A stretch of DNA of 64,000 nt from the NCBI GenBank assembly GCA_963729625.1, contig CAVSOU010000017.1:160001-224000 (forward strand). The letters run 5' to 3'. This stretch comes from an uncultured bacterium. Its GTDB lineage: Bacteria; Chloroflexota; UBA5177; JANWHV01. Below the pieces are notes generated by a model that was not told where the DNA came from, ran no database searches, and saw nothing but the letters and a program-made list of their open reading frames with translations. The translations under genes were made by a program, and so were the position numbers. Of this stretch, positions 1-64,000 are shown piece after piece (position 1 is the stretch's first letter; each line of letters opens with the position of its first letter).

Positions 1-1717
1 CGACCACGACCAGAATCTGGTCGGCGGCCAGGATCGTGGAAAGACGGTGGGCCACGGCGAGGGTAGTGCGGCCGGCCATGAGTGGCTGCAGAGCTCGTTG
101 TATGAAACGCTCGGAGTGCGTGTCGAGAGAGCTCGTCGCCTCGTCCAGAATGAGAATTCTGGGGTCTTTCAGGATCACCCTGGCGATGGCCAGCCGTTGC
201 TTCTCGCCGCCGGACATCCGGTAACCTCGCTCGCCAACAATCGTGTCGTATCCATCCGGCAATTCCATGATCCGGTCGTGGATATAGGCAGCTCGGGCGG
301 CGGCGATGACTTGCTCGTCGGAAGCGTCGGGGAGGCCGTACGTCAGGTTCGCGCGCACGCTCGCGTGCAGCAGGTAGGTCTCCTGCGTGACCATGCCGAG
401 ACTGCGACCCAGACTTTCCAGGGTGACGTCGCGCACATCGTGCCCATCGATCTCCAGGCTCCCCGAACCGACGTCGTAGAAGCGTGGAAGCAAGTAGGTG
501 GTAGTCGTCTTGCCGGCGCCGCTCGGCCCCACCAGGGCTACAAGCTGGCCCGGCTGGGCCTCGAAGTCGATATCGACCAAGGCCGGCTGGCCGGTCAGGT
601 ATTCGAAGCCCACATGCCGGTAGCGAATGTGACCTTGTACATCTGTCAGCTCTACCGCGCCGGGCCGATTGGTGATCTCGACCGGCAAATCCAGATACTC
701 GAAGATGCGATCGAAGAGAGCCAGAGCGCCCTGAATGTCGAGGTTCACACTCAACAGAGAGCCAAGTGGCATGAAGAGGCGGCTCTGCAAATTAGTAAAT
801 GCGACGAGGTAGCCCAGGCTCAGCGAGCCGCTGATTACCTGGCGTCCGCCAACGTAATAGATCAACGCCGGCGCGGCGGCGAAGAACGTCTGAATGAGCG
901 CCATGAACCAACGACCGATCATGTTCTGCCGCACCTGCAGCGCCATCAGCGTCTCGTTCTCGTTCGCGAACCGCTGCGTCTCTGCTTGCTGGCGGCCAAA
1001 GCTCTTCACGAGAAGCGCGCCGCTGACGCTGAGCGTCTCCTCCAGAATGGTGGAGATCTTTGCCAGCGAGACCTGCGTCTCCTTGCTCACGCCACGCCTG
1101 GTCTTGCCCATTTTGTACGTCGGGTAGAGGAACAGCGGAACGAGACACAATGACACGACGGTCAGCTTCCAGTTGACTTCCACCATGACGACCAGCGTGC
1201 TGACGACCACGACGATGTTGTTGATCGTCGAGCTGAACGTGCTGGTCACCACGCTCTGGACGCCGTTCACATCGTTATTCAGACGTGAGATAATCTCTCC
1301 CGTCTTGGTGGCGGTGAAGAATCGCAGCGACATGGCTTGCAGATGACCGTAGAGGCGCACCCGGAAATCGCGCATTACGCCCTGACCGATCGCCGTTGTC
1401 AAATACGTCTGCCCGACGCCGATCAGACCGCTGACTACCGGGGTGAAGAACATGATGGCAACGAGCACCGTCAGCTCGTTCACGTTCCGGTGGCCGAGCG
1501 CCTGATCGATGATCAGGGCCATCACCACCGGACTAACCAGGCCGAGGCCGGCGACGACAAGAATTGTCGCCAGGACCACCAGTGAGCGGCCGCCATAGGG
1601 GACAAAGGCCTGCACGACGCGCAGGAAGGTCCCACGTCGCGCGCGGTGGTCGGCCCCCTCGCGGACGCTCCTCATGGCCGCGCCCATGCCCATACCCATG
1701 CCGCCACCATGCATCAT
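1..1717 (-). CDS. ABC exporter, fused permease/ATPase (MdlB/MsbA-like); runs off the left edge
   Basis: Hand translation of the minus strand from ATG 1717 (MMHGGGMGMG...) gives TM segments, Walker A GPSGAGKTT, signature MSGGEKQR, Walker B ILILDEATSSLD and H-loop AHRLST. Absent from the ORF track because its stop is outside the window. Confidence 0.93.
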   Translation of the reverse strand, partial: MMHGGGMGMGMGAAMRSVREGADHRARRGTFLRVVQAFVPYGGRSLVVLATILVVAGLGLVSPVVMALIIDQALGHRNVNELTVLVAIMFFTPVVSGLIGVGQTYLTTAIGQGVMRDFRVRLYGHLQAMSLRFFTATKTGEIISRLNNDVNGVQSVVTSTFSSTINNIVVVVSTLVVMVEVNWKLTVVSLCLVPLFLYPTYKMGKTRRGVSKETQVSLAKISTILEETLSVSGALLVKSFGRQQAETQRFANENETLMALQVRQNMIGRWFMALIQTFFAAAPALIYYVGGRQVISGSLSLGYLVAFTNLQSRLFMPLGSLLSVNLDIQGALALFDRIFEYLDLPVEITNRPGAVELTDVQGHIRYRHVGFEYLTGQPALVDIDFEAQPGQLVALVGPSGAGKTTTTYLLPRFYDVGSGSLEIDGHDVRDVTLESLGRSLGMVTQETYLLHASVRANLTYGLPDASDEQVIAAARAAYIHDRIMELPDGYDTIVGERGYRMSGGEKQRLAIARVILKDPRILILDEATSSLDTHSERFIQRALQPLMAGRTTLAVAHRLSTILAADQILVVV

Positions 1718-1998
1718 GATCGCCACCATCTGTCGGTTGCGTGCTGTATCGGTAACCCCGGCCACGAATTGCCATCGTGGTCACCCGGACCGCTACGTTC
1801 ATCATAGGCGCTTCGTCGCATACGCCGTCGCGCCATGCTGCCGGGCAGTGCATGAAACTCTCGATATGATGTCGAGATAGCGATGCCAGCCATGGGTGTC
1901 GATGATGCCAGGGTAGCCCCGCGCGTCCAGTGCTCTGGTACAATGCCGGGAACCACGCCTCGTCGTTTTACCTTTTCACACGCATATGAGGTGCCGCC

Positions 1999-3276
1999 TT
2001 GCAGCTCAATCACGCATCACCCGAACAGCTTCGCCAATGGGAGCAGGAGCTTGCCGTCCGGTACGCCGGCTTTCGTCAGGCGAAGCTCAACCTGGATCTC
2101 ACTCGCGGCAAACCCTCGGGCAGCCAGCTATCGCTTTCCGATTCGCTCGACGGCCTGCTAGCAGGTGACTACAGGGCCCCGGATGGCACGGACACCCGCA
2201 ATTACGGCGGGCTCGACGGACTACCCGAGCTGAGAGCCCTGTACGCGCAGGTGCTCGGCGTGAAGCCGGACGAGGTTCTGATCGGTGGCAACAGCAGCTT
2301 GACGCTGATGCATCAGGTACTGACCTTTGCTCATTTCCTCGGCCTGCGCAAGCCGGAGGATGCCTGGGCGCCTCAAGGCAAGGTCAAGTTCATCGCCCTC
2401 GTGCCAGGCTACGATCGCCATTTCGCTATCTGCGAGCACCTCGGCATCGCCATGATCCCGGTAGCCATCGGCGCGGCGGGGCCGGATATGGACGAAGTGG
2501 AGCGATTGGTCGCCTCCGATCGGTCCATCAAAGGCATTTGGTGCGTGCCTCGCTTCTCCAATCCTTCGGGAGAAGTCTACGACCCCGCGGTAGTCGAGCG
2601 CATGGCCGCGCTTGGCAAGATTGCCGCGCCCAACTTCCTGATCATGTGGGACAACGCCTACGCGCTCCACGCCCTGGAGGATGATGCGCCCGAACTGGCC
2701 GGTCTGATGGACGCCTGCCGCCGCCAGGGCACGGAGAACAGCGTGATCATGTTTGGATCCACGTCCAAGGTCACCTTCTCCGGAGCCGGCGTAGCTTTCT
2801 CCGGCGCCTCGAAGGAGAACCTGGCGGCGCTCCGCAAGCACCTGAGCATCGTCACCATCGGTGCGGACAAGGTGAATCAGTTGCGGCATCTCAGGCTCAC
2901 ACCGGACCTCGAAGCCCTCAGGGCCCAAATGCGAAGGCATGCTGCTTTGCTCAAGCCCCGCTTCGACATGGTGCTCAGGCATTTGCGCGAGAACCTGGCC
3001 GGCTCCGGCATGGGCGACTGGACAGAGCCGAAGGGCGGCTACTTCATCTCCTTCAATGCGCTGCCCGGTCTTGCCAGGGACGTCGTGAGACTGGCGGCGG
3101 ATGCCGGCGTCAAGCTGACACCCGCGGGCGCCACCTGGCCATATGGCAAGGATCCCGAAGACAGGAACATCCGTATCGCGCCCAGCTTCCCGTCGTTGGA
3201 GGAGATCGACCGCGCCATGCAGGTCTTCGTGGTCTGCGTGCAGCTGGCCAGCGTGCGGCATAAGCTTGCGCGGTAG
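1999..3276 (+). CDS. PLP-dependent class I/II aminotransferase (aspartate aminotransferase-like)
   Basis: LDLTRGKP, RNYGGLDG, PGYDRHF, FSNPSG, WDNAY, STSKVT (PLP lysine), IRIAPS; GAGG upstream of a TTG start. Confidence 0.9.
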   Translation: MQLNHASPEQLRQWEQELAVRYAGFRQAKLNLDLTRGKPSGSQLSLSDSLDGLLAGDYRAPDGTDTRNYGGLDGLPELRALYAQVLGVKPDEVLIGGNSSLTLMHQVLTFAHFLGLRKPEDAWAPQGKVKFIALVPGYDRHFAICEHLGIAMIPVAIGAAGPDMDEVERLVASDRSIKGIWCVPRFSNPSGEVYDPAVVERMAALGKIAAPNFLIMWDNAYALHALEDDAPELAGLMDACRRQGTENSVIMFGSTSKVTFSGAGVAFSGASKENLAALRKHLSIVTIGADKVNQLRHLRLTPDLEALRAQMRRHAALLKPRFDMVLRHLRENLAGSGMGDWTEPKGGYFISFNALPGLARDVVRLAADAGVKLTPAGATWPYGKDPEDRNIRIAPSFPSLEEIDRAMQVFVVCVQLASVRHKLAR

Positions 3277-3304
3277 GCGACGACGAGGGCGCTCGGCAGG
3301 AATT

Positions 3305-3337
3305 CGGCTCCGGCGCGGCCAGCTAGCGCCGGAGCCG
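3305..3337 (+). terminator. GC-rich hairpin, probable terminator
   Basis: Perfect 12-bp stem CGGCTCCGGCGC/GCGCCGGAGCCG with a 9-nt loop, just after the aminotransferase stop; no U-tract. Confidence 0.55.
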
Positions 3338-4279
3338 GGCACGCTACTGTGGCGCGGCATTCGCTTCCGGTAGGAGTGGCGGCGCATCGTTGCCAGCAGG
3401 GCCGATCTCACCTTGCTTCCACTGTGGCCGGGATAGTGGGTATAGGACTCCGGCTCTGTTCGGCACGCGAAACCGGCCCCATCCGAACAGCCATATGCCT
3501 CTGGAATTCTGCTTGCGCCAACCACTGCCCGTAGCATCTCGACCAATTTGGATGTGCGGGCCCACCGCCAGCAGCGTGAAAGCGAGAGCCTCACTGCGAC
3601 AATGGGCCGGCTGGGAGAGCAGACGATGCCACACATGATCACATATGCAGGTGGGATGTATATTCAAGCACTGTTCCATGCATCGTAGTTACGGCCACCA
3701 GCTTCATGCATAGCTATGCGCAGCAGCGAATCGGCCAATCCTGGAGGCCTCGGCGCGCCCGCGCAACCAGCGCCGTCTTGCCAGGGATCCGCGCCGTGCT
3801 ACACTCGGCAGCCGAGCGTACGCCCTTCGGCCGTTACAAGACCATCTATTGCCCAGCCTGGCTCTACCGAGAAAGGCGCAGTCTTCGCTGCTTGAGAAGC
3901 CGCCGATCCGGATTGGGCCGTTGAGGCGGGAACGGAGGACCGAGACGCTGCCATGCCGGCTGGGCCTGCCCGGCTGCCTGCGGAGGAAGTGGCCATGGTT
4001 CCTCACTGTTCGAGGCGTGCCGAGCCGGCAGGCTGCACCCTACGCGCCACCGAGTAGTCCGCCCCAGCGCAAGTAGCCTAACCACGATCAGCCTAATCGT
4101 GCTTAGGTTAATCAGTGCCTGGCAAGACTCCTGACCGTAGCCGCGGCCGAAGGCGTTAAGCTGGTCGCCGTCGAGGATCTCTACGAGACTCGCTGGGCGC
4201 AGCCGATCTCGAGATCCGGCACCGGCAGGCCGTACGCGCCGAGTGAGAAGGAAAGCTCGCCGCCGTGGTGCAGGCACCA

Positions 4280-4699
4280 CTATGAACTGGTTGTCGCTTG
4301 TGCGCGGAGGCGTTCCTCATTCTCCTTGAGCTCCGGCGTGAGCGCATCGCCGAAATCTGCAGCCTCGAACACGGGGCGAATCTCAATCTCGTCACCGTCG
4401 GCAAATGGGGCGCGCTTGATCCATTCGATTGCCTCTTCCCTGGACTTCACCTGCCACAACCAGAAACCGGCTACCAGCTCTTTGGCTTCGGCGAAAGGGC
4501 CATCGATGACGGTCTGTTTCCCGCCGGAGAACCTGACGCGAGCGGCTTTCGATGAAGGATGTAGCCCCTCACCTGCGAGCAGCACGCCTGCTTTGACCAA
4601 TTCTTCGTTGAACTTGCCCATGGCCGTAAGCAGCTTCTCGTCCGGCATGGCGCCCGCCTCGTAGCCTGCGTTGCCCTTGACCAAAACCATGACCTTCAT
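4280..4699 (-). CDS. YciI/DGPF-domain protein
   Basis: MKVMVLVK...FNEELVKAGVLLAGEGLHPSS...VIDGPFAEAKELVAGFW...EIEIRPVFE. Confidence 0.92.
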   Translation of the reverse strand: MKVMVLVKGNAGYEAGAMPDEKLLTAMGKFNEELVKAGVLLAGEGLHPSSKAARVRFSGGKQTVIDGPFAEAKELVAGFWLWQVKSREEAIEWIKRAPFADGDEIEIRPVFEAADFGDALTPELKENEERLRAQATTSS

Positions 4700-4774
4700 T
4701 GCTGAACTCCTCCTGCATGCTGCGCCGGGATCCCAGACTACCTTGACCGGCTGAACCCTCGCTCTACGTAGTAC

Positions 4775-4801
4775 GTCGAACAAGGAACGACGAAATCGAC
4801 A
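4775..4801 (-). promoter_or_regulatory. ECF42-type sigma promoter upstream of the DGPF gene
   Basis: Minus strand TGTCGA-N17-CGAC about 75 bp upstream of the start; matches the TGTCGA / CG(A/T)C motif described for ECF42 targets, which are DGPF genes. Confidence 0.65.
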
Positions 4802-5196
4802 AGCTCAGTATCCTTGTCTGATCTAAACGTAGCTCACCGCAAGCTGTGCCGCTTGGACGACGGCGGCAGACAGGTCCCTCGCGCTCATCAGGCCTCCATC
4901 GAACGCGCAAGTGAGCTGTACCTGCGTACGGCCTGGTAGCCACGATTCGCCGCGATACGGCCTTTTGCACTCTTGACAGCGTGCTTGGTGATGGTCAGAA
5001 TGCGAACCAAAGGACGCAGGAGGATGTCTCCCGTGGTGTTACCGGCTTGTGGCGAGACGAGGCCCTGACGGCCAGGTTGAATGGCTGCCCGCAGCAGCCT
5101 GATGACGTATCAGATGAGAGTTGAGACGGCGCGGAGCCATGCGACGTGCCTGGTGATGAGCCGGCAGGATGTGGCCATGCCGGGGAGAGTGCAACG

Positions 5197-5964
5197 ATGA
5201 CCGATACCCTCCGCACGATCCACCAATTGCGCAGCATTCACGGCGATTTTTCGGAACGAGAGATCTCGACCGACGACTTGACGACGATCCTCAACGCTGC
5301 GGTCAGGGCGGCTACGGCCTCGGCGCGGCAGAGTTACTCCATTATCGTCATCGATGATAAGCTCGTGATGCGCGAGTACCTCTCTTATGTCGGCAGCAAG
5401 GCACTGTTGTTCTGCGTGGACTTCACGCGCATCGCCGACACGGCAGCCCTTCTGGGTCATCCCTATGAAGTACCGGAGATTCTGGGCTTTATCACCGGCA
5501 GTTCAGACACGATCCTTGCCGCCCAAACCGCCGCGATCGCGGCGAAGTCACTCGGCATCGACTCCCTGTTTACCAATAGCGTGCACCGGTTGGATCTGCG
5601 TCAACTCTATGAGCATTTCCAGCTGCCCGAGCGCCACTGCTTCCCACTCATCGCGCTGATCCTGGGCTACCCGCAGTATGAGCCGAGCGATCGGGTCGAG
5701 CGTTTGACGGGCCCCGGCGTGATTCACTTCGACCACTATTCACGTATGACCAGAGAAGAAATGGGCGATCTCATCCAAGCCTTCGACGATCCTGACGAGC
5801 ATCTGGGCATGAGCTCCAATTGGCGCGAGCTGGGGTACGGCCATTACCTGGACTGGTACTACTCTGCCTGGGATGGTTCCGGTTTTCCCACCGACAAGCT
5901 GTCGGAGTTGTACACGGTGCTGGGAGAGGCTGGCTTTGTGCGGAAAGCAATGGCTAGCCGGTAG
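5197..5964 (+). CDS. Nitroreductase family protein (NfsA/FRP-like)
   Basis: LRSIHGDFS, AATASARQSYSIIV, DTILAAQTAAIAAKSLGIDS, LPERHCFPLIALILGYP. Confidence 0.85.
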   Translation: MTDTLRTIHQLRSIHGDFSEREISTDDLTTILNAAVRAATASARQSYSIIVIDDKLVMREYLSYVGSKALLFCVDFTRIADTAALLGHPYEVPEILGFITGSSDTILAAQTAAIAAKSLGIDSLFTNSVHRLDLRQLYEHFQLPERHCFPLIALILGYPQYEPSDRVERLTGPGVIHFDHYSRMTREEMGDLIQAFDDPDEHLGMSSNWRELGYGHYLDWYYSAWDGSGFPTDKLSELYTVLGEAGFVRKAMASR

Positions 5965-5978
5965 GAGAGATCGCCCCT

Positions 5979-6740
5979 TCATAAAGAACATTTCGATTGC
6001 CGCCGCATGAAACGGAAGAACTCATCGTGCTGCCGCAGTGTGTCCAGCACAAGATCCGCGCCGGTCTCCTGCAGCTGCCGGGAGGAGTAGGCGCCGGTCG
6101 CGACCGCCACCACCTGGATGCCCGCGGCTCTCGCGCACGCCACATCGCGGGGTGAGTCTCCCACGATGAAGAACTGCTCCAGGGCAAAATCCCGTCCGAG
6201 AATCTTTTGAGCTTTCTTCTGGGCGATAGGTACCAGGTCCGCTCGCGAGGAGGCCATGCAGCCAAACGCGCCAAAGGCGAAGAAGTCTTTGAGACCGGCG
6301 CGTTCCATCTTGGTCCAGCCGATGCTCTCCTCGTTTCCCGTGAGCAGCCCGAGGGGCCGGCCCTCGTCGTGAAGCCGTTGCAGCAAGGCCGAGACGCCGT
6401 CGAGCACGATATACTCGGCCTCGTCGCGGTGCGCAGCGAAGTACTCCGACATCGCGGCCATCGCGGCGTCTATTCCAGCACGCGCTTGCTGCTCGGTGCC
6501 GCCGTTGAGCACGACCATCTCGGCAATGATCTGGGTGTCGATCATCCCGTGCATGGATATGCCCGCCACCAGCGGATCCACGATGCCGTAGACACATCGC
6601 AGCGCGTGGAAAAAGGCGCGTCGGTGCACGATGTTGCCGCCTGCGAGCAAGGTACTGTCGATGTCGAACAAGGGGATAGCGATCGCATGGATGCCGGTAT
6701 CGCCAGGCGTCTCCCCAAGTATCACAGTTGTACCCTTCAT
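5979..6740 (-). CDS. HAD-superfamily hydrolase (phosphatase-like)
   Basis: Motif I FDIDSTL, LLTGN, FGAFG, motif IV VGDSPRDV; start uncertain. Confidence 0.85.
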   Translation of the reverse strand: MKGTTVILGETPGDTGIHAIAIPLFDIDSTLLAGGNIVHRRAFFHALRCVYGIVDPLVAGISMHGMIDTQIIAEMVVLNGGTEQQARAGIDAAMAAMSEYFAAHRDEAEYIVLDGVSALLQRLHDEGRPLGLLTGNEESIGWTKMERAGLKDFFAFGAFGCMASSRADLVPIAQKKAQKILGRDFALEQFFIVGDSPRDVACARAAGIQVVAVATGAYSSRQLQETGADLVLDTLRQHDEFFRFMRRQSKCSL

Positions 6741-6859
6741 GTTTGCCGATCGTGAGAGGTGAATGCCCCCCACCGTGAAACCCTCGTACCCGCATGGTGT
6801 ACTGCAGAGCCCTCGTCCGCGCATACGACGGTAGTATGGTCCATGCCAGCACCGACCAG

Positions 6860-7940
6860 CGTCATCGCCGTGTCGATCGCCAATGGCCTATCGAGGGCCT
6901 TTGCCAACCGGCCAATGGCAAGGTAGTCAGGCCGAAAGGCATGGCCCCACAGACTGAGGCAGTGCGCCTCGTCAACCACCAGCAGCGCGACGCCGACGCA
7001 CCGCAAAGCGTGTAGCAACCTGGCGTGACGTAGCCGCTCTGGGGCCACATACTCCAGATTGTACGCGCCGTCCGCCATCCGGCAAAGCCGGTTCTTGAGT
7101 TCCTCAGCTGGCAGTGTGCTGTTGATCACGCAGGCCCTGCTCGGCGAGGGCCGGAACATCGGCCAGCCCCACTATCTGATCGGCCATCAGCGCGACAAGC
7201 GGCGAGACGACGAGTACGACGCCTGGGAGCACCAATGCCGGTAGCTGGAAGCAGAGGGACTTTCCCGCGCCTGTTGGCAACATGGCCAGCGTGTCTTTGG
7301 CATCGCTCAGAACCGACCTGAGCACCGCGGCTTGACCGGGCTTGAACGAGCCGTGGCCATAGTGCTCAAACAGGATGCTTGCCAGGTCATCACGCGGAAC
7401 CTCGTCCGCCTCGACGGTCATCTGAGCGAGGCGGTCCGCCCCGGGTGGCGCGCTATGGCCGGACGCAACCAAGCGTGGAGCCGAGCTAGCCTGAGTGCGG
7501 CTCCACGCGGACCGACGAGGCGCTGCACGTGTCTCAGCCAGCTTCGCACGCAGGTGTTCGGCCAGCACCCTGAGCGCGTCGCGGGACGCGGCTTCCGTCG
7601 ACTCGCGGTCTTCGGGACACAGCTCTAGCAGTCTGCGAAGTAGTGCCGGCTTGGCGTCAGTACCGCAGATCTGGATGGTGCCACGCAGCACACCGGCGGC
7701 ACCGGCAACATCACCCGCCTGGTCCGGGACGTCAGCGAGGCCGCGCAGCGCCTCAATGTGATCCGGGCGCATTGCCAGCGCTTCGCGGAATTCTTGCTCC
7801 GCTTCGTCCAGGGGCTTGCGTGCGAGCGCGATGAGACCACGCGCGGCGGCCGGGGCAACCGATCACGGCCCCGCGACGGACTCGATGCCGCACGCTGTCT
7901 CAGCCGCCGTGTCCAGATTGCCAGCGGCAAGATGGTCATG
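6860..7940 (-). pseudogene. Degraded TPR-RecQ-family helicase
   Basis: TPR-like helices (EAEQEFREALAMRPDHIEALRGLA) with an in-frame TGA near 7860. RecQ motifs follow: FKPGQ, LPTGAGKSLCFQLPA, VVSPLVALMADQ. After a frameshift near 7135 come YVAPERL and VVDEAHCLSLWGHAFRPDY; the gene stops before motif III and HelicC. Confidence 0.85.
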
Positions 7941-8005
7941 CAGCAGTATCATGCGCGGCAAGTAACTATCCCGCGCTTGCCGGCGCAGCTCGGCGCACGC
8001 CAGAG

Positions 8006-8243
8006 CTATTTGGAGACGAAGTACGGTAAGTCATCCTTCTTGGCAAAGCCAGATAGCTGCCCATCCGGGCTGACGCGAATATCGACCAGACGCTGGATAT
8101 CGTGTTGGCACAGCAGACCGAAAAAGCCTTCGGCGCGCTTCTGAGTAAAGCCGATAGTATATGGACTGTAACGATGCGATCTTCAGCAAGTGTTTGATCG
8201 CTTCAATGAACCAATCGCGCGTCATGACTGCCGCATAATCAAC
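8006..8243 (-). pseudogene. Fragments of two DUF488-family genes fused by deletion
   Basis: 8243-8165 reads VDYAAVMTRDWFIEAIKHLLKIASLQ (DUF488 internal segment). In another frame 8161-8006 reads YTIGFTQKRAEGFFGLLCQHDIQRLVDIRVSPDGQLSGFAKKDDLPYF (DUF488 N-terminus), ending at a premature TAG. Confidence 0.7.
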
Positions 8244-8263
8244 GAACTGTCAACTACTTTACA

Positions 8264-8298
8264 TTGACATCTAGAAGTTTTGTTCTAGAATATTCTAG
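8264..8298 (+). promoter_or_regulatory. Sigma70-type promoter overlapped by palindromes
   Basis: TTGACA (8264-8269)-N16-TAGAAT (8286-8291); perfect palindrome CTAGAATATTCTAG at 8285-8298; three TCTAG copies in an AT-rich patch. Confidence 0.65.
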
Positions 8299-8344
8299 CA
8301 AGGATGTACTACGTAGTGGCAGCGGATGCCAAGGAGTGGGGACC

Positions 8345-8881
8345 ATGCATGAGGATGCGATCATCGCCGAGGTGGCCCACCGGATGGGCGTTTCGGAAGA
8401 ACGACTGCGCGCGAGGGACCGCACTCCGCACGTGGCTGCCGCGAGGCACGCTGCATTCTGGGCTCTCAACCGGGCAGGGCTCAATCCAGCCCAGATCGCT
8501 CGCTATCTTGGTCTCAACCACTCTACCGTCGTCCACGGCTTGGCGCGCGCCGAGCAGCATCCGGAGTGGCGCGCCCTAGTGGCCCCGGCCATTCAACAGG
8601 TGAGCGCTGGCGGGGAGCGGCAGGCGACCAAGGCGCGGCTCATTCACGAGCTGCGCGCGGCGCCGCTATTGGAGCGCCGCGCAATCAGCGACTATGTTAC
8701 CTGCACCATTCTGGGATGGGAACGCCATGCAGGCAGCTCCTGTGCATACGGGCTGTGGCTGCTGCTCCACCGGCCCTGGTACCGGGCCGCCGTGGAAAAC
8801 GCGTTGCGTCATTCCGACCTGGAGCATGAGATCGGGCGCATTGATCTCCATGCTACTCGTCTCGGGTACCGGGCCAGCTGA
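8345..8881 (+). CDS. Stand-alone DnaA domain IV (Bac_DnaA_C-like HTH) protein with an unknown C-terminal domain
   Basis: IIAEVAHRMGVSEERLRARDRTPHVAAARHAAFWAL...IARYLGLNHSTVVHGL aligns by eye with the DnaA domain IV pattern (R..R....ARQ.AMYL...IG..FGGRDHTTV.H); no AAA+ domain; GGAG upstream. Confidence 0.8.
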   Translation: MHEDAIIAEVAHRMGVSEERLRARDRTPHVAAARHAAFWALNRAGLNPAQIARYLGLNHSTVVHGLARAEQHPEWRALVAPAIQQVSAGGERQATKARLIHELRAAPLLERRAISDYVTCTILGWERHAGSSCAYGLWLLLHRPWYRAAVENALRHSDLEHEIGRIDLHATRLGYRAS

Positions 8882-8996
8882 CGTCAGCCTTCTGCCTCTG
8901 CTCGCTGGGCCAGTGAGTCGCGAGATTCTCCTAGACTAGGTAGGGCTGGTTATCGATGGCGCCAATCGATGCCCACTGGCGGTCTCGCGTCGACGA

Positions 8997-9980
8997 TTAC
9001 CACAGGTGATGCACCTGACTGCGGATGTCGCGATCGTAGATTTCCTGCACCGCGCGCATAGTCTCTTCGCTTAGAGGCGGCAGATCCGCCGCGCGCGCGT
9101 TGGATTCTGCCTGCTCCGCCGTCTTGGCTCCGGGGATCGCGCAGGTGACGGCATCGAACATCAGGATCCAGCGTAACGCCAGTTGCGCCAGGGTAGCGCC
9201 GGCCGGCACATTCCGTTTCAGTTCTTCCGCCGCGCGCAGGCCGCTCTCGAAGTCCACGCCGGAGAACGTTTCGCCGCGGTCAAACTGCTCGCCATGTCTG
9301 TTCGTGACACGGTGGTCGTCGGGATCGAAATGCCGATCACGCGTCATCTTGCCGCTGAGCAGACCGCTGGCTAGCGGCACGCGAGCCAGAATGCCCACAT
9401 TGTTCTGCTTTGCCTGCGGGAACACCTGCTCAACAGGCTTCAAGCGGAACATGTTGAAAATGATCTGGATCGTGGCCACGCCGGGATAGCGCATAGCTGC
9501 CACAGCCTCTTCGGTGGTCTCCACGCTCACGCCGTAGTTCTGGATCTTGCCGTCACGCTTGAGATCGTCCAGCGCGGCAAACGTGGCCGCATTGTCGTAG
9601 GTAGCGCGCGGCGGGCAGTGTAGCTGCACGAGGTCCAGCGCCTCGACGTCCAGGTTCCGCAACGACCGCTCAACGAAGGCTGTGAGGTTCTCCTTGTTAT
9701 AGCCCGCGGCTGTATGGGGATCGAGTCGCCTGCCGGCCTTCGTCGCCACGAAGATCTGCTCACCACGTTCCTTCAGCAACTGCCCGACCAGCCGTTCACT
9801 GCGCCCGTCGCCGTAGACGTCGGCCGTATCGACGAAGTTCACGCCCACGTCCACTGCCCGCCGCAGCGCCGCCAGCGACGTCCGGTCGTCGACCTCGCCC
9901 CAAGACCCACCGATCGCCCATGCGCCAAAGCTGATTGTCGAGACCTCGAAGCCTGTTTTCCCCAATGTCCGGTACTGCAT
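8997..9980 (-). CDS. Aldo/keto reductase
   Basis: GVNFVDTADVYGDGRSE, ATKAG, DLVQLH, GVSVE, PLASGLLSGK, AIPGAKT. Confidence 0.95.
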   Translation of the reverse strand: MQYRTLGKTGFEVSTISFGAWAIGGSWGEVDDRTSLAALRRAVDVGVNFVDTADVYGDGRSERLVGQLLKERGEQIFVATKAGRRLDPHTAAGYNKENLTAFVERSLRNLDVEALDLVQLHCPPRATYDNAATFAALDDLKRDGKIQNYGVSVETTEEAVAAMRYPGVATIQIIFNMFRLKPVEQVFPQAKQNNVGILARVPLASGLLSGKMTRDRHFDPDDHRVTNRHGEQFDRGETFSGVDFESGLRAAEELKRNVPAGATLAQLALRWILMFDAVTCAIPGAKTAEQAESNARAADLPPLSEETMRAVQEIYDRDIRSQVHHLW

Positions 9981-10304
9981 GTCTTTCACCTCCTCTCACC
10001 AGTCTACGGCCTATTGCACGCGCGCGTGCCGCCGCTCTCACCAAAGAGGCGGCATAGCCCCACATTGCGAAGAGTGTCCTTCCGCTTCGAAGCGGCCGTA
10101 AGGAGGCACATCGACTGATCCAACCCACCAGACCCCTCCCCTGGTCGGCTTTATCCAGCCCGCCCTGTGCACACGGCATGTACGCACGTCTACCGCTCCA
10201 CCGACCCCAAAGTTGCACATTTGCAACGCCAGGGGCCGCTGACTGCCCCAGTTCGTTATGCCTGTGTATACTTATGCATAGCCTGGTGACTGGTCGCGCA
10301 GGTA

Positions 10305-10333
10305 TTGACGAAAACGCAATGGGCCGTTATGCT
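10305..10333 (+). promoter_or_regulatory. Sigma70-type promoter of the XRE-rep operon
   Basis: TTGACG-N17-TATGCT ending 33 bp before the XRE start; inverted repeat GTTGCA-N4-TGCAAC at 10212-10227 further upstream. Confidence 0.65.
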
Positions 10334-10366
10334 ACTCCGCAATGAGGCAGGCCGGAGAGGGGGCGG

Positions 10367-10762
10367 ATGCACGAGTCGAAGTCCTTCGGTGTGTTGCTTC
10401 AGGACTTCCGCGCGAGGCTCGGTATGGCCCAGAACGCGCTGGCGCGGGCGTCCGGCATCAACGTCGGCACGGTCAACCGCATCGAGCGCGACCAGCGGCT
10501 TCCGGCCGGCCGGGATCAGGCGTTGGCCCTTGCGCGTGCGCTGGGTCTGGATATGGCCCAAACGAATCAGCTGCTCCATGCCGCCGGGCTCCCTGCGGAG
10601 GGCTTTGGTCCAGCGATCACGAGCGATCCACGGATGTGCCGGCTGGCGCTGGTGTTGCAGGATCCGTTCTTGCCATCAGCGGTGCGCGAGGAGTTGATTG
10701 CCGTCATCGATCATGCGGTGCTTCTGGCCACGCACGACCGCGGCCATGCGGCTGGCGCCTGA
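10367..10762 (+). CDS. XRE-family HTH transcriptional regulator
   Basis: FGVLLQDFRARLGMAQNALARASGINVGTVNRIERDQRLP...LARALGL; stop is 1 bp before the rep start (TGA-C-ATG). Confidence 0.88.
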   Translation: MHESKSFGVLLQDFRARLGMAQNALARASGINVGTVNRIERDQRLPAGRDQALALARALGLDMAQTNQLLHAAGLPAEGFGPAITSDPRMCRLALVLQDPFLPSAVREELIAVIDHAVLLATHDRGHAAGA

Positions 10763-10763
10763 C

Positions 10764-11702
10764 ATGCCGCGAGGCGACGACTTCTCTTCCGGACCATACG
10801 ATCTGAGCGTGCCACCAGACTGGAGCGCGTTTCCCGGGCTATATCCTCCGCTGTATACGCAGACGCCCGACGTCTTCTTTGACTGGGTGGCCCCGTTCTT
10901 GCCGGAGATCGAGCTTCGCGTCCTGCTCTACCTCATCCGCCGCACGCTGGGCTTCAAGAAGCAGGGTGACCAGATAACCATCGACCAGATTGCCGGCGGC
11001 ATCGTTACCCGCGAGGGAGTGCGCCTGGACTGGGGCGCACAGCTCGGCGAGCGCAGCGTGCAGCGTGCGCTCGCCGGCCTGGAAGGCAAGGGACTGATCG
11101 AGCGGCACAAGCAGCTGGACCCAGATCGGGGGTGGCGGCCCAGCTACATCCGCCTGAGACTCTGCAACGAGGCCGGACAGGACTGGCAGACGCGACCGCA
11201 CCAGTCGGGCCCACCTGTCTCCCCAGGCACCAGGGAGGTGTCCAGCAAGTCACCTGCCACTCGTCGCGCCAGACACCAGACTGGTGTCCCGCTGGGCGTC
11301 TCCGTCTCTCAGACAGCAGATGTCAGCAAGGACACCTACAAGATAGAGAGATCTCTCTATACAGATCAGCAAGAAACAGTAGCGCCCGACCCCTCACAAG
11401 AGAAAGCAGATCGAGGGCTTGATGTGGCGTATAGTGCAATCTGGGACAGCATTAAGAGTGAGCTGGCTACGATCCTAGCGCCTTCGGTCTACCAGAGCCG
11501 CGTGGCCCCGACGTACCAGCGAGGTTCCGACGAAGCCGGGAGGATTGTGGTGCAGTGCCCGGACGGAGCCACAGGTCGGTGGCTGGAGCGCCAGCTCGGC
11601 CGGACGATTCGGGAAATTCTCCACACGCTCTCCGGAGGATCGTGTGCGATCAGCTTTACTGCAGAGAGTAACTCACAGATTCCCGATCAAGGGCATAGCT
11701 GA
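10764..11702 (+). CDS. Putative replication initiator: lambda-O-like winged-helix N-terminus plus C-terminal DnaA domain I
   Basis: YTQTPDVFFD...ELRVLLYLIRRTLGFKKQGDQITIDQI...SVQRALAGLEGKGLI (phage replication protein O-type), a polar linker, then IWDSIKSELATILAPSVYQSRVAPT...IVVQCPDGATGRWLERQLGRTIREIL (DnaA_N pattern). Confidence 0.8.
   Translation: MPRGDDFSSGPYDLSVPPDWSAFPGLYPPLYTQTPDVFFDWVAPFLPEIELRVLLYLIRRTLGFKKQGDQITIDQIAGGIVTREGVRLDWGAQLGERSVQRALAGLEGKGLIERHKQLDPDRGWRPSYIRLRLCNEAGQDWQTRPHQSGPPVSPGTREVSSKSPATRRARHQTGVPLGVSVSQTADVSKDTYKIERSLYTDQQETVAPDPSQEKADRGLDVAYSAIWDSIKSELATILAPSVYQSRVAPTYQRGSDEAGRIVVQCPDGATGRWLERQLGRTIREILHTLSGGSCAISFTAESNSQIPDQGHS
11213..11337. repeat. Iteron-like array of degenerate palindromes (consensus WGGTGTC-N6-GACACCW) inside rep
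   Basis: Copies start at 11213, 11236, 11259 and 11282 (exact 23-bp period), then 11300 (N5 spacer) and 11318; followed by the perfect palindrome ATAGAGAGATCTCTCTAT at 11343-11360. Confidence 0.7.
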
Positions 11703-11976
11703 ACTCAGCGGAGTGGGCAAGCCGAGCAAGCGAAGCTATCAACAAGGACCACGGCCGTACCGGGGCCGCGAAACGCGTAAACGGGGCAGTCACAGCGGAT
11801 AGTCGCGTTCGACGTGCGTCCGTAAAGACCCACGGCACCCGAGGAAGGAGAACCATTGTGCTGGGGCCGTGAATATCTTGCTGTCCGGATGCAGATAGGA
11901 CGCCATGGCGGTGTCGCGCGAGTGACCCTGTCGGCTTGGAGGTATGTAGTCGGGAAGGACGCGCGAGGTGGGCGGC

Positions 11977-12861
11977 CTAACCTCCGTGGGGCTCGACGGG
12001 GAGATCTGCCTGGGCGCCCCACTCGTTCCAGCTGCCGTCGTAGTTGGTCAGGTGGGTATAGCCGACCAGACTGAGGGCGAAGAGCACACTGGTGGCGGCC
12101 ACGCCCCCATTGCAATAGGCGATTATCTGCTGGTCGGGCAGCAGTCCGGCCGCGGTCGCGGCGTGCAGTAGCTCGGTGTTGGAGCGGAAGCGCCCGCTGT
12201 CATCCAGGAAGATCTCGCGCGGCAGATTGACGGCGCCGGGGATATGCCCGCCACGCGGTCCACGCTGCACGGCGTTGGTATACTGGGCCTCGTCGCGGGC
12301 GTCTGCCAAGCGAATATCTGGCCGGCCAAGAGCGGCCAGGACCTGCTGGGCAGTGGCACGCCACTGTGGGCGCGTGCGGGGAGTGAATGCGGCTGCGGGG
12401 TAGAGCGGGACGGCCGTGGTTACAGGCCTGCCCTCGCGTTGCCAGCGCGGCCAGCCACCATCGAGGACACGGACGTTGTCGTGGCCATAGTAGCGGAGGA
12501 CCCACCAGAGACGGGTAGCAAACTGGCTGGCAGGGTGGTCATCGTAAGCGACAACGGTCGTCGCGTCGCCGATGCCAACGCCGCCGAGAATCGTGGCCAA
12601 ACGGGCAGGCGGCGCCACCTGCGCGGGAACAGGGTCGTCGAGATCGACGATGTCCTTGGTCCAGTCGAGGTAAACAGCCCCTGGGATATGCGCCGCAGCG
12701 TAGGCATCAGGCAGGCCGAGATACGTAGCATGCTGCATGCGGCCGTCAGTGGTGCTGCGGACCACGCCGCGCATGTCTACGATGCGGATGTCGGGGTTTT
12801 CGAGATGCGCGGCCAGCCACTCAGGGTCTGCTAACCAGGCATCGCGGCCTTCCTGTACCAT
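11977..12861 (-). CDS. Tandem-domain rhodanese / sulfurtransferase (SseA-like)
   Basis: HIPGAV twice, RLWWVLRYYGH, LDGG, active-site YCNGGVAA, NYDGSWNEW. Confidence 0.93.
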   Translation of the reverse strand: MVQEGRDAWLADPEWLAAHLENPDIRIVDMRGVVRSTTDGRMQHATYLGLPDAYAAAHIPGAVYLDWTKDIVDLDDPVPAQVAPPARLATILGGVGIGDATTVVAYDDHPASQFATRLWWVLRYYGHDNVRVLDGGWPRWQREGRPVTTAVPLYPAAAFTPRTRPQWRATAQQVLAALGRPDIRLADARDEAQYTNAVQRGPRGGHIPGAVNLPREIFLDDSGRFRSNTELLHAATAAGLLPDQQIIAYCNGGVAATSVLFALSLVGYTHLTNYDGSWNEWGAQADLPVEPHGG

Positions 12862-13169
12862 GTACCTCTCCAATCGTCATATCCGGCTAGTTGTGCGGCG
12901 CGGTTCGGCTATGCAAGCCGGGGGAGCCGCCTTGGTAGGCAGTCTACCAAGCGTCCGTGCTCTTTGGAGACGGGATTGCGATCACTCCGGCAACACGACG
13001 TCCTGCACGCTAGCGGTGACCTCTGAGGGTATCTGTTGTGCCTGTGTTTCAGGAGCCCAGAGCGCTTGGTATTGTCGCAGTAGAGGCGTGAGCGGGTACG
13101 ATGAGGAGAAATGAGCACAGCGCACGTTTGCACGGCCTCGGCAACACCCAGATCCTTCAGGAGTTCTAG

Positions 13170-14117
13170 ATGCCGGTAAAGATCCCCGATTCGCTCCCAG
13201 CCATGGGCATTCTCGAAAGCGAAAACATCTTCGTGATGGGCGAGAACCGTGCGGTGCATCAGGACATCCGCGCGATCAAGATCGCCATATTGAACCTGAT
13301 GCCCACCAAGATCGTGACCGAGACACAGATTCTGCGTCTGCTCGGTAATTCGCCGATCCAGGTGGAGATAGAGCTCGTGCATATGGAAAGTCACGAATCG
13401 AAGAACACGCCCGTGGAGCACCTGTTGAGGCATTATTCCACGTTCAGCGAGATTCGGGACAACAACTACGACGGACTGATAATCACCGGCGCACCCGTGG
13501 AAACCCTAGCCTTCGAGGAGGTTGATTATTGGGATGAGCTCAAGAGCGTCATGGACTGGGCGCAAACGCACGTGTATTCGACGTTCTACATCTGCTGGGG
13601 CGCTCAGGCCGGCCTTTACCATTACTACGGCATCCCAAAGTACCCTCTTTCCAAGAAGATGTTCGGCGTGTTTCCCCACCACGTTCACGTGCGCTTCGAG
13701 CGGCTAGTACGCGGCTTCGACGATGTGTTTTACGCGCCACACTCGCGCCACACCGAGGTACGGCGAGAGGATATTCTCGCAGTGCCCGACCTCGTCCTGC
13801 TTTCGGAATCCGACGAGGCCGGTGTCTACATCGTGCTCTCTGCCGATCGCCGGCATATCTTTGTGACCGGCCACTCGGAGTACGATCCCCTGACGCTGCG
13901 CGGTGAGTACCTGCGAGACGTACGCAATGGGCTACCGATCGAGGTGCCGCGGAACTACTTCCCCGCAGACGATCCGTCACGGGAACCTCTGGTGCGCTGG
14001 CGCGGGCACTCCAACCTGCTCTACTCCAACTGGCTGAACTACTATGTCTATCAGCAGACACCCTACGATCTCAGTGAGATCCCGGCAAGCCACGGCGGCG
14101 TCCGGTCGGATCCCTGA
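13170..14117 (+). CDS. metA: Homoserine O-acyltransferase (MetA family; probably acetyl-CoA specific)
   Basis: [24 protein letters not shown] (Glu at the specificity position), [35 protein letters not shown]. Confidence 0.96.
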
Positions 14118-14344
14118 GGCGGACTTCACGCGTGTCACGGCCGTAGAGCAGAGCGCCGGAGGCCACGTCGCGGACCGCGATCGAGATCTGGTAATGCCCA
14201 AGGCTAAAAACCGGCACGGCGATAACAATCACGCTCGCCATACTGCCGCCACCGCGGATCCGCGGCCCGGAGCTGGCACATAAACCTGGTGCGCAAACGA
14301 CAGAGACGGTTGCCAGTACGGATAGAGTTGGCACGAGAGCGCAC

Positions 14345-14372
14345 TCTCAGACATTTCTTATTTGATTCTTAC
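14345..14372 (+). promoter_or_regulatory. Three 11-bp-spaced direct repeats (OmpR/MprA-type box candidate)
   Basis: TCTCAG-N5-TCTTAT-N5-TCTTAC upstream of the secreted-protein gene. Confidence 0.45.
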
Positions 14373-14553
14373 CCGCGCCTTGGCGCGCTATTGTTTGCCT
14401 ATTAGCATCGCGGCTTAGCCTGATTGCAGGCGGTACCAGGCTGGGCAACAATCCCAGCAAGTTAAGCCATCGCACTCCAACGACGTAGCTGCGGCCATGA
14501 AGCGCGAGCACGAAAACAAGAGATTTCCGAACGCGCGAAGAAAGGACAGGACG

Positions 14554-16075
14554 ATGAGAATGAATAAGAGAGCAGTACGCAAGCTGGCGATGATTGCACT
14601 GGTCGGAGGCGTTGCTACTGCCGGCACGGCCACGTTCGCGGCGACACAGGGAACGAGCAGGGCAGCTGGAGTGGCGAATACAGGGGCAAGCGCGGCGGTC
14701 ACTCCCACGGCGCAGGTGGGAGGTGCCCCGCCCGGGGGAGGAACGCCGCCGGCGGGTGGCGCACCCCCATCCGGTACGCCGCCGGCAGGAGCGCCGCCGG
14801 CGGGAGCGCCGCCGGCGGGTGGACCTTCGGGCGCGCTACCTGGAGGCGGGGCGCCAGGCGCGTCGAGTCAGAAGCAGCTTGGCACCGGGAGCTACACGGT
14901 GAAAGGCGGCTCCGTCAGCAAGGCCAACCGGTCGTATAGCGCGTCGGGCGTCGACCAATCCGCGATCCTCGTCGCCAACGGCGGCACGCTCAGGCTGATT
15001 AACGCCACGATCAAGACAACCGGCAAGTCGTCCTCATCCGATAGCAGTAGCTTTTACGGCCTCAACGCCGGCGTGCTGGCCCATTCCACGGGTAAGGTGA
15101 TGCTGTCTGGCAGCTCGATCAGCACTACTGGCGCGGGCGCCAACGGGCTGTTTCGCCTACGGGAGCGGGGCATCAGCCTCGATGTCGAACAGCAGCATTA
15201 CAGCTACGGGCCAGTATGCGCACGGCGTGATGGCCAGTGGTGGCGGCACGCTATCCATCTCCAATGTCACGATCAAGACGGCGGGCGGTAGCGCCGCCGC
15301 CGTCGCCACGGACCGGGGCGGCGGCACGATCAGGGTCAAGGGCGGCACCATGATCACATCCGGATCCGGCTCGCCCGGTGTCTACTCCACCGGCAAGATC
15401 ACCGTCTCAGGCGCCAAGATGACGGCTACAGGGTCGGAAGCCGCGGTGATCGAGGGAAGCAACTCAATCAGTCTGACCAATAGCGATCTCACCGGCTCGA
15501 AGCTCTGGGGAGTGATGATCTATCAGAGCTTCTCGGGTGACGCACAAGGCGCGAACGGCGTCTTTACAATGACCGGCGGCTCGTTGACGGCGCTTACCGG
15601 GCCCTTGTTCCACGTGACCAACTCGACGGCAGTGATCACGCTGAAGGGCGTGAAGCTCAGCGCTGTGTCCGGCACGCTGGTGAATGTGAGCGCGGATCGC
15701 TGGGGCACGGCAGGGTCGAACGGCGGCACGGCAAACCTCACCGCCGATCACCAGACGCTAACCGGCGACATCGTCGCCGACCGCTATAGCGCGGTCTCGA
15801 TCGCGCTGAAGAACGGATCGGTGCTGACCGGCGCCATCAACGCGGGCAGGACGGCCAAGGCGGCTGCTCTCACCCTGGACGCGTTCAGCACGTGGAAGGT
15901 GACGGCTGACTCCACGCTCACCAGCCTCACCGGGGCCAAGATCTCCGGCTCCACGCTCACCAACATCGTGGGCAACGGTCACACGGTGAGCTACCAGAAG
16001 AGCCTCGCCACGAACGCGTGGCTAGGCGGCAAGACTTACACCCTGGCGAACGGCGGGAAGCTCGTCGCCATCTGA
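14554..16075 (+). pseudogene. Secreted Gly/Ser/Thr-rich beta-helix-like protein with a Pro/Gly linker; one +1 frameshift (real or sequencing error)
   Basis: Signal-peptide-like N-terminus, (A/G)GAPP repeats and adhesin-like repeats (ITATGQYAHGVMASGGG, AAVATDRGGG). Removing one T from TTT at 15151-15153 joins ORF 14497-15291 to ORF 15182-16075 (GANGLFAYGSGAS). Confidence 0.8.
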
Positions 16076-16085
16076 TAGCGCTCAC

Positions 16086-16145
16086 CGAGGAAGTGGATAC
16101 ACCCGGGCCTGTCGATCGACAGGCCCGGGTGTATCCACTTCCTCG
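16086..16145. repeat. Perfect 60-bp spacer-less palindrome
   Basis: CGAGGAAGTGGATACACCCGGGCCTGTCGA|TCGACAGGCCCGGGTGTATCCACTTCCTCG, starting 10 bp after the stop at 16075. Confidence 0.95.
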
Positions 16146-16391
16146 ACGATCACCGCAACTCACTTAAGCGCGGGCCTCCCGTTCCCTCAAGCGGCCATGC
16201 TATCCTGCATCTGTAGAAGAGCTCGACGTCTCGACGCAGGAGCCCGGGCCTACGCGCGACGCAATTGTCCGGCCGGCGACGAAAGCCGCACTATAGAGGG
16301 TCAGCCCGGGCAGCGCCGATTCTGGGGCGACACCACCATCATGCGCGGCGCAATGAGCCGCGGACCATATACTCGTACGGGAGGAATTGGC

Positions 16392-17315
16392 ATGGCTGAG
16401 CATGACTCGAGGCTCTTCGAGATTCTGGATGAGCGGTTCGCGCGCTGTTTCAACGGCAATGCCCGTCTCGAGCAGCTCTATACCGGTTGCCGTTGGGCGG
16501 AAGGACCAGCCTACTTTCCTGCCGGTCGCTATCTGGTGTGGAGCGATATCCCCAACGACCGCATGCTGCGTTGGGACGACGCGACCGGCACGGTGGGAGT
16601 ATTCCGCCACCCGGCGGGCTATTCCAACGGCAATACCGTCGATCGTGCCGGCCGCCTGGTCACGTGCGAGCATGGTAATCGCCGCGTCACGCGCACGGAG
16701 CACGACGGCACGATCACCGTAGTCGCGGACCGGTGCGAAGGCAAGCGCTTGAACAGCCCGAACGACGTAGTCGTGAAGTCCGATGGCTCGATCTGGTTCA
16801 CCGACCCACCCTACGGAATCGAGACGGACCTGGAAGGGCACCGGGCAGAGAGCGAGGCCGGGGCCAACCATGTCTATCGGGTCGACCCGCATACCGGCGC
16901 CTGCCGTATTGCCGCGAGCGACTTCGATCGACCCAACGGCCTGGCCTTCTCGCCGGACGAGCGCCTCCTCTACGTCTCGGACACGGGCGTCTCGCACACG
17001 CCCGGCGGCCCACGCCACATCCGCGTCTTCGACGTGGCCGAAGACGGCAAGCTTTCCGGCGGCCACGTGTTCGCCACCTGCACTGCCGGCCTTTTCGACG
17101 GCTTTCGGCTGGACGAAGCAGGGCGGATCTGGACGAGCGCGGACGATGGAGTGCATTGCTATGACGCGGACGGCAGCCTGATAGGCAAGATCCACGTGCC
17201 CGAAACCGTGGCCAATGTGGTATTCGGCTGGCCGAAACGCAACCGCCTCTTCATTTGCGGCACCACGTCGATCTACGCGATCCTGCTCCCGGTCAACGGG
17301 GCGCGCACATTCTGA
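16392..17315 (+). CDS. SMP-30/gluconolactonase family sugar lactonase
   Basis: WAEGPAY, WSDIPNDR, NSPNDVVV, FTDPPYG, RPNGLAFSPDE, DGFRLD. Confidence 0.95.
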   Translation: MAEHDSRLFEILDERFARCFNGNARLEQLYTGCRWAEGPAYFPAGRYLVWSDIPNDRMLRWDDATGTVGVFRHPAGYSNGNTVDRAGRLVTCEHGNRRVTRTEHDGTITVVADRCEGKRLNSPNDVVVKSDGSIWFTDPPYGIETDLEGHRAESEAGANHVYRVDPHTGACRIAASDFDRPNGLAFSPDERLLYVSDTGVSHTPGGPRHIRVFDVAEDGKLSGGHVFATCTAGLFDGFRLDEAGRIWTSADDGVHCYDADGSLIGKIHVPETVANVVFGWPKRNRLFICGTTSIYAILLPVNGARTF

Positions 17316-17369
17316 GACTGCGGCTCTAAGCTCGCGTCATCTTTGCTGTCGGCACACCGGACTCAAGGC

Positions 17370-18230
17370 CTATGACGGCACGAAAGGGAACAGCCGCCGT
17401 CGCAACTCCTGTGTAAGCGGCGCACCGTACTCGCATGTCTCGAATGCCTCGGCATGCTGAACATGCTCGCCGCGCGTCGTGCCATACACGCCTATCAGCT
17501 GGGATCGGTAGCGCTCCGCGACAGCCGCGAACGTCGGGGCGTACGTGGCACTCAGCCATGCCCGGCGCTGCGCCTGGTCGCTCGGGACGCTGGGCAACTG
17601 CCCGCTGGTATACGGCAGCCATTCATACATCTGTGAGGCGTGCTGATGCAACATTTCCAGCTTGAGGGAGAGCACGGCATCGATGTCGATGACGACGTCC
17701 GGCGTGAACGGATAAGGGCGGCGAAACAGATCGCCCATATAGGCAATGACTGGATTGTGGAACAGGGCGGGAGTGAGTCCTACGAGCTCCGGTACCGTGA
17801 CCAAATACGCGGCGTCCTGGACGAGCATCGCCGTGTAGCGGTGGTCAGGGTGGTAATCATAAGGTCGGTGCGTCAGCACAAGGTCCGGACGCGCCTGGCG
17901 CATGAGATCGATCACGATGCGGCGATTGGCTAAACTGGGCTCGATCGCGCCATCGTGGGTATCCAGCACCGTGTACTGAATGCCGAGGACGGCAGCGGCG
18001 CGCCGCGCCTCCTCCAGACGCCGTCGTGCCAGGACTGCCCCTCCCATGGCGTAGTGCCCTGCATCGCCATTGGAAAGAGATACGAACTGCACGCGATGGC
18101 CTGCACGCACGCACAGCGCTGCCAATCCCCCGGCCCCTTCGTCCGCGTCATCCGGGTGCGCACCGATCACCAAGATTACCACGGGCTGCAGTGCAGGGTT
18201 ATCGGCGGCCTCGTTTTGGTCGTCAGGCAT
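17370..18230 (-). CDS. PIG-L/LmbE family deacetylase
   Basis: IGAHPDDAD, SNGDAGH, RRLEEARRAA, DYHPDHRY. Confidence 0.92.
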   Translation of the reverse strand: MPDDQNEAADNPALQPVVILVIGAHPDDADEGAGGLAALCVRAGHRVQFVSLSNGDAGHYAMGGAVLARRRLEEARRAAAVLGIQYTVLDTHDGAIEPSLANRRIVIDLMRQARPDLVLTHRPYDYHPDHRYTAMLVQDAAYLVTVPELVGLTPALFHNPVIAYMGDLFRRPYPFTPDVVIDIDAVLSLKLEMLHQHASQMYEWLPYTSGQLPSVPSDQAQRRAWLSATYAPTFAAVAERYRSQLIGVYGTTRGEHVQHAEAFETCEYGAPLTQELRRRLFPFVPS

Positions 18231-18679
18231 TGTCTCAGTCTCCTGGTGCATCGAGCCAAACATCCAGACTTGGCTCACACCGAACAGTGCTTGAACCGCG
18301 GGAGAATGTCGCGATTTTGGGCGAGCATCTCGTGAGCCATCGTTCGGTCCCTCTTCCATCGCGGCCTATCATGTTGCAGCGGCCGGCATCGCGAGAACCA
18401 TATGCAGCAGAGTGCCGATCAAACGCACCCACGACTGGGCGCCCGTACTCAGGAGGTTAGCCCGGAATACGTCTGCAACGTAGCATACTCTTGCCCCCGG
18501 TAGCAGCGAGCGTCGGTGTAACGGCGCGTGAGTCGCGCTTTGCACCGCCCCCCACTCTTGCTGAATACTCAGTTACGAGCGAGCAATCGCTAACAAGTGA
18601 AACCAGGCATGCGCGAGGGCAGTGACAGCTATGTCACAAGCGCCGCGGCTGCCTTCATCGGGCGATAGAGGAGACAGCA

Positions 18680-20656
18680 ATGGCGACGCCGATAGAGCCG
18701 GAAGGTGTGCTGGACACGGGGATCACATCCCTCTACGATGTGAAAACCCGGGCGGCGGGCCCGTCCGGTAGCCTGCCGCTCACAGAGAAGATGCTGCTCG
18801 AGCAACCAAGCGGCGACATTTTCGGCCTCACGCAAGACGCCGGGATGGGCTGGGAGCCGCGGCTGCTCGATCGGAAGGAGTTTTTGATCCTGAGTACGCA
18901 GGGCGGCATACGCCGGCCGGACGGCTCCCCCGTCGCGCTCGGCTACCATACCGGCCACTGGGAGGTAGGGCTGCTGATGACGGCGGCGGCCGAGGAGCTG
19001 CGTGCCCTCGATGCCACGCCGTTTGCCGGATTCTGCACCGATCCCTGTGACGGCCGCAGCCAGGGCACCGTGGCCATGATGGATTCCCTTCCTTACAGAA
19101 ACGATGCGGCACAGGTGTTCCGGCGGCTGATACGCTCCCTCCCTACCAGGAAGGGTGTGATTGGAGTAGCGACCTGTGATAAAGGCCTGCCGGCCATGAT
19201 GATGGCCCTGGCAGCCATGCGCGATCTGCCCTGCGTGCTGGTGCCGGGCGGCGTAACGCTGCCGGCAGAAGGAGGGGAGGATGCCGGCACGACACAGACT
19301 CTCAACGTGCGCTTCGCAAATCAGATGATCTCGTTGCAAGACGCCGCGATAGCGGGATGCCGTGTATGCGGCACGCCCGGCGGCGGCTGCCAGTTTCTCG
19401 GCACCGCGGCAACCGCTCAGGTGGTTGCCGAGGCGCTGGGCCTGGCCCTGCCGCACTCAGCGCTGGCGCCGTCGGGCCAGCCAATCTGGCTGGACATGGC
19501 GCGCCGCTCGGCGCGCTCGGTGGTCGCCCTGGAGGCGCGGGGGATCACGATGTCCCAGATCCTGACGCAGGAGGCACTGCACAACGCCATGGTCGTGCAC
19601 GCCGCCTTCGGCGGTTCCACCAATTTGCTGCTCCACATCCCGGCTATTGCCTATCACGCCGGTCTGCGCCGACCGGACGTGGCGGACTGGCACCGCATCA
19701 ACCTGCAGGTGCCGCGGCTCGTGGATGCCCTGCCGAACGGGCCGCTCAACCATCCGACGATCCGCGTGTTCCTGGCGGGCGGCGTGCCTGAAGTGATGCT
19801 GCATCTGCGGCGGCTGAAGCTGCTGCACGAGGAGGTGCTGACGGTGGCCGGGACGCAGCTCGGCGCCGTTCTCGACTGGTGGGAGCGATCGGAACGCCGC
19901 GAACGGCTGCGGGAACGGCTGGTTAGCGAGGACGGTGTCGATCCGGATTCCGTGATCATGAGCCCCGATCAGGCCAGGGCTCGCGGACTCACCAGTACCG
20001 TTACCTTCCCACGCGGCAACCTGGCCCCCGAGGGAAGCGTGATCAAGAGCACGTCGATTGACCCGTCGGTAGTCGACGCCGACGGCGTATACAGGAAAGT
20101 CGGCCCGGCCAGGGTGTTCACGAGTGAGCGAGGCGTGATGACCGCGCTCAAGAGCCTGGGATCGGATCGTATTCGTCCCGGCGACGTGATCGTACTCTGC
20201 TGCCGAGGCCCGCTCGGCGCCGGCATGGAAGAGATCGCGCAAATCACGTTTGCACTGAAGAATCTGCCTTTTGGCAAGCACGTGGCAGTGCTGACCGACG
20301 CCCGATTCTCCGGCGTCTCGACCGGCGCGTGCATCGGTCATATTGGACCCGAGGCTTTGGCCGGAGGACCGATCGGTAAGGTCCTGGACGGCGATCTGAT
20401 CGAGATAGTGATCGACCGCGGTCTTCTCGAGGGCAGCGTCAACCTGGTAGGCCATGGCACGACCACGATCGGGGCCGAGGCGGGCGCGCGTCTCCTGGTT
20501 GAGCGTCCCAGCCGGCCGGACCTGGCGCCGGACCCGGCGCTGCCGGACGATACGCGGCTGTGGGCCTTGCTCCAGGCAGTCGGTGGCGGCACGTGGGGAG
20601 GCTGCGTGGCGGATGTCGACGCGATCGCCGCTGCGCTGGCGCGTGGAATGGCCTGA
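18680..20656 (+). CDS. YjhG/YagF-family sugar-acid (D-xylonate-type) dehydratase, IlvD/Edd superfamily
   Basis: [81 protein letters not shown]. Confidence 0.93.
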
Positions 20657-20723
20657 ATCGCCGGCAATCGGCCGAACATGATACGGTGACCATAGCACCG
20701 GGCCGTCATGAGGAGGGTGGTTC

Positions 20724-21632
20724 ATGTATAGCGGCGTCTTTCCAGTTCTGCCGACCACGTTCGACGAACATGGCGTGCTGGATCTCGAGAGCCAGAAGCG
20801 CAGCGTCGACTTCCTGATCGCCGCGGGCGTGGACGGCATCTGCATTCTGGCCAACTACTCGGAGCAGTTCTCCCTGCTCGACGCCGAGCGGCAGCAACTG
20901 ACCGAGGTGCTGCTGGCGCACGTAGCCGGGCGCGTGCCGGTGATCGTCACCACCACCCACTTCAGCTCGGCGATTGCCGCCGCGCGCAGCCGGCAGGCTC
21001 AGGATCTTGGCGCGGCAATGGTGATGCTGATGCCGCCGTATCATGGCGCGGCAATTCGTGCCACGGAGCAGGGGATCGTCGAGTTCTTTCGTACCGTCTC
21101 GGATGCGATCAGCATTCCGATCATGCTCCAGGACGCTCCTGTGAGTGGCATGCCCCTCTCTCCCGCGCTACTGGCCCGGCTGGCGCAGGAGGTCGATAAC
21201 CTGAAGTACTTCAAGATCGAGGGACCAGGAGCTACCGCCAAGCTGCGCGATCTCACGGAGCGCGGCGGGCACGGCATTGAGGGTCCGTTTGACGGCGAGG
21301 AGGCCATCACGCTGCTGCCCGATCTCGATGCAGGCGCGACCGGCACGATGCCGAGCAGTATGATTCCCGAGATCCTCGCGCGCGTGGCGTCACTTTACCG
21401 TAGCGGCAGTCGCGATCAAGCCATGGCCCTCTACGAGCACTGGGTGCCGCTGATTCTCTACGAAAACCGGCAATGTGGGTTGCATGCCGCGAAGGTGCTG
21501 ATGAAGGAGGGAGGGATCATCGCGTGCGAAGCTACGCGCCACCCCTTTGCTCCGCTGCACCCTGCCACCCGCGCGGGCCTGGTCGAGATTGCCCGCCGGT
21601 TGGATCCGCTCATCTTGCGCTGGGCACGCTAG
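20724..21632 (+). CDS. DHDPS/NAL-family 2-keto-3-deoxy-L-arabinonate dehydratase-like enzyme
   Basis: GVFPVLPTTF, ILANYSEQF, MPPYHGA, QDAPVSG, YFKIE and GPFDGEEAITLL closely follow the Azospirillum L-KDA dehydratase as I recall it. Confidence 0.85.
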   Translation: MYSGVFPVLPTTFDEHGVLDLESQKRSVDFLIAAGVDGICILANYSEQFSLLDAERQQLTEVLLAHVAGRVPVIVTTTHFSSAIAAARSRQAQDLGAAMVMLMPPYHGAAIRATEQGIVEFFRTVSDAISIPIMLQDAPVSGMPLSPALLARLAQEVDNLKYFKIEGPGATAKLRDLTERGGHGIEGPFDGEEAITLLPDLDAGATGTMPSSMIPEILARVASLYRSGSRDQAMALYEHWVPLILYENRQCGLHAAKVLMKEGGIIACEATRHPFAPLHPATRAGLVEIARRLDPLILRWAR

Positions 21633-21712
21633 CGATGACTGCGCGAGGGTGGCTCCAGCGTTTGTGGCCGCGCGCAAAAGCGTCGATGAAAACGTCGAAA
21701 GGATAGGGTTCG

Positions 21713-23188
21713 ATGGCGATAGGCACACGCGTATACCAGAACTACATCAACGGAGAGTGGAAGGCCGCGTCGAACGGCGAGGAGCACGCGAACCTCAACC
21801 CAGCACGGCCGGCCGACGTCATCGGCTTCTTTCCGCGGTCGACCGCCGACGATGTGCGCGCGGCAATAGCCGCCGCGGTTGCCGCGCGCGTCGGCTGGGC
21901 CGGCACCTCGCAGTTGCGCCGCGGCGAGATCCTGCTGCGTGCGGCCGAGCTGCTGGCCGCTCGCGTCGACGAGGTGGCCGCGGCCATGACGCGCGAGGAA
22001 GGGAAGACCCTGCGCGAGGCGCGAGGAGAAACGCTGCGTGGCGTGGCCATTCTTCGCTATTTCGCCGGCGAAGGCCCACAGCCGATAGGCGAGGTCTATC
22101 CGTCCGCCAACACGCGCACCATGCTGTATACACTGCACGTACCGCTCGGCGTTGTCGGCGCGATCACGCCGTGGAACTTCCCCGTCGCCATCCCGCTGTG
22201 GAAGGTCGCGCCGGCGCTCGTGTACGGCAATACGGTGGTCTTGAAGCCGGCGGAGCTGACGCCGCTTACCGCCACACTGTTAGTTGAGATTCTCGCGGAG
22301 GCTGGCCTGCCGCCCGGGGTGCTCAACCTGGTCGCCGGCAGCGGCTCCACCATCGGGCCGGTATTGGGCGAGTCAGCCGAGGTGACGGGCGTCTCGTTTA
22401 CCGGCTCGAACCTTGTGGGCCGTGGGCTTCAGCGGGCGGTGCAAGAGCGGGGCGGCAAGATTCAGCTGGAGTTGGGCGGCAAGAATCCGGTGATAGTGCT
22501 CGAAGACGCCGATCTCGATCAGGCCGCCACGCTGACCGTCAACGGCGCCATGCTCTCCACGGGACAGAAATGTACGGCGACCAGCCGCGCCATCGTCGTG
22601 CGCGGGGTCCTCGATGCCTTTACCGAGAAAGTGCTGGCACGGGTCAACGCGATGGTGGTAGGCGACGGGCTCGACGAGCGCACCAACATGGGTCCATGCG
22701 TCTCGGCGGCCCAGCGCGATACCGTGCTGCAGTACTTCCAGATCGCGCGCCAGGAAGGAGCGACCCTGCTGACCGGAGGCAGCACCCTGGATGCGGCCGA
22801 GTATCATGGCGGCTACTTCGTGCAGCCGACCGTCTACGGGGGCGTGCGGCCCGAGATGCGCATCGCACAGGAGGAGATCTTTGGGCCCGTGCTGGGTATT
22901 ATCCCGGCAGACGACACCGAGCAGGCGCTGGCGATCGCCAATGGCGTGCGCTACGGCCTGTCCGCGTCGATTTTCACCCGAGATATCGCCAGGAGCTTCC
23001 GCTTCACGCGCCAGATGCAGGCCGGCATCATCCACATCAACGGCGAGACCGCGGGAGCGGAGCCTCAGGTGCCGTTTGGCGGCATGAAGGAATCGAGCTC
23101 GTTCTCTCGCGAACAAGGGAAAGCCGCGGCACAGTTTTTCACGCAGACAAAGACCGTGTATTTCGACGAGCCGGCGTCGCCGGCATGA
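21713..23188 (+). CDS. Aldehyde dehydrogenase, probably alpha-ketoglutaric semialdehyde dehydrogenase
   Basis: ITPWNFP, FTGS, LELGGKNP, GQKCTATSR, EEIFGPV, PFGGMKESS, REQG; operon context supports KGSADH. Confidence 0.88.
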   Translation: MAIGTRVYQNYINGEWKAASNGEEHANLNPARPADVIGFFPRSTADDVRAAIAAAVAARVGWAGTSQLRRGEILLRAAELLAARVDEVAAAMTREEGKTLREARGETLRGVAILRYFAGEGPQPIGEVYPSANTRTMLYTLHVPLGVVGAITPWNFPVAIPLWKVAPALVYGNTVVLKPAELTPLTATLLVEILAEAGLPPGVLNLVAGSGSTIGPVLGESAEVTGVSFTGSNLVGRGLQRAVQERGGKIQLELGGKNPVIVLEDADLDQAATLTVNGAMLSTGQKCTATSRAIVVRGVLDAFTEKVLARVNAMVVGDGLDERTNMGPCVSAAQRDTVLQYFQIARQEGATLLTGGSTLDAAEYHGGYFVQPTVYGGVRPEMRIAQEEIFGPVLGIIPADDTEQALAIANGVRYGLSASIFTRDIARSFRFTRQMQAGIIHINGETAGAEPQVPFGGMKESSSFSREQGKAAAQFFTQTKTVYFDEPASPA

Positions 23189-23342
23189 CCGCGCGTGCCA
23201 AGGGGCTGCCGGTGAGAGTTTATGAAACCTCGTGCCAGTGTGTAGAGAGTGCAGGCTGTGTTGGCGATAGCCAGCTCCCTCGTACGATCGAGGCACAAAT
23301 GGCACGAGACGCGAGTCGCCAGGGTGAAAAGGGAGCCGCACG

Positions 23343-23609
23343 ATGTTCGTCAACACACCAGCAGTTGACGTCCGCGCAGACGTACTGGCACGCTACCAGC
23401 GGATTCGAGAGGACTACTTGGCGGGCAAGACAGTCGATCACATTCAGTTGATGGTGAGCTACGCCCAGGCACGATTCGTGCTTGGTGAAACCGCTTCGGC
23501 GCAGTTGCTCCGCTCGGCGCGCCATCTCGCTCCAGCGTCTTTCGCCGCGCAGGAAACGCTCCGTGCAAACAGGATTTCCGAGGTAAGAAAGATCGCCTCA
23601 CGAGCGTGA
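23343..23609 (+). CDS. Hypothetical protein (88 aa)
   Basis: GGGAG upstream of ATG; overlaps the next start (GTGA); no recognised motif. Confidence 0.45.
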   Translation: MFVNTPAVDVRADVLARYQRIREDYLAGKTVDHIQLMVSYAQARFVLGETASAQLLRSARHLAPASFAAQETLRANRISEVRKIASRA

Positions 23610-23794
23610 CCATCGTCGCCGAGCGCCCCGACACGGCCGACGCCATGATGCTCATCGGCGAACTCGAGGCCCTCCTGGAACCGCTCTATCCCCCCGCAAG
23701 CCGTCACGGGCTGAGCGCGGAGCGGTTGATCGTGGAAGCCGTGGCGTTGTTCCTGCTCCGGACGGATGGCACGGCGGCCGGTTGCTGCGCATGA
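23606..23794 (+). pseudogene. 5' fragment of a GNAT acetyltransferase
   Basis: IVAERPDTADAMMLIGELEALLEPLYPPASRHGLSAERLI...DGTAAGC, then a stop before the acetyl-CoA-binding motif. Confidence 0.7.
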
Positions 23795-24989
23795 CACCGG
23801 CGTTTTCGCGAACACCCGGAGCGATAGGGGATACTACGCGTTCCTCGCCCATGGTCTGGAGAGCAAGACATACGTGGCCGCGGTGCAGTCGAGCGGCTAC
23901 CTTACGTCGATGATGGGGAAATACCTCAACGGATACGAGCCCTCGACCCTCTATCAACCTGCCGGTTGGAACGACTGGAATGTCGCCGGCAACGGGTACC
24001 CGGAGTTCAACCACGGCCTGGATGAGAACGGGAAGCTCGTTCACTACGGCGGTCCGACCAATGCAGGCAACTATATGACCCAGGTGCTTGCAGGCAAGGG
24101 CACGGCGTTCATCGCTCAGGCGGCAGCCGCCAGTAAGCCGTTTGTGATGGAGGTGGCGACGTTCGCGCCGCACGCCCCCTACACGCCCGCCCCGAGCGAC
24201 GTCAAGCTCTTCCCGGGGTTGACAGCGCCGCGCGTCGCCTCGTTTGATAAGAACAATACCAACCCGCCCGTATGGCTCGGTCCTCGATTGCCGTTGACCC
24301 CCAAGCAGATCAAGCTGATCGACACCGGGTTCAGAAAGCGGGTTCAGGCCGTGCAGGCAGTCGACCGACTGATCGCCCAACTGGAAAACACGCTGGCCGC
24401 TCGCGGCCTGGCCCAGAATACCTATGTCGTGTTCAGCTCCGATAACGGGTACCATATGGGCCAGCACCGCCTCCTGCCTGGCAAGATGACCGCCTTCGAC
24501 ACGGACATTCGCGTGCCGCTCATCGTGGCCAGCCCCGGCGTGCCGCAAGGAAAAGCGGTCTCGCGGCTCGCCGAGAACATTGATCTGAACCCCACATTCG
24601 TCCAGCTTGCCGGCGACACGCCGGATCTATCCGTCGACGGCCATAGCCTCGTGCCTCTGATCCTTGGCCAGCCGGTCGCCCAATGGCGAACGGTGGCCCT
24701 GGTCGAGCACCATGGACCAGACAACGACGTCACGGACGTCGACCACGAGAGCGACAAGCTGAGCGGCAATCGAGTCACCTACGAGGCGATCCGAATGGCA
24801 GGCGGCGTCTACGTCGAGTATGTCAACGGCGAGCACGAATACTACAACATCGTCAAGGATCCGGAGGAGATGGACAACCTCTATTCTCCGCTCAGCCCCG
24901 CCGACCAGGCGCGCCTGCACATGATCGTGGCCGCGCTATCGACGTGCCACGGCACCGCAAACTGCTGGACGGCAGGCCTTCCGCACTGA
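23787..24989 (+). pseudogene. 5'-truncated sulfatase (GlcNAc-6-sulfatase-like)
   Basis: AHDTGV, MMGKYLNGY, TFAPHAPY, FSSDNGYHMGQH, PGKMTAFDTDIRVPL; lacks the N-terminal DD metal site and the CxPxR formylglycine motif. Confidence 0.85.
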
Positions 24990-25218
24990 GCACGGATCAG
25001 GACTTTCGCGCCATCGAGGTACTCGATCACTCACAGCGTACGTCACATGAGTGATTCCACCTGACAAACGTGACAGAAGCGCGCAAACCTCCTGCGTCCG
25101 CGCCAGGGTTCAAAATAACAGAACCGCGGGTCGGCGCAGGAGGTTCACACTGGTTTCCTGGTCGATCCTCACGCGGAGCTTGCTGACTCTCCTCACAGCT
25201 TGACCACAACCCGCTTAG

Positions 25219-26637
25219 CCTTCTTTATTCATGGCCGCCCCGGACGTGCCGCGAGCAGGTACCAGAGCGCTTCACCAGGATGGCTACTGGCGAGGTGCAG
25301 GGAGAGGCCATCCAGGTGCCGACGGACCCAGCCGCCGATCTTGATGAGGCGGAGCCGCAGGGTACCCAACTGCTGGTGGGGCACGTGGACGTGGGCGAGC
25401 CAATGCCGGATCGTGTCGAACAGCCAGTAGGCGGCGGCATGCAGCAGCAAGCGGAACTGATTGGGCCAAAACCGATGGTCACTCAGGCGGTCGGCGAAGC
25501 AGTCGTCCTTGAGGTCCTTGATGCACAGCTCGGGCCGGTCACCACGCTGGGTGTACCAGTGGTAGAGCGCCGCAGGCGCATCGGTACGCGTGGTGACGAC
25601 AAAGCGGGTATTCATGCCCTTCTCGAGGGCCTCGGCTTTGATGACCACCCGGCGGGGCTGCTCCCAGGTGTCTGCTTGATAGGTGGTCTCGGCGAAGAGC
25701 CGCGCTTTCTCGCCCGTCTGGGCGCGCTGAGCGGCTGCCTCCGTGGCGAGCGGCGCTGCCAGCGCCGTCAAGCGGGCGTTGGTCGCCAGGCCGATGGTAT
25801 AGGCGATCTGCTCGGCTTCCAGATAGGTGTACAGCGCTGGCACGGCAAAGCCGGCGTCTGCACGGACTTCAATGCTGACCCCGGGCCAGCGTGCGCGGAT
25901 GGCCTGCACCAGCCGGCGCAGCACGCCGACCGCACCGCGGCTGGCATGACAGGTGCCCGGCCGCAGCACGGCGGTGATCAGCTGGCCGGTCTCGCCGTCG
26001 AAGACGAGCAGCGGATGCTACATGTACTGGCCATAGTAGCCGTGGTAGGCCACGCCCTCCTGCTGCCCATGGGCCGGGTCATCCGTGCCGTCCAGGTCCA
26101 GCACAAGGTGCGTGGGCACGCCCGCCAGCTCCCGGGCTTGCAGGTAGACCTGCACCAGCGCCCGTGCCAGTCGGTAACACGCCCGGCCGTCCACGGCATT
26201 CTCCAGCCGCGCCAGTGTCGGCTGACTCGCCAGGTCCGCCTGCTCGGGCAAGCGCCCACACACCAGCTTCAGCAGCGGATCGGTGCGCAGACTGTCCGCG
26301 TCGTCCTGGTCTTCGTAGCCACAGGCAATCTGGAAGACCCGCTGACGGACCAGCGTCTGCAGCGTATGGCGTACTGGCCCACGCCGCCACTCGGGAATCT
26401 GCTGGGCCAGCGCCGCACACAACCCAAGGCTGCTGTCGGCTTCGGCCAGCCAACACAGGCCGCCATCACTAGTCAACTGCGGGCCATCAAACTGGGTGGA
26501 CAGGGACGAACCGGCGAGGGAAAAGGGGATAGACTGGGACACGAGGCATCTCCGGGGTTAGGCGTTGGTTTCGACAACTTCAACCTACCCCTTACGGCGA
26601 TGCCTCGCTCCTTCGCTCCCTCCGTGAATAATTCAGG
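25219..26637 (-). mobile_element. IS1380-family insertion sequence
   Basis: Terminal IRs CCTTCTTTATTCATGG / CCTGAATTATTCACGG (12/16 identical); TTAG target duplication at 25215-25218 and 26638-26641; transposase inside. Confidence 0.9.
25229..26542 (-). pseudogene. IS1380-family DDE transposase with an in-frame amber stop
   Basis: TSDGG, GYEDQDD, LASQPTLARLEN, LDLDGTDDPAHGQQE, YM*HPLLVFDG (TAG at 26018-26020), RADAGF, YTQRG, ELCIKDLK, NQFRL; the two ORFs share a frame. Confidence 0.92.
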
Positions 26638-26805
26638 TTAGGCGCGCGTTGCGTCTCTGCCTACGCCCACGTCTTCCGCGGAGCCCTCCAATAACCATGG
26701 AGAACCATGGAGATGCTCAAACGACGAGGCGTGCCCATGTGCTATGCTGGTCCTGCCATTCATGTGGCCACGTAAAGTGTCTCGTGCACGCACCGAGTAG
26801 AGGCG

Positions 26806-29800
26806 ATGGAGACGGCGCAGCCGGAAGACACCGGTCAGCCACACACCTTCGCGAAGTTGCTGCGACACTACCGTACCGCGGCCGGCTTCACCCAGGAGGA
26901 GCTGGCTGAACGCGCCGGCCTGAGTCTGCGCGGCGTGCTCTACCTGGAACGCGGCGGCCGGCAGCCCTATCGAGATACTATCCGTCGCCTGGCCGACGCG
27001 CTGGCGCTCAGCCAGGAGGGCCGTGCCGCCTTGCTGGCGGCGGGACGCCGGCACGGCAGCGGCGATGCGGCAAGTCCCGCCGCAGGAGCGCCGCTGCCGC
27101 GCGAGGATGAGCCGGAGGAGGCACAGCCCGGGTGGATCTACGTGGCCCATGCCCAGGGCGATCGCGGGCGAGTTGAGCGGCTGCGTGGCGACCTGCAGCG
27201 ACACGGCACCCCCACCTGGGTGGACCTGGATGACCTGCCGGCCGGCACCCCGAGCTGGGAGCAGGCCCTGCGCGAGGCCATTCGCGGTGCCTTGGCGGTG
27301 CTGCTCGTCGCCTCCCCTCAGACGCGCTCCTCACGCTATGTCGCCGACGAGCTGCGCATCGCCGAGCTGTATGGGCGGTGCGTCTACCCACTGTGGGTCG
27401 AGGGCGAGCAGTGGATGGAGTGCGTGCCGCTGGGCTGGGGCGGCCTGCAGTACCTCGATGCGCGGGGCGACCGCTACGAGGTGGCACTCGACGCGCTAGC
27501 CGCTGAGGCGCGGCATCGGCCTGAGCAGCAGCCGGCCGTAGCCGCCGAACCCTCCCATCCGGCCGGGGTACCCGCTGCGGCGGGTCGGGGAGGCTTGTCT
27601 GAGCCGCGGAATCCCTACAAGGGGCTGCGTCCCTTCACCGCGGCGGATGCGGGCGACTTCTTCGGCAGGGAGCGGCTGGTGGAAGCGCTGCTGGAGGCGC
27701 TGCCCGCAGCGGGGAGCAGCACGCCGCGCTTCCTGGCGCTGGTGGGGGCCAGCGGCTCGGGGAAGTCGAGCGTGATCCTGGCCGGACTGCTGCCGCGCCT
27801 GCAGGCCGGGGCGCTGCTGGGGAGTGCCGAATGGACGTACTTGCCGCCTATCACGCCGGGGTCACGGCCGCTGGATGCGCTGGCCCAGACCCTCCACGCC
27901 GCGCTCCCCACGTCGGTGGATCTGGCGAGTATCCGAGCCGCGCTGGCGGAGGAGCCGGACGGCCTGCATCGCCTGGCGCGGCAACTGGAGAGCGGGCCGG
28001 GCCAGCGGGTCGTCCTGGTGCTCGACCAGGCCGAGGAGTTGTTCGCGACGGCGGTAGCGGAGGAAGAGCGGCGGTGCTGCGTCGACCTGCTGGTGACGGC
28101 GGCGACCGCGCCGGGTGGACCCGTGCTTGTGGTGCTGACCCTGCGCGCCGACTTCTACGACCGGCCCCTCCGCTATCCTGCCCTGGGCGCCCTGCTGCAG
28201 GCGCACGACGTCGCGGTGCTGGCGCCTACTACGGCCGACCTGCGGCAGGCCATCGAGGGACCGGCGGCGCTACCGGACGTGCAGCTGAGCTTCGACGAGG
28301 ACCTGGTTGGCGACCTGTTGTTCGACCTGCGCGGCCAGGCCGGGGCGTTGCCGCTGCTGCAGTTCACGCTGGACGAGCTGTTCGCCCGCCGGGAGGGGCA
28401 CCGGTTGTGCGGGGCGGCCTATCGGGCGCTGGGCGGCGTGCGCGGCGCCCTGGCGCGGCACGCCGAAGCCGCCTACGCCGCGCTGCCGAGCAAGGAGCAT
28501 AGGACGCTGGCGCGCGCGCTGTTCCTGCGGCTGATCGACCCCGGCGAGAGCGAGCAGGACACGACGCGACGCCGCGCCGCGATGGGCGAATTTACCTTGC
28601 CCGACCGGGCGCAGACCGATCGCTTACAGCAAGTCATCCAGGCATTCATCGGGGCGCGGCTGCTGGTAGCCGGGCGCTCGACGGCCGGGACGACGAATGC
28701 ATCCGAGACCACGGTCGAGGTGAGCCACGAGGCGCTGATGCGCGAGTGGCCGCGGCTGGCCGGCTGGCTGCGCGAGGCACGCGAGGACGTGCGGCTGCAG
28801 CAGGCGACCAGCGCGGATGCCGCAGCCTGGGAGCAGCACGGGCAACCGGCAGACCGCCTCTATCGCGGCTCGCTGCTGCTGGAGGCGGAGGCCTGGGCCG
28901 CGCGCAACACGCCGAGCACGCAGGAGGCGGCGTTTCTCGACGCGGCACGGCTCGAGCGCGACGTGCAGGCGCTGGAAGAGCGCGAGCGGCAGGCGCGGCA
29001 GTTGGCGCTGACGCAAGACGCACTGGCGGCGAACCGGCGAGCAGCCTATCGGCTCCGCCTGCTGGTGGGCATCCTGGCCCTCTTCCTGCTGGTGGCGGCA
29101 GGCTTGAGCGTGTTTGCGGTGCGTAGCGCGCTGCAGGCGAAGCAGAACGAACACAGCGCCGAGGCCGCTGCCACGGCGGCGTCCATCGCTCGCGTCGCGC
29201 TGAGTGAGAAGGATCTGGCGCTCTCGGCCACGCTGGCAGCGCAGGCGAACAAGCTGCTGGGTAGCCACGAGGACCTGGCGCTGCTGCTGAGCGTGGAGGC
29301 GGAGCGCACGGCCAATACGATCGAGGCGCGCGGCGCCCTGCTCGCGAGTCTGGAAAGCGTGCCGCCACGCCTGATCCGTTTTCTCGGCGGGCACAGCGGC
29401 GGCGTGCGGGCGCTGGCATTCAGCCCCGACGGCACCCTGCTGGCCTCGGGCGGCGACGACGGCACCGTCCGGCTTTGGGACGCGGCGAGTGGGCGGGCGA
29501 TCGGATCGCCGCTGAGTGGAGGAGCGGGGACAGTAAACAGCGTGGCCTTCAGTCCGGACGGGCGGCTGCTGGCCGCGGGCGGCGCGGACGGCGCGGTGCG
29601 GCTCTGGCGGCGCATTGGGTCGGGTGGCCGGTGGGCGCCCTGGGGTGGGCTGCTCAGGGGCCAGCAGGACCAGGTGCGGGTGGTGGCGTTCAGCGCGAAC
29701 GGCAGCGTGCTGGCCTCGAGCAGCTGGGACGGCAGCACCTGGCTGTGGGACCTGGGCGGCGCCATGCCACACGGCGCGGCGCTGACCACCCATGCCTCCT

Positions 29801-31302
29801 ACGCCGGTGCTCTGGCCACCAGCCCCACGGCGAACGTGCTGGCGACCGGTGGCGGACGCGACGACGAGACGGTCCAGCTCTGGGACGTCAAGGAACGGCG
29901 ACCGCTGGGCGCGGCGCTCACCGGACCGTGGGACACGGTAGAGCAGCTGGCGTTCAGCCCGAACGGCCAGACGCTGGCCGCGACCTGCGGCGACGGGACG
30001 GTCTGGCTCTGGGACCTGCGGCGACGAGAGCCGCACGGCATGCTGCTGACGAGCGGAATCAGTGCCGCCGGCACGCTGGCCTTCAGTGCCGACGGCGCCA
30101 CGCTGGCGCTGGCGAGCGGCGATCACACGCTGCTCTGGGACGTGGCGACGCGCCGGCCGCGAGGAGGGCCGCTCTCCGCCCATGCCGGCGAAATCTACGG
30201 CGTGGCGTTCAACCCCAAGGGCAGCGAACTGGCTGCGGCCGGCGCCGGGGGTACCATTCAGCTCTGGGATATCACGCCGAGCGCCGGCCGGGACAATCCA
30301 CTGGCGACCACGCTCAACGGCGTGAACCCGATCACCAGGCTGGCGTTCTCGCCCGACGGCAGCACCATTGCCGCCGGCGACACGACAGGCCGGGTGCGGC
30401 TTTGGGACGCAACGCATCGCCGGGCGATCGGCGTCCTCTCGAGTGGGCAGAGGACTAGCATTATCGGACTGGCGTTCACCCCGGACGGCACACTGCTGAC
30501 CGCCGCGGATGTCAGCGGTCCCATTCAGCTCTGGGACGTGGCGCGTCGTCGGCCACGCGGCGCGCCCCTGGATGCGCATGCAGGTGGTCTGATGAGCATG
30601 GCCATGAGCCCCGACGGCAGGCTCCTCGCCGCGGGTTACGCGGACTCCACCATCCGGCTCTGGGACGTGTCGTCGCACCGCCAGATCGGGCCGCCACTCA
30701 CCGGCCTGTACGGTGATGGCTCCGCGCTCGCCTTCAGTCCGGACGGCACGATCCTGGCGTCCGGCAGCTTTGGCTTCGCAGTGCAGCTCTGGGACGTCGC
30801 CACGCATCGACCGCGAGGCACACCCCTCCTCGGCCACGGCAACGCCGTGTTCGGCCTGGCTTTCAGTCCCGAAGGCACCCTCCTCGCCTCGGCAAGCCTC
30901 GATCGGACGGTCCGGCTGTGGGATGTGGCGCTCGACCGTCCATCCGGCGGTCCCCTGCGCGGCCACACCGGCGACGTGTGGAATGTGGCCTTCAATGCGG
31001 ACGGGAGCATGCTGGCGTCCGGCAGCGCCGACGGCACGGTGCGGCTCTGGAGCGTGGCCTATCGTCGGCAGATCGGCCCGTCGCTGGTGAGCGGCACCAC
31101 AGTCACGGATCTCACCTTCAACCGTGCAGGCACGCTCCTTGCGGTTGGAAGCGGCGACGGGCCAGTGTGGCTCTGGGACGTCAGCGTACCGTCCTGGCTA
31201 CAACGTGCCTGCGCGATCGCTAACCGGAACCTGACGCTCCAGGAATGGCAGACCTACCTGGGCAGCGCGCCCTATCACGCGACCTGCCCCGCCGCGGGCT
31301 GA
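26806..31302 (+). CDS. XRE-HTH + TIR + nSTAND1 NTPase + TM + WD40-repeat protein (NLR-like)
   Basis: HTH FTQEELAERAGLS; TIR WVDLDDLPAG...WEQALREAI...SRYVADEL; NPYKGLRPF...FFGRE; Walker A GASGSGKSS; Walker B VLDQAEELF; LPLLQFTL; HEALMREWPRL; hydrophobic helix LLVGILALFLLVAAG; roughly 14 AFSPDG...LWD repeats. Confidence 0.93.
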   Translation: METAQPEDTGQPHTFAKLLRHYRTAAGFTQEELAERAGLSLRGVLYLERGGRQPYRDTIRRLADALALSQEGRAALLAAGRRHGSGDAASPAAGAPLPREDEPEEAQPGWIYVAHAQGDRGRVERLRGDLQRHGTPTWVDLDDLPAGTPSWEQALREAIRGALAVLLVASPQTRSSRYVADELRIAELYGRCVYPLWVEGEQWMECVPLGWGGLQYLDARGDRYEVALDALAAEARHRPEQQPAVAAEPSHPAGVPAAAGRGGLSEPRNPYKGLRPFTAADAGDFFGRERLVEALLEALPAAGSSTPRFLALVGASGSGKSSVILAGLLPRLQAGALLGSAEWTYLPPITPGSRPLDALAQTLHAALPTSVDLASIRAALAEEPDGLHRLARQLESGPGQRVVLVLDQAEELFATAVAEEERRCCVDLLVTAATAPGGPVLVVLTLRADFYDRPLRYPALGALLQAHDVAVLAPTTADLRQAIEGPAALPDVQLSFDEDLVGDLLFDLRGQAGALPLLQFTLDELFARREGHRLCGAAYRALGGVRGALARHAEAAYAALPSKEHRTLARALFLRLIDPGESEQDTTRRRAAMGEFTLPDRAQTDRLQQVIQAFIGARLLVAGRSTAGTTNASETTVEVSHEALMREWPRLAGWLREAREDVRLQQATSADAAAWEQHGQPADRLYRGSLLLEAEAWAARNTPSTQEAAFLDAARLERDVQALEERERQARQLALTQDALAANRRAAYRLRLLVGILALFLLVAAGLSVFAVRSALQAKQNEHSAEAAATAASIARVALSEKDLALSATLAAQANKLLGSHEDLALLLSVEAERTANTIEARGALLASLESVPPRLIRFLGGHSGGVRALAFSPDGTLLASGGDDGTVRLWDAASGRAIGSPLSGGAGTVNSVAFSPDGRLLAAGGADGAVRLWRRIGSGGRWAPWGGLLRGQQDQVRVVAFSANGSVLASSSWDGSTWLWDLGGAMPHGAALTTHASYAGALATSPTANVLATGGGRDDETVQLWDVKERRPLGAALTGPWDTVEQLAFSPNGQTLAATCGDGTVWLWDLRRREPHGMLLTSGISAAGTLAFSADGATLALASGDHTLLWDVATRRPRGGPLSAHAGEIYGVAFNPKGSELAAAGAGGTIQLWDITPSAGRDNPLATTLNGVNPITRLAFSPDGSTIAAGDTTGRVRLWDATHRRAIGVLSSGQRTSIIGLAFTPDGTLLTAADVSGPIQLWDVARRRPRGAPLDAHAGGLMSMAMSPDGRLLAAGYADSTIRLWDVSSHRQIGPPLTGLYGDGSALAFSPDGTILASGSFGFAVQLWDVATHRPRGTPLLGHGNAVFGLAFSPEGTLLASASLDRTVRLWDVALDRPSGGPLRGHTGDVWNVAFNADGSMLASGSADGTVRLWSVAYRRQIGPSLVSGTTVTDLTFNRAGTLLAVGSGDGPVWLWDVSVPSWLQRACAIANRNLTLQEWQTYLGSAPYHATCPAAG

Positions 31303-31365
31303 GGGATCCGCCTGCCGCATGGGTTGGAGGAGTTCGAGGTCTAGAGCCGATAGAGAGCACACCGC

Positions 31366-31716
31366 CTAGAGCGGTAGGAAGACAATTTGCCCTTGCCACT
31401 CGCCTTCCTGACTGCACATCGCGAGCAGGACGACGTCCTCGACTACTGTGCCGAGCGAGGCGTTGTAGCCTACCAGGAATAGGCCCGCCATCGGCTGCCC
31501 GGACTCCAGCCGCTCAATGGCGTATTTGCTGAGGGTGGCCACGTCATGGCTGAGCACGACGCGGTGTTCGTCGGCTGCCCAGGCCAACACTTCCCAGTCG
31601 TCGATGCCGCTCAGACCCACGTCCTGGAGCCGCACGAAATCCACATCTGGTAGGCGCCGAAGCACACCGCGCAGGATGGCGTTATTGAAGTTCTCATCGG
31701 CAGCCAGCTTGAGCAC
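31366..31716 (-). CDS. DUF5615 PIN-like protein (putative toxin)
   Basis: LAADENFN, DVGLSGIDDWEVLAWAA, VVLSHD; directly downstream of the DUF433 gene. Confidence 0.88.
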   Translation of the reverse strand: MLKLAADENFNNAILRGVLRRLPDVDFVRLQDVGLSGIDDWEVLAWAADEHRVVLSHDVATLSKYAIERLESGQPMAGLFLVGYNASLGTVVEDVVLLAMCSQEGEWQGQIVFLPL

Positions 31717-31719
31717 AAG

Positions 31720-32055
31720 CTACGGCCCCGCAGCCGCCCGGCGAGCCAGCAGGCGCTCACGAATGCCTGCGCTAGGGAACCGTGCCTGGATCTCCTGGCG
31801 CACCGCAGCATCCTGCTGTTCTCGCTCACGCAGGTACGTCTCCACCTCCTCGCGCTGCCGCAAGTAGAACGTGAGTGTAGCGTAGATGGCGGTCAGGTTG
31901 ACCGAGGGATACTGCAGTGCGATTTCCTCTGCAGTCGCTCCAGCCCTAAACGACGCGATAACGCTGTCCAGCGTGACCCGCGTGCCAGCCACGCGTAGCA
32001 CTCCGTGCGCATCCGCCGCAAGCGGGACCGGTGTGTCGGCAATGATCAGCGCCAC
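31720..32055 (-). CDS. DUF433 protein (putative antitoxin)
   Basis: LRVAGTRVTLDSVIASFRAGATAEEIALQYPSVNLTAIYATLTFYL; GTG start inferred. Confidence 0.9.
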   Translation of the reverse strand: MALIIADTPVPLAADAHGVLRVAGTRVTLDSVIASFRAGATAEEIALQYPSVNLTAIYATLTFYLRQREEVETYLREREQQDAAVRQEIQARFPSAGIRERLLARRAAAGP

Positions 32056-32413
32056 AGGGGCCACTTTTCCGTTCTGGATAACGATGGCGTCGCTAGCCTG
32101 GGAACCGCGCGCACGCCAATCGTCCCTGCCCGCAGTATAGCGCATCGCCGCCCTGCTAGCTCCCTGCCTTGCCTTCACGCGTGTGCCTCACGATTGTTGT
32201 CGCCGTGGAGCGGATTGGTCGCTGTGCTGCAGGCACGCCGGCCAACCATCAACAACTATGGTGTGCTCCCCGCCTCCACCGTTGCGCTGCGAGGGGGCCG
32301 GCACTACCCCTATCGCTTGCAAGCCCCCGGCCGCCTCGCCCCAGGGCCCGGCACCGGCAGGCGGTGCAGTAAGGCGCTGAGGCGGTCTGTGAGCAGCGCC
32401 GGGAACGCGCTGC

Positions 32414-33100
32414 TCAGCGGTCAATCGTCAGATGGTAGGTGACTTCGCCAGCCATCGAGACAGGAGGGCCATACGAAAAGCGCAGGTCGACCGTATGCCG
32501 TCCCGCTAACAGCGGCGCGAGCATGACCAGGATGCCATCGGCCACCGACTTGGTGGTCCCAGGCCCTGGCACGCCCATGAAGTTGTCAGCGGGATAGCTA
32601 TAGGTGAAGAGAGGAGTCTCGAAACGGTACCGGGTCAGCAGGTTCGTGAGGTGCACCCCATCCACCGTGACGTCAGCTTCTGTCACTACAGCGTCGCCTT
32701 TGGCGGTACTGCGCAGTGCCTCGAAGGTGTCGCCGCCCCCAATCACGGTCGCAGACTCATCGCCGGCCGGAAAGATTAGGAGCGCCTTGCCGGCGGGCAC
32801 CGTGCAGGTCCGGATATCGGTGCCGCCCCCGTTCGAGGTGAGGTACCAGACCGGGCCGGACTGGCCTACGGCGCAGTGCGCACCGGTGTGGTCCAACACG
32901 GGGTTCTCTGGCGTAGGCGCACCCATCCACCACCGGACATACCGTATGAGCCATTCGCTGTACGAGTGGCCGAAGGGGTGCGACTGGGGCGGGTACACCT
33001 GAGGCTTCGCGCTTCCCGCTCGGACGGCCGATGCCGGTCCCAGGGCGAGCATGGTGAGCAGAACCACCAACAACGCGACCAGCTTCCTTGTGCTTCTCAT
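32414..33100 (-). CDS. Secreted protein of unknown function (paralogue 1)
   Basis: Signal peptide; HPFGHSYSEW...NPVLDHTGAHCAVGQSGPVWYL...RTCTVPAGKALL; AAGGAG-like RBS. Confidence 0.85.
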   Translation of the reverse strand: MRSTRKLVALLVVLLTMLALGPASAVRAGSAKPQVYPPQSHPFGHSYSEWLIRYVRWWMGAPTPENPVLDHTGAHCAVGQSGPVWYLTSNGGGTDIRTCTVPAGKALLIFPAGDESATVIGGGDTFEALRSTAKGDAVVTEADVTVDGVHLTNLLTRYRFETPLFTYSYPADNFMGVPGPGTTKSVADGILVMLAPLLAGRHTVDLRFSYGPPVSMAGEVTYHLTIDR

Positions 33101-33228
33101 TTCCTTCTCCCTTTGGTCCGGCCCAAACTCCATCTCCCGGCTGACTCGCCCCAGGGCCCGGCACCGGCGGACGGCGCAGCGAGGCCCTGAGGTGAGGCGG
33201 CCTGTGAGCAGCGCCGGGAACACACTGC

Positions 33229-33921
33229 TCAGCGGCGAATAGTCAGATGGTAGGTGACTTCGCCAGCCATCGGGTTCATGGGAGGGCCGTACGAAAAGCG
33301 GAGGTCGACCGTGTGCCGTCCCGCTGCCAGCGGAGCGAGCATGACCTGGGTGCAATCAGCCACGGCCTTGGTGGTCCCGGGTCCAGGTACGCCCATGAAG
33401 TTGTCGGCGGGGTACGCAAGCGTGAAGAGGGGAGTCTGGAACCGGTAGCGCCTGAGCAGGTTCGTGAGGGGCGCCCCATCCACTGTCACCTCATCTTCTC
33501 TCACCCCATCCATACCGCTCTTGGCGCGGCTGCGCAGTGCCGCGAAGGTGTCGCCGCCCCCTACCACTGTCGCAGCGAAAGCCCCAGCCCCCTCGATCAG
33601 GAGCGCCCTGCCGGGGGGCACCGTGCAGGTGCGGATATCGGTGCCGCCGAGGTTCCCAGTGAGGTACCAGACCGGGCCGGACTGCCCTACAGCGCAGCGC
33701 GCACCGGTGTGGTCCAACGAGGGGGACTCCGGCATAGGTATAGCCACCCCCCACCGAATGCTCCGGATGAGCCATTCGCTGTACGAGTGGCCGTACGGGT
33801 GCGCCTGGGGCGGGAACACGCTCGGCGGTGCGGTTTTCGCCTGGGCGCCTGGCACGGGTCCAAGGGCGAGGACGGCAAGTACGACCACCAGCAATGCGAC
33901 CAGCTTCCTCGAGCTATGCAT
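33229..33921 (-). CDS. Secreted protein of unknown function (paralogue 2)
   Basis: Colinear with paralogue 1 along its length (HSYSEWLIR, CAVGQSGPVWYLT, GGTDIRTCTVP, MAGEVTYHLTI). Confidence 0.85.
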   Translation of the reverse strand: MHSSRKLVALLVVVLAVLALGPVPGAQAKTAPPSVFPPQAHPYGHSYSEWLIRSIRWGVAIPMPESPSLDHTGARCAVGQSGPVWYLTGNLGGTDIRTCTVPPGRALLIEGAGAFAATVVGGGDTFAALRSRAKSGMDGVREDEVTVDGAPLTNLLRRYRFQTPLFTLAYPADNFMGVPGPGTTKAVADCTQVMLAPLAAGRHTVDLRFSYGPPMNPMAGEVTYHLTIRR

Positions 33922-34169
33922 ATCCTTCTCGTTCCTGCGCGGCGCCGGGCACAAGCAACCCGGGGCACGACCATGCCATCGTGGCCGGGTTCACCAGTTG
34001 CTCGCTGCAGTCCAGGGGTGACCAGACAGGAGCAGGCGTCGGCAAGAGAGGAGCGGCCTCGCCGCTCGCGGTGCTTGAGGCGTCGGACCCTTTCTCGGGC
34101 TGCAGGTCAGCGCATCCACTACGAGCCGATTATGGGCCCGCAAGTGCGCCCTGTCCATGAACAGCGTAT

Positions 34170-34200
34170 GCACAGTAGCGTGCACAGTAGAACGCACAGT
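34170..34200. promoter_or_regulatory. Three GCACAGT direct repeats at a 12-bp period
   Basis: GCACAGT at 34170, 34182 and 34194, about 250 bp upstream of paralogue 2. Confidence 0.55.
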
Positions 34201-34486
34201 TGCCGGGGCGACCACGATAGGCTCCAGGCAGCGCTGTTCTTGCGCGCCCCCCAACGCACGAGCGTGACCTACGGCTACACCGCTACGGTTCCGCCTGGTG
34301 TCCACGTCGAGGCTTGTGCGGCTGTGAGAGAATGCGGAACTGCAACGATGATTCGCCGTTGTGTCGTGGCACAGCCGGAGGCAACGTAGCAGCGAAAGGT
34401 CCACAGATCCGAGCAGGGATCGACACCGGCGACCAAGCCCGCCCTGCTACACTGACCCACAAGAAGAGGCCCAAGAGGCACAGGCC

Positions 34487-34777
34487 ATGAGGCCGTCACA
34501 AGCCCTCGCCGCACACCGCATCGAGATTCGGCGCGTGGTCGAGGCACACAGAGCACGCAATCCCAGGGTGTTCGGCTCGGTCTCGCGAGTCGCGGACACC
34601 GAGTCCAGCGACCTCGACCTGCTCATCGACACCCTACCGGAGACATCGCTGCTGGATATCGGCGCCATGCTCGACGAGCTGGAGACTTTGCTGGGCGTGC
34701 GCGTCGACATCCTGACTTCTTCCGAGCTGCCCCCTGCGTTGCAGCGCAATCTCCTGACGCAAGCCATCCCGGTGTAA
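34487..34777 (+). CDS. Minimal nucleotidyltransferase (MNT antitoxin)
   Basis: RNPRVFGSVSRVADTESSDLDLLID...LLGVRVDILT. Confidence 0.92.
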   Translation: MRPSQALAAHRIEIRRVVEAHRARNPRVFGSVSRVADTESSDLDLLIDTLPETSLLDIGAMLDELETLLGVRVDILTSSELPPALQRNLLTQAIPV

Positions 34778-34779
34778 CC

Positions 34780-34866
34780 ATGGACCAGGCACGCCTACCC
34801 GACTATATCGACCACATGCTGGATTCCGTGAGGCGAATCCAAGCCTACACGGCTAACATGGACGAA
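34780..34866 (+). pseudogene. 5' fragment of a HepT/DUF86 (HEPN) toxin
   Basis: MDQARLPDYIDHMLDSVRRIQAYTANMDE directly after MNT, then loses similarity; no IPW...RN..AH.Y motif. Confidence 0.75.
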
Positions 34867-35004
34867 CGACGCCGGCCCAGGGCAGGTGGCAGGACGGGAG
34901 CGGCACGCCGTCCCAGGCCGCAAGGGTGGCTAAGGTGGCATCACGCTGAACGAGGAGATGCTCGTCGCCCACAGGCTGTCTAGCGCGGGTTCGCCATGCC
35001 GTGG

Positions 35005-36915
35005 CTAGGGCTTCATCGTGTCACGGCCGACGTCCGCGGAACCGTCGAGGCTTCCGGAGCGGCACAGCGCACAGTTGCTCGGAGAACTGCCGTCGAGTGG
35101 GCAGGGTCCAGGTGCCAACACGCACATGGCGTCGCCCGTGGCAATCCCGCGCTGCGCCCAGTAGTCTTCCAGCACGCCGACGTTCGTGGCGTCAATCCAG
35201 GTGTAGGGAACGTCAAGTGCGCGCACAGGCGGTCCCTCAGGCATATGCAGCAGGCTCCGCTCCGGCAGATCGGCGACAGACGCGGTCCCATTGAGGACCC
35301 GCAGCACCTCTTGCAGCGCCCTCGCCGCCATGCCAGCCGAATCCTGCAATACCGTCCCCGCCATCGCTCCAGATCTGATCAGATCGGCGGCATGATAATC
35401 CCCGTCACCGCCGATCAGCAGTACACGCTGCGTCAGCCCCTCCGTTGCCAGCAGATCGGCAACCCCGAATGCCATGTCGTCGTTCGCCGTGATCACGGCA
35501 TTGACGCGACCGGGACCATAAGCACTGAGAGCGTCCTGCACGACGCTCTTCGCTTCCTCAGGATGCCATTCTTCACACGGTACGCTGGCCAACAGCGTCA
35601 GGCCGGGATACTTTGCGAGGGTGTCGCGCACTCCTTGTCCAATACTGCGTGCGTTGTCATCATACGATCCACCTTCGGCAACGAAGACCCCGCCCTTGCC
35701 ATTGAGAAGGCGCGCCACCGCGTGCGCCTGCATGCTGCCGCGTACATAGGTATCACTCCCGGCAAAGAAATCGAACTCGCGCGTACGCGCCGGCCGGTGG
35801 AAGCAAACGACCAGCCTCTTGCGTGCGCGTGCCTCGACGAAGAGCGGCGCCGCTTCAACCGCGTTGGTAGGATGGATAATCAGCGCGTCCAATGGCTCTT
35901 CGAGATGCCGGCGCACGTCTATGGCCTGCTTGTGCTTGCCTGACGCATCGGTCCACAGGATCTGACCGCCGGCACGGGCCATGGCCGCGGTCGCTGCGCG
36001 GCGCATCTCGACATACACCAGGTTGTCGGTAAAGGATAGGCTCCAGCCTATCAGCGGGCGCTTCCTTGTAGCAGACGCATTCACGGCGGGAGGGGCTGCA
36101 ACCTGACGAAGCAATGTGACAAGCTTCCACAAGGCGTCTCCCTGCAGCTGGGCTCTCGGTACTGTAATGCTGAGCGCGGTCGAAGGTCGCCCGGGCTGTT
36201 CTGGCAGCGCCACCGCAACGCACTCGAGGCCGCGTTCCATCCGGCCGTCATCACATGCGTAGCCCGTCCAGCGTACCTCCTCCAGGTCGCGCGCCAGCAC
36301 GTCGAATGACGGGTGCAAGTGCAGTATCCCCGGCATTGACTCAGGCCACTCGAAGCCACTGTAGAGGGAGGCAAGGTCACCGACAGGCAGCATGGCGAGA
36401 AGCGCTTTCCCTTCGGCCGTCAGGTGCGCTGGAAGTCGCTGGCCAACCCGGGAACGCGCACTGAGTTGGTTGCGCGAGGTTGTGCCGTCCACATACTCAA
36501 CATCCCGACCGGAGAGAACGGCGATGTGCACCGTCTCGCCTGAGCGCTCCGCGACCAGGTGCATGGCACGCCGGGCATTGACAAATGGCTCATTCGGATC
36601 AAGGTAGGCCCGACTGACTTCGGGCAGCCGCGGACCAAGGCAATAGCGCCGCCGGTCGCTCCCGCGCACGAGGTACCGCCGAGTTTCGAGCACTCGCAGG
36701 AGAGGATGCAGGCTGCTGATCGGCGCCGCCAACTCGGCCGCAACCCCACTCAGCGTCAGGCCCGCCGGCTTTCGAGCCAAGAGCTCAAGAATATCAAGCA
36801 CGCGTGTGGCGGTCCGACCCGTCTGCGGCGCCGAGCCGGCTGCACCAGACCGCACTGCCGTCCCCTCGACCCGCGGCGCCTGCGAGCGCGGCTGTCGATC
36901 AGTCTGTTGGCTCAA
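35005..36915 (-). CDS. IclR-family regulator fused to a periplasmic-binding-protein-type sugar-binding domain
   Basis: RVLDILELLA...LTLSGVAAEL (HTH), GETVHIAVL, PAHLTAEGKALLA, GLECVAVAL; then LIGWSL...DALIIHP...AVITANDDMAFG...GGDGD...TVLQDS (RbsB/XylF-like). TTG start uncertain. Confidence 0.88.
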   Translation of the reverse strand: MSQQTDRQPRSQAPRVEGTAVRSGAAGSAPQTGRTATRVLDILELLARKPAGLTLSGVAAELAAPISSLHPLLRVLETRRYLVRGSDRRRYCLGPRLPEVSRAYLDPNEPFVNARRAMHLVAERSGETVHIAVLSGRDVEYVDGTTSRNQLSARSRVGQRLPAHLTAEGKALLAMLPVGDLASLYSGFEWPESMPGILHLHPSFDVLARDLEEVRWTGYACDDGRMERGLECVAVALPEQPGRPSTALSITVPRAQLQGDALWKLVTLLRQVAAPPAVNASATRKRPLIGWSLSFTDNLVYVEMRRAATAAMARAGGQILWTDASGKHKQAIDVRRHLEEPLDALIIHPTNAVEAAPLFVEARARKRLVVCFHRPARTREFDFFAGSDTYVRGSMQAHAVARLLNGKGGVFVAEGGSYDDNARSIGQGVRDTLAKYPGLTLLASVPCEEWHPEEAKSVVQDALSAYGPGRVNAVITANDDMAFGVADLLATEGLTQRVLLIGGDGDYHAADLIRSGAMAGTVLQDSAGMAARALQEVLRVLNGTASVADLPERSLLHMPEGPPVRALDVPYTWIDATNVGVLEDYWAQRGIATGDAMCVLAPGPCPLDGSSPSNCALCRSGSLDGSADVGRDTMKP

Positions 36916-37050
36916 CTCGTCTCCCTGCCTGCACCGAATTGTCTGGCCCTTCTCGAGCGACGACGTATCTCACGAGTTGTCGAGGCGCCGGACCATCCCT
37001 AGTTCATTCTACGAGAATCCTCCGGCAGTTGAAGCTTCAAATGCACCCCC

Positions 37051-37122
37051 TTGACAACGGCTCCGCTCGCGCGTAGTATAGCACAAGTTGCGTATATAGG
37101 TATGATTTCGTATATACGAAAT
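37051..37122 (+). promoter_or_regulatory. Promoter and IclR-type operator of the GH172 operon
   Basis: TTGACA-N17-TAGTAT (37051-37079); perfect palindrome ATTTCGTATATACGAAAT (37105-37122) preceded by a degenerate copy TTGCGTATATAGGTA. Confidence 0.8.
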
Positions 37123-37196
37123 ATAGGGTGAACGGCTTCAGATATGTGTCACGGGTGCGTACATCCGGCACCGCGTGCGAGAGGAGAAGACGGGCG

Positions 37197-38297
37197 ATGT
37201 ATAGTCACGGCGGCGCGCTGGGACTCGGCCATCTCTGGCGCCTATCATCGGCAAGAACTCGCTCGATATCGCCTGAGAACCCGACCGGCGAGAAAGGTGC
37301 CGGTGCGATGGCCGAACCTGATCCAAGCGGTCCCGCACGCGAGCTGGGACGTGGCTGGAAGTGCCGGCCGTACGTGACGATCGAGCCCGGTGAGGAACAG
37401 ACGCTGGCGAAGATCGACGGTCCTGGTGCCATCACGAGCATGTGGTTTGGCGGTGCGGTCGATCGCGACGCGATTCTTCGGCTGTACTGGGACGGCCAGC
37501 GTCAGCCGTCAGTCGAATGCCCGATCACCGATTTCTTCGCGGTCCCGTGGGGCGTGCAAAATGCCCAGACTCCCACGGCTGGCCCGCTGATCCTTGTGAA
37601 TTCCCTACCGGTGGCCGTGAATCCCAACCGTGGCCTCAACTGCTTCTGGGAGATGCCGTTCGGTCGTTCCTGCCGCCTAACCCTGCAGAACCTGCATCCT
37701 GGCCAGGTGAAGCCCTGCTTCTACCAGGTCAACTATGTACTGACCGATCTCCCCGACGAGATCGCCTACTTCCACGCGCAGTTCCGCCGGGTCAATCCAC
37801 TCGCGTATGGGGAGGCATACACCATCGTCGATGGCATCCGCGGTCAGGGCCAGTACGTAGGCACGTCCATGGGCTGGGGCATCAACAACAGCGGGTGGTG
37901 GGGAGAGGGCGAGATCAAGTTCTATCTCGATGGGGATTGCGAGTACCCGACCATCTGCGGCACCGGCACCGAAGACTACTTCGGCGGCTCCTATAACTGG
38001 GAGGTCGACGGCCAGTACGTCACCTACTCGGCACCCTTCCTCGGCATGCATCACGTAGCGCGTCCGGACGGCACCTATCGCTCGCAGCAGCGGCACGCCA
38101 TGTATCGCTGGCACATCGTGGACCCCATTCACTTCGAGCGCGACGCGCGCGTGACGATCCAGGCGCTCGGCTGGCGCAGTGAAGGGCGCTACCTGCCAGG
38201 CCAGCACGATATCTGCTCCGTGGGGTACTGGTACCAGACGCTGCCCACGGCCTCATTCCCCAGCTTTCCGGATCGCAATGCCCTCGAGATCGTGTAG
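37197..38297 (+). CDS. DUF2961 / glycoside hydrolase family 172 protein
   Basis: RSISPENPTGEKG, LGRGWK, NCFWEMPF, YFHAQFRR, WWGEGEIKFYLDGD, TICGTGTEDYF, YRWHIVDPIHF, TIQALGW; no signal peptide. Confidence 0.93.
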   Translation: MYSHGGALGLGHLWRLSSARTRSISPENPTGEKGAGAMAEPDPSGPARELGRGWKCRPYVTIEPGEEQTLAKIDGPGAITSMWFGGAVDRDAILRLYWDGQRQPSVECPITDFFAVPWGVQNAQTPTAGPLILVNSLPVAVNPNRGLNCFWEMPFGRSCRLTLQNLHPGQVKPCFYQVNYVLTDLPDEIAYFHAQFRRVNPLAYGEAYTIVDGIRGQGQYVGTSMGWGINNSGWWGEGEIKFYLDGDCEYPTICGTGTEDYFGGSYNWEVDGQYVTYSAPFLGMHHVARPDGTYRSQQRHAMYRWHIVDPIHFERDARVTIQALGWRSEGRYLPGQHDICSVGYWYQTLPTASFPSFPDRNALEIV

Positions 38298-38463
38298 GCA
38301 TGCCTCGCATGGCAACATGCGCAAGGCGAGAGAAAGGGGGTCCTTACCGAGCACACACAGTATACGACCACGAGGGATTGTGAGACATCACTCGCTTCCC
38401 GGTTGACAGGCACTCTACCGACTGCTCTTTGAGTTCGATCACTTCGCTTCGAGGAGGTCTTTG

Positions 38464-40401
38464 ATGACAGCAAGGCTGTCCCGACACTCCAACCGATGGC
38501 CCAGGGCGGCTGCAACCATTCTGGTGGCAGGTATCACGGTACTTGCCGGATTGCCGTCCCACACGGCGACGGCCCGCGTCGCCGCCGATTCCGGCACCAC
38601 CTTCCTCGGCACGCCGAGAAGCCAGACCCTGATCGTCGATAATATCGACGGTCGTATCGCGACGCCCGGCAACTTCAATCCGTATGCCCCCGGCGTGCAG
38701 GTCGGCGGCGACGGCGTGCACGCGCTCAACTGGTCACCACTGTGGGAAATCGACACGGTCAAGGGTACCCAGTTCCCGGATCTCGCTTCCCAGCCCATTC
38801 AGCCGTTGGACAAGAACTGGACGCGATTCAAGATCACGCTCCGGCAGGGACTCACCTGGACTGACGGTGTAGCATTCAACGCAAACGATGTGCTCTTCAC
38901 CCTCAACATGCTCCTGTCCCATACGACATTGCCCGAAGGCGCCTATCTCAAGACGCTCATCAAAGCTGTCAAGCCGATCGACGACTACTCGATCGAGGTC
39001 GACACTTTCACCCGGCAGGCTCATATCCAGCGCATTCTGGGCTCCTACATCTGGGACTCCGGGTTCCGCGTAATTCCCGAGCACATTTGGAAGAACGTGA
39101 ATCCGCTGACCTACACGAATAACCCGCCGATCGGTCTCGGGCCCTACAAGCTTGTCAAGTTCGATCCCAATGGCTACTGGTTCCTATGGCAGCTGCGCGA
39201 CGACTGGCAGCATTCGGACGTGGGCCAAATTGAAGGCAAGCCGGGACCCAAGTACTTGCTGGTCCAATTCTATGGCACGGAGCAGCAGCGTGTGATTGCG
39301 GCCATTCAGCACAAGCTCGATGTCTTGATGCCCGTCTCCCCCAACGGCTGGGGAGTCATGAAGTCCCGCGACTCCTACGCTTTGGCGTGGTACAAAGACT
39401 TCCCCTACGCCGATGAGAACGATCCCGCGAATCGCTCGATCACCTTCAACGATCAGACCTATCCCTATAACATGTGGCAAGTGCGCTGGGCACTGGCGCT
39501 CTCGATCAACCTGCCGCAGGTGACCCTGTCATACGGCGGCATGCTCCGCGCATCGATCCTGCCGTTCCCGGCGACCGACCTCGCCGAACAGACCGTCTAC
39601 AAATCGATAGAGCCGTGGCTGGCGCAGTTCGCTTTGCCTGACGGCTTCAGGCCCTACGATCCCAACTACGCGTCTGAAGTCGTCTCGTTGCTCAAGCAGC
39701 GCGGATTCTCTGGGCTGCCGACGGATCCCGCGGAGATTACCCATCTGTTTGGCCCGGGCTGGTTCAAGTATGATCCGCAGGAAGCATCCAAGCTGCTGAA
39801 GAGCGTGGGCTTCAAGTTCTCAGCCGGTACGTGGATCATGCCAAACGGCAACCCCTGGAGCATCATCGTGAACGGCCCCGCAAACTTCGAGCCTGAATCA
39901 GGAAATCTCGCGTTCGCTGTCGCCAACCAGTGGAAGCAGTTCGGCATCGACGCAAGCGGTCAGGGCATGGACTCGACGAGCTTCTGGACCGCCTGGTCGC
40001 AGGGCACCTATCAGGCCGGCGCCTACTGGCCGGTCAACTTCCTGACGCCGGACTCCTCAGATCAGCTGACGCAGTTTGACGCGAAGTACCTCACAGCCAC
40101 CGGCAAGCCTGCCACGAGCAACGCCATCCGGTGGAACAATGCAGCGGCCTCTAAGATCGTCGAACAGATGCAGACGAATCCGCCTGAGGATCCACAGACC
40201 CTGAAGTTGGAGCAGCAGTTCCTGCAGATCTTCTTCAAGGAGATGCCGTTCATCCCAGGGTTCTGCTCGACGCAGCTGGTACCGGTGGACTCGTACTACT
40301 GGACGAACTTCCCGACCTCGACCAACCAATACGATGGGCCATGGTGGTGGTGGTCGAACTTCAAGTTCATCCTTCCCAACATCAAGCCGACGGGGAAATA
40401 G
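38464..40401 (+). CDS. ABC substrate-binding protein, family 5 (oligosaccharide-binding type)
   Basis: Signal peptide; PRSQTLI, LRQGLTWTDGVAFNANDVLFT, PIGLGPYKL, VRWALALSIN; Trp-rich. Confidence 0.92.
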   Translation: MTARLSRHSNRWPRAAATILVAGITVLAGLPSHTATARVAADSGTTFLGTPRSQTLIVDNIDGRIATPGNFNPYAPGVQVGGDGVHALNWSPLWEIDTVKGTQFPDLASQPIQPLDKNWTRFKITLRQGLTWTDGVAFNANDVLFTLNMLLSHTTLPEGAYLKTLIKAVKPIDDYSIEVDTFTRQAHIQRILGSYIWDSGFRVIPEHIWKNVNPLTYTNNPPIGLGPYKLVKFDPNGYWFLWQLRDDWQHSDVGQIEGKPGPKYLLVQFYGTEQQRVIAAIQHKLDVLMPVSPNGWGVMKSRDSYALAWYKDFPYADENDPANRSITFNDQTYPYNMWQVRWALALSINLPQVTLSYGGMLRASILPFPATDLAEQTVYKSIEPWLAQFALPDGFRPYDPNYASEVVSLLKQRGFSGLPTDPAEITHLFGPGWFKYDPQEASKLLKSVGFKFSAGTWIMPNGNPWSIIVNGPANFEPESGNLAFAVANQWKQFGIDASGQGMDSTSFWTAWSQGTYQAGAYWPVNFLTPDSSDQLTQFDAKYLTATGKPATSNAIRWNNAAASKIVEQMQTNPPEDPQTLKLEQQFLQIFFKEMPFIPGFCSTQLVPVDSYYWTNFPTSTNQYDGPWWWWSNFKFILPNIKPTGK

Positions 40402-40467
40402 CCGACACGAGCGCCTGTCTTGCATGGATCGCCGTGCGGTGACGAGATCCGCGCATGATAGGCGCAG

Positions 40468-40506
40468 CCTGGCTTCGGCAGTGCTTTCGGCACTGCCGAA
40501 GCCAGG
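40468..40506 (+). other. 17-bp-stem intercistronic hairpin after the binding-protein gene
   Basis: CCTGGCTTCGGCAGTGC-TTTCG-GCACTGCCGAAGCCAGG; typical position for an mRNA-stabilising or attenuating stem. Confidence 0.7.
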
Positions 40507-40562
40507 GTTCGCAGGAACAGTGAGCACGCAGCTGGAGCTCGCACGGCAGAAGGAAGGCGACA

Positions 40563-41561
40563 GTGCGTTTCGTTGGTTTTCTCATTGCACGGACGCTCAC
40601 GTTTGTCGTGGTGATCTGGATCGGTGTGACGACGGTCTTCTTCATCCCCCGGATGCTCCCGAGCAACCCCGTGGACGCTATGATGGGGCGCATCACCTCT
40701 CAGGGCGCCTTCATGACACCGGAAGCGATGCAGGCAATTCGTTCGTCGCTCACCGACCTCTTCGGCCTCAAGGGCTCGACCTGGGACCAGTACCTGCACT
40801 TTCTGGGCCGCGTCTTCTTCACGCACGATTTTGGTCCCTCGCTCGCCAACTATCCGACGCCGGTCAGTACCTTGATCGCCAGTGCGCTGCCGTGGACCCT
40901 CGGCCTCTTGCTCACCTCGACGCTCCTGGCGTGGGTCGTCGGAAACCTGATCGGCCTGCTCGCCGGCTATCGCAGCACCAAGCTCTCGTCCCGCATCCTC
41001 GAGGCTGTCTCCATGTTCCTGTACCCGATTCCCTACTACATCCTGGCCCTCATTCTGATGATTCTCCTGACGTATGTGTTCCCCGTGTTCCCCATCTCCA
41101 ACGACATGACCGGCAGCGGGCTGACCTGGGAGCATGTATCCAGCATCCTCTATAACTCGCTGCTGCCGGCCCTGTCGATCGTCATCGTCGGCATCGGCTG
41201 GTGGGTGATCAGCATGAAGGCGCTTGCCTCCGACATCGCCGAAGAAGACTTCGTGCAGTTCGCACGCTTGAAGGGCCTGCGGGATCGGCGGATCATGGCG
41301 CGCTACGTGCTGCCCAACGCCATTCTGCCGCAGATCACGGTCCTGGCCCTGCAGCTCGGCAGTGTGTTCAGCGGCGCACTGATTACCGAGGTGCTGTTCA
41401 GCTATCCCGGGATCGGGACGCTGATGTTCAACGCCATCCTGCAATCCGACTACAACCTGATGATGGCCACGATCGCGCTTTCAGTGGAGGCAGTTGCGTT
41501 TGCCGCTCTTGTGGTCGACCTGCTGTACCCCTTCCTGGACCCGAGGATCCGGCTACGGTGA
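40563..41561 (+). CDS. ABC permease (OppB-like)
   Basis: DFGPSL, LPWTLGLL, FARLKGL, LITEVLFSYPGIG, DLLYPFLDPRIR. Confidence 0.95.
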   Translation: MRFVGFLIARTLTFVVVIWIGVTTVFFIPRMLPSNPVDAMMGRITSQGAFMTPEAMQAIRSSLTDLFGLKGSTWDQYLHFLGRVFFTHDFGPSLANYPTPVSTLIASALPWTLGLLLTSTLLAWVVGNLIGLLAGYRSTKLSSRILEAVSMFLYPIPYYILALILMILLTYVFPVFPISNDMTGSGLTWEHVSSILYNSLLPALSIVIVGIGWWVISMKALASDIAEEDFVQFARLKGLRDRRIMARYVLPNAILPQITVLALQLGSVFSGALITEVLFSYPGIGTLMFNAILQSDYNLMMATIALSVEAVAFAALVVDLLYPFLDPRIRLR

Positions 41562-41597
41562 TGTGCGCTCAACGAGTTGATCCGGAAGGCCCGTGCT

Positions 41598-42515
41598 ATG
41601 TCTGCTGAAGTTGCCGATTTGCTGCCCGACGCGCCCGATCCAGTTGCGCCTCCGCAGTCTACACGGCTCGGAGGCCGGTTCGTGGCTGGAATCCTGCGGT
41701 GGAACCCGCGGCTCAAATTCGGCGCGCTTATCTCGGGTTTCTTTTTGATCATGGGCTTCGTTGTGCCGTTCTTCCCGCATTCCGATCCGACGATGTGGAA
41801 CCTCATCCCCAGTAATCTGTCGCCAAGCACGGATCACTGGCTGGGCACAACGGACCTCGGCCAGGACACGTTCTGGTTTCTCGTGCTTGGCATCCACAAT
41901 TCCCTGATTATCGGACTGATTGTGGCGACGCTGGCCACCACGATCGGCGTCGTCGTCGGACTCATCGCCGGGTATAAGGGCGGCATCATCGACCGTGTGC
42001 TGATGGTGCTCATGGACACGTTCATCGTGATCCCGTCGTTGCCGATCCTGATCCTGATCGCATCCATCCTGAAAGGCAGGGCGTCACTCATTACCATTGC
42101 GCTCGTGTTGGTGATGTTCAATTGGCCATGGCCCGCGCGACAGTCGCGCGCTATGACCCTGAGCTTGCGCGAACGCGAGTTTGTCAATACCGCCTGGTTT
42201 TCGGGCGAGTCCACCGTGCGGATTGTAGTCTTTGAGATATTCCCCTTCATCCGGACCTGGGCGATGGCCAACTTCGTGAATACCATCCTGGTCGCGATCG
42301 GCACCGAAGCTGGGCTCGCCGTTATCGGTCTGTCCAACATGCAGCAGGCTACGCTTGGCACGATGATTTACTGGGCGATTCAGCATGAGGCACTGCTGAT
42401 GGGAGCCTGGTACTGGATTGGCTCTCCGGTGGTCGTGATCGTCACTATGTTTCTCGGTCTGTTCGCGTTCTCGACAGGCGTAGTACAGCTTTCAACGTCG
42501 CGAAGGGGGCGCTAG
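41598..42515 (+). CDS. ABC permease (OppC-like)
   Basis: HWLGTTDLGQD, GLIAGYKGG, WPWPAR, LREREFV, TLGTMIYWA. Confidence 0.95.
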   Translation: MSAEVADLLPDAPDPVAPPQSTRLGGRFVAGILRWNPRLKFGALISGFFLIMGFVVPFFPHSDPTMWNLIPSNLSPSTDHWLGTTDLGQDTFWFLVLGIHNSLIIGLIVATLATTIGVVVGLIAGYKGGIIDRVLMVLMDTFIVIPSLPILILIASILKGRASLITIALVLVMFNWPWPARQSRAMTLSLREREFVNTAWFSGESTVRIVVFEIFPFIRTWAMANFVNTILVAIGTEAGLAVIGLSNMQQATLGTMIYWAIQHEALLMGAWYWIGSPVVVIVTMFLGLFAFSTGVVQLSTSRRGR

Positions 42516-42516
42516 C

Positions 42517-43482
42517 ATGCTGACGCTGGCCGGAGTAACCGCACGCTACGAGACACAGCGCGGGGTTGTGCACGCCGTGACCGATGTCGGCTTTACGGTC
42601 GGCGACGACGAAATCTTCGGCATCGCCGGCGAGTCTGGCTGTGGCAAGTCCACGCTGCTCAAGATCATGTATGGCAACGTCCGACAGCCGATGCGTCTGG
42701 TACGCGGTACGGTGACGCTCACTGCTGCCAGCCTGTCGGGGGCAAGTCAAGAGCTCTGCAATGAGACGATCCAACGGGGTTGGTGGAAGACCATCTCCTA
42801 TGTCCCGCAGGGCGCCATGAGCGTGCTCAACCCGGTGGCCAGGGTCGAGAGCCAGTTTCTGGATGCTATCACAGCGTCTCATCAGCGCAATAAGCGCGCC
42901 CTGCGCGGAGAGATTGTGTCCTATTTGAGCGACCTGGGCCTATCGAGCGACGTGCTGCGCGCCTACCCGCACCAGCTCAGCGGCGGGATGCGCCAACGGG
43001 TGGTCATCGCCATGGCGACGTTTCTCCATCCGGCCGTAGTGCTGGCGGACGAGCCGACCACGGCGCTCGACGTCGTCGTGCAGCGTGGCATTCTGGCCCT
43101 CTTGACACGATTGCAGGCAAAAATGCAGAATGCGTTGATCATCGTGTCCCACGACATGGGGGTGCACTACCAGGTCACTCATCGCCTGGGGATCATGTAC
43201 GCCGGCCGAATGGTCGAGCGCGGGCCGACCGAACGCGTGTTTCAGCGGCGCCTGCATCCCTACACCAGCGCACTGATCGATTCGCTGCCGAAGATTGGCG
43301 ATGACGCCCGTCGTGAGGGGATTCGCGGACTTCCTCCGGGTCTTCTCGCGGCCTCGCGCGGCTGTCCGTTCGCCGCACGCTGCCCATCAGTGATGGATGT
43401 GTGCACTCAGGTCACGCCGCCCGCGCGCGAAGTTGAGCCAGGTCATGTTGTTGAGTGCCATCTGTACGGTGAGCGAGGCTGA
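42517..43482 (+). CDS. ABC ATPase (OppD-like)
   Basis: GESGCGKST, YPHQLSGGMRQR, ADEPTTALD, HPYT, GCPFAARC. Confidence 0.96.
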   Translation: MLTLAGVTARYETQRGVVHAVTDVGFTVGDDEIFGIAGESGCGKSTLLKIMYGNVRQPMRLVRGTVTLTAASLSGASQELCNETIQRGWWKTISYVPQGAMSVLNPVARVESQFLDAITASHQRNKRALRGEIVSYLSDLGLSSDVLRAYPHQLSGGMRQRVVIAMATFLHPAVVLADEPTTALDVVVQRGILALLTRLQAKMQNALIIVSHDMGVHYQVTHRLGIMYAGRMVERGPTERVFQRRLHPYTSALIDSLPKIGDDARREGIRGLPPGLLAASRGCPFAARCPSVMDVCTQVTPPAREVEPGHVVECHLYGERG

Positions 43483-43487
43483 AGCGT

Positions 43488-44519
43488 ATGAGCGCGGCAC
43501 CAGTGGCGTTGCTTGACATCCAGAACGTATCCAAAATCTACCGGGTTGGCGGGATGTTCACCGGATCGCACCTCGCCGCCGTGGACCAGGTAACGCTGTC
43601 CATGGCTGGAGATCGGGCGACTATCCTCAGCGTTGTGGGCGAGTCGGGGAGCGGCAAGACGACGTTGGCGCGCATGATACTACGGCTTCAGGAGCCAACC
43701 CGTGGCGCGATTGCCGTCGGATCGATGCGCATCGCTGCGCGATCACGGAACAGGTTCGATAGCGTTGCGTTCCGGCGTCTGGTGCAGCCGATCTTCCAGA
43801 ATCCGTTTGAGGCCTTGAGCGCTCGCAGGAAGGTTAGCTCCTACCTGTTCGACACGGCCGTGCGACTAAAGGTTGTACGGTCGAGAAGTGCCGCAAGACA
43901 GGCGGTGTCCGATGCACTGTCTTCGGTCGGTTTGGATCTGCACTACGTACAGGGTAAGTACCCAAGCCACTTCTCGGGGGGAGAACTGCAGCGTATCTCG
44001 GTTGCACGCGCGCTCATCAGCCGACCCAGGCTCATCGTGGCCGACGAACCCGTCGCCATGATTGATGCCTCGCTCAAGATGAATATCGTCAACCTGTTCC
44101 TGAAGCTCAAGCAAGAGCATGGCATCAGCTTCGTCTACATCACGCACGATCTCTCGACCGCCTATTATGTCAGCGACTACATCGCGGTGATGTACCGAGG
44201 CAGCGTCGTGGAGTACGGCCTATCAGGCGCCATCCTGACTGCTCCAGCTCATCCGTACACAGAACTCCTGATGGCTGCGATCCCCGCCGTCGGTGTCAAG
44301 TGGGATCCCGCGCGCGAAGTGACCGACATCAGCGTGGATCTCGCACGTGCGACGGGGGGCTGCAAGTTTGCCGGCCGATGTCCCTATGCACAGGCGATAT
44401 GCCGTACGTCAAAGCCACCGCTGGTCGACCTCCCGGGCGAGCGACAGGTGCTCTGTTTCAGACCCGTGGACTACCGGGCTGATCGGTCGCTCGCTGATAC
44501 TTCGCGCAGTCCGGGGTAG
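43488..44519 (+). CDS. ABC ATPase (OppF-like)
   Basis: GESGSGKTT, FSGGELQR, ADEPVAMID, HPYT, GCKFAGRC. Confidence 0.96.
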   Translation: MSAAPVALLDIQNVSKIYRVGGMFTGSHLAAVDQVTLSMAGDRATILSVVGESGSGKTTLARMILRLQEPTRGAIAVGSMRIAARSRNRFDSVAFRRLVQPIFQNPFEALSARRKVSSYLFDTAVRLKVVRSRSAARQAVSDALSSVGLDLHYVQGKYPSHFSGGELQRISVARALISRPRLIVADEPVAMIDASLKMNIVNLFLKLKQEHGISFVYITHDLSTAYYVSDYIAVMYRGSVVEYGLSGAILTAPAHPYTELLMAAIPAVGVKWDPAREVTDISVDLARATGGCKFAGRCPYAQAICRTSKPPLVDLPGERQVLCFRPVDYRADRSLADTSRSPG

Positions 44520-44829
44520 CCAAGGAGCCGCAGTGCATGCGCCCGGGCGCGGACATCGACAAGGGATCCGTTTGCTCGTGAAGAATGCAGTGAGCTGAGG
44601 ACTCCCTGCTCGAACCGCGGTCTCCGCATAGCCGCGGTATCCGCGTTTCAGTCCGCGCGCGCCTCAGATCCTCTCCAGGTCTATGGTATGGGGCAGACCT
44701 TTGTGCGAGAAGAACATTGCTCTGACAGAAGGATCGCTGCTATCACAGAAGGTACACCGTTATCCGAGTGTACGCGTGACTTCACGCGCGATACCGCCTG
44801 GATCGGTATACCTGCTGAGGAGAGCAACT

Positions 44830-45717
44830 ATGCGCATCACTGCCGACACGCTGCCAGGTGTCCCCGCACTCTGCCGCTTCCATCTCAAGGACGCCGCCGC
44901 GCACCTTGGCTGGTGGGATGGCAACACAATCGTCGATCTGAGGGACTCGCGTGGAGACGCCGTCACGCTCGCCGGGCTGCTCGATGACGCAATACCGTTG
45001 ACGCAGGCCGCCACGGACCTGGCCCGTCACGCGCCACGCTATGAGCTCGAGGAGATCGCCTTGTTGCCGCCGATCGACACGCAGGAGATCTGGGCGGCAG
45101 GCGTAACCTACGAGCGCAGCCGGCAGGCACGAATGACGGAGAGCGAAAGCGCGGCGGACATGTACTGGAACGTGTACATTGCCGAGCGGCCTGAGCTGTT
45201 TTACAAGGGCACGGCGCGGTTGACGGCCGGCCCGGGGCAGCCGATCCGGGTGCGCGCCGACTCGCGCTGGTCCGTGCCTGAGCCGGAGCTCACGCTGCTC
45301 ATCGACCCGCGTATGCACATTGCCGGTTTCACGATTGGCAACGACGTCAGCGCCCGTGATATCGAGGGCGAGAACCCGCTGTATCTGCCGCAGGCCAAGA
45401 TATTCGCGGGCTCATGCGCGCTCGGCCCGTGGATCGTGCCAAGCGAAAGCGTCGCCGATCCGTACGCGCTTTCCATCACCTGCTGCATCACTCGTGACGG
45501 AGTGCCCCTCTGGCAGGATGCAACGTCCACGGCACAGCTGCACCGGCGTTTTGACGAACTGCTGGCGTACCTGTATCAGGCCATGACGTTTCCTGATGGG
45601 GTATTCCTCCTCACCGGTACGTGCCTCGTGCCCCCCGACACCTTGAGTCTGCAGACCGGAGACATCGTGGAAATCAAGATCGCGGGACTTGGCGCGCTGC
45701 GAAACCCCGTCGGGTAG
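44830..45717 (+). CDS. FAH-family protein, KdaD-like 2-keto-3-deoxy-D-pentonate dehydratase
   Basis: EIWAAGVTYERSR, VYIAERPELFYK, RADSRWSVPEPEL, GNDVSARDIEGENPLYLPQAK, LTGT. Confidence 0.85.
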   Translation: MRITADTLPGVPALCRFHLKDAAAHLGWWDGNTIVDLRDSRGDAVTLAGLLDDAIPLTQAATDLARHAPRYELEEIALLPPIDTQEIWAAGVTYERSRQARMTESESAADMYWNVYIAERPELFYKGTARLTAGPGQPIRVRADSRWSVPEPELTLLIDPRMHIAGFTIGNDVSARDIEGENPLYLPQAKIFAGSCALGPWIVPSESVADPYALSITCCITRDGVPLWQDATSTAQLHRRFDELLAYLYQAMTFPDGVFLLTGTCLVPPDTLSLQTGDIVEIKIAGLGALRNPVG

Positions 45718-46011
45718 CCAGGTAACATGTGCTTTCTGACGGGGAGATCAGACAACGTCGGGAGGGAAAAAGTGAAGCCTCGCACGCACACAAGCCTATC
45801 CGTCTGCTTTTCCGCGCTTCTCTCTATTCTAGCGACGCTGGCTCTTCGCCGGCTCACAGTGCTGCGGACAGGCGAGGATGGAGCGGTGAAAAGGCCACAT
45901 GCGCCGTCAGTGGTGGTGGTGTTCATGCCGATCGTCGCCGGCAACCAATGGCTGCTGCCGCGACGACCGGAAGGACCAGCGCCACAAGAACAAGCGTAAG
46001 GCGAAAGGCCA

Positions 46012-47277
46012 CTATCCCCAGCTGAACACGAGCCGCGTCGAACGCCGATCGAGCGCCACGTTGTCCGGTGCACGGTGGTACGGCACGTCGATCGGAAAGG
46101 CGCGCAGGAGCACGCCGCCGAGGGCGCCACCGTGTTCCTGGCTGAAGGGCCGGCGTGCCCGGTCCCAAGCGACAACCTGGGCGACGAGGCGTTGGGCGAG
46201 CTCGTCATCCGGGCCGAAAGAGCGAACGAGCAGCGCGTGGCGGGCGCTGGAAAACGGGGACCTGTCCAGGGCGGAAGGGAGACCTTGCACGCTGGCGAGA
46301 AGCGCGAGTGTAGAGTCGTGGCACAACCCCACCGCCGGCACAGGCGTCTGCCCGGCGTGGCTCTCGCGCGCGAGCAGATCGCAGAAGTCGGGTTCGTGGA
46401 GTGCGAGCCACAGGCGGAGTCCATGCAGCTCGTATGACTGCACTGCCACGTCGATGGGGCGGTCGCAATGGGCCCCGGTAAGCACCATGGCGATGCCGCC
46501 GGCGTCTACTGTCGCGTTGGTCAGGAGCCGGATCTCTCTTTCCCTGTTCAGGAAAAGAGGGGCGGCCCTGGCTGCCTCGAACGCTCCTCTCAACGGCACG
46601 AACCGGCAATAGGAGAGACAGCGACTCTCCAGATAGCCGTCGATGCGATCGAAGGCCGCCAGGATCTGGTGTCCTAGCATTATGTCAAGATCTGTCAGTC
46701 CCAGCGGCACGACCAGGCGGCCGCCTGGTCGCAGCTGCTCGTGCCAGGCGGGAGGAATATCGGCCGCGCCCACGGTTACGATAAGGCGGTCGTAGGGGGC
46801 CGCTGGGCCGTATCCGGCGCCGCCGTCTCCGCAGCGCACGATGACGCGCGCGAAGCTGGCCGCGCTGAGATGTGTTCGAGCGGCATCCGTGATGTCGCGG
46901 TCGATATCGATGGTAACTACCTGCCCATGCTCGCCGACCACATAGGCCAGCAGGGCCGCGTTATAACCGGTGCCGGCTCCGATTTCCAGGACCTGCTGGC
47001 CCGCCTTGAGATCCAGCTGCTCGAGCATGATAGCCATCATCGACGGCTGCGAGGAGGAGCTGACGGTCTGCCCATCCGCCGTTTTGGTCACGATGGAAGC
47101 GTCGTTGTAGACCTTGCCGAGCGGCACACCGGGCAAGAAGAGATGTCGCGGCACGGCGCGGAACGCTGCTTCGATCCGGCCGCCGCGGATGGTACCTTCT
47201 CGCACCATCCTGTCGACCAGGGCTCGCTGCAGGGCAGCGGGATCCTCGGTCCCGGCATGGAATCTGGATGCGCTCAT
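46012..47277 (-). CDS. Protein-L-isoaspartate O-methyltransferase-like protein with C-terminal extension (FxLD/RiPP-associated type)
   Basis: AFRAVPRHLFLP, SSSSQPSMMAIMLEQL, VLEIGAGTGYNAALLA, APYDRLIVT, LRPGGRLVVP, plus a long extra C-terminal region. Confidence 0.88.
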   Translation of the reverse strand: MSASRFHAGTEDPAALQRALVDRMVREGTIRGGRIEAAFRAVPRHLFLPGVPLGKVYNDASIVTKTADGQTVSSSSQPSMMAIMLEQLDLKAGQQVLEIGAGTGYNAALLAYVVGEHGQVVTIDIDRDITDAARTHLSAASFARVIVRCGDGGAGYGPAAPYDRLIVTVGAADIPPAWHEQLRPGGRLVVPLGLTDLDIMLGHQILAAFDRIDGYLESRCLSYCRFVPLRGAFEAARAAPLFLNREREIRLLTNATVDAGGIAMVLTGAHCDRPIDVAVQSYELHGLRLWLALHEPDFCDLLARESHAGQTPVPAVGLCHDSTLALLASVQGLPSALDRSPFSSARHALLVRSFGPDDELAQRLVAQVVAWDRARRPFSQEHGGALGGVLLRAFPIDVPYHRAPDNVALDRRSTRLVFSWG

Positions 47278-47501
47278 GCTGCCGTCCCTCACATTGCCGC
47301 CGATACAGGCAGGATACCGCGTATCTCCAGTCGCTTGGCCCGGCCATGCCAGGCGTGGCGTACAGCGTATGATGGGACGGCGCGCCCGGGGTGGGCGGTC
47401 GAGGGTCTACGTGGACCTGGCCGCATGTGACATGCTCGTGGCGGCGCAGCGCACCTACGTCTACTACAGGCAATGGCTGCCGTCGCGTGCTATGGAAGCT
47501 T

Positions 47502-48347
47502 TCAGCACGTCATCGGCGCTAGAGGCGCCAAAACGCTGTCCATTTCGCAGTAGTGGAGGCGCCAGGTGACCGTCGTGGTGGCCGTGCCGTGTTCACCGTC
47601 CGCGATTCCGTCATCGTTCTGGGTAATCTTGCCGGTGAGCAGGCGAGCGCTATTGGGATTCCTGTTGGGATGCCCCTCGATGGCTATTGGAAAGTAGTGC
47701 GACTCCGCGGGCTGGGACGTTTGCACCCAGCCATGGGGGTTCGTCTGGAGGCACGGATTGCTTTCTACGTCGATGTCCTGATGACGATCCTTGCCGGGGA
47801 ACGTATCGGAGGCGAACTTCAGCTCGATCTGATAGGGATCCACGAAGACCGGATGCGCAAGATCGTGCGTGAGCGATTCGAGGATTTGAATGTCCAGCTC
47901 GACGCCGGCATCACCCGTGTAGCTGCCGGTCTCTGTCTCATCCGTACCAAGCTTCTGTATGTAGGTGTGCTTCACGCCGTTGCACTCAACTTTGATTGGC
48001 GTCACCGTCAGGTCGCCATCGTGATTGGCGATGGTCTCGGTCACGCGCGCCAGGTATCCGCCGATCTTGTCGCTGTAGAGCGCCTTCACGACGACGTGCA
48101 TCGTGTGCAGATGATTGGTGAAACTGTTGTGGCTCACGCCTCCGTGGGATGACTTCCCGCTGCTGTTTATCTGTTGTACGTAGTCGATCGTTCCCGTCAG
48201 CGACGAGTAATGTTGTTTCGCGAGAGTTGGATACGCTCGGGCGGAACGGTCCGCGGCGCGGGGCAGAGTCCAGGCGAGCAATATGACGAGAGCCAGGGCC
48301 AGGCGCGGCAGCGTCCGCGCGGCCGCCCGTCGTGTGAGAGCCACCAT
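47502..48347 (-). CDS. Secreted hypothetical protein
   Basis: Signal-peptide-like N-terminus (TRRAAART...LALALVILLAW) and a Thr-rich body; purine-rich RBS. Confidence 0.7.
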   Translation of the reverse strand: MVALTRRAAARTLPRLALALVILLAWTLPRAADRSARAYPTLAKQHYSSLTGTIDYVQQINSSGKSSHGGVSHNSFTNHLHTMHVVVKALYSDKIGGYLARVTETIANHDGDLTVTPIKVECNGVKHTYIQKLGTDETETGSYTGDAGVELDIQILESLTHDLAHPVFVDPYQIELKFASDTFPGKDRHQDIDVESNPCLQTNPHGWVQTSQPAESHYFPIAIEGHPNRNPNSARLLTGKITQNDDGIADGEHGTATTTVTWRLHYCEMDSVLAPLAPMTC

Positions 48348-48473
48348 CCTACCTTCCCTCCGTATGCGATGTCACAAATCAGACGGGAGCCAACCACACC
48401 AATTCTATCCTGGGCAACAAGAGTTTGACTGATGTCTGAGCGATGCATGCGCGAACCTTGCAGCGTGACAGTT

Positions 48474-49382
48474 TCAAGCCCCCGGTACGGCGTCTCCAGC
48501 TGGCGCCAGAATGGCGCGGCTCACGTCGATGAAGGCGCGCAGCGCGGGCGAGATCCATTTGTCTCTGTGCCAGGCGAGCAGGGTGGTCAATCCATAATCG
48601 CCCGCGCTCCACGGCAGCCTGACCAGGTGCCCCCGCGCCAACTCCGCTTCCACGGTGATCACGGGCAGGAAGCCGACGCCCATCCCGGCCATCACGCACT
48701 GCTTTATCGCCTCGATGCTGCTGAAGTTCAGCATGTCATTGTTGACCGACGCTGCGGCCAGGGTCTGCTGGAACAGCGCGGTATAGGAGTAGCCGGACTC
48801 CACCAGTAACAGCGTCTCGCCCTCCAGGTCGGCCGGCTCCACGATGGACCGCCGGGCCAGCGGATGGGATGGATAGGTGATTACCGCGAGTGGCTCATGC
48901 GTGAGCGTCTCGAAGATCAAGTTCTCGGCGTTCGCCGGCCGCTCCAGCAGAATGCCGATGTCCAGCTTGCCCTCATTCAGCATCTGCACCAGCTTCACAT
49001 AGACTCCCGGCCAGAAGACCAGGCGCACTCTCGGGAACAGGTTCTTGAACTGGAACAGAACCGGCGGCAGCCGATAGGCGCACAGCGACTCCGGCGCGCC
49101 GATCGTGAGCGTGCCGCCAGGCAGGTGGTCGTCGGGCACGGCAACACGCGCTTCCTCTGATAGACGCACGATCTTCTCGGCGTAGGGCTGCAGCCGCAAA
49201 CCGGCAGTGGAAAGATCAACCCGCCTGCCCAGCCGCTCGAAGAGGGGCACTCCCATCTCCTCCTCCAGAGCCTGGATCTGCGCGGTCACGCTCGACTGCG
49301 CGTAGTTCAACGACTCTGCCGCGCGCGTGAAACTAAGGCTCGACGCCACGGCGAGAAACGTGTTGAGCTGGCGAATCTCCAT
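48474..49382 (-). CDS. LysR-family transcriptional regulator
   Basis: MEIRQLNTFLAVA...SFTRAAESLNYAQSSVTAQIQALEEEMGVPLFER; EAIKQCVMAGMGV. Confidence 0.96.
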   Translation of the reverse strand: MEIRQLNTFLAVASSLSFTRAAESLNYAQSSVTAQIQALEEEMGVPLFERLGRRVDLSTAGLRLQPYAEKIVRLSEEARVAVPDDHLPGGTLTIGAPESLCAYRLPPVLFQFKNLFPRVRLVFWPGVYVKLVQMLNEGKLDIGILLERPANAENLIFETLTHEPLAVITYPSHPLARRSIVEPADLEGETLLLVESGYSYTALFQQTLAAASVNNDMLNFSSIEAIKQCVMAGMGVGFLPVITVEAELARGHLVRLPWSAGDYGLTTLLAWHRDKWISPALRAFIDVSRAILAPAGDAVPGA

Positions 49383-49393
49383 ACGCACCACCA

Positions 49394-49408
49394 ATCGGAT
49401 ATATCGAT
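49394..49408. promoter_or_regulatory. LysR box
   Basis: ATCGGATATATCGAT (ATC-N9-GAT, T-N11-A) immediately upstream of the lysR start. Confidence 0.6.
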
Positions 49409-49516
49409 TAAATGCTTCGGTAACATCGTTTGGAATGATGATACATCGGTGGTATTGTAGAGAGTGAGAGGGGGCGCCACTGCCTCCGGATAATCCCAGA
49501 CGAAGGAGTTCTCGGG

Positions 49517-49732
49517 ATGATAGCAAACAAGTCTACAGACGTAATGATGAGGCTCGAGGGCGGTGCTTGGCCCCGTGAAGCTCGCCGAGTATTCGAGCTA
49601 GCTGCTATGCAGCACGTTCGGTTGGACCCTGAGACGGTAGAGGTGTGCGACGTGCGCGACCTGCAGCGCCTGGCCTCCCAACTTCAGGACCAGAGAGTCC
49701 AGCCGGTGTGGCGGCGCTGGCATCTCAACTGA
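49517..49732 (+). CDS. Small hypothetical protein (71 aa) divergent from lysR
   Basis: AAGGAG 8 nt before the ATG; canonical LysR-target position. Confidence 0.5.
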   Translation: MIANKSTDVMMRLEGGAWPREARRVFELAAMQHVRLDPETVEVCDVRDLQRLASQLQDQRVQPVWRRWHLN

Positions 49733-50102
49733 GATCGCATTCCCCCGCTTGTATGCAGCAAGCCTCAAGTACGTAGCATTGATGGTGCGTGCTTGAGGCT
49801 TGCTGCATCTTCAGACGATCTGGCCATATACTCCAGCCACGACGCTGCCTATGCTTGCGTCGGTAGGGAAATCTTGCGCTAGGCGTGAAACACTGTGCGG
49901 CGCTGCGGTGCGTGCATGGCGTCAGCAAACGCACACACCGGACTGGACGGGATTCACGACCGTGAGGGTACCACGCGATAGAGGGTCGCGGGTGAGATTG
50001 CTGTCGGGCAGCAGCAGTCTTGAGGGTGCGCCGCATTGACGGTATCGCGGTTGGCGCGGCGTGGGCTCGATCAGACCGGCGGGCAGGTGGCGGGAGGCAT
50101 GC

Positions 50103-52091
50103 ATGTCGCTTACGTGCGACGCCAGGGAGCACTATCAGAGATCGAAGGGCCACGGCAGCCGGCTGAAGGCACGTAAAGACAGATCCGACCCTCGACGCAC
50201 CGGGACGGATGTCGATGCCGTAAATTCGACCGGCAACATTTCGAGGTACCGCGCGCCGGCCAGCGTGCTGGCCGAACTCCAGCGCGAGGCGACCGCTATC
50301 GTTATATCGGCGGCCACCGCCGCGGAGGCCTTCTCCCGCTGCCTGCAGACAATCTGCATGCGCCTTGGCTGGGACTTCGCGGCGTACTGGAGCTTCGATG
50401 CGTCCACGCAGCATTTTCGCTGCCGACACGTCTACCAGAGTCCACGAATCGCCGAGCACGAGTATGCCACGCTTCACGGCAACGTGCCGCTCGGGCCAGG
50501 TTCGGGCCTGCTTGGACAGGCGTGGTTGGCAGGCGAGCCGGCATGGATCGCCAACCTCCGCGAGCGCGCCGGCTCCGGTCGCGCCGCGGAGGCTGCCGAG
50601 CACGGCATGCAGAGCGCATTATGGCTCCCGATACCTCGACGGCGGGGCTCCGCGGGCATACTGGAGTTCTTCAGCCAGAGCCTCCGTCCGCTGCCGGCCG
50701 GCGCGCGCCAGCCGCTCGTGACAATCGGCGCGCTCATGGGCCAGTTCGCCGACTGCAGCCAGGCGGAATCGGCGCTCGTTCACCAGAGGCTCCATGACCA
50801 GCTCACGGGTCTGCCGAACCGGAGTTTCTTTGTGAAGCGGTTGGGTGAGGCCGTAGACGCAGCGCGCCTTGCCGACGCTTCGACGGCACTGCTGCTCTTC
50901 GATCTTAACCGCTTCAGGGAAGTCAACGATACTCTGGGCCACTGCTTCGGCGACCAGGTATTGCTGGAGGCCATGTCGCGCGTCAAGTCCCTGCTGTCCC
51001 GCAACGCCACTCTGGCCCGGCTGAGCGGCGATGAGTTCGGCATCATTCTGCCCGAAACCGGCGTCGACGAGGCGACCAAGCTCTCCCGGACCATTCTCGC
51101 CGTACTGGAAATGCCTTATTGCCTTGACGGCCACAGCGTCGCCGTGGGCGCGAGCCTGGGAATCGCCTTCTTCCCTGAAGACGGTACCGGTCCGGATGAG
51201 CTGCTCCGCCACGCCGACGTGGCAATCGACGTTGCCAAGCGCATGGGCGGCGGCTATGAGGCCTATGACATGACGAAGGACCAGCACAGCGTCACGCGGC
51301 TCACACTGGCTACCGACCTCCGTCTGGCCCTTGAGAACGACGGTCTCCGCCTGTACTACCAGCCGATGCTCACCATCCCGGACGGCAGATTCACGCGTGT
51401 AGAGGCCCTGGTCCGCTGGCAACATCCGGATCGCGGCCACGTCGCTCCCGAGTGTTTCATCCCTGTGGCCGAGACTATCGGTCTCGTGGGCGTACTGACG
51501 CTATGGGTGCTGGAAACGGCGCTGCGCCAGAATCAGTGCTGGGCGGAAGCAGGTCATGATATCGGCGTATCCGTCAATCTATCGGCAAGAACGCTGCAAG
51601 ATGCCCAGCTTCCCGATGCAGTGGCTTGGCTCCTCCATCGATTCAACGTGCCTCCGAAGAATCTCACCCTGGAGATAACGGAGGGCACGCTCATGGCCGA
51701 TCCCGTCGGTGCAATGGGCGTGTTGAATCGTCTCTGGGCTATCGGCGTGCGCATCGCGATCGACGATTTCGGTACGGGATACTCGTCGCTCTCGTACTTG
51801 AAGGGCCTCCCGGTCCACGAGATCAAGATCGACAAGTCATTCGTGTTGGGCACATATTCCAGCCAAAAGGACATCGCCATCGTACGATCCATAATCGAGC
51901 TGGGCCACAACCTCGGTCTGGAGGTGGTGGCCGAAGGGGTGGAACGTACCCAAGCCTGGGATATGCTCGTCCAGATGGGTTGCGACGTCGCGCAGGGCAA
52001 TCTGCTAGGTCTTCCTGGTCCCGCCGCCGAACTTGGGCCGTGGCACACAACCGCCGATCACCTGACACGGCTCAGGTGCGCCGGCCTCTAA
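50103..52091 (+). CDS. GAF-GGDEF-EAL c-di-GMP signalling protein
   Basis: GAF GLLGQAW...ILEFFS; HDQLTGLPNR, RLSGDEF; YYQP, VEALVRW, LEITE, IDDFGTGYSS, KIDKSF, VAEGVE. Start uncertain. Confidence 0.94.
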   Translation: MSLTCDAREHYQRSKGHGSRLKARKDRSDPRRTGTDVDAVNSTGNISRYRAPASVLAELQREATAIVISAATAAEAFSRCLQTICMRLGWDFAAYWSFDASTQHFRCRHVYQSPRIAEHEYATLHGNVPLGPGSGLLGQAWLAGEPAWIANLRERAGSGRAAEAAEHGMQSALWLPIPRRRGSAGILEFFSQSLRPLPAGARQPLVTIGALMGQFADCSQAESALVHQRLHDQLTGLPNRSFFVKRLGEAVDAARLADASTALLLFDLNRFREVNDTLGHCFGDQVLLEAMSRVKSLLSRNATLARLSGDEFGIILPETGVDEATKLSRTILAVLEMPYCLDGHSVAVGASLGIAFFPEDGTGPDELLRHADVAIDVAKRMGGGYEAYDMTKDQHSVTRLTLATDLRLALENDGLRLYYQPMLTIPDGRFTRVEALVRWQHPDRGHVAPECFIPVAETIGLVGVLTLWVLETALRQNQCWAEAGHDIGVSVNLSARTLQDAQLPDAVAWLLHRFNVPPKNLTLEITEGTLMADPVGAMGVLNRLWAIGVRIAIDDFGTGYSSLSYLKGLPVHEIKIDKSFVLGTYSSQKDIAIVRSIIELGHNLGLEVVAEGVERTQAWDMLVQMGCDVAQGNLLGLPGPAAELGPWHTTADHLTRLRCAGL

Positions 52092-52218
52092 CGTCCTCAG
52101 GGAGCGATCTTTCCGGGCACGCCCGTTGGGGGTTGGCAGCTTTGCTCTGTGCCGTCACGCCGGCCACGGTTGCTGGGAAATCTCCGCGCGGCAGCCAATG
52201 TTGCTATGCTGAAAGGCA

Positions 52219-52662
52219 ATGAGCGAATCCATTGAGGTAGACTTTCTGGTCCTGGCCGATCGCGCTGAAGTGTTGAACGGCAAGCTCTATATGATGGGCG
52301 GAGGCTGGGACTCCATCGGCACCCTCGGTCCGGAGCAGCCCGTGCAGTTCACGGCAGCTGTGGGCTTTCTCGTACCCTGGAACGCCACGAATATTGACCA
52401 CGCCTGCAGCATCCGGCTGGAAGATGCGGACGGCACCGATGTTCTGAGTCTTGGCTATGGGATCAAGACGGGACGCCCGCCCAATCTGCCCGACGGCGCC
52501 ACGCAGCGCGTGACGGTCTGCCTGCCCATTTCCGCCGGTTTCCCCAAACCAGGCATGTTTGCCCTGGTCGCTACAGCCGGATCGGACCAGAAACGCGTTG
52601 CGTTCCACGTGCGCCAGATGCCGCCGACCGCCTCCCAGCCGTTTCTGCCCCAGCAGCCCTAG
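52219..52662 (+). CDS. DUF6941-like protein
   Basis: FLVLADRAEVLNGKLYMMGGGWD...VPWNATN...LEDADG...GRPP. Confidence 0.75.
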   Translation: MSESIEVDFLVLADRAEVLNGKLYMMGGGWDSIGTLGPEQPVQFTAAVGFLVPWNATNIDHACSIRLEDADGTDVLSLGYGIKTGRPPNLPDGATQRVTVCLPISAGFPKPGMFALVATAGSDQKRVAFHVRQMPPTASQPFLPQQP

Positions 52663-52677
52663 GCAGGCGGTACTGGC

Positions 52678-53085
52678 ATGCCTGATCCAAACGTGGCCGA
52701 CATCCGGACAATGCTGGATGCTATCTTGAAGAGCGTCCTGCGGCTGCCAGAATCGCGCCCGTCGCAATTCGCACCCGAGTGGACATCGGCAATTGGCGAT
52801 CTGATCCGCGCTTGCGACTCATTGATTCAGGCGCTGCTAGGGCTCGACGTGCAAAGCCCGGAGGCCGATGAGCTGCTCGGCGCTGTGCGGGCTCACCGCC
52901 GGTTGCTCTTCCTGGCGATTGCCGAGGCCGACCCGGATCAGGTCGCGTTCTGGACAGAAGCATACCGGGAAAGTGAACGCACCGCCGAGGCGCACATGGC
53001 GGCCGGGCAGACGCCGCGCTTCTTCACCGACCAGGAGTTTGAATCCTCCTTGCGAGCGCAGTGGCTGGGCGAGGACGACGCCTAG
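52678..53085 (+). CDS. Hypothetical protein with an antitoxin-like C-terminus
   Basis: DPDQVAFWTEAYRESERTAEAHMAAG resembles the DQAWFWT.EWQ..E.EA..D..AG tail of small antitoxins. Confidence 0.55.
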   Translation: MPDPNVADIRTMLDAILKSVLRLPESRPSQFAPEWTSAIGDLIRACDSLIQALLGLDVQSPEADELLGAVRAHRRLLFLAIAEADPDQVAFWTEAYRESERTAEAHMAAGQTPRFFTDQEFESSLRAQWLGEDDA

Positions 53086-53768
53086 GACGGATCGTGTTCG
53101 CCTTCAGGCTCGCGCTCGGGCGCTTCGAACGTCGGCGCGGGCGCGCCATCGCTATGCCCGATGAAGAGGTTCGGGTTGATGATGCGCTTCTCGAAGTCCA
53201 CCCATATCCGCGCATCCATGCGGCAATCGTACACGCGACAGACGCCGGGGCGGTGCTCATAGATCGTGCAGCCGAGGCTGGCACGGTCCTGGTGCACGCA
53301 CCGCTTGTCCAGGCCGAGACGGTTCACGTACGGCTGGCTCAGATCCCAGCGCATCACGCCTTCTTCGAGATCCTGCGGCGAGAGGGCAAAACGCATGGCG
53401 CAGCAGGCCGCCCGGCAGAGAGGAATCCGATTCTCGCAGTCTATTCGCGGCAGCGTCTCGGCGGGAATGGTGTATTTGTCCGGGATGCGCGTATCGACCT
53501 TGACGCCGATCTGCTTCTCTCGGAACAACGCGCGCAGCCTCCGTGCTACGACCGTCCGCTGCGCTCTGAGCTCCTCTTTGGTTATCAGCCCCCGCGCTAC
53601 GAGCAGGTTTGACAGGGCGCCTACCTCGGTCGCCGTCACGAAAAGCTGCTGGGCAACTTCACTCACCTGCTCGTTGGTATGCTGTATGCCGCGAGTGACC
53701 TGCGATTCCTCGCTTTCCATCGGCTGGTTCGATGCGTGCGTCAGGGCAGCCGTATCCTTGTCCATCAT
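53082..53768 (-). CDS. YkgJ-family cysteine-cluster (CxxCxxCC-like) protein
   Basis: IDCENRIPLCRAACC...RCVH...CTIYEHRPGVCRVYDCRMDARIW. Confidence 0.88.
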   Translation of the reverse strand: MMDKDTAALTHASNQPMESEESQVTRGIQHTNEQVSEVAQQLFVTATEVGALSNLLVARGLITKEELRAQRTVVARRLRALFREKQIGVKVDTRIPDKYTIPAETLPRIDCENRIPLCRAACCAMRFALSPQDLEEGVMRWDLSQPYVNRLGLDKRCVHQDRASLGCTIYEHRPGVCRVYDCRMDARIWVDFEKRIINPNLFIGHSDGAPAPTFEAPEREPEGEHDPS

Positions 53769-53809
53769 AGTTCTCCGCTGGATTGTCGGTGTTCGGAGCC
53801 GCGGGTGCA

Positions 53810-55018
53810 TCAAAGCCCTTTGCCGGTACTCTCCGCCAACTGCGCTCGCGCCACCGCCCCGCTCACGACTGCCACGGTGGGCAGCACGGGGTGCTCGAAG
53901 TAGTCGGCCTTGTAGTCGCGCAACAGCGCCTCGCCGTCTCGATCCCAAGAAAAGCGCGGTCGCTTCAGCACGCGCTGAAAGACCTGGCTCGCCCGGTCGG
54001 GATCCTGAGCGGCCAGGCGGCGGAGCAGGCGCGGTGAGGTGGAAGGATCGCGCAAGAGGCTGAGCAGGAGTTTGCGATAGCGCCGGAGCGCGGCGCGCTC
54101 CGGCCGCTCAAAGGCCTCCAGCACCATGCCGAAGTCCGGCATGAAGCTCATCCCGTCCATCTCGTCAGAGATCACGCCCACCGTCTCTGCCGAGCGGAGG
54201 TCCTCAGGCAGGTCGTATTCCGGTACTGGGGGCTCCGTGCCGTATGCCTCCTTGGCGCGGTCGGCAGCAGTTGTTCCCTCGGCATCGCGTTGCTCGTACA
54301 GCTGATAGCGGTGGAAGGCCCGCATTCGCTCGGCGAGTTTGGGCCCCGGCACCACGATCAGGTCCGCACCGAAGAAGGCTATGAAGTTCTCTCGATTCTC
54401 GCGCTGCAGCTTCCAGGCCTGCTCCAGCTTCGCGGGATTGCGGTAGACAAGTGAGGGCTGCTGCAACGCCAGATGCCCTGCCGCCTGGTACGCCGCGGCA
54501 TGTTCCGACGCGGGCAGCGCCTGCATGATGCCGCTCAAGAGCCACCCGTCGTCCAGAGGCACCAAGCGAGCGATCAGGAACGAGCCTGCCGCGACCGGAG
54601 CAAAGGCCTGCGTACCCGCATTCGAATAGACGACGTACGTCAGATCGTCGACAAGGTTGACGAGCTTCAGGCCATCACCCACCCGGCTATCGACGACAAA
54701 GATGCCCTCGACGATCTGGCTCCAGCTCAGCAGCATGGCGCGTTCCGGCTCGGAGAGCTCAGGATGCGTGCTGACGAAATCCTCCACGACGGTACGACCA
54801 TTTGACAGGCGATGCCGCAAAATGAAGTGGTCGAGCGCGTCAATGTCCAGCGAGCTATCCGGCCTGAAAGGTATTCCGGTTTGTTCCGGCAGGGCCTGCC
54901 GCATGTCGCGATCGAAGCGGCCGCTGCAGGCATAATTGACGATCTGCTGCTTGAGATCGCCGCTTCGCCGAATGAGATCCTGCGTCACCACCACACGACT
55001 CCTCGACCACTCCCCCAA
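53810..55018 (-). CDS. Hypothetical protein
   Basis: Long protein-like ORF (GRTVVEDFV...LLSWSQIVEGIF...NLVDDLTY) co-directional with kbl and ykgJ. Confidence 0.8.
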   Translation of the reverse strand: MGEWSRSRVVVTQDLIRRSGDLKQQIVNYACSGRFDRDMRQALPEQTGIPFRPDSSLDIDALDHFILRHRLSNGRTVVEDFVSTHPELSEPERAMLLSWSQIVEGIFVVDSRVGDGLKLVNLVDDLTYVVYSNAGTQAFAPVAAGSFLIARLVPLDDGWLLSGIMQALPASEHAAAYQAAGHLALQQPSLVYRNPAKLEQAWKLQRENRENFIAFFGADLIVVPGPKLAERMRAFHRYQLYEQRDAEGTTAADRAKEAYGTEPPVPEYDLPEDLRSAETVGVISDEMDGMSFMPDFGMVLEAFERPERAALRRYRKLLLSLLRDPSTSPRLLRRLAAQDPDRASQVFQRVLKRPRFSWDRDGEALLRDYKADYFEHPVLPTVAVVSGAVARAQLAESTGKGL

Positions 55019-55065
55019 CGTACCACGCCGCTGATAACAGAGTCCCGCGCTGGCGGCGGTTTGGT

Positions 55066-56268
55066 TCAGGCAGGCGGTACCGGCGAGAAGGCCAGCTCGT
55101 CGCGCGCTGCGGCAAAGGCCGCAGCAGCCTGCAACAGGTCTTCGGCAGTGTGAGCGGCGGACACTTGCGTGCGGATGCGCGCCTTACCGAGGGGCACCAC
55201 CGGGTAGGAGAAAGCGATCACATAGATGCCTTTCTCCAGCAAGCGATCAGCCAGCGCCGCTGCTCGCGTCGCGTCCCCCAGCATGACGGGCACGATCGGA
55301 TGGTCTCCGGGCAGGACGTCGAAGCCCAGGGCCGTCATGCGTTCGCGGAAGAGCGCGGTGTTGGCGCGCAGGCGGGCACGCAGGTCGTCCGACGTGGTCA
55401 GGAGGTCGAGCGCCTTGAGCGATGCTGCCACGATCGAGGGCGCCATGGTGTTGCTGAAGAGATATGGGCGCGAGCGCTGGCGCAGCAGGGCAATTATCTC
55501 GCGCCGGCCGCTCGTGTAGCCACCGCTGGCGCCTCCGAGGGCCTTGCCAAGGGTGCCGGTGACGACGTCAACACGATCGATGACGCCGTGCAGCTCAGGC
55601 GTGCCCCGTCCGGAGGGGCCGACGAAACCGACTGCGTGGGAGTCGTCCACCATCACCATCGCGCTGTACCGATCGGCGAGATCGCAGATGTCGCGTAGCG
55701 GCGTCACGTAGCCATCCATGGAGAAGACGCCGTCGGTGGCGATCAGCCGCCGGCGCGCATCGCGCGCGGATTGAAGCTGAGCTTCGAGATCAGCCATATC
55801 GCGATTCCGGTAACGGAGGCGGCGCGCCTTGCATAGCCGGATGCCGTCGATGATGCTGGCATGGTTGAGCTCGTCGGAGATCACGACGTCCTGTTCGCCG
55901 AGCAGTGTCTCGAAGAGGCCGCCGTTGGCGTCGAAGCAGGAGCCGTAAAGAATGGTGTCCTCCGTCCCGAGGAAGGCGCTGATACGCCGCTCCAGGTCTT
56001 TGTGGATTTCCTGCGTGCCGCAGATGAAGCGAACAGAGGAGAGACCAAAGCCCCAGCGCTCGAGCGCGTCGCGTGCTGCCGCGATCAGGTCCGGGTGATC
56101 GGCCAGCCCGAGGTAGTTATTGGCGCAGAGGTTGAGCACGGTCCGGCCACTCGCGACGCGCACGTGCGGGCCTTGCGGAGAGGCGAGGACGCGCTCGTTC
56201 TTGTACAGGCCGGCCGAGCGGATACCCTCAAGCTCGGCGATGAGATCCTCTCGCGGGACTGTGAACAT
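55066..56268 (-). CDS. kbl: 2-amino-3-ketobutyrate CoA ligase (glycine C-acetyltransferase)
   Basis: [68 protein letters not shown]. Confidence 0.97.
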
Positions 56269-56943
56269 ATGCCCTCCATGCCCGGCCGGCATCGCGCCGC
56301 CCGGTGCTGCGCGGCTCGGTTTGCAAAGCGCCGCCGCTCAGTGTTGCCCACGCCATGCCGCGAAGGCTCGTACACGCAGCACTATTGTGTTCATGGCAGT
56401 CAGTCTATCACCTGCCACATTCTGAGTATCCGAAAGCACACATCTGTTCCTGCTTCGACCGGCATCACGTTTCTGGTGCTAGCCTCGCCACCTCCGCCCA
56501 CGGTGCGGGTGAGCCAGGCGGGGGCATATATGCAGGAAGAGCCATCGTCAGTACCTCCCATGCGATCAACATAGCGCGCCGGCCTGGCCTCGCATCGGCG
56601 CAGCCGTCAAACTCGCCTTTTCGGAGCATACTACACCATACCCCGACTCGCTCGGCGCCAGGCAGGGCACCATGTGAGAACCAGAGCTGTTCACTTCTCG
56701 TAACGGTCGCGTGGCAACGGGCCCGGGACCGCCGGGCACCCGCGTGCGGGTGTTTTGCCCACTCCATCCGGCAAATCACTTCCCAACGACCCCAGGTGGC
56801 GGCGTCTCGCGGCCGGGCCAGCGACAGAAAGACAGCCCTGGCCTGGTTCCGGCACGACTTGAATGTTACGAACGTCCGTGCAATTATCGACGTGTGGCTC
56901 CGGAAGGCGGCTTTTCGATCGGGAGTATCAGGAGGTGGTTCAC

Positions 56944-58350
56944 GTGGCGCACGACTTCGACGGCGATTTTAGCGAGCTTCGGGCCGAGCTAACCGGCAGA
57001 GTGATCTTACCTTCCGATCCCGATTATGATAGTGCGCGCTCTGTCTGGAACGGTGCTATTGACCGCCGCCCTGCGGGAATCGCCCGTTGCTCCAGCGCAA
57101 GCGACGTCTCCGCAGCCGTCCGGTTTGGCAGAGCCAGAGGCCTTGAGATTTCCGTACGAGGAGGCGGCCACAACTTCGCGGGGTTCGCGGTGTGTGATGG
57201 GGGGTTGACGATCGATCTCAGTGGGATGCGGCAGGTCGCTGTTGATCCTGCCGCTCGGCGGGCCTTATGCGGCGGCGGCGCCACGTGGGGTGACTTGGAC
57301 GGGGCAAGCCAGGCCCATGGGCTGGCTGTAACCGGCGGGTTCATCAGCCATACCGGCGTTGGAGGGCTTACGCTTGGTGGCGGGATCGGCTGGCTTACCC
57401 GAAAAGCGGGCCTGACTATCGATAGCCTCGTCGCTGCTGAGGTGGTCGTGGCCGATGGCAGCATCCTTCGGGCGTCGAAGGAAGAGAACGCCGATCTCTT
57501 CTGGGCAATCCGGGGTGGCGGCGGCAACTTCGGTGTGGTCACGTCCTTTGAATTCCAGCTTCACTCGGTAGGCCCTCTCGTCCATCTTGGACTCTTCTTC
57601 TGGGGAGTAGATCGAGGCGTGGAGGCGTTGCGCTTCAGCCGCGACTTTATTACTACTCTCCCGCTGGACATGGGCGTGCTGATCGCGGGCCTGCACGCAC
57701 CGCCGGCGCCGTTTGTGCCCGAGCAGTACCGCTTTGCACCCGGCTTCGCTCTCCTGGTCGTCGGCTTTGGCTCCGCGGAAGAGCACGCGCAGGCGCTTCA
57801 GCCAATTCGCAGCTCCATGCCGCCGCTCTTTGGGCTGGTCACTCCGATCCCCTATGCCCAGCTTCAGCAGATGTTCGACGAGGGCAATCCGTGGGGCATC
57901 CTGGCGTACGAGAAGGCGCTTTACCTGGATGAGCTTGGCGACGACGCCATTTCGGTGTTTGCCGAGCACCTTCCCAGGAAGAGCTCACCGCTCTCCTTCG
58001 TCCCTGTTTTCTACGTCGCCGGAGCATATCAGTCGGAAGGAGAAGAAGACACAGCTTTTGGCGGCAGTCGCTCGGCGCACTTCGTCTTCAATATCGCAGC
58101 CATCAGTCCGGCGCCAGATCTGTTCGCGGCCGATCGCGCCTGGGTGCGCGATTTTTGGCAGGCCTTGCGTCCCTACGCCGGAAACTCGGGCAGCTATGTC
58201 AACTTCATGACGGAGCAGGAGGAGGATCGGGTGCGTGCTGCCTACGGCCCGTCCAAGCTCGAGCGGCTGTCGCGCATCAAAGCGCGGTACGACCCCGACA
58301 ACGTCTTCCACCAGAATGTGAACATCAAGCCGGCAACAGCACCGGTCTAG
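56944..58350 (+). CDS. FAD-linked oxidase (VAO/berberine-bridge-enzyme-like)
   Basis: VRGGGHN, GVGGLTLGGG, DLFWAIRGGGGNFGVVT, YVNF, KARYDPDNVFHQN; GGAGG upstream. Confidence 0.95.
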   Translation: MAHDFDGDFSELRAELTGRVILPSDPDYDSARSVWNGAIDRRPAGIARCSSASDVSAAVRFGRARGLEISVRGGGHNFAGFAVCDGGLTIDLSGMRQVAVDPAARRALCGGGATWGDLDGASQAHGLAVTGGFISHTGVGGLTLGGGIGWLTRKAGLTIDSLVAAEVVVADGSILRASKEENADLFWAIRGGGGNFGVVTSFEFQLHSVGPLVHLGLFFWGVDRGVEALRFSRDFITTLPLDMGVLIAGLHAPPAPFVPEQYRFAPGFALLVVGFGSAEEHAQALQPIRSSMPPLFGLVTPIPYAQLQQMFDEGNPWGILAYEKALYLDELGDDAISVFAEHLPRKSSPLSFVPVFYVAGAYQSEGEEDTAFGGSRSAHFVFNIAAISPAPDLFAADRAWVRDFWQALRPYAGNSGSYVNFMTEQEEDRVRAAYGPSKLERLSRIKARYDPDNVFHQNVNIKPATAPV

Positions 58351-58469
58351 GCTGGGAGCACGCCTTGCTCCAGCGCTTGGCCGTTTCCCGCCGGACTGCG
58401 CGGACGCGAGATGCGATCTCGAACGCGGCACGGTTGGCGCGAAGAGCCGTGCGAGCCCGACGGCGCCGG

Positions 58470-59501
58470 CTACGCCTGCGACCAGGACAGCACCACCTTG
58501 CCGGCGTTGCCGCCGCGGGCCACGGCGAAGGCTTCCTCGAACTCCGTATAGGGAAGGCGGTGCGTGATCACCGGCGAGATATCCAGACCCGACTGCAGCA
58601 TGGCGGTCATCATGTACCACGTCTCGTACATCTCGCGCCCGTAGATGCCCTTGATCGTCAGCATGTTGAACACAACCGTATTCCAGTCGATGGCAATCTC
58701 GTTCTTTGGGATACCCAGCATGGCAATACGACCGCCGTGGGCCATGTTGGCGATCATGTCGCGCAACGCCGAGGGATTGCCGGACATCTCGAGCCCGACG
58801 TCGAAACCCTCCTGCATGCCCAGGGTGCGCTGTGTGCCCGCGATCGTCTCGGTTCGGACGTCGAGCGCGCGCGTCACCTTCAGGCGCCGCGCCAGGTCGA
58901 GACGATACTCGTTCACGTCGGTAATCACCACGTGCCGTGCGCCGGCGTGGCGGACCACGAGGGCGGCCATGATGCCGATTGGTCCGGCGCCGGTAATCAG
59001 CACATCCTCGCCGAGCACGGAAAAGGTGAGCGCTGTGTGTACTGCATTGCCGAATGGATCGAAAATCGCGGCGACGTCAAGATCGATGCCGGGAGCATGA
59101 TGCCAGATATTGGTCATCGGCAGGGCGATGTACTCGGCAAAGGCGCCCGTGCGGTTCACGCCGACGCCTTTCGTGTGCGCGCACAAGTGGCGCCGGCCGG
59201 CCATGCAATTGCGGCACCGCCCACACACCACGTGCCCTTCACCACTGACGATGTCGCCGGGGCGGAAGTCATTGACGTTGGCGCCGATCTCCACCACTTC
59301 GCCGACGAACTCGTGTCCGATTGCCAGCGGAATGGACACTGATCGCTGCGCCCAGGCGTCCCAATCATAGATGTGCAGGTCCGTGCCGCAAATGCCGGTA
59401 CGCTGCACACGAATGAGGAGATCGTTGATGCCGATAGCGGGCTCAGGGACGTCCTCGAGCCACAACCCTGCCTCGGACTTGCTCTTGACCAGCGCTTTCA
59501 T
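58470..59501 (-). CDS. tdh: L-threonine 3-dehydrogenase
   Basis: [62 protein letters not shown]. Confidence 0.97.
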
Positions 59502-59757
59502 CGTAGAACCTCCTGTGACGGATGCCGCGGGCATCGTCGGTTCTGCCGCACTGGTCCTGAGTATAGCCTTGATAGACACAGTGTCTCGTGATCGAACAGT
59601 GAAACATACCAGGTAGCGAAATGTGACATTGAGACATTGGAGTGACACATTTCACGACACTTGCCCCGCTATCCGAGGGGATGCGACGCGGCATCCATCC
59701 TTCGCGCCTAGGCGTGAGCGGCTTCTCGCAGGGGAGCCGCTCACGTCAACGACGTCG

Positions 59758-61056
59758 TCAGACCTTTTCCGCCGCCAGTACCGTGTCAAGCGCTGCATAG
59801 ACCTTGTGCACCGCTTCAATGACATAGGGCATGACTGAGGCGTCTTGGCCAGCCAGTGGGTAACGCTCGGAGCCAAGGAGTAGCGAATCGTTCAATAGCC
59901 GCGTGGCTTCTGGGTACCCATCCGGGTCATACCGAATATCTCGGCCCGCGGGCGGTACTGTCCAGGGAAAAGATCCGCCATAGCCCACGCGCTGCTGGAA
60001 GATCGGATAGGCGGGCAAAGGCGTTGTGTGCCAGAGCACGGCCTCGACACCCTCGGCGCGCAAGGCGCGCACCATCGCATTGCGCAGGCGTAACGGCTCG
60101 ACCCGCAGGCCCATCTCGGCCGGATTCAGGCGGACGCGATACTTCTGAAACGTGTGCGTCCTGTCATCCGGCACAAACGGCGGCTGCAGACCGGGCAAGT
60201 CCCGCAGGCCTTCGGTCAGCAATGCCGCGTTGGCTGCCGCCCGGGCATTATTGTCGTCGAGCCGCCGGAGCTGGCTGCGCGTGAAGGCGGCGGGCATCTC
60301 CTGCGACCGGTGATTCCAACCAATCACGTATGAAAAGTAGGGCCGGAACACCTCGTCGTCGAGGCGCTCCGAGCGCTCGCCGAAGATGCGGAACATGTTG
60401 GCGCGCCGCATAAGCGCTTCGTCATTCGTGACGAAGAAGCCGCCCTCGCCGCCGGGCAACGACTTGGTGAAGTTCAGACTAAATGCGCCCATGGCACCGA
60501 TCGGTCCCACGCGCTGTCCCTTATACGTCGCGCCGTGGGCTTGACAGGCGTCCTCGATCACGGCGAGGCCATGCCGTTTGGCTATCGCCAGGATCTCGTC
60601 AAGGTCCGCCGGCAGTCCGTGGATATGCACCGGCATGATCGCTCGAGTTCTCGGGCCGATCAGCGCTTCTACCTGGCGTGGCTGAAGCGTGAACGTGCGC
60701 GGGTCGATATCCGCGAACACGGGAATGGCCAGCGCCTGCAAGATCGCCAGAGCCGACGCCGAGAATGAGAAGGCCGATGTGATGATCTCGTCACCAGGCT
60801 GCAAGTCGAGCGCGAGCAGGGCGAGATGCAACGCCGTCGTGCCGCTATTGGTAGCCAGGCAATACCGCGCGCCGACATAGTCCGCGAACTCGCGCTGTAA
60901 CGCGGACGCCTCGGGCGCCTCGGCACCTCCGATGATGCCCCGATCGAGGACCGCCATGACGGCAGCCTTGTCCTCGGGCAAGATGCGTGGCCAGGGCTGC
61001 TGAATGCCCTGCGGCATGGCCGCGGGACCACCGTGAATTGCCAATCGCTCGCTCAT
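59758..61056 (-). CDS. DegT/DnrJ/EryC1/StrS-family aminotransferase
   Basis: NSGTTALH, PVFADID, IMPVHIHG, IEDACQAHGA, FSLNFTKSLPGGEGG. Confidence 0.94.
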   Translation of the reverse strand: MSERLAIHGGPAAMPQGIQQPWPRILPEDKAAVMAVLDRGIIGGAEAPEASALQREFADYVGARYCLATNSGTTALHLALLALDLQPGDEIITSAFSFSASALAILQALAIPVFADIDPRTFTLQPRQVEALIGPRTRAIMPVHIHGLPADLDEILAIAKRHGLAVIEDACQAHGATYKGQRVGPIGAMGAFSLNFTKSLPGGEGGFFVTNDEALMRRANMFRIFGERSERLDDEVFRPYFSYVIGWNHRSQEMPAAFTRSQLRRLDDNNARAAANAALLTEGLRDLPGLQPPFVPDDRTHTFQKYRVRLNPAEMGLRVEPLRLRNAMVRALRAEGVEAVLWHTTPLPAYPIFQQRVGYGGSFPWTVPPAGRDIRYDPDGYPEATRLLNDSLLLGSERYPLAGQDASVMPYVIEAVHKVYAALDTVLAAEKV

Positions 61057-61086
61057 GCCTCGCTCCCATACCTACCGACTTGCCCA

Positions 61087-61349
61087 TGCAAACGTTAGCA
61101 CAAATCCTAGCACAGCCAAGCGAGCGTGTCAAACCATTTGCCTCATGGAGAGCGCACCTGGATTTGTGATCGAGCGTCGATCCGCTTGCGGCAGGCGGGT
61201 CAGCCTTGACGGCATCTCTCCGCGAGAGGGAGACTCCGGCGTGAACGCCCGGGGTTTCAACACGCGGTCGCATTATTCAGATACACCGCCTCACAGGTCG
61301 ACGTTGACACTTATGAAGCGCGATGCTAGCATAGCTGCTAACGTTAGCA
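61087..61349. promoter_or_regulatory. Divergent promoters, each followed by a LacI-type operator
   Basis: Minus strand: TTGACA(61132-61127)-N17-TAGGAT, then operator TGCAAACGTTAGCA at 61087-61100. Plus strand: TTGACA(61304)-N17-TAGCAT, then perfect palindrome TGCTAACGTTAGCA at 61336-61349. Confidence 0.8.
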
Positions 61350-61484
61350 TAAGGCTCGCCATCCATGTCCTGTCCGCGGTTTGCCACTCTCGCGCAGTGG
61401 TAACCTACAGCGTCCTTCCGCCCTCTTTGCCTGGGCGTCGGAGTCGAGAATGACAGGTCCCAAAGCAGCACCGAGCACCGCACG

Positions 61485-62465
61485 ATGATCGCCAAACACG
61501 GCGCGCCGGGGCGCCGCGTTTCCAGACCGAATCGAGTTTCGGCAGCCATGCCGCCGGCCGATCTTGAGATGCGCGAAGGGCGCGCGTTCCGCCTGCCGCG
61601 TATTCGCTTCGGCACCTTACTGCTTCTGCTCCCGGCCACGCTGTTGCTCGCGATCTTCCTCGTCGGGCCGATCGTCCAAGCTGTCCGGGTCGGGATGACC
61701 AACCAGGCCCTGACCGGGCCGCGCACGAACAACTACGGTTTCGTCGGACTGGCGAATTTTACTCAGCTCTTCGCGGATCCTGACTTCCACAGCGCGCTCA
61801 TCGTGAGCGCGGAATATGTCGCCGGCAGTGTCATCGGCATTACGGCGACAGGCTTGGTCCTCGCGTACTTGATGCACCGTGGCGCGCATCCCCTGATCGC
61901 GCGACTCGTGTCAGGCACCGTGATAATCGCCTGGGTTGTGCCGGAGATCGTAGCGGGCTTCATCTGGCTGGCGTTTGGAGGGAGTAACGGTACGCTGGCC
62001 ACGATCCTGCAACCGATCACGGGAAGCGCGAATGGGAATGACTGGCTGGTCCGCGCGCCTTTGGTGCTGGTCACCATGGCCACAATCTGGGCTACTACTG
62101 CCTTCTCCATGCTGGTGTTTACCGCCGGTCTTCGCGGCCTGCCCGAGGAGGTGCTGGAGGCCGCGACCATGGACGGCACCAACATGTGGCAGCGCATCCT
62201 CTGGGTTGAGCTTCCGATGCTGAGAGGTACGATCGGCACGACCCTGATTCTGGTGACCCTGTCCGTACTGACTGATTTCACGCTCATCTACACCATTACC
62301 GGCGGCGGGCCGGGTACAGCCACCACGACGCTGCCGCTGTACGTCTACCAGCAAGCGATCACCATCACCGTGCTGGGCTACGGCACAGCCGCAGCAGTGG
62401 TGCTGATCGCAGTCGCCGCGCTGGTGTCGCTGCTGTACGTCATACTGCTCAGAATCGAGGTCTAG
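61485..62465 (+). CDS. Carbohydrate ABC permease (MalF-like)
   Basis: FVGLANF, EAA loop EVLEAATMDG, IYTITGGGPG; start uncertain. Confidence 0.93.
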   Translation: MIAKHGAPGRRVSRPNRVSAAMPPADLEMREGRAFRLPRIRFGTLLLLLPATLLLAIFLVGPIVQAVRVGMTNQALTGPRTNNYGFVGLANFTQLFADPDFHSALIVSAEYVAGSVIGITATGLVLAYLMHRGAHPLIARLVSGTVIIAWVVPEIVAGFIWLAFGGSNGTLATILQPITGSANGNDWLVRAPLVLVTMATIWATTAFSMLVFTAGLRGLPEEVLEAATMDGTNMWQRILWVELPMLRGTIGTTLILVTLSVLTDFTLIYTITGGGPGTATTTLPLYVYQQAITITVLGYGTAAAVVLIAVAALVSLLYVILLRIEV

Positions 62466-62467
62466 CG

Positions 62468-63331
62468 GTGCTTGCCGTTCGGGATTCGGCTGGCGTGGCG
62501 CGACGTGCGCGGAAGCGTGTCCCCGCTGGCACCATCGTCCAGCACGTGCTGCTCGTGGCGCTCCTGCTGATGTTCCTCGTGCCGATGCTCTGGGTAATCA
62601 GCGCCAGCATCGATGCGCGAGCGTCGTTCTCGATCAAGTGGCCGCATCTCTCGGTCGTCAACTTCCAGACTATCTTGACGGTCGATTATCTGTGGCGCCC
62701 GATCTTCAACAGCCTGGTCCTGGCTGCCGCCACCACTGTGGTGGTAGTAATCGCGGGCGTTACGGCGGCCTATGCGCTATCTCGCCGTCGCGGATGGTAC
62801 ACGAGGAGCTATCTGTTCATTATTCTGTTTGCCACGGGCTTGCCCGTGCAATTGCTGATGGTACCTGCGTACACGCTATTCCTGCAGCTCAATCTGCTTG
62901 ATTCGATACCGGCAACCGTGTTATTGCTCAGCGCAACCTCTCTGCCGTTCGCGATCTGGCTGCTGAAGAACTTCATCGATCATATTGCGCGCGAGCTGGA
63001 CGAAGCCTCGCAGGTCGACGGAGCAGGCCCATTCGACTGCGTTCGCCTGATCATCCTGCCGCTGGCCGCTCCAGGCATTGCCGTCGCCTCCATGTTCACC
63101 TTCCTCAGCGCCTGGGGCCAGTTCGTCATCCCGTATATCCTTCTACAATCGCCGGACAAGTTCCCTGCCTCCGTCAGCATCTTCGACTTCATGGCCGCCC
63201 AGGGTCAAGTGCAGTACGGGCCACTTGCCGCATTCACCCTGGTTTATTCGCTCCCGGTTCTAGCGCTCTACGCGGGCTTAGCGCGGTTCTTCTCTGGAGC
63301 GTTCAACTTTGGCAGTGGCGTGAAAGGGTAG
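62468..63331 (+). CDS. Carbohydrate ABC permease (MalG-like)
   Basis: NSLVLA, AAYALSR, ELDEASQVDG, LPLAAPG, SAWGQF, GVKG. Confidence 0.94.
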   Translation: MLAVRDSAGVARRARKRVPAGTIVQHVLLVALLLMFLVPMLWVISASIDARASFSIKWPHLSVVNFQTILTVDYLWRPIFNSLVLAAATTVVVVIAGVTAAYALSRRRGWYTRSYLFIILFATGLPVQLLMVPAYTLFLQLNLLDSIPATVLLLSATSLPFAIWLLKNFIDHIARELDEASQVDGAGPFDCVRLIILPLAAPGIAVASMFTFLSAWGQFVIPYILLQSPDKFPASVSIFDFMAAQGQVQYGPLAAFTLVYSLPVLALYAGLARFFSGAFNFGSGVKG

Positions 63332-63430
63332 GAAGAGCGTGACCTAGAGCAAAAGCCGTCGCGATGAAGCCCCCGGCAATATCGGACTGCCGAATCTTCG
63401 GCCCATCAGCCCATTTGGAGGGAAGGAGCA

Positions 63431-64000
63431 ATGTACCCGCGAACACTCGATCTGGCTCCAGGCGCGCAGCCCCGACAGCATCATGCCGCGCGTTTTCTCG
63501 GCATACTCGGCGTTGGCGCCATGCTCACCGTCGCAGCTTTAAGCCCCATGACCTTTCCAAATTCCAAGGTGAAGGCAGCCGCGGGAACGACCACCTGTGC
63601 CGGCTCCGACTCGGTACCGAGCGGCACCACAATTTCCATCGCCTACAGCTCTGAGCAGGAGTTCAACTCCAATCCGCAGGCCGCGCAGTGGTTCTCCATG
63701 CTCAAGAAGCAGTTCGAGGCGGCTCATAAGGGCGTGACCGTCAAGCTCATCCCGATCCCAGGGTCGCAGACGAATTACCAGACGAAGATCCGCCTGATGC
63801 TGCGCTCTGCCTCGACCGCGCCCGACATCATCCACGAGTGGACGCCCTACGTGCAGGACCAGGTGGATGCCAGCCAGCTGGCTCCGCTCGACGACTGCGT
63901 AGCGGCCTGGAAGGATTGGTCGCTCTTCCCGAATGTGATCCGCTACAGCGGCGCACCTGGCCCCCATATCTGGCAGCTGAACTCGGGCGTCAACAACTAC
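63431..64000 (+). CDS. Carbohydrate ABC substrate-binding protein; runs off the right edge
   Basis: AAGGAG-ATG at 63431; hand translation gives a hydrophobic signal, then KKQFEAAHKGVTVKL...YQTKI...APDII...LAPLDD. Confidence 0.88.
   Translation, partial: MYPRTLDLAPGAQPRQHHAARFLGILGVGAMLTVAALSPMTFPNSKVKAAAGTTTCAGSDSVPSGTTISIAYSSEQEFNSNPQAAQWFSMLKKQFEAAHKGVTVKLIPIPGSQTNYQTKIRLMLRSASTAPDIIHEWTPYVQDQVDASQLAPLDDCVAAWKDWSLFPNVIRYSGAPGPHIWQLNSGVNNY

Follow-up and report, generated by a model that had tools for sequence, protein, structure and literature searches.

A lambda-O-like initiator joined to a DnaA domain I copy, with origin-type repeats in its own gene, in a group of soil Chloroflexota

The window (the whole stretch of DNA that was analysed, 64,000 nt) contains a gene that looks like a replication initiator of the lambda O type fused to a copy of DnaA domain I, with origin-type repeats in its own DNA. 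Together with the gene for an XRE-family regulator that precedes it, it appears to form a compact, self-contained replicon module, retained in a group of soil Chloroflexota. On balance, we lean towards the view that the two genes constitute a lambda-like iteron replication module whose putative origin lies inside the initiator gene. The open reading frame is present, and its ATG start codon agrees with the N-termini of 34 orthologues. The features of the locus are listed in Table 1.

Table 1. Features of the initiator locus (positions in the window; strand given where one applies)
Feature	Position	Strand	Remarks
Small protein, Bac_DnaA_C (DnaA domain IV) helix-turn-helix only	8264..8881	+	Pfam, 1.6e-10
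Candidate operator palindrome GTTGCA-N4-TGCAAC	10212..10227		Upstream of the promoter; putative operator for the XRE protein
Promoter-like site TTGACG, 17 nt, TATGCT	10305..10333	+	Consensus scan; before the XRE-initiator operon
XRE-family (HTH_31/HTH_3) regulator gene	10367..10762	+	Pfam HTH_31, 2.5e-10
Initiator gene	10764..11702	+	312 aa: O-type winged helix, disordered linker, DnaA-domain-I-like domain
Part coding for the winged-helix domain	10821..11168	+	About residues 20-135; pLDDT >90; winged-helix matches at Z 8-10
Candidate iteron array	11226..11336		Codon alignment of orthologues
Iteron half-sites			GGCACC 11226, GGTGTC 11237, GTCACC 11249, GACACC 11272, GGTGTC 11283, GATGTC 11319, GACACC 11331
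A-rich direct repeats, candidate unwinding region	11339..11406		CAAGATAGAG 11339, CAAGAAACAG 11370, CAAGAGAAAG 11397
Part coding for the DnaA-domain-I-like domain	11430..11663	+	About residues 223-300; profile, fold and residue evidence

Identity of the two domains

The initial annotation described an O-type winged helix at the N-terminus and a DnaA_N pattern at the C-terminus, and proposed a profile search as a check. Taken alone, the query stays below the curated Pfam cut-offs for both Phage_rep_O (E = 0.024, 15.6 bits, cut-off 28.7) and DnaA_N (E = 0.0078, 16.4 bits, cut-off 24.6), and a second profile score for the PF04492 / TIGR01610 family is 17.8 bits against a cut-off of 45.5. The DnaA_N match nevertheless runs over residues 225-286, corresponding to positions 2-63 of the 65 in the profile, and two PHROG families named “replication initiation O-like” (678 and 345) match the query at 4.7e-7 and 2e-6, respectively. 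It is through relatives that the profile check succeeds. When the query and the 146 best cluster representatives were scanned together, 143 of these 147 proteins matched Phage_rep_O (PF04492) and 26 matched DnaA_N (PF11638) at E <= 1e-3, and the homologue in genome G286 exceeds the curated cut-off for PF04492 with 36 bits. A profile of 34 orthologues matches the whole length of domain I of Bacillus subtilis DnaA (4TPS_B; E = 2.6e-4), while a profile built from 46 two-domain proteins matches the DnaA N-terminus in 389 of 401 Chloroflexota genomes, six unpublished ones being among those counted, at about 1e-20. By sequence, the C-terminal domain thus appears to belong to the DnaA domain I family.

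Structure prediction agrees. In AlphaFold models calculated with the 147-row alignment, residues 20-135 have a pLDDT above 90, and the predicted fold of this N-terminal domain is a winged helix: the model resembles those of CAP, MarR and LexA (VIA-align, Z 8-10), and its matches in BFVD are phage “GpO N-terminal” (E = 4.9e-7) and replication-initiator models. Of its 112 positions (residues 23-134), 86 are invariant amongst the 34 orthologues. Residues 220-300 are likewise modelled at pLDDT >90, with the topology a-a-b-b-a-b. The top Foldseek match of this C-terminal domain is 4tps (TM 0.86-0.87, rmsd 1.5-1.6), and VIA-align superimposes 84 of 84 residues on that B. subtilis structure at a Z-score of 14.3 and an rmsd of 1.8 Å; the KH-like fold of DnaA domain I, on which the initial annotation had staked its reading, is present. 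Homology of both domains is, therefore, secured via relatives and structure, and the original observation of an O-type initiator joined to a DnaA domain I holds.

Repeats in the linker-coding DNA

The origin of phage lambda (ori-lambda) lies within the O gene, where the part that codes for the linker holds palindromic iterons and, after them, a stretch rich in A/T. The Chloroflexota gene has a comparable layout: an array of GACACC/GGTGTC half-sites and A-rich 10-mers (CAAGAAACAG) are located in the DNA coding for the disordered linker. The array contains two 17-bp palindromes, GACACC-N5-GGTGTC, and a direct repeat, CAGACACC, that recurs with a period of 23 nt; in some orthologues, all three A-rich repeats read CAAGAAACAG. 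Palindromic iterons and an A/T-rich stretch may together make up the cognate origin, inside the gene of its own initiator, and their presence there strengthens the reading of the protein as an initiator.

The repeats are conserved at the level of the DNA. In an alignment of seven orthologues, we considered the columns where the residue is invariant and its codon degenerate: in the linker, 13 of 20 such columns keep the codon invariant, too, as compared with 12 of 131 outside it (N-terminal domain, 12 of 107; C-terminal domain, none of 24), with a Fisher p of 1.1e-7 that overstates independence, since the seven orthologues are related. The GACACC copies spaced at 23 nt occupy codon phases 0, 2, 1 and 0, so that different peptides are encoded at different copies. 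An overlapping gene behind the synonymous conservation could be ruled out, as none of the other frames is free of stop codons across all seven orthologues. The perfect palindrome GACACC-N5-GGTGTC occurs a single time in the 5.4-Mb genome. As for the A-rich repeats, the linker-coding parts of 13 out of 15 two-domain genes contain the motif CAAN[AC]AACAG 26 times in total, and it occurs nowhere else in those genes, against a genome background of 53 in 10.8 Mb; it was defined on the same sequences in which it was counted, and these are partly close kin (seven from one genus, four from another). A similar layout with other iterons is found in the two-domain genes of G286, G346, G078, G021, G045, G067 and G003:C537, and the 60-nt segment of lowest GC falls in the linker in seven of eight two-domain genes.

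A cluster of DnaA boxes was not found: the 64 kb contain three matches with at most one mismatch, where 4.45 are expected, and the single match inside the gene (11617-11625) codes for residues that are not conserved amongst the orthologues. A search of positions 9500-12500 for Rfam families gave no match at E <= 1.

Conservation of the two-gene module and signals of its replicon

The stop codon of the XRE gene ends 1 nt ahead of the initiator ATG. The initiator gene is single-copy and syntenic in all five genomes of the genus, and an XRE homologue lies directly upstream of it in each of these five, as well as in G346, G021, G045, G067 and G202; the two-gene module is found in three Chloroflexota families. 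Both promoter hexamers are conserved in five out of five aligned orthologous upstream regions, and the GTTGCA-N4-TGCAAC block, which holds no GACACC half-site, is retained with changes in four of the five. The locus is flanked by metabolic genes in conserved synteny, with a rhodanese gene downstream on the other strand. Amongst the neighbours, we found no partition genes and no recognisable plasmid or phage context. The gene for a protein consisting of DnaA domain IV only (Table 1) occurs at a syntenic place in the four other genomes of the genus, where it precedes the module by 2-3 kb; in G346, G045, G067, G021, G202 and G286, no such gene was found at a distance of up to 10 kb from the module.

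A replication signal near the gene is seen in one relative. In G286, the sole dnaA is on contig C1, and the initiator homologue is on contig C2 (1,074,634 bp), 1.7 kb from the global minimum of the cumulative G-C; just 0.7% of the positions of C2 have values as low as that at the gene, the trough being a plateau of about 120 kb. The homologue may, thus, mark the origin of a large replicon without dnaA. That C1 and C2 belong to the same cell is doubtful: G286 may not be one organism, since their G+C contents differ (44-52% in samples of C1, with one sample at 65%, against 64% for C2). No ParB gene was found on C2 of G286 or on C17, the contig of the query. On C17, the global skew minimum is not at the initiator gene; GC skew and a crude, GC3-based coding-strand bias show no more than a weak local switch at about 170 kb. 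These measures are not decisive in this genome, as they are flat at the dnaA genes (C7, C11 and C10), too. None of the 43 tRNA genes is on C17, where about 2.6 are expected, which is not significant.

A tblastn search with the whole protein against 72,556 plasmids (E <= 1e-3) returned one record, an actinobacterial megaplasmid, and the C-terminal domain is absent from all of the 50 IMG/VR loci that bear the closest relatives of the N-terminal domain. For the megaplasmid of Thermomicrobium roseum, the part of PMC2615216 consulted puts the skew origin near “multiple substrate aminotransferase”; two domain profiles detected no relative in its bp 1-14000, nor is this megaplasmid amongst the tblastn matches in the plasmid collection.

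Function of the module and relation to known systems

By analogy with lambda O, dimers of the N-terminal winged helix would occupy the GACACC-N5-GGTGTC iterons of the linker-coding part, and the duplex would open at the adjoining A-rich 10-mers. The C-terminal copy of DnaA domain I would act as a protein-protein module that connects initiator molecules on the DNA with one another or with the initiation machinery of the host, while the palindromes of the promoter region are probably where the XRE protein represses the operon. The module is probably in use, since selection has kept the protein and its sites together at the same syntenic location in all genomes of the genus. Its role would be that of a secondary replicon's origin or of an additional origin. 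Because the candidate binding sites and the probable unwinding element can be read from the sequence alone, this hypothesis lends itself to direct testing.

The conserved intragenic sites could serve regulation instead. The module would then be domesticated or a relic, its protein a site-specific DNA-binding regulator and the repeats regulatory or silencing sites at which no replication starts. The chromosome-like surroundings (metabolic genes, no partition genes), the pairing with an XRE regulator, the label “helix-turn-helix transcriptional regulator” that one source gives to an orthologue, the loss in the orthologue group of the aromatic residues with which domain I binds its partners (see below) and the silence of the own genome as to a replication signal all agree with this. 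We nevertheless regard it as unlikely: a palindrome unique in the genome leaves no regulon; the sites are some 900 nt 3′ of the promoter, and the promoter region has a conserved palindrome of a different kind; iterons followed by A-rich direct repeats are the layout of an origin, and this layout recurs with other iterons in other lineages; and the 1.07-Mb contig of G286, devoid of dnaA, has its skew minimum at the homologue.

The tryptophan equivalent to Escherichia coli Trp6, in helix 1, is retained in 34 out of 34 orthologues and in both DnaAs of the host. The partner-binding residues of helices 2 and 3 (Glu21 and Phe46 in E. coli; Thr26, Trp27 and Phe49 in B. subtilis) are replaced in the orthologue group: the equivalent of Glu21 is Val in 33, that of B. 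subtilis Trp27 is Arg in 32 and that of Phe49 (E. coli Phe46) is Ala in 27 of the 34, whereas both host DnaAs retain the Trp and the Phe of the aromatic pair. More distant two-domain relatives have Trp in 31 of 51 and Phe, Leu, Tyr or Trp in 34 of 51 at the two positions. In the sections consulted, PMC10201431 reports that recruitment of DnaD needs the residues of the aromatic pair in B. subtilis, and PMC5448010 that E. coli domain I needs its corresponding residues to bind DnaB and that Trp6 is critical to self-association of the domain.

The initial annotation went further and had the C-terminal domain bind the replicative helicase of the host directly, no partner of the P or DnaC kind being needed. 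The firmly present domain I fold and the E. coli precedent are in keeping with this, as is the aromatic pair, which most of the distant two-domain relatives keep, so that recruitment is a plausible role in the family at large. On an actinobacterial megaplasmid, an O-like relative that lacks domain I is followed by genes for an AAA ATPase and a DnaB-like helicase, and the gene studied here has neither a loader nor a helicase gene behind it. The latter fact stands but carries little weight as an argument: in 47 viral O-like loci without domain I (135 ORFs, Pfam E <= 1e-6), a DnaB_C or IstB (IstB_IS21) gene is amongst the next three ORFs in only two, so the absence of a loader does not mark the fused form, had to be rejected as its hallmark and says nothing either way. 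Against direct loading stand the replacements by Val, Arg and Ala at the positions concerned, kept as Trp and Phe in the host DnaAs, and a host operon that holds dnaB together with a DnaD-like and a DnaI/DnaC-like gene; in systems of this type, domain I of DnaA recruits the DnaD adaptor and not the helicase (PMC10201431, in the same sections). The claim is thus left unsupported for this protein, and we consider it improbable. We give a similarly small chance to the idea that the C-terminal domain uses its conserved Trp face to pair with domain I of host DnaA. Such pairing would either bring DnaA, and with it the DnaD/DnaI pathway, to an origin that has no DnaA boxes or titrate DnaA and so couple the origin of the module to chromosomal initiation. 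The invariant Trp, critical for self-association in E. coli, and the match of the C-terminal profile to Chloroflexota DnaA N-termini suggest such a contact; without a DnaA-box cluster at the locus, DnaA could arrive only through a protein; and in G004, a DnaA paralogue without domain I lies directly 3′ of the orthologue. That arrangement is not shared by G000, G002 and G003, which have the rhodanese gene there, and the contact is hypothetical: the consulted sections of PMC5448010 name E. coli and S. coelicolor alone as species in which self-association of domain I is established.

The replication module that we favour differs from lambda in several respects, although the winged helix is of a common family (PF04492, Phage_rep_O) and the iterons and the A/T-rich stretch appear to be laid out alike. 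The C-terminal domain of lambda O binds P; here, it is a DnaA domain I copy, and no adjacently encoded P-type loader was found for it to recruit, the downstream gene being that for rhodanese and the partner gene that of the XRE regulator. The locus, moreover, is not that of a phage: it is set amongst metabolic genes and syntenic within the genus. With DnaA domain I (PF11638; 4TPS of B. subtilis, 2WP0 of Helicobacter pylori, 2E0G of E. coli), the C-terminal domain shares fold, topology and the Trp of helix 1, and with the Chloroflexota DnaA N-termini sequence homology, but it stands at the C-terminus of a protein without an AAA+ domain and carries the replacements detailed above.

Iteron initiators of plasmids and chromids (RepE, pi, TrfA and RctB of Vibrio chromosome 2) likewise combine a winged-helix protein, iterons at a period of about 22-23 nt and adjoining A/T-rich repeats (PMC6090056 and PMC4980987, in the parts consulted), and the Chloroflexota form, too, may serve a megabase replicon without dnaA. 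We found no sequence relation to them, and the present putative origin differs in lying within the gene, with neither DnaA boxes nor partition genes nearby. DnaA-like-I and DnaA-like-II plasmid replicases of Rhodobacterales have reportedly been described by Petersen et al. in 2011. They are plasmid or chromid initiators named for their likeness to DnaA (as presented in the portion of PMC9025767 consulted), and the initial annotation had considered them a possible precedent; the survey of 72,556 plasmids by tblastn, a comparison by sequence search alone, contained no Rhodobacterales match and lends this no support.

To our knowledge, the start of replication of secondary chromosomes and chromids is understood in very few lineages (Vibrio RctB, RepABC), and our literature searches found no study of it for a Chloroflexota chromid or secondary chromosome. 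Tentatively, and with considerable doubt, we propose that this Chloroflexota initiator family, in which a phage-O winged helix has been combined with a captured DnaA domain I, replicates megabase secondary replicons or extra chromosomal origins without DnaA boxes and that, in the genus, domain I has been re-tuned, by loss of the aromatic pair and retention of the Trp face, from recruiting a helicase adaptor to coupling with both host DnaAs by pairing between domains I. Comparing relatives that keep the partner-binding aromatics with the orthologue group, in which they are gone, could help to tell a role in self-association from one in recruitment.

Fusions of a winged helix to DnaA_N are already known in phages, and the present form is a new variant. 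Phage and actinobacterial proteins share the two-module plan, but their N-terminal domains are mostly HTH_36 and not Phage_rep_O, they are known from annotation, and the Chloroflexota form is chromosomal or chromid-borne. Amongst the titles and opening lines of abstracts that our searches returned, no publication on an initiator of the Phage_rep_O/DnaA_N or winged-helix/DnaA_N kind was found. Here, DnaA domain I serves as a portable module on an initiator other than DnaA. In BFVD, structural alignments to entries of the type of A0A0K2CNV5 (“putative replicon initiation protein” of Brevibacillus phage SecTim467) and A0A6J5SN45 (“DnaA N-terminal domain containing protein”) span both domains, over 354 and 362 columns. 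ESM Atlas clusters that combine HTH_36 or DUF7833 with DnaA_N are named “DnaA-like protein”, DnaA_N being present in 80-96% of their members, a figure obtained without alignment and to be taken as a lead only.

The two domains of the initiator

The initiator gene spans 312 codons at the coordinates assigned in the initial annotation. A longer reading from a TTG at 10698 is possible, but we prefer the ATG at 10764, since 34 orthologues start at or near the motif MPRDDDF and only 1 nt separates this ATG from the preceding gene's stop codon. The Pfam matches are weak (DnaA_N, 16.4 bits where the cut-off is 24.6, E 0.0078, profile positions 2-63 of 65; Phage_rep_O, E 0.024) and NCBIfam is in weak agreement; PHROG families 678 and 345 ("replication initiation O-like") match at 4.7e-7 and 2e-6. 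Among 1.84 billion cluster representatives, 2397 are related to the initiator at E <= 0.001. Taking the query with its 146 best relatives, Phage_rep_O is found at E <= 1e-3 in 143 of 147 proteins and DnaA_N in 26 of 147. An iterated profile of the C-domain detects it in 42 of these 146 relatives, always at the very C-terminal end and once in a 93-aa fragment, and in none of 50 O-like ORFs of IMG/VR viral contigs.

A profile of the 34 orthologues matches the full length of DnaA domain I from Bacillus subtilis (4TPS_B; E 2.6e-4), and one of 46 two-domain proteins matches the N-terminus of the real DnaA at ~1e-20 in 389 of 401 Chloroflexota genomes, a tally that counts the unpublished genomes G018, G055, G226, G271, G175 and G343, which enter into none of the other results. 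Residues 220-300 are modelled at pLDDT >90 with the topology helix-helix-strand-strand-helix-strand; the best Foldseek matches of the C-domain are the 4tps chains (TM 0.86-0.87, rmsd 1.5-1.6), followed by Helicobacter pylori DnaA domain I and DciA, and an independent structure search returned 4tps_D over 84 of 84 residues (Z 14.3, rmsd 1.8). Modelling of residues 20-135 likewise attains pLDDT >90 once the deeper alignment is used, and their matches are winged-helix DNA-binding domains (Z 8-10); residues ~140-216 are predicted to be disordered. Conservation of the N-domain is exceptional, with 86 of 112 positions (23-134) invariant in the 34 orthologues, and the C-domain has eight invariant positions in the same set. 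Relatives, profiles and predicted structure together bear out the fusion of an O-type winged helix to DnaA domain I proposed in the initial annotation, including the fold of the C-terminus, and we regard this two-domain architecture as confirmed.

Winged helix and DnaA_N also occur together in phages: two BFVD models, one named "replicon initiation protein" (Brevibacillus phage) and the other "DnaA N-terminal domain containing protein", align with the initiator across both domains. In Actinomycetota, Bacteroidota and Uroviricota, ESM Atlas clusters, which are leads only, pair DnaA_N with HTH_36 or DUF7833. The domain fusion itself is therefore already catalogued; the literature searched yielded no study of such proteins. 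A single plasmid record has a relative, the actinobacterial 816-kb plasmid of Miltoncostaea oceani (L178, NZ_CP064357.1 787117-791868). On this megaplasmid, an O-like "replication protein" without the C-domain is followed by genes for an AAA ATPase and a long DnaB-like helicase, together a complete replication module in the lambda/P22 style.

Repeats within the linker-coding DNA

The linker is variable as a protein, yet its coding DNA contains conserved islands. In a codon alignment of seven non-redundant orthologues (64-85% nucleotide identity), we considered the columns where the residue never varies although its codon is degenerate: the codon is invariant in 13 of 20 of these in the linker, 12 of 107 in the N-domain and 0 of 24 in the C-domain (Fisher p 1.1e-7 for the linker against the rest, which overstates independence, the sequences being kin). 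The islands are the hexamers GACACC and GGTGTC, which form two 17-bp palindromes; the perfect GACACC-N5-GGTGTC occurs once in the 5.4-Mb genome. The direct repeat CAGACACC has a 23-nt period and one additional copy. These iterons are followed directly by A-rich direct repeats, two or three in number, in a genome of 63% G+C; most orthologues have them as CAAGAAACAG. The perfect 18-bp palindrome ATAGAGAGATCTCTCTAT, located between the last iteron and the A-rich repeats, is specific to the window's genome and not conserved among orthologues.

Features of the initiator locus and elsewhere in the window
Feature	Position	Strand	Remarks
Two overlapping ORFs	6737-7772	-	140 and 222 aa, each matching a different part of a DEAD-box helicase profile; apparently a helicase gene that is split or has a frameshift
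DnaA-domain-IV protein gene	8264-8881	+	Bac_DnaA_C, 1.6e-10
Palindrome GTTGCA-N4-TGCAAC	10212-10227		conserved in 4 of 5 aligned upstream regions
Promoter-like hexamers of operon	10305-10333		conserved in all 5 aligned upstream regions
XRE-family helix-turn-helix gene	10367-10762	+	directly upstream of initiator; HTH_31, 2.5e-10
Initiator gene	10764-11702	+	
17-bp palindrome GACACC-N5-GGTGTC	11226-11242		one mismatch
17-bp palindrome GACACC-N5-GGTGTC	11272-11288		perfect
Additional copy of direct repeat	11331		
A-rich direct repeats	11339, 11370, 11397		written in A-rich codons (CAA GAA ACA)
18-bp palindrome	11343-11360		perfect
G+C-rich segment	26001-32000		G+C 0.69-0.73 vs ~0.63 in rest of window

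Conservation of the encoded peptide is ruled out as the cause of the repeats: as 23 is not a multiple of three, the repeat word falls in codon phases 0, 2, 1 and 0, and the peptides that it encodes differ (DTREVS, RHQxGV, DTYK). An overlapping gene was likewise rejected, no alternative reading frame being open across all seven orthologues. The repeats might serve as operators of the promoter, which we consider unlikely because the promoter region has no GACACC site in the five aligned upstream regions and carries a palindrome of its own. In ori-lambda, located in gene O, palindromic iterons are followed by an A/T-rich stretch within the DNA coding for the initiator's inter-domain linker, as they are in the window's gene. 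A lambda-type module of initiator plus origin would best explain the locus, a reading that we rate slightly above even.

Other Chloroflexota families also have two-domain genes, close in size to the window's (genomes G286, G346, G202, G021, G045, G067 and G078), and genome G003 carries a longer two-domain paralogue. Each of these genes has its own repeated, partly palindromic linker words followed by tandem A-rich 10-13-mers (for example, ACAACAAACAG, ACAAGAAACAG and ACAACCAACAG), and the lowest-GC 60-nt window falls within the linker in seven of the eight. The word CAAN[AC]AACAG, defined post hoc from the counted sequences, of which about four lineages are independent, has 26 copies in the linker parts of 15 genes (4,887 nt; 13 of the 15 genes) and none in their other 10,920 nt; the genome background is 53 in 10.8 Mb, both strands counted. 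The A-rich DNA repeat accounts for the peptide motif PQxTxxQxT of the family consensus. The window's genome also encodes a distant 478-aa paralogue (contig C10:655692-657128; L003 1363-2799), in which O-like winged helices stand twice in tandem and the C-terminal domain is DnaA_N-like; its gene adjoins the end of a valyl-tRNA synthetase gene; for a similar 593-aa protein of G003 (contig C537), the linker-coding DNA holds a long array of 24-nt repeats (GACTACCAGGGnGTC).

Possible contacts of the C-domain

The host carries rplI, dnaB (449 aa), a DnaD-like gene (PF07261) and a DnaI/DnaC-like AAA+ gene (IstB_IS21) in a row (C10:148843-152132, L034), a Firmicutes-style helicase-loading set here present in a Chloroflexota genome; DciA was not found in the host genome, which is 87% complete. 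In B. subtilis, whose helicase-loading system is of the same kind, DnaA domain I recruits DnaD via Thr26, Trp27 and Phe49 (PMC10201431); in Escherichia coli DnaA, Glu21 and Phe46 bind DnaB and Trp6 drives self-association (PMC5448010). The Trp6 equivalent is Trp in 34/34 orthologues, in 45/51 distant fused relatives and in both host DnaAs. At the Trp27 equivalent, 32/34 orthologues have Arg, and Trp is found in 31/51 distant relatives and both host DnaAs; at the Phe46/Phe49 equivalent, Ala (27/34) is set against Phe, Leu, Tyr or Trp (34/51) and Phe in both host DnaAs, the distant set having gaps in 4-7 rows, partly from four over-shortened sequences.

The wider family looks able to imitate the recruiting surface of DnaA. 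In the window's orthologue group that surface is lost, whereas the face for self-association is retained, so direct recruitment of helicase or of an adaptor by the C-domain is unlikely here. The initial interpretation is thus upheld in part: the reading as an initiator is supported, direct loading of the host helicase by domain I is not. We prefer self-pairing of the C-domain, or its pairing with the host DnaA, as the candidate contact. In genome G004, a 352-aa DnaA paralogue without domain I (Bac_DnaA + Bac_DnaA_C; L022 11227-12285) lies directly downstream of the initiator orthologue, an arrangement seen in this genome only; its contig (C12, 1.63 Mb) also includes a full dnaA, 10.5 kb from the other end.

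Genomic setting and replication signal

The locus surroundings are not phage- or plasmid-like: the neighbouring genes include those for aspartate aminotransferase, a YCII protein, nitroreductase, HAD hydrolase, aldo-keto reductase, rhodanese, homoserine O-succinyltransferase and gluconolactonase, and there are no tRNA genes in the 64-kb window. Chloroflexota metagenomes are the source of close orthologues, at 57-77% identity. All five genomes of the genus have one initiator copy each; with the window's initiator as the query, nothing beyond distant relatives of the N-domain came from the remaining 16 genomes of the class. In 5/5 genus genomes the gene for the DnaA-domain-IV-only protein precedes the XRE gene and the initiator in the same order, and a rhodanese gene follows the initiator in the window's genome, G002 and G003. 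The domain-IV protein, a small product with little beyond the helix-turn-helix, is encoded 2-3 kb upstream of the module in these five genomes and not near it in other families. XRE homologues (37-43% identity) directly precede the two-domain gene in G346, G021, G045, G067 and G202; elsewhere the upstream partner differs, being a TetR gene in G286 and a MerR gene at the G003 paralogue. The novelty lies in the XRE-initiator module of Chloroflexota: its predicted internal origin can be read from the sequence, it is inherited vertically amid metabolic genes, and it may have a role at a megabase replicon.

Genome G286 consists of two contigs, with the sole DnaA gene at bases 103-1440 of C1 and the two-domain gene at 1,028,358-1,029,461 of C2 (1,074,634 bp). 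Cumulative G-C over the whole of C2 has one maximum (598,887) and one minimum (1,026,661), the latter 1.7 kb from the two-domain gene; a value as low as at the gene occurs in only 0.7% of positions, and the trough is a plateau, ~120 kb wide. No ParB gene was found on C2. The G+C content is 64% for C2; of 20 samples of C1, 19 have 44-52% and the remaining one, 20 kb long and taken at 1.9 Mb, has 65%. The two contigs may stem from different cells, and the record may be a composite of two organisms or contain a large stretch of foreign DNA. The skew sampled on C1 fits an origin at dnaA only roughly. The window's own genome gave no signal in skew or strand bias, dnaA genes included. It has two full-length dnaA genes and a paralogue without domain I (C7:296273-297658, C11:898416-899789, C10:917839-918852), the same set as in G004, and its tRNA genes are unevenly distributed, 32 on C7 and C10 versus 8 on C8 and C11, which are of similar total size. 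This pattern could be a sign that DnaA drives more than one replicon, or that the bin, with 5% contamination, is mixed.
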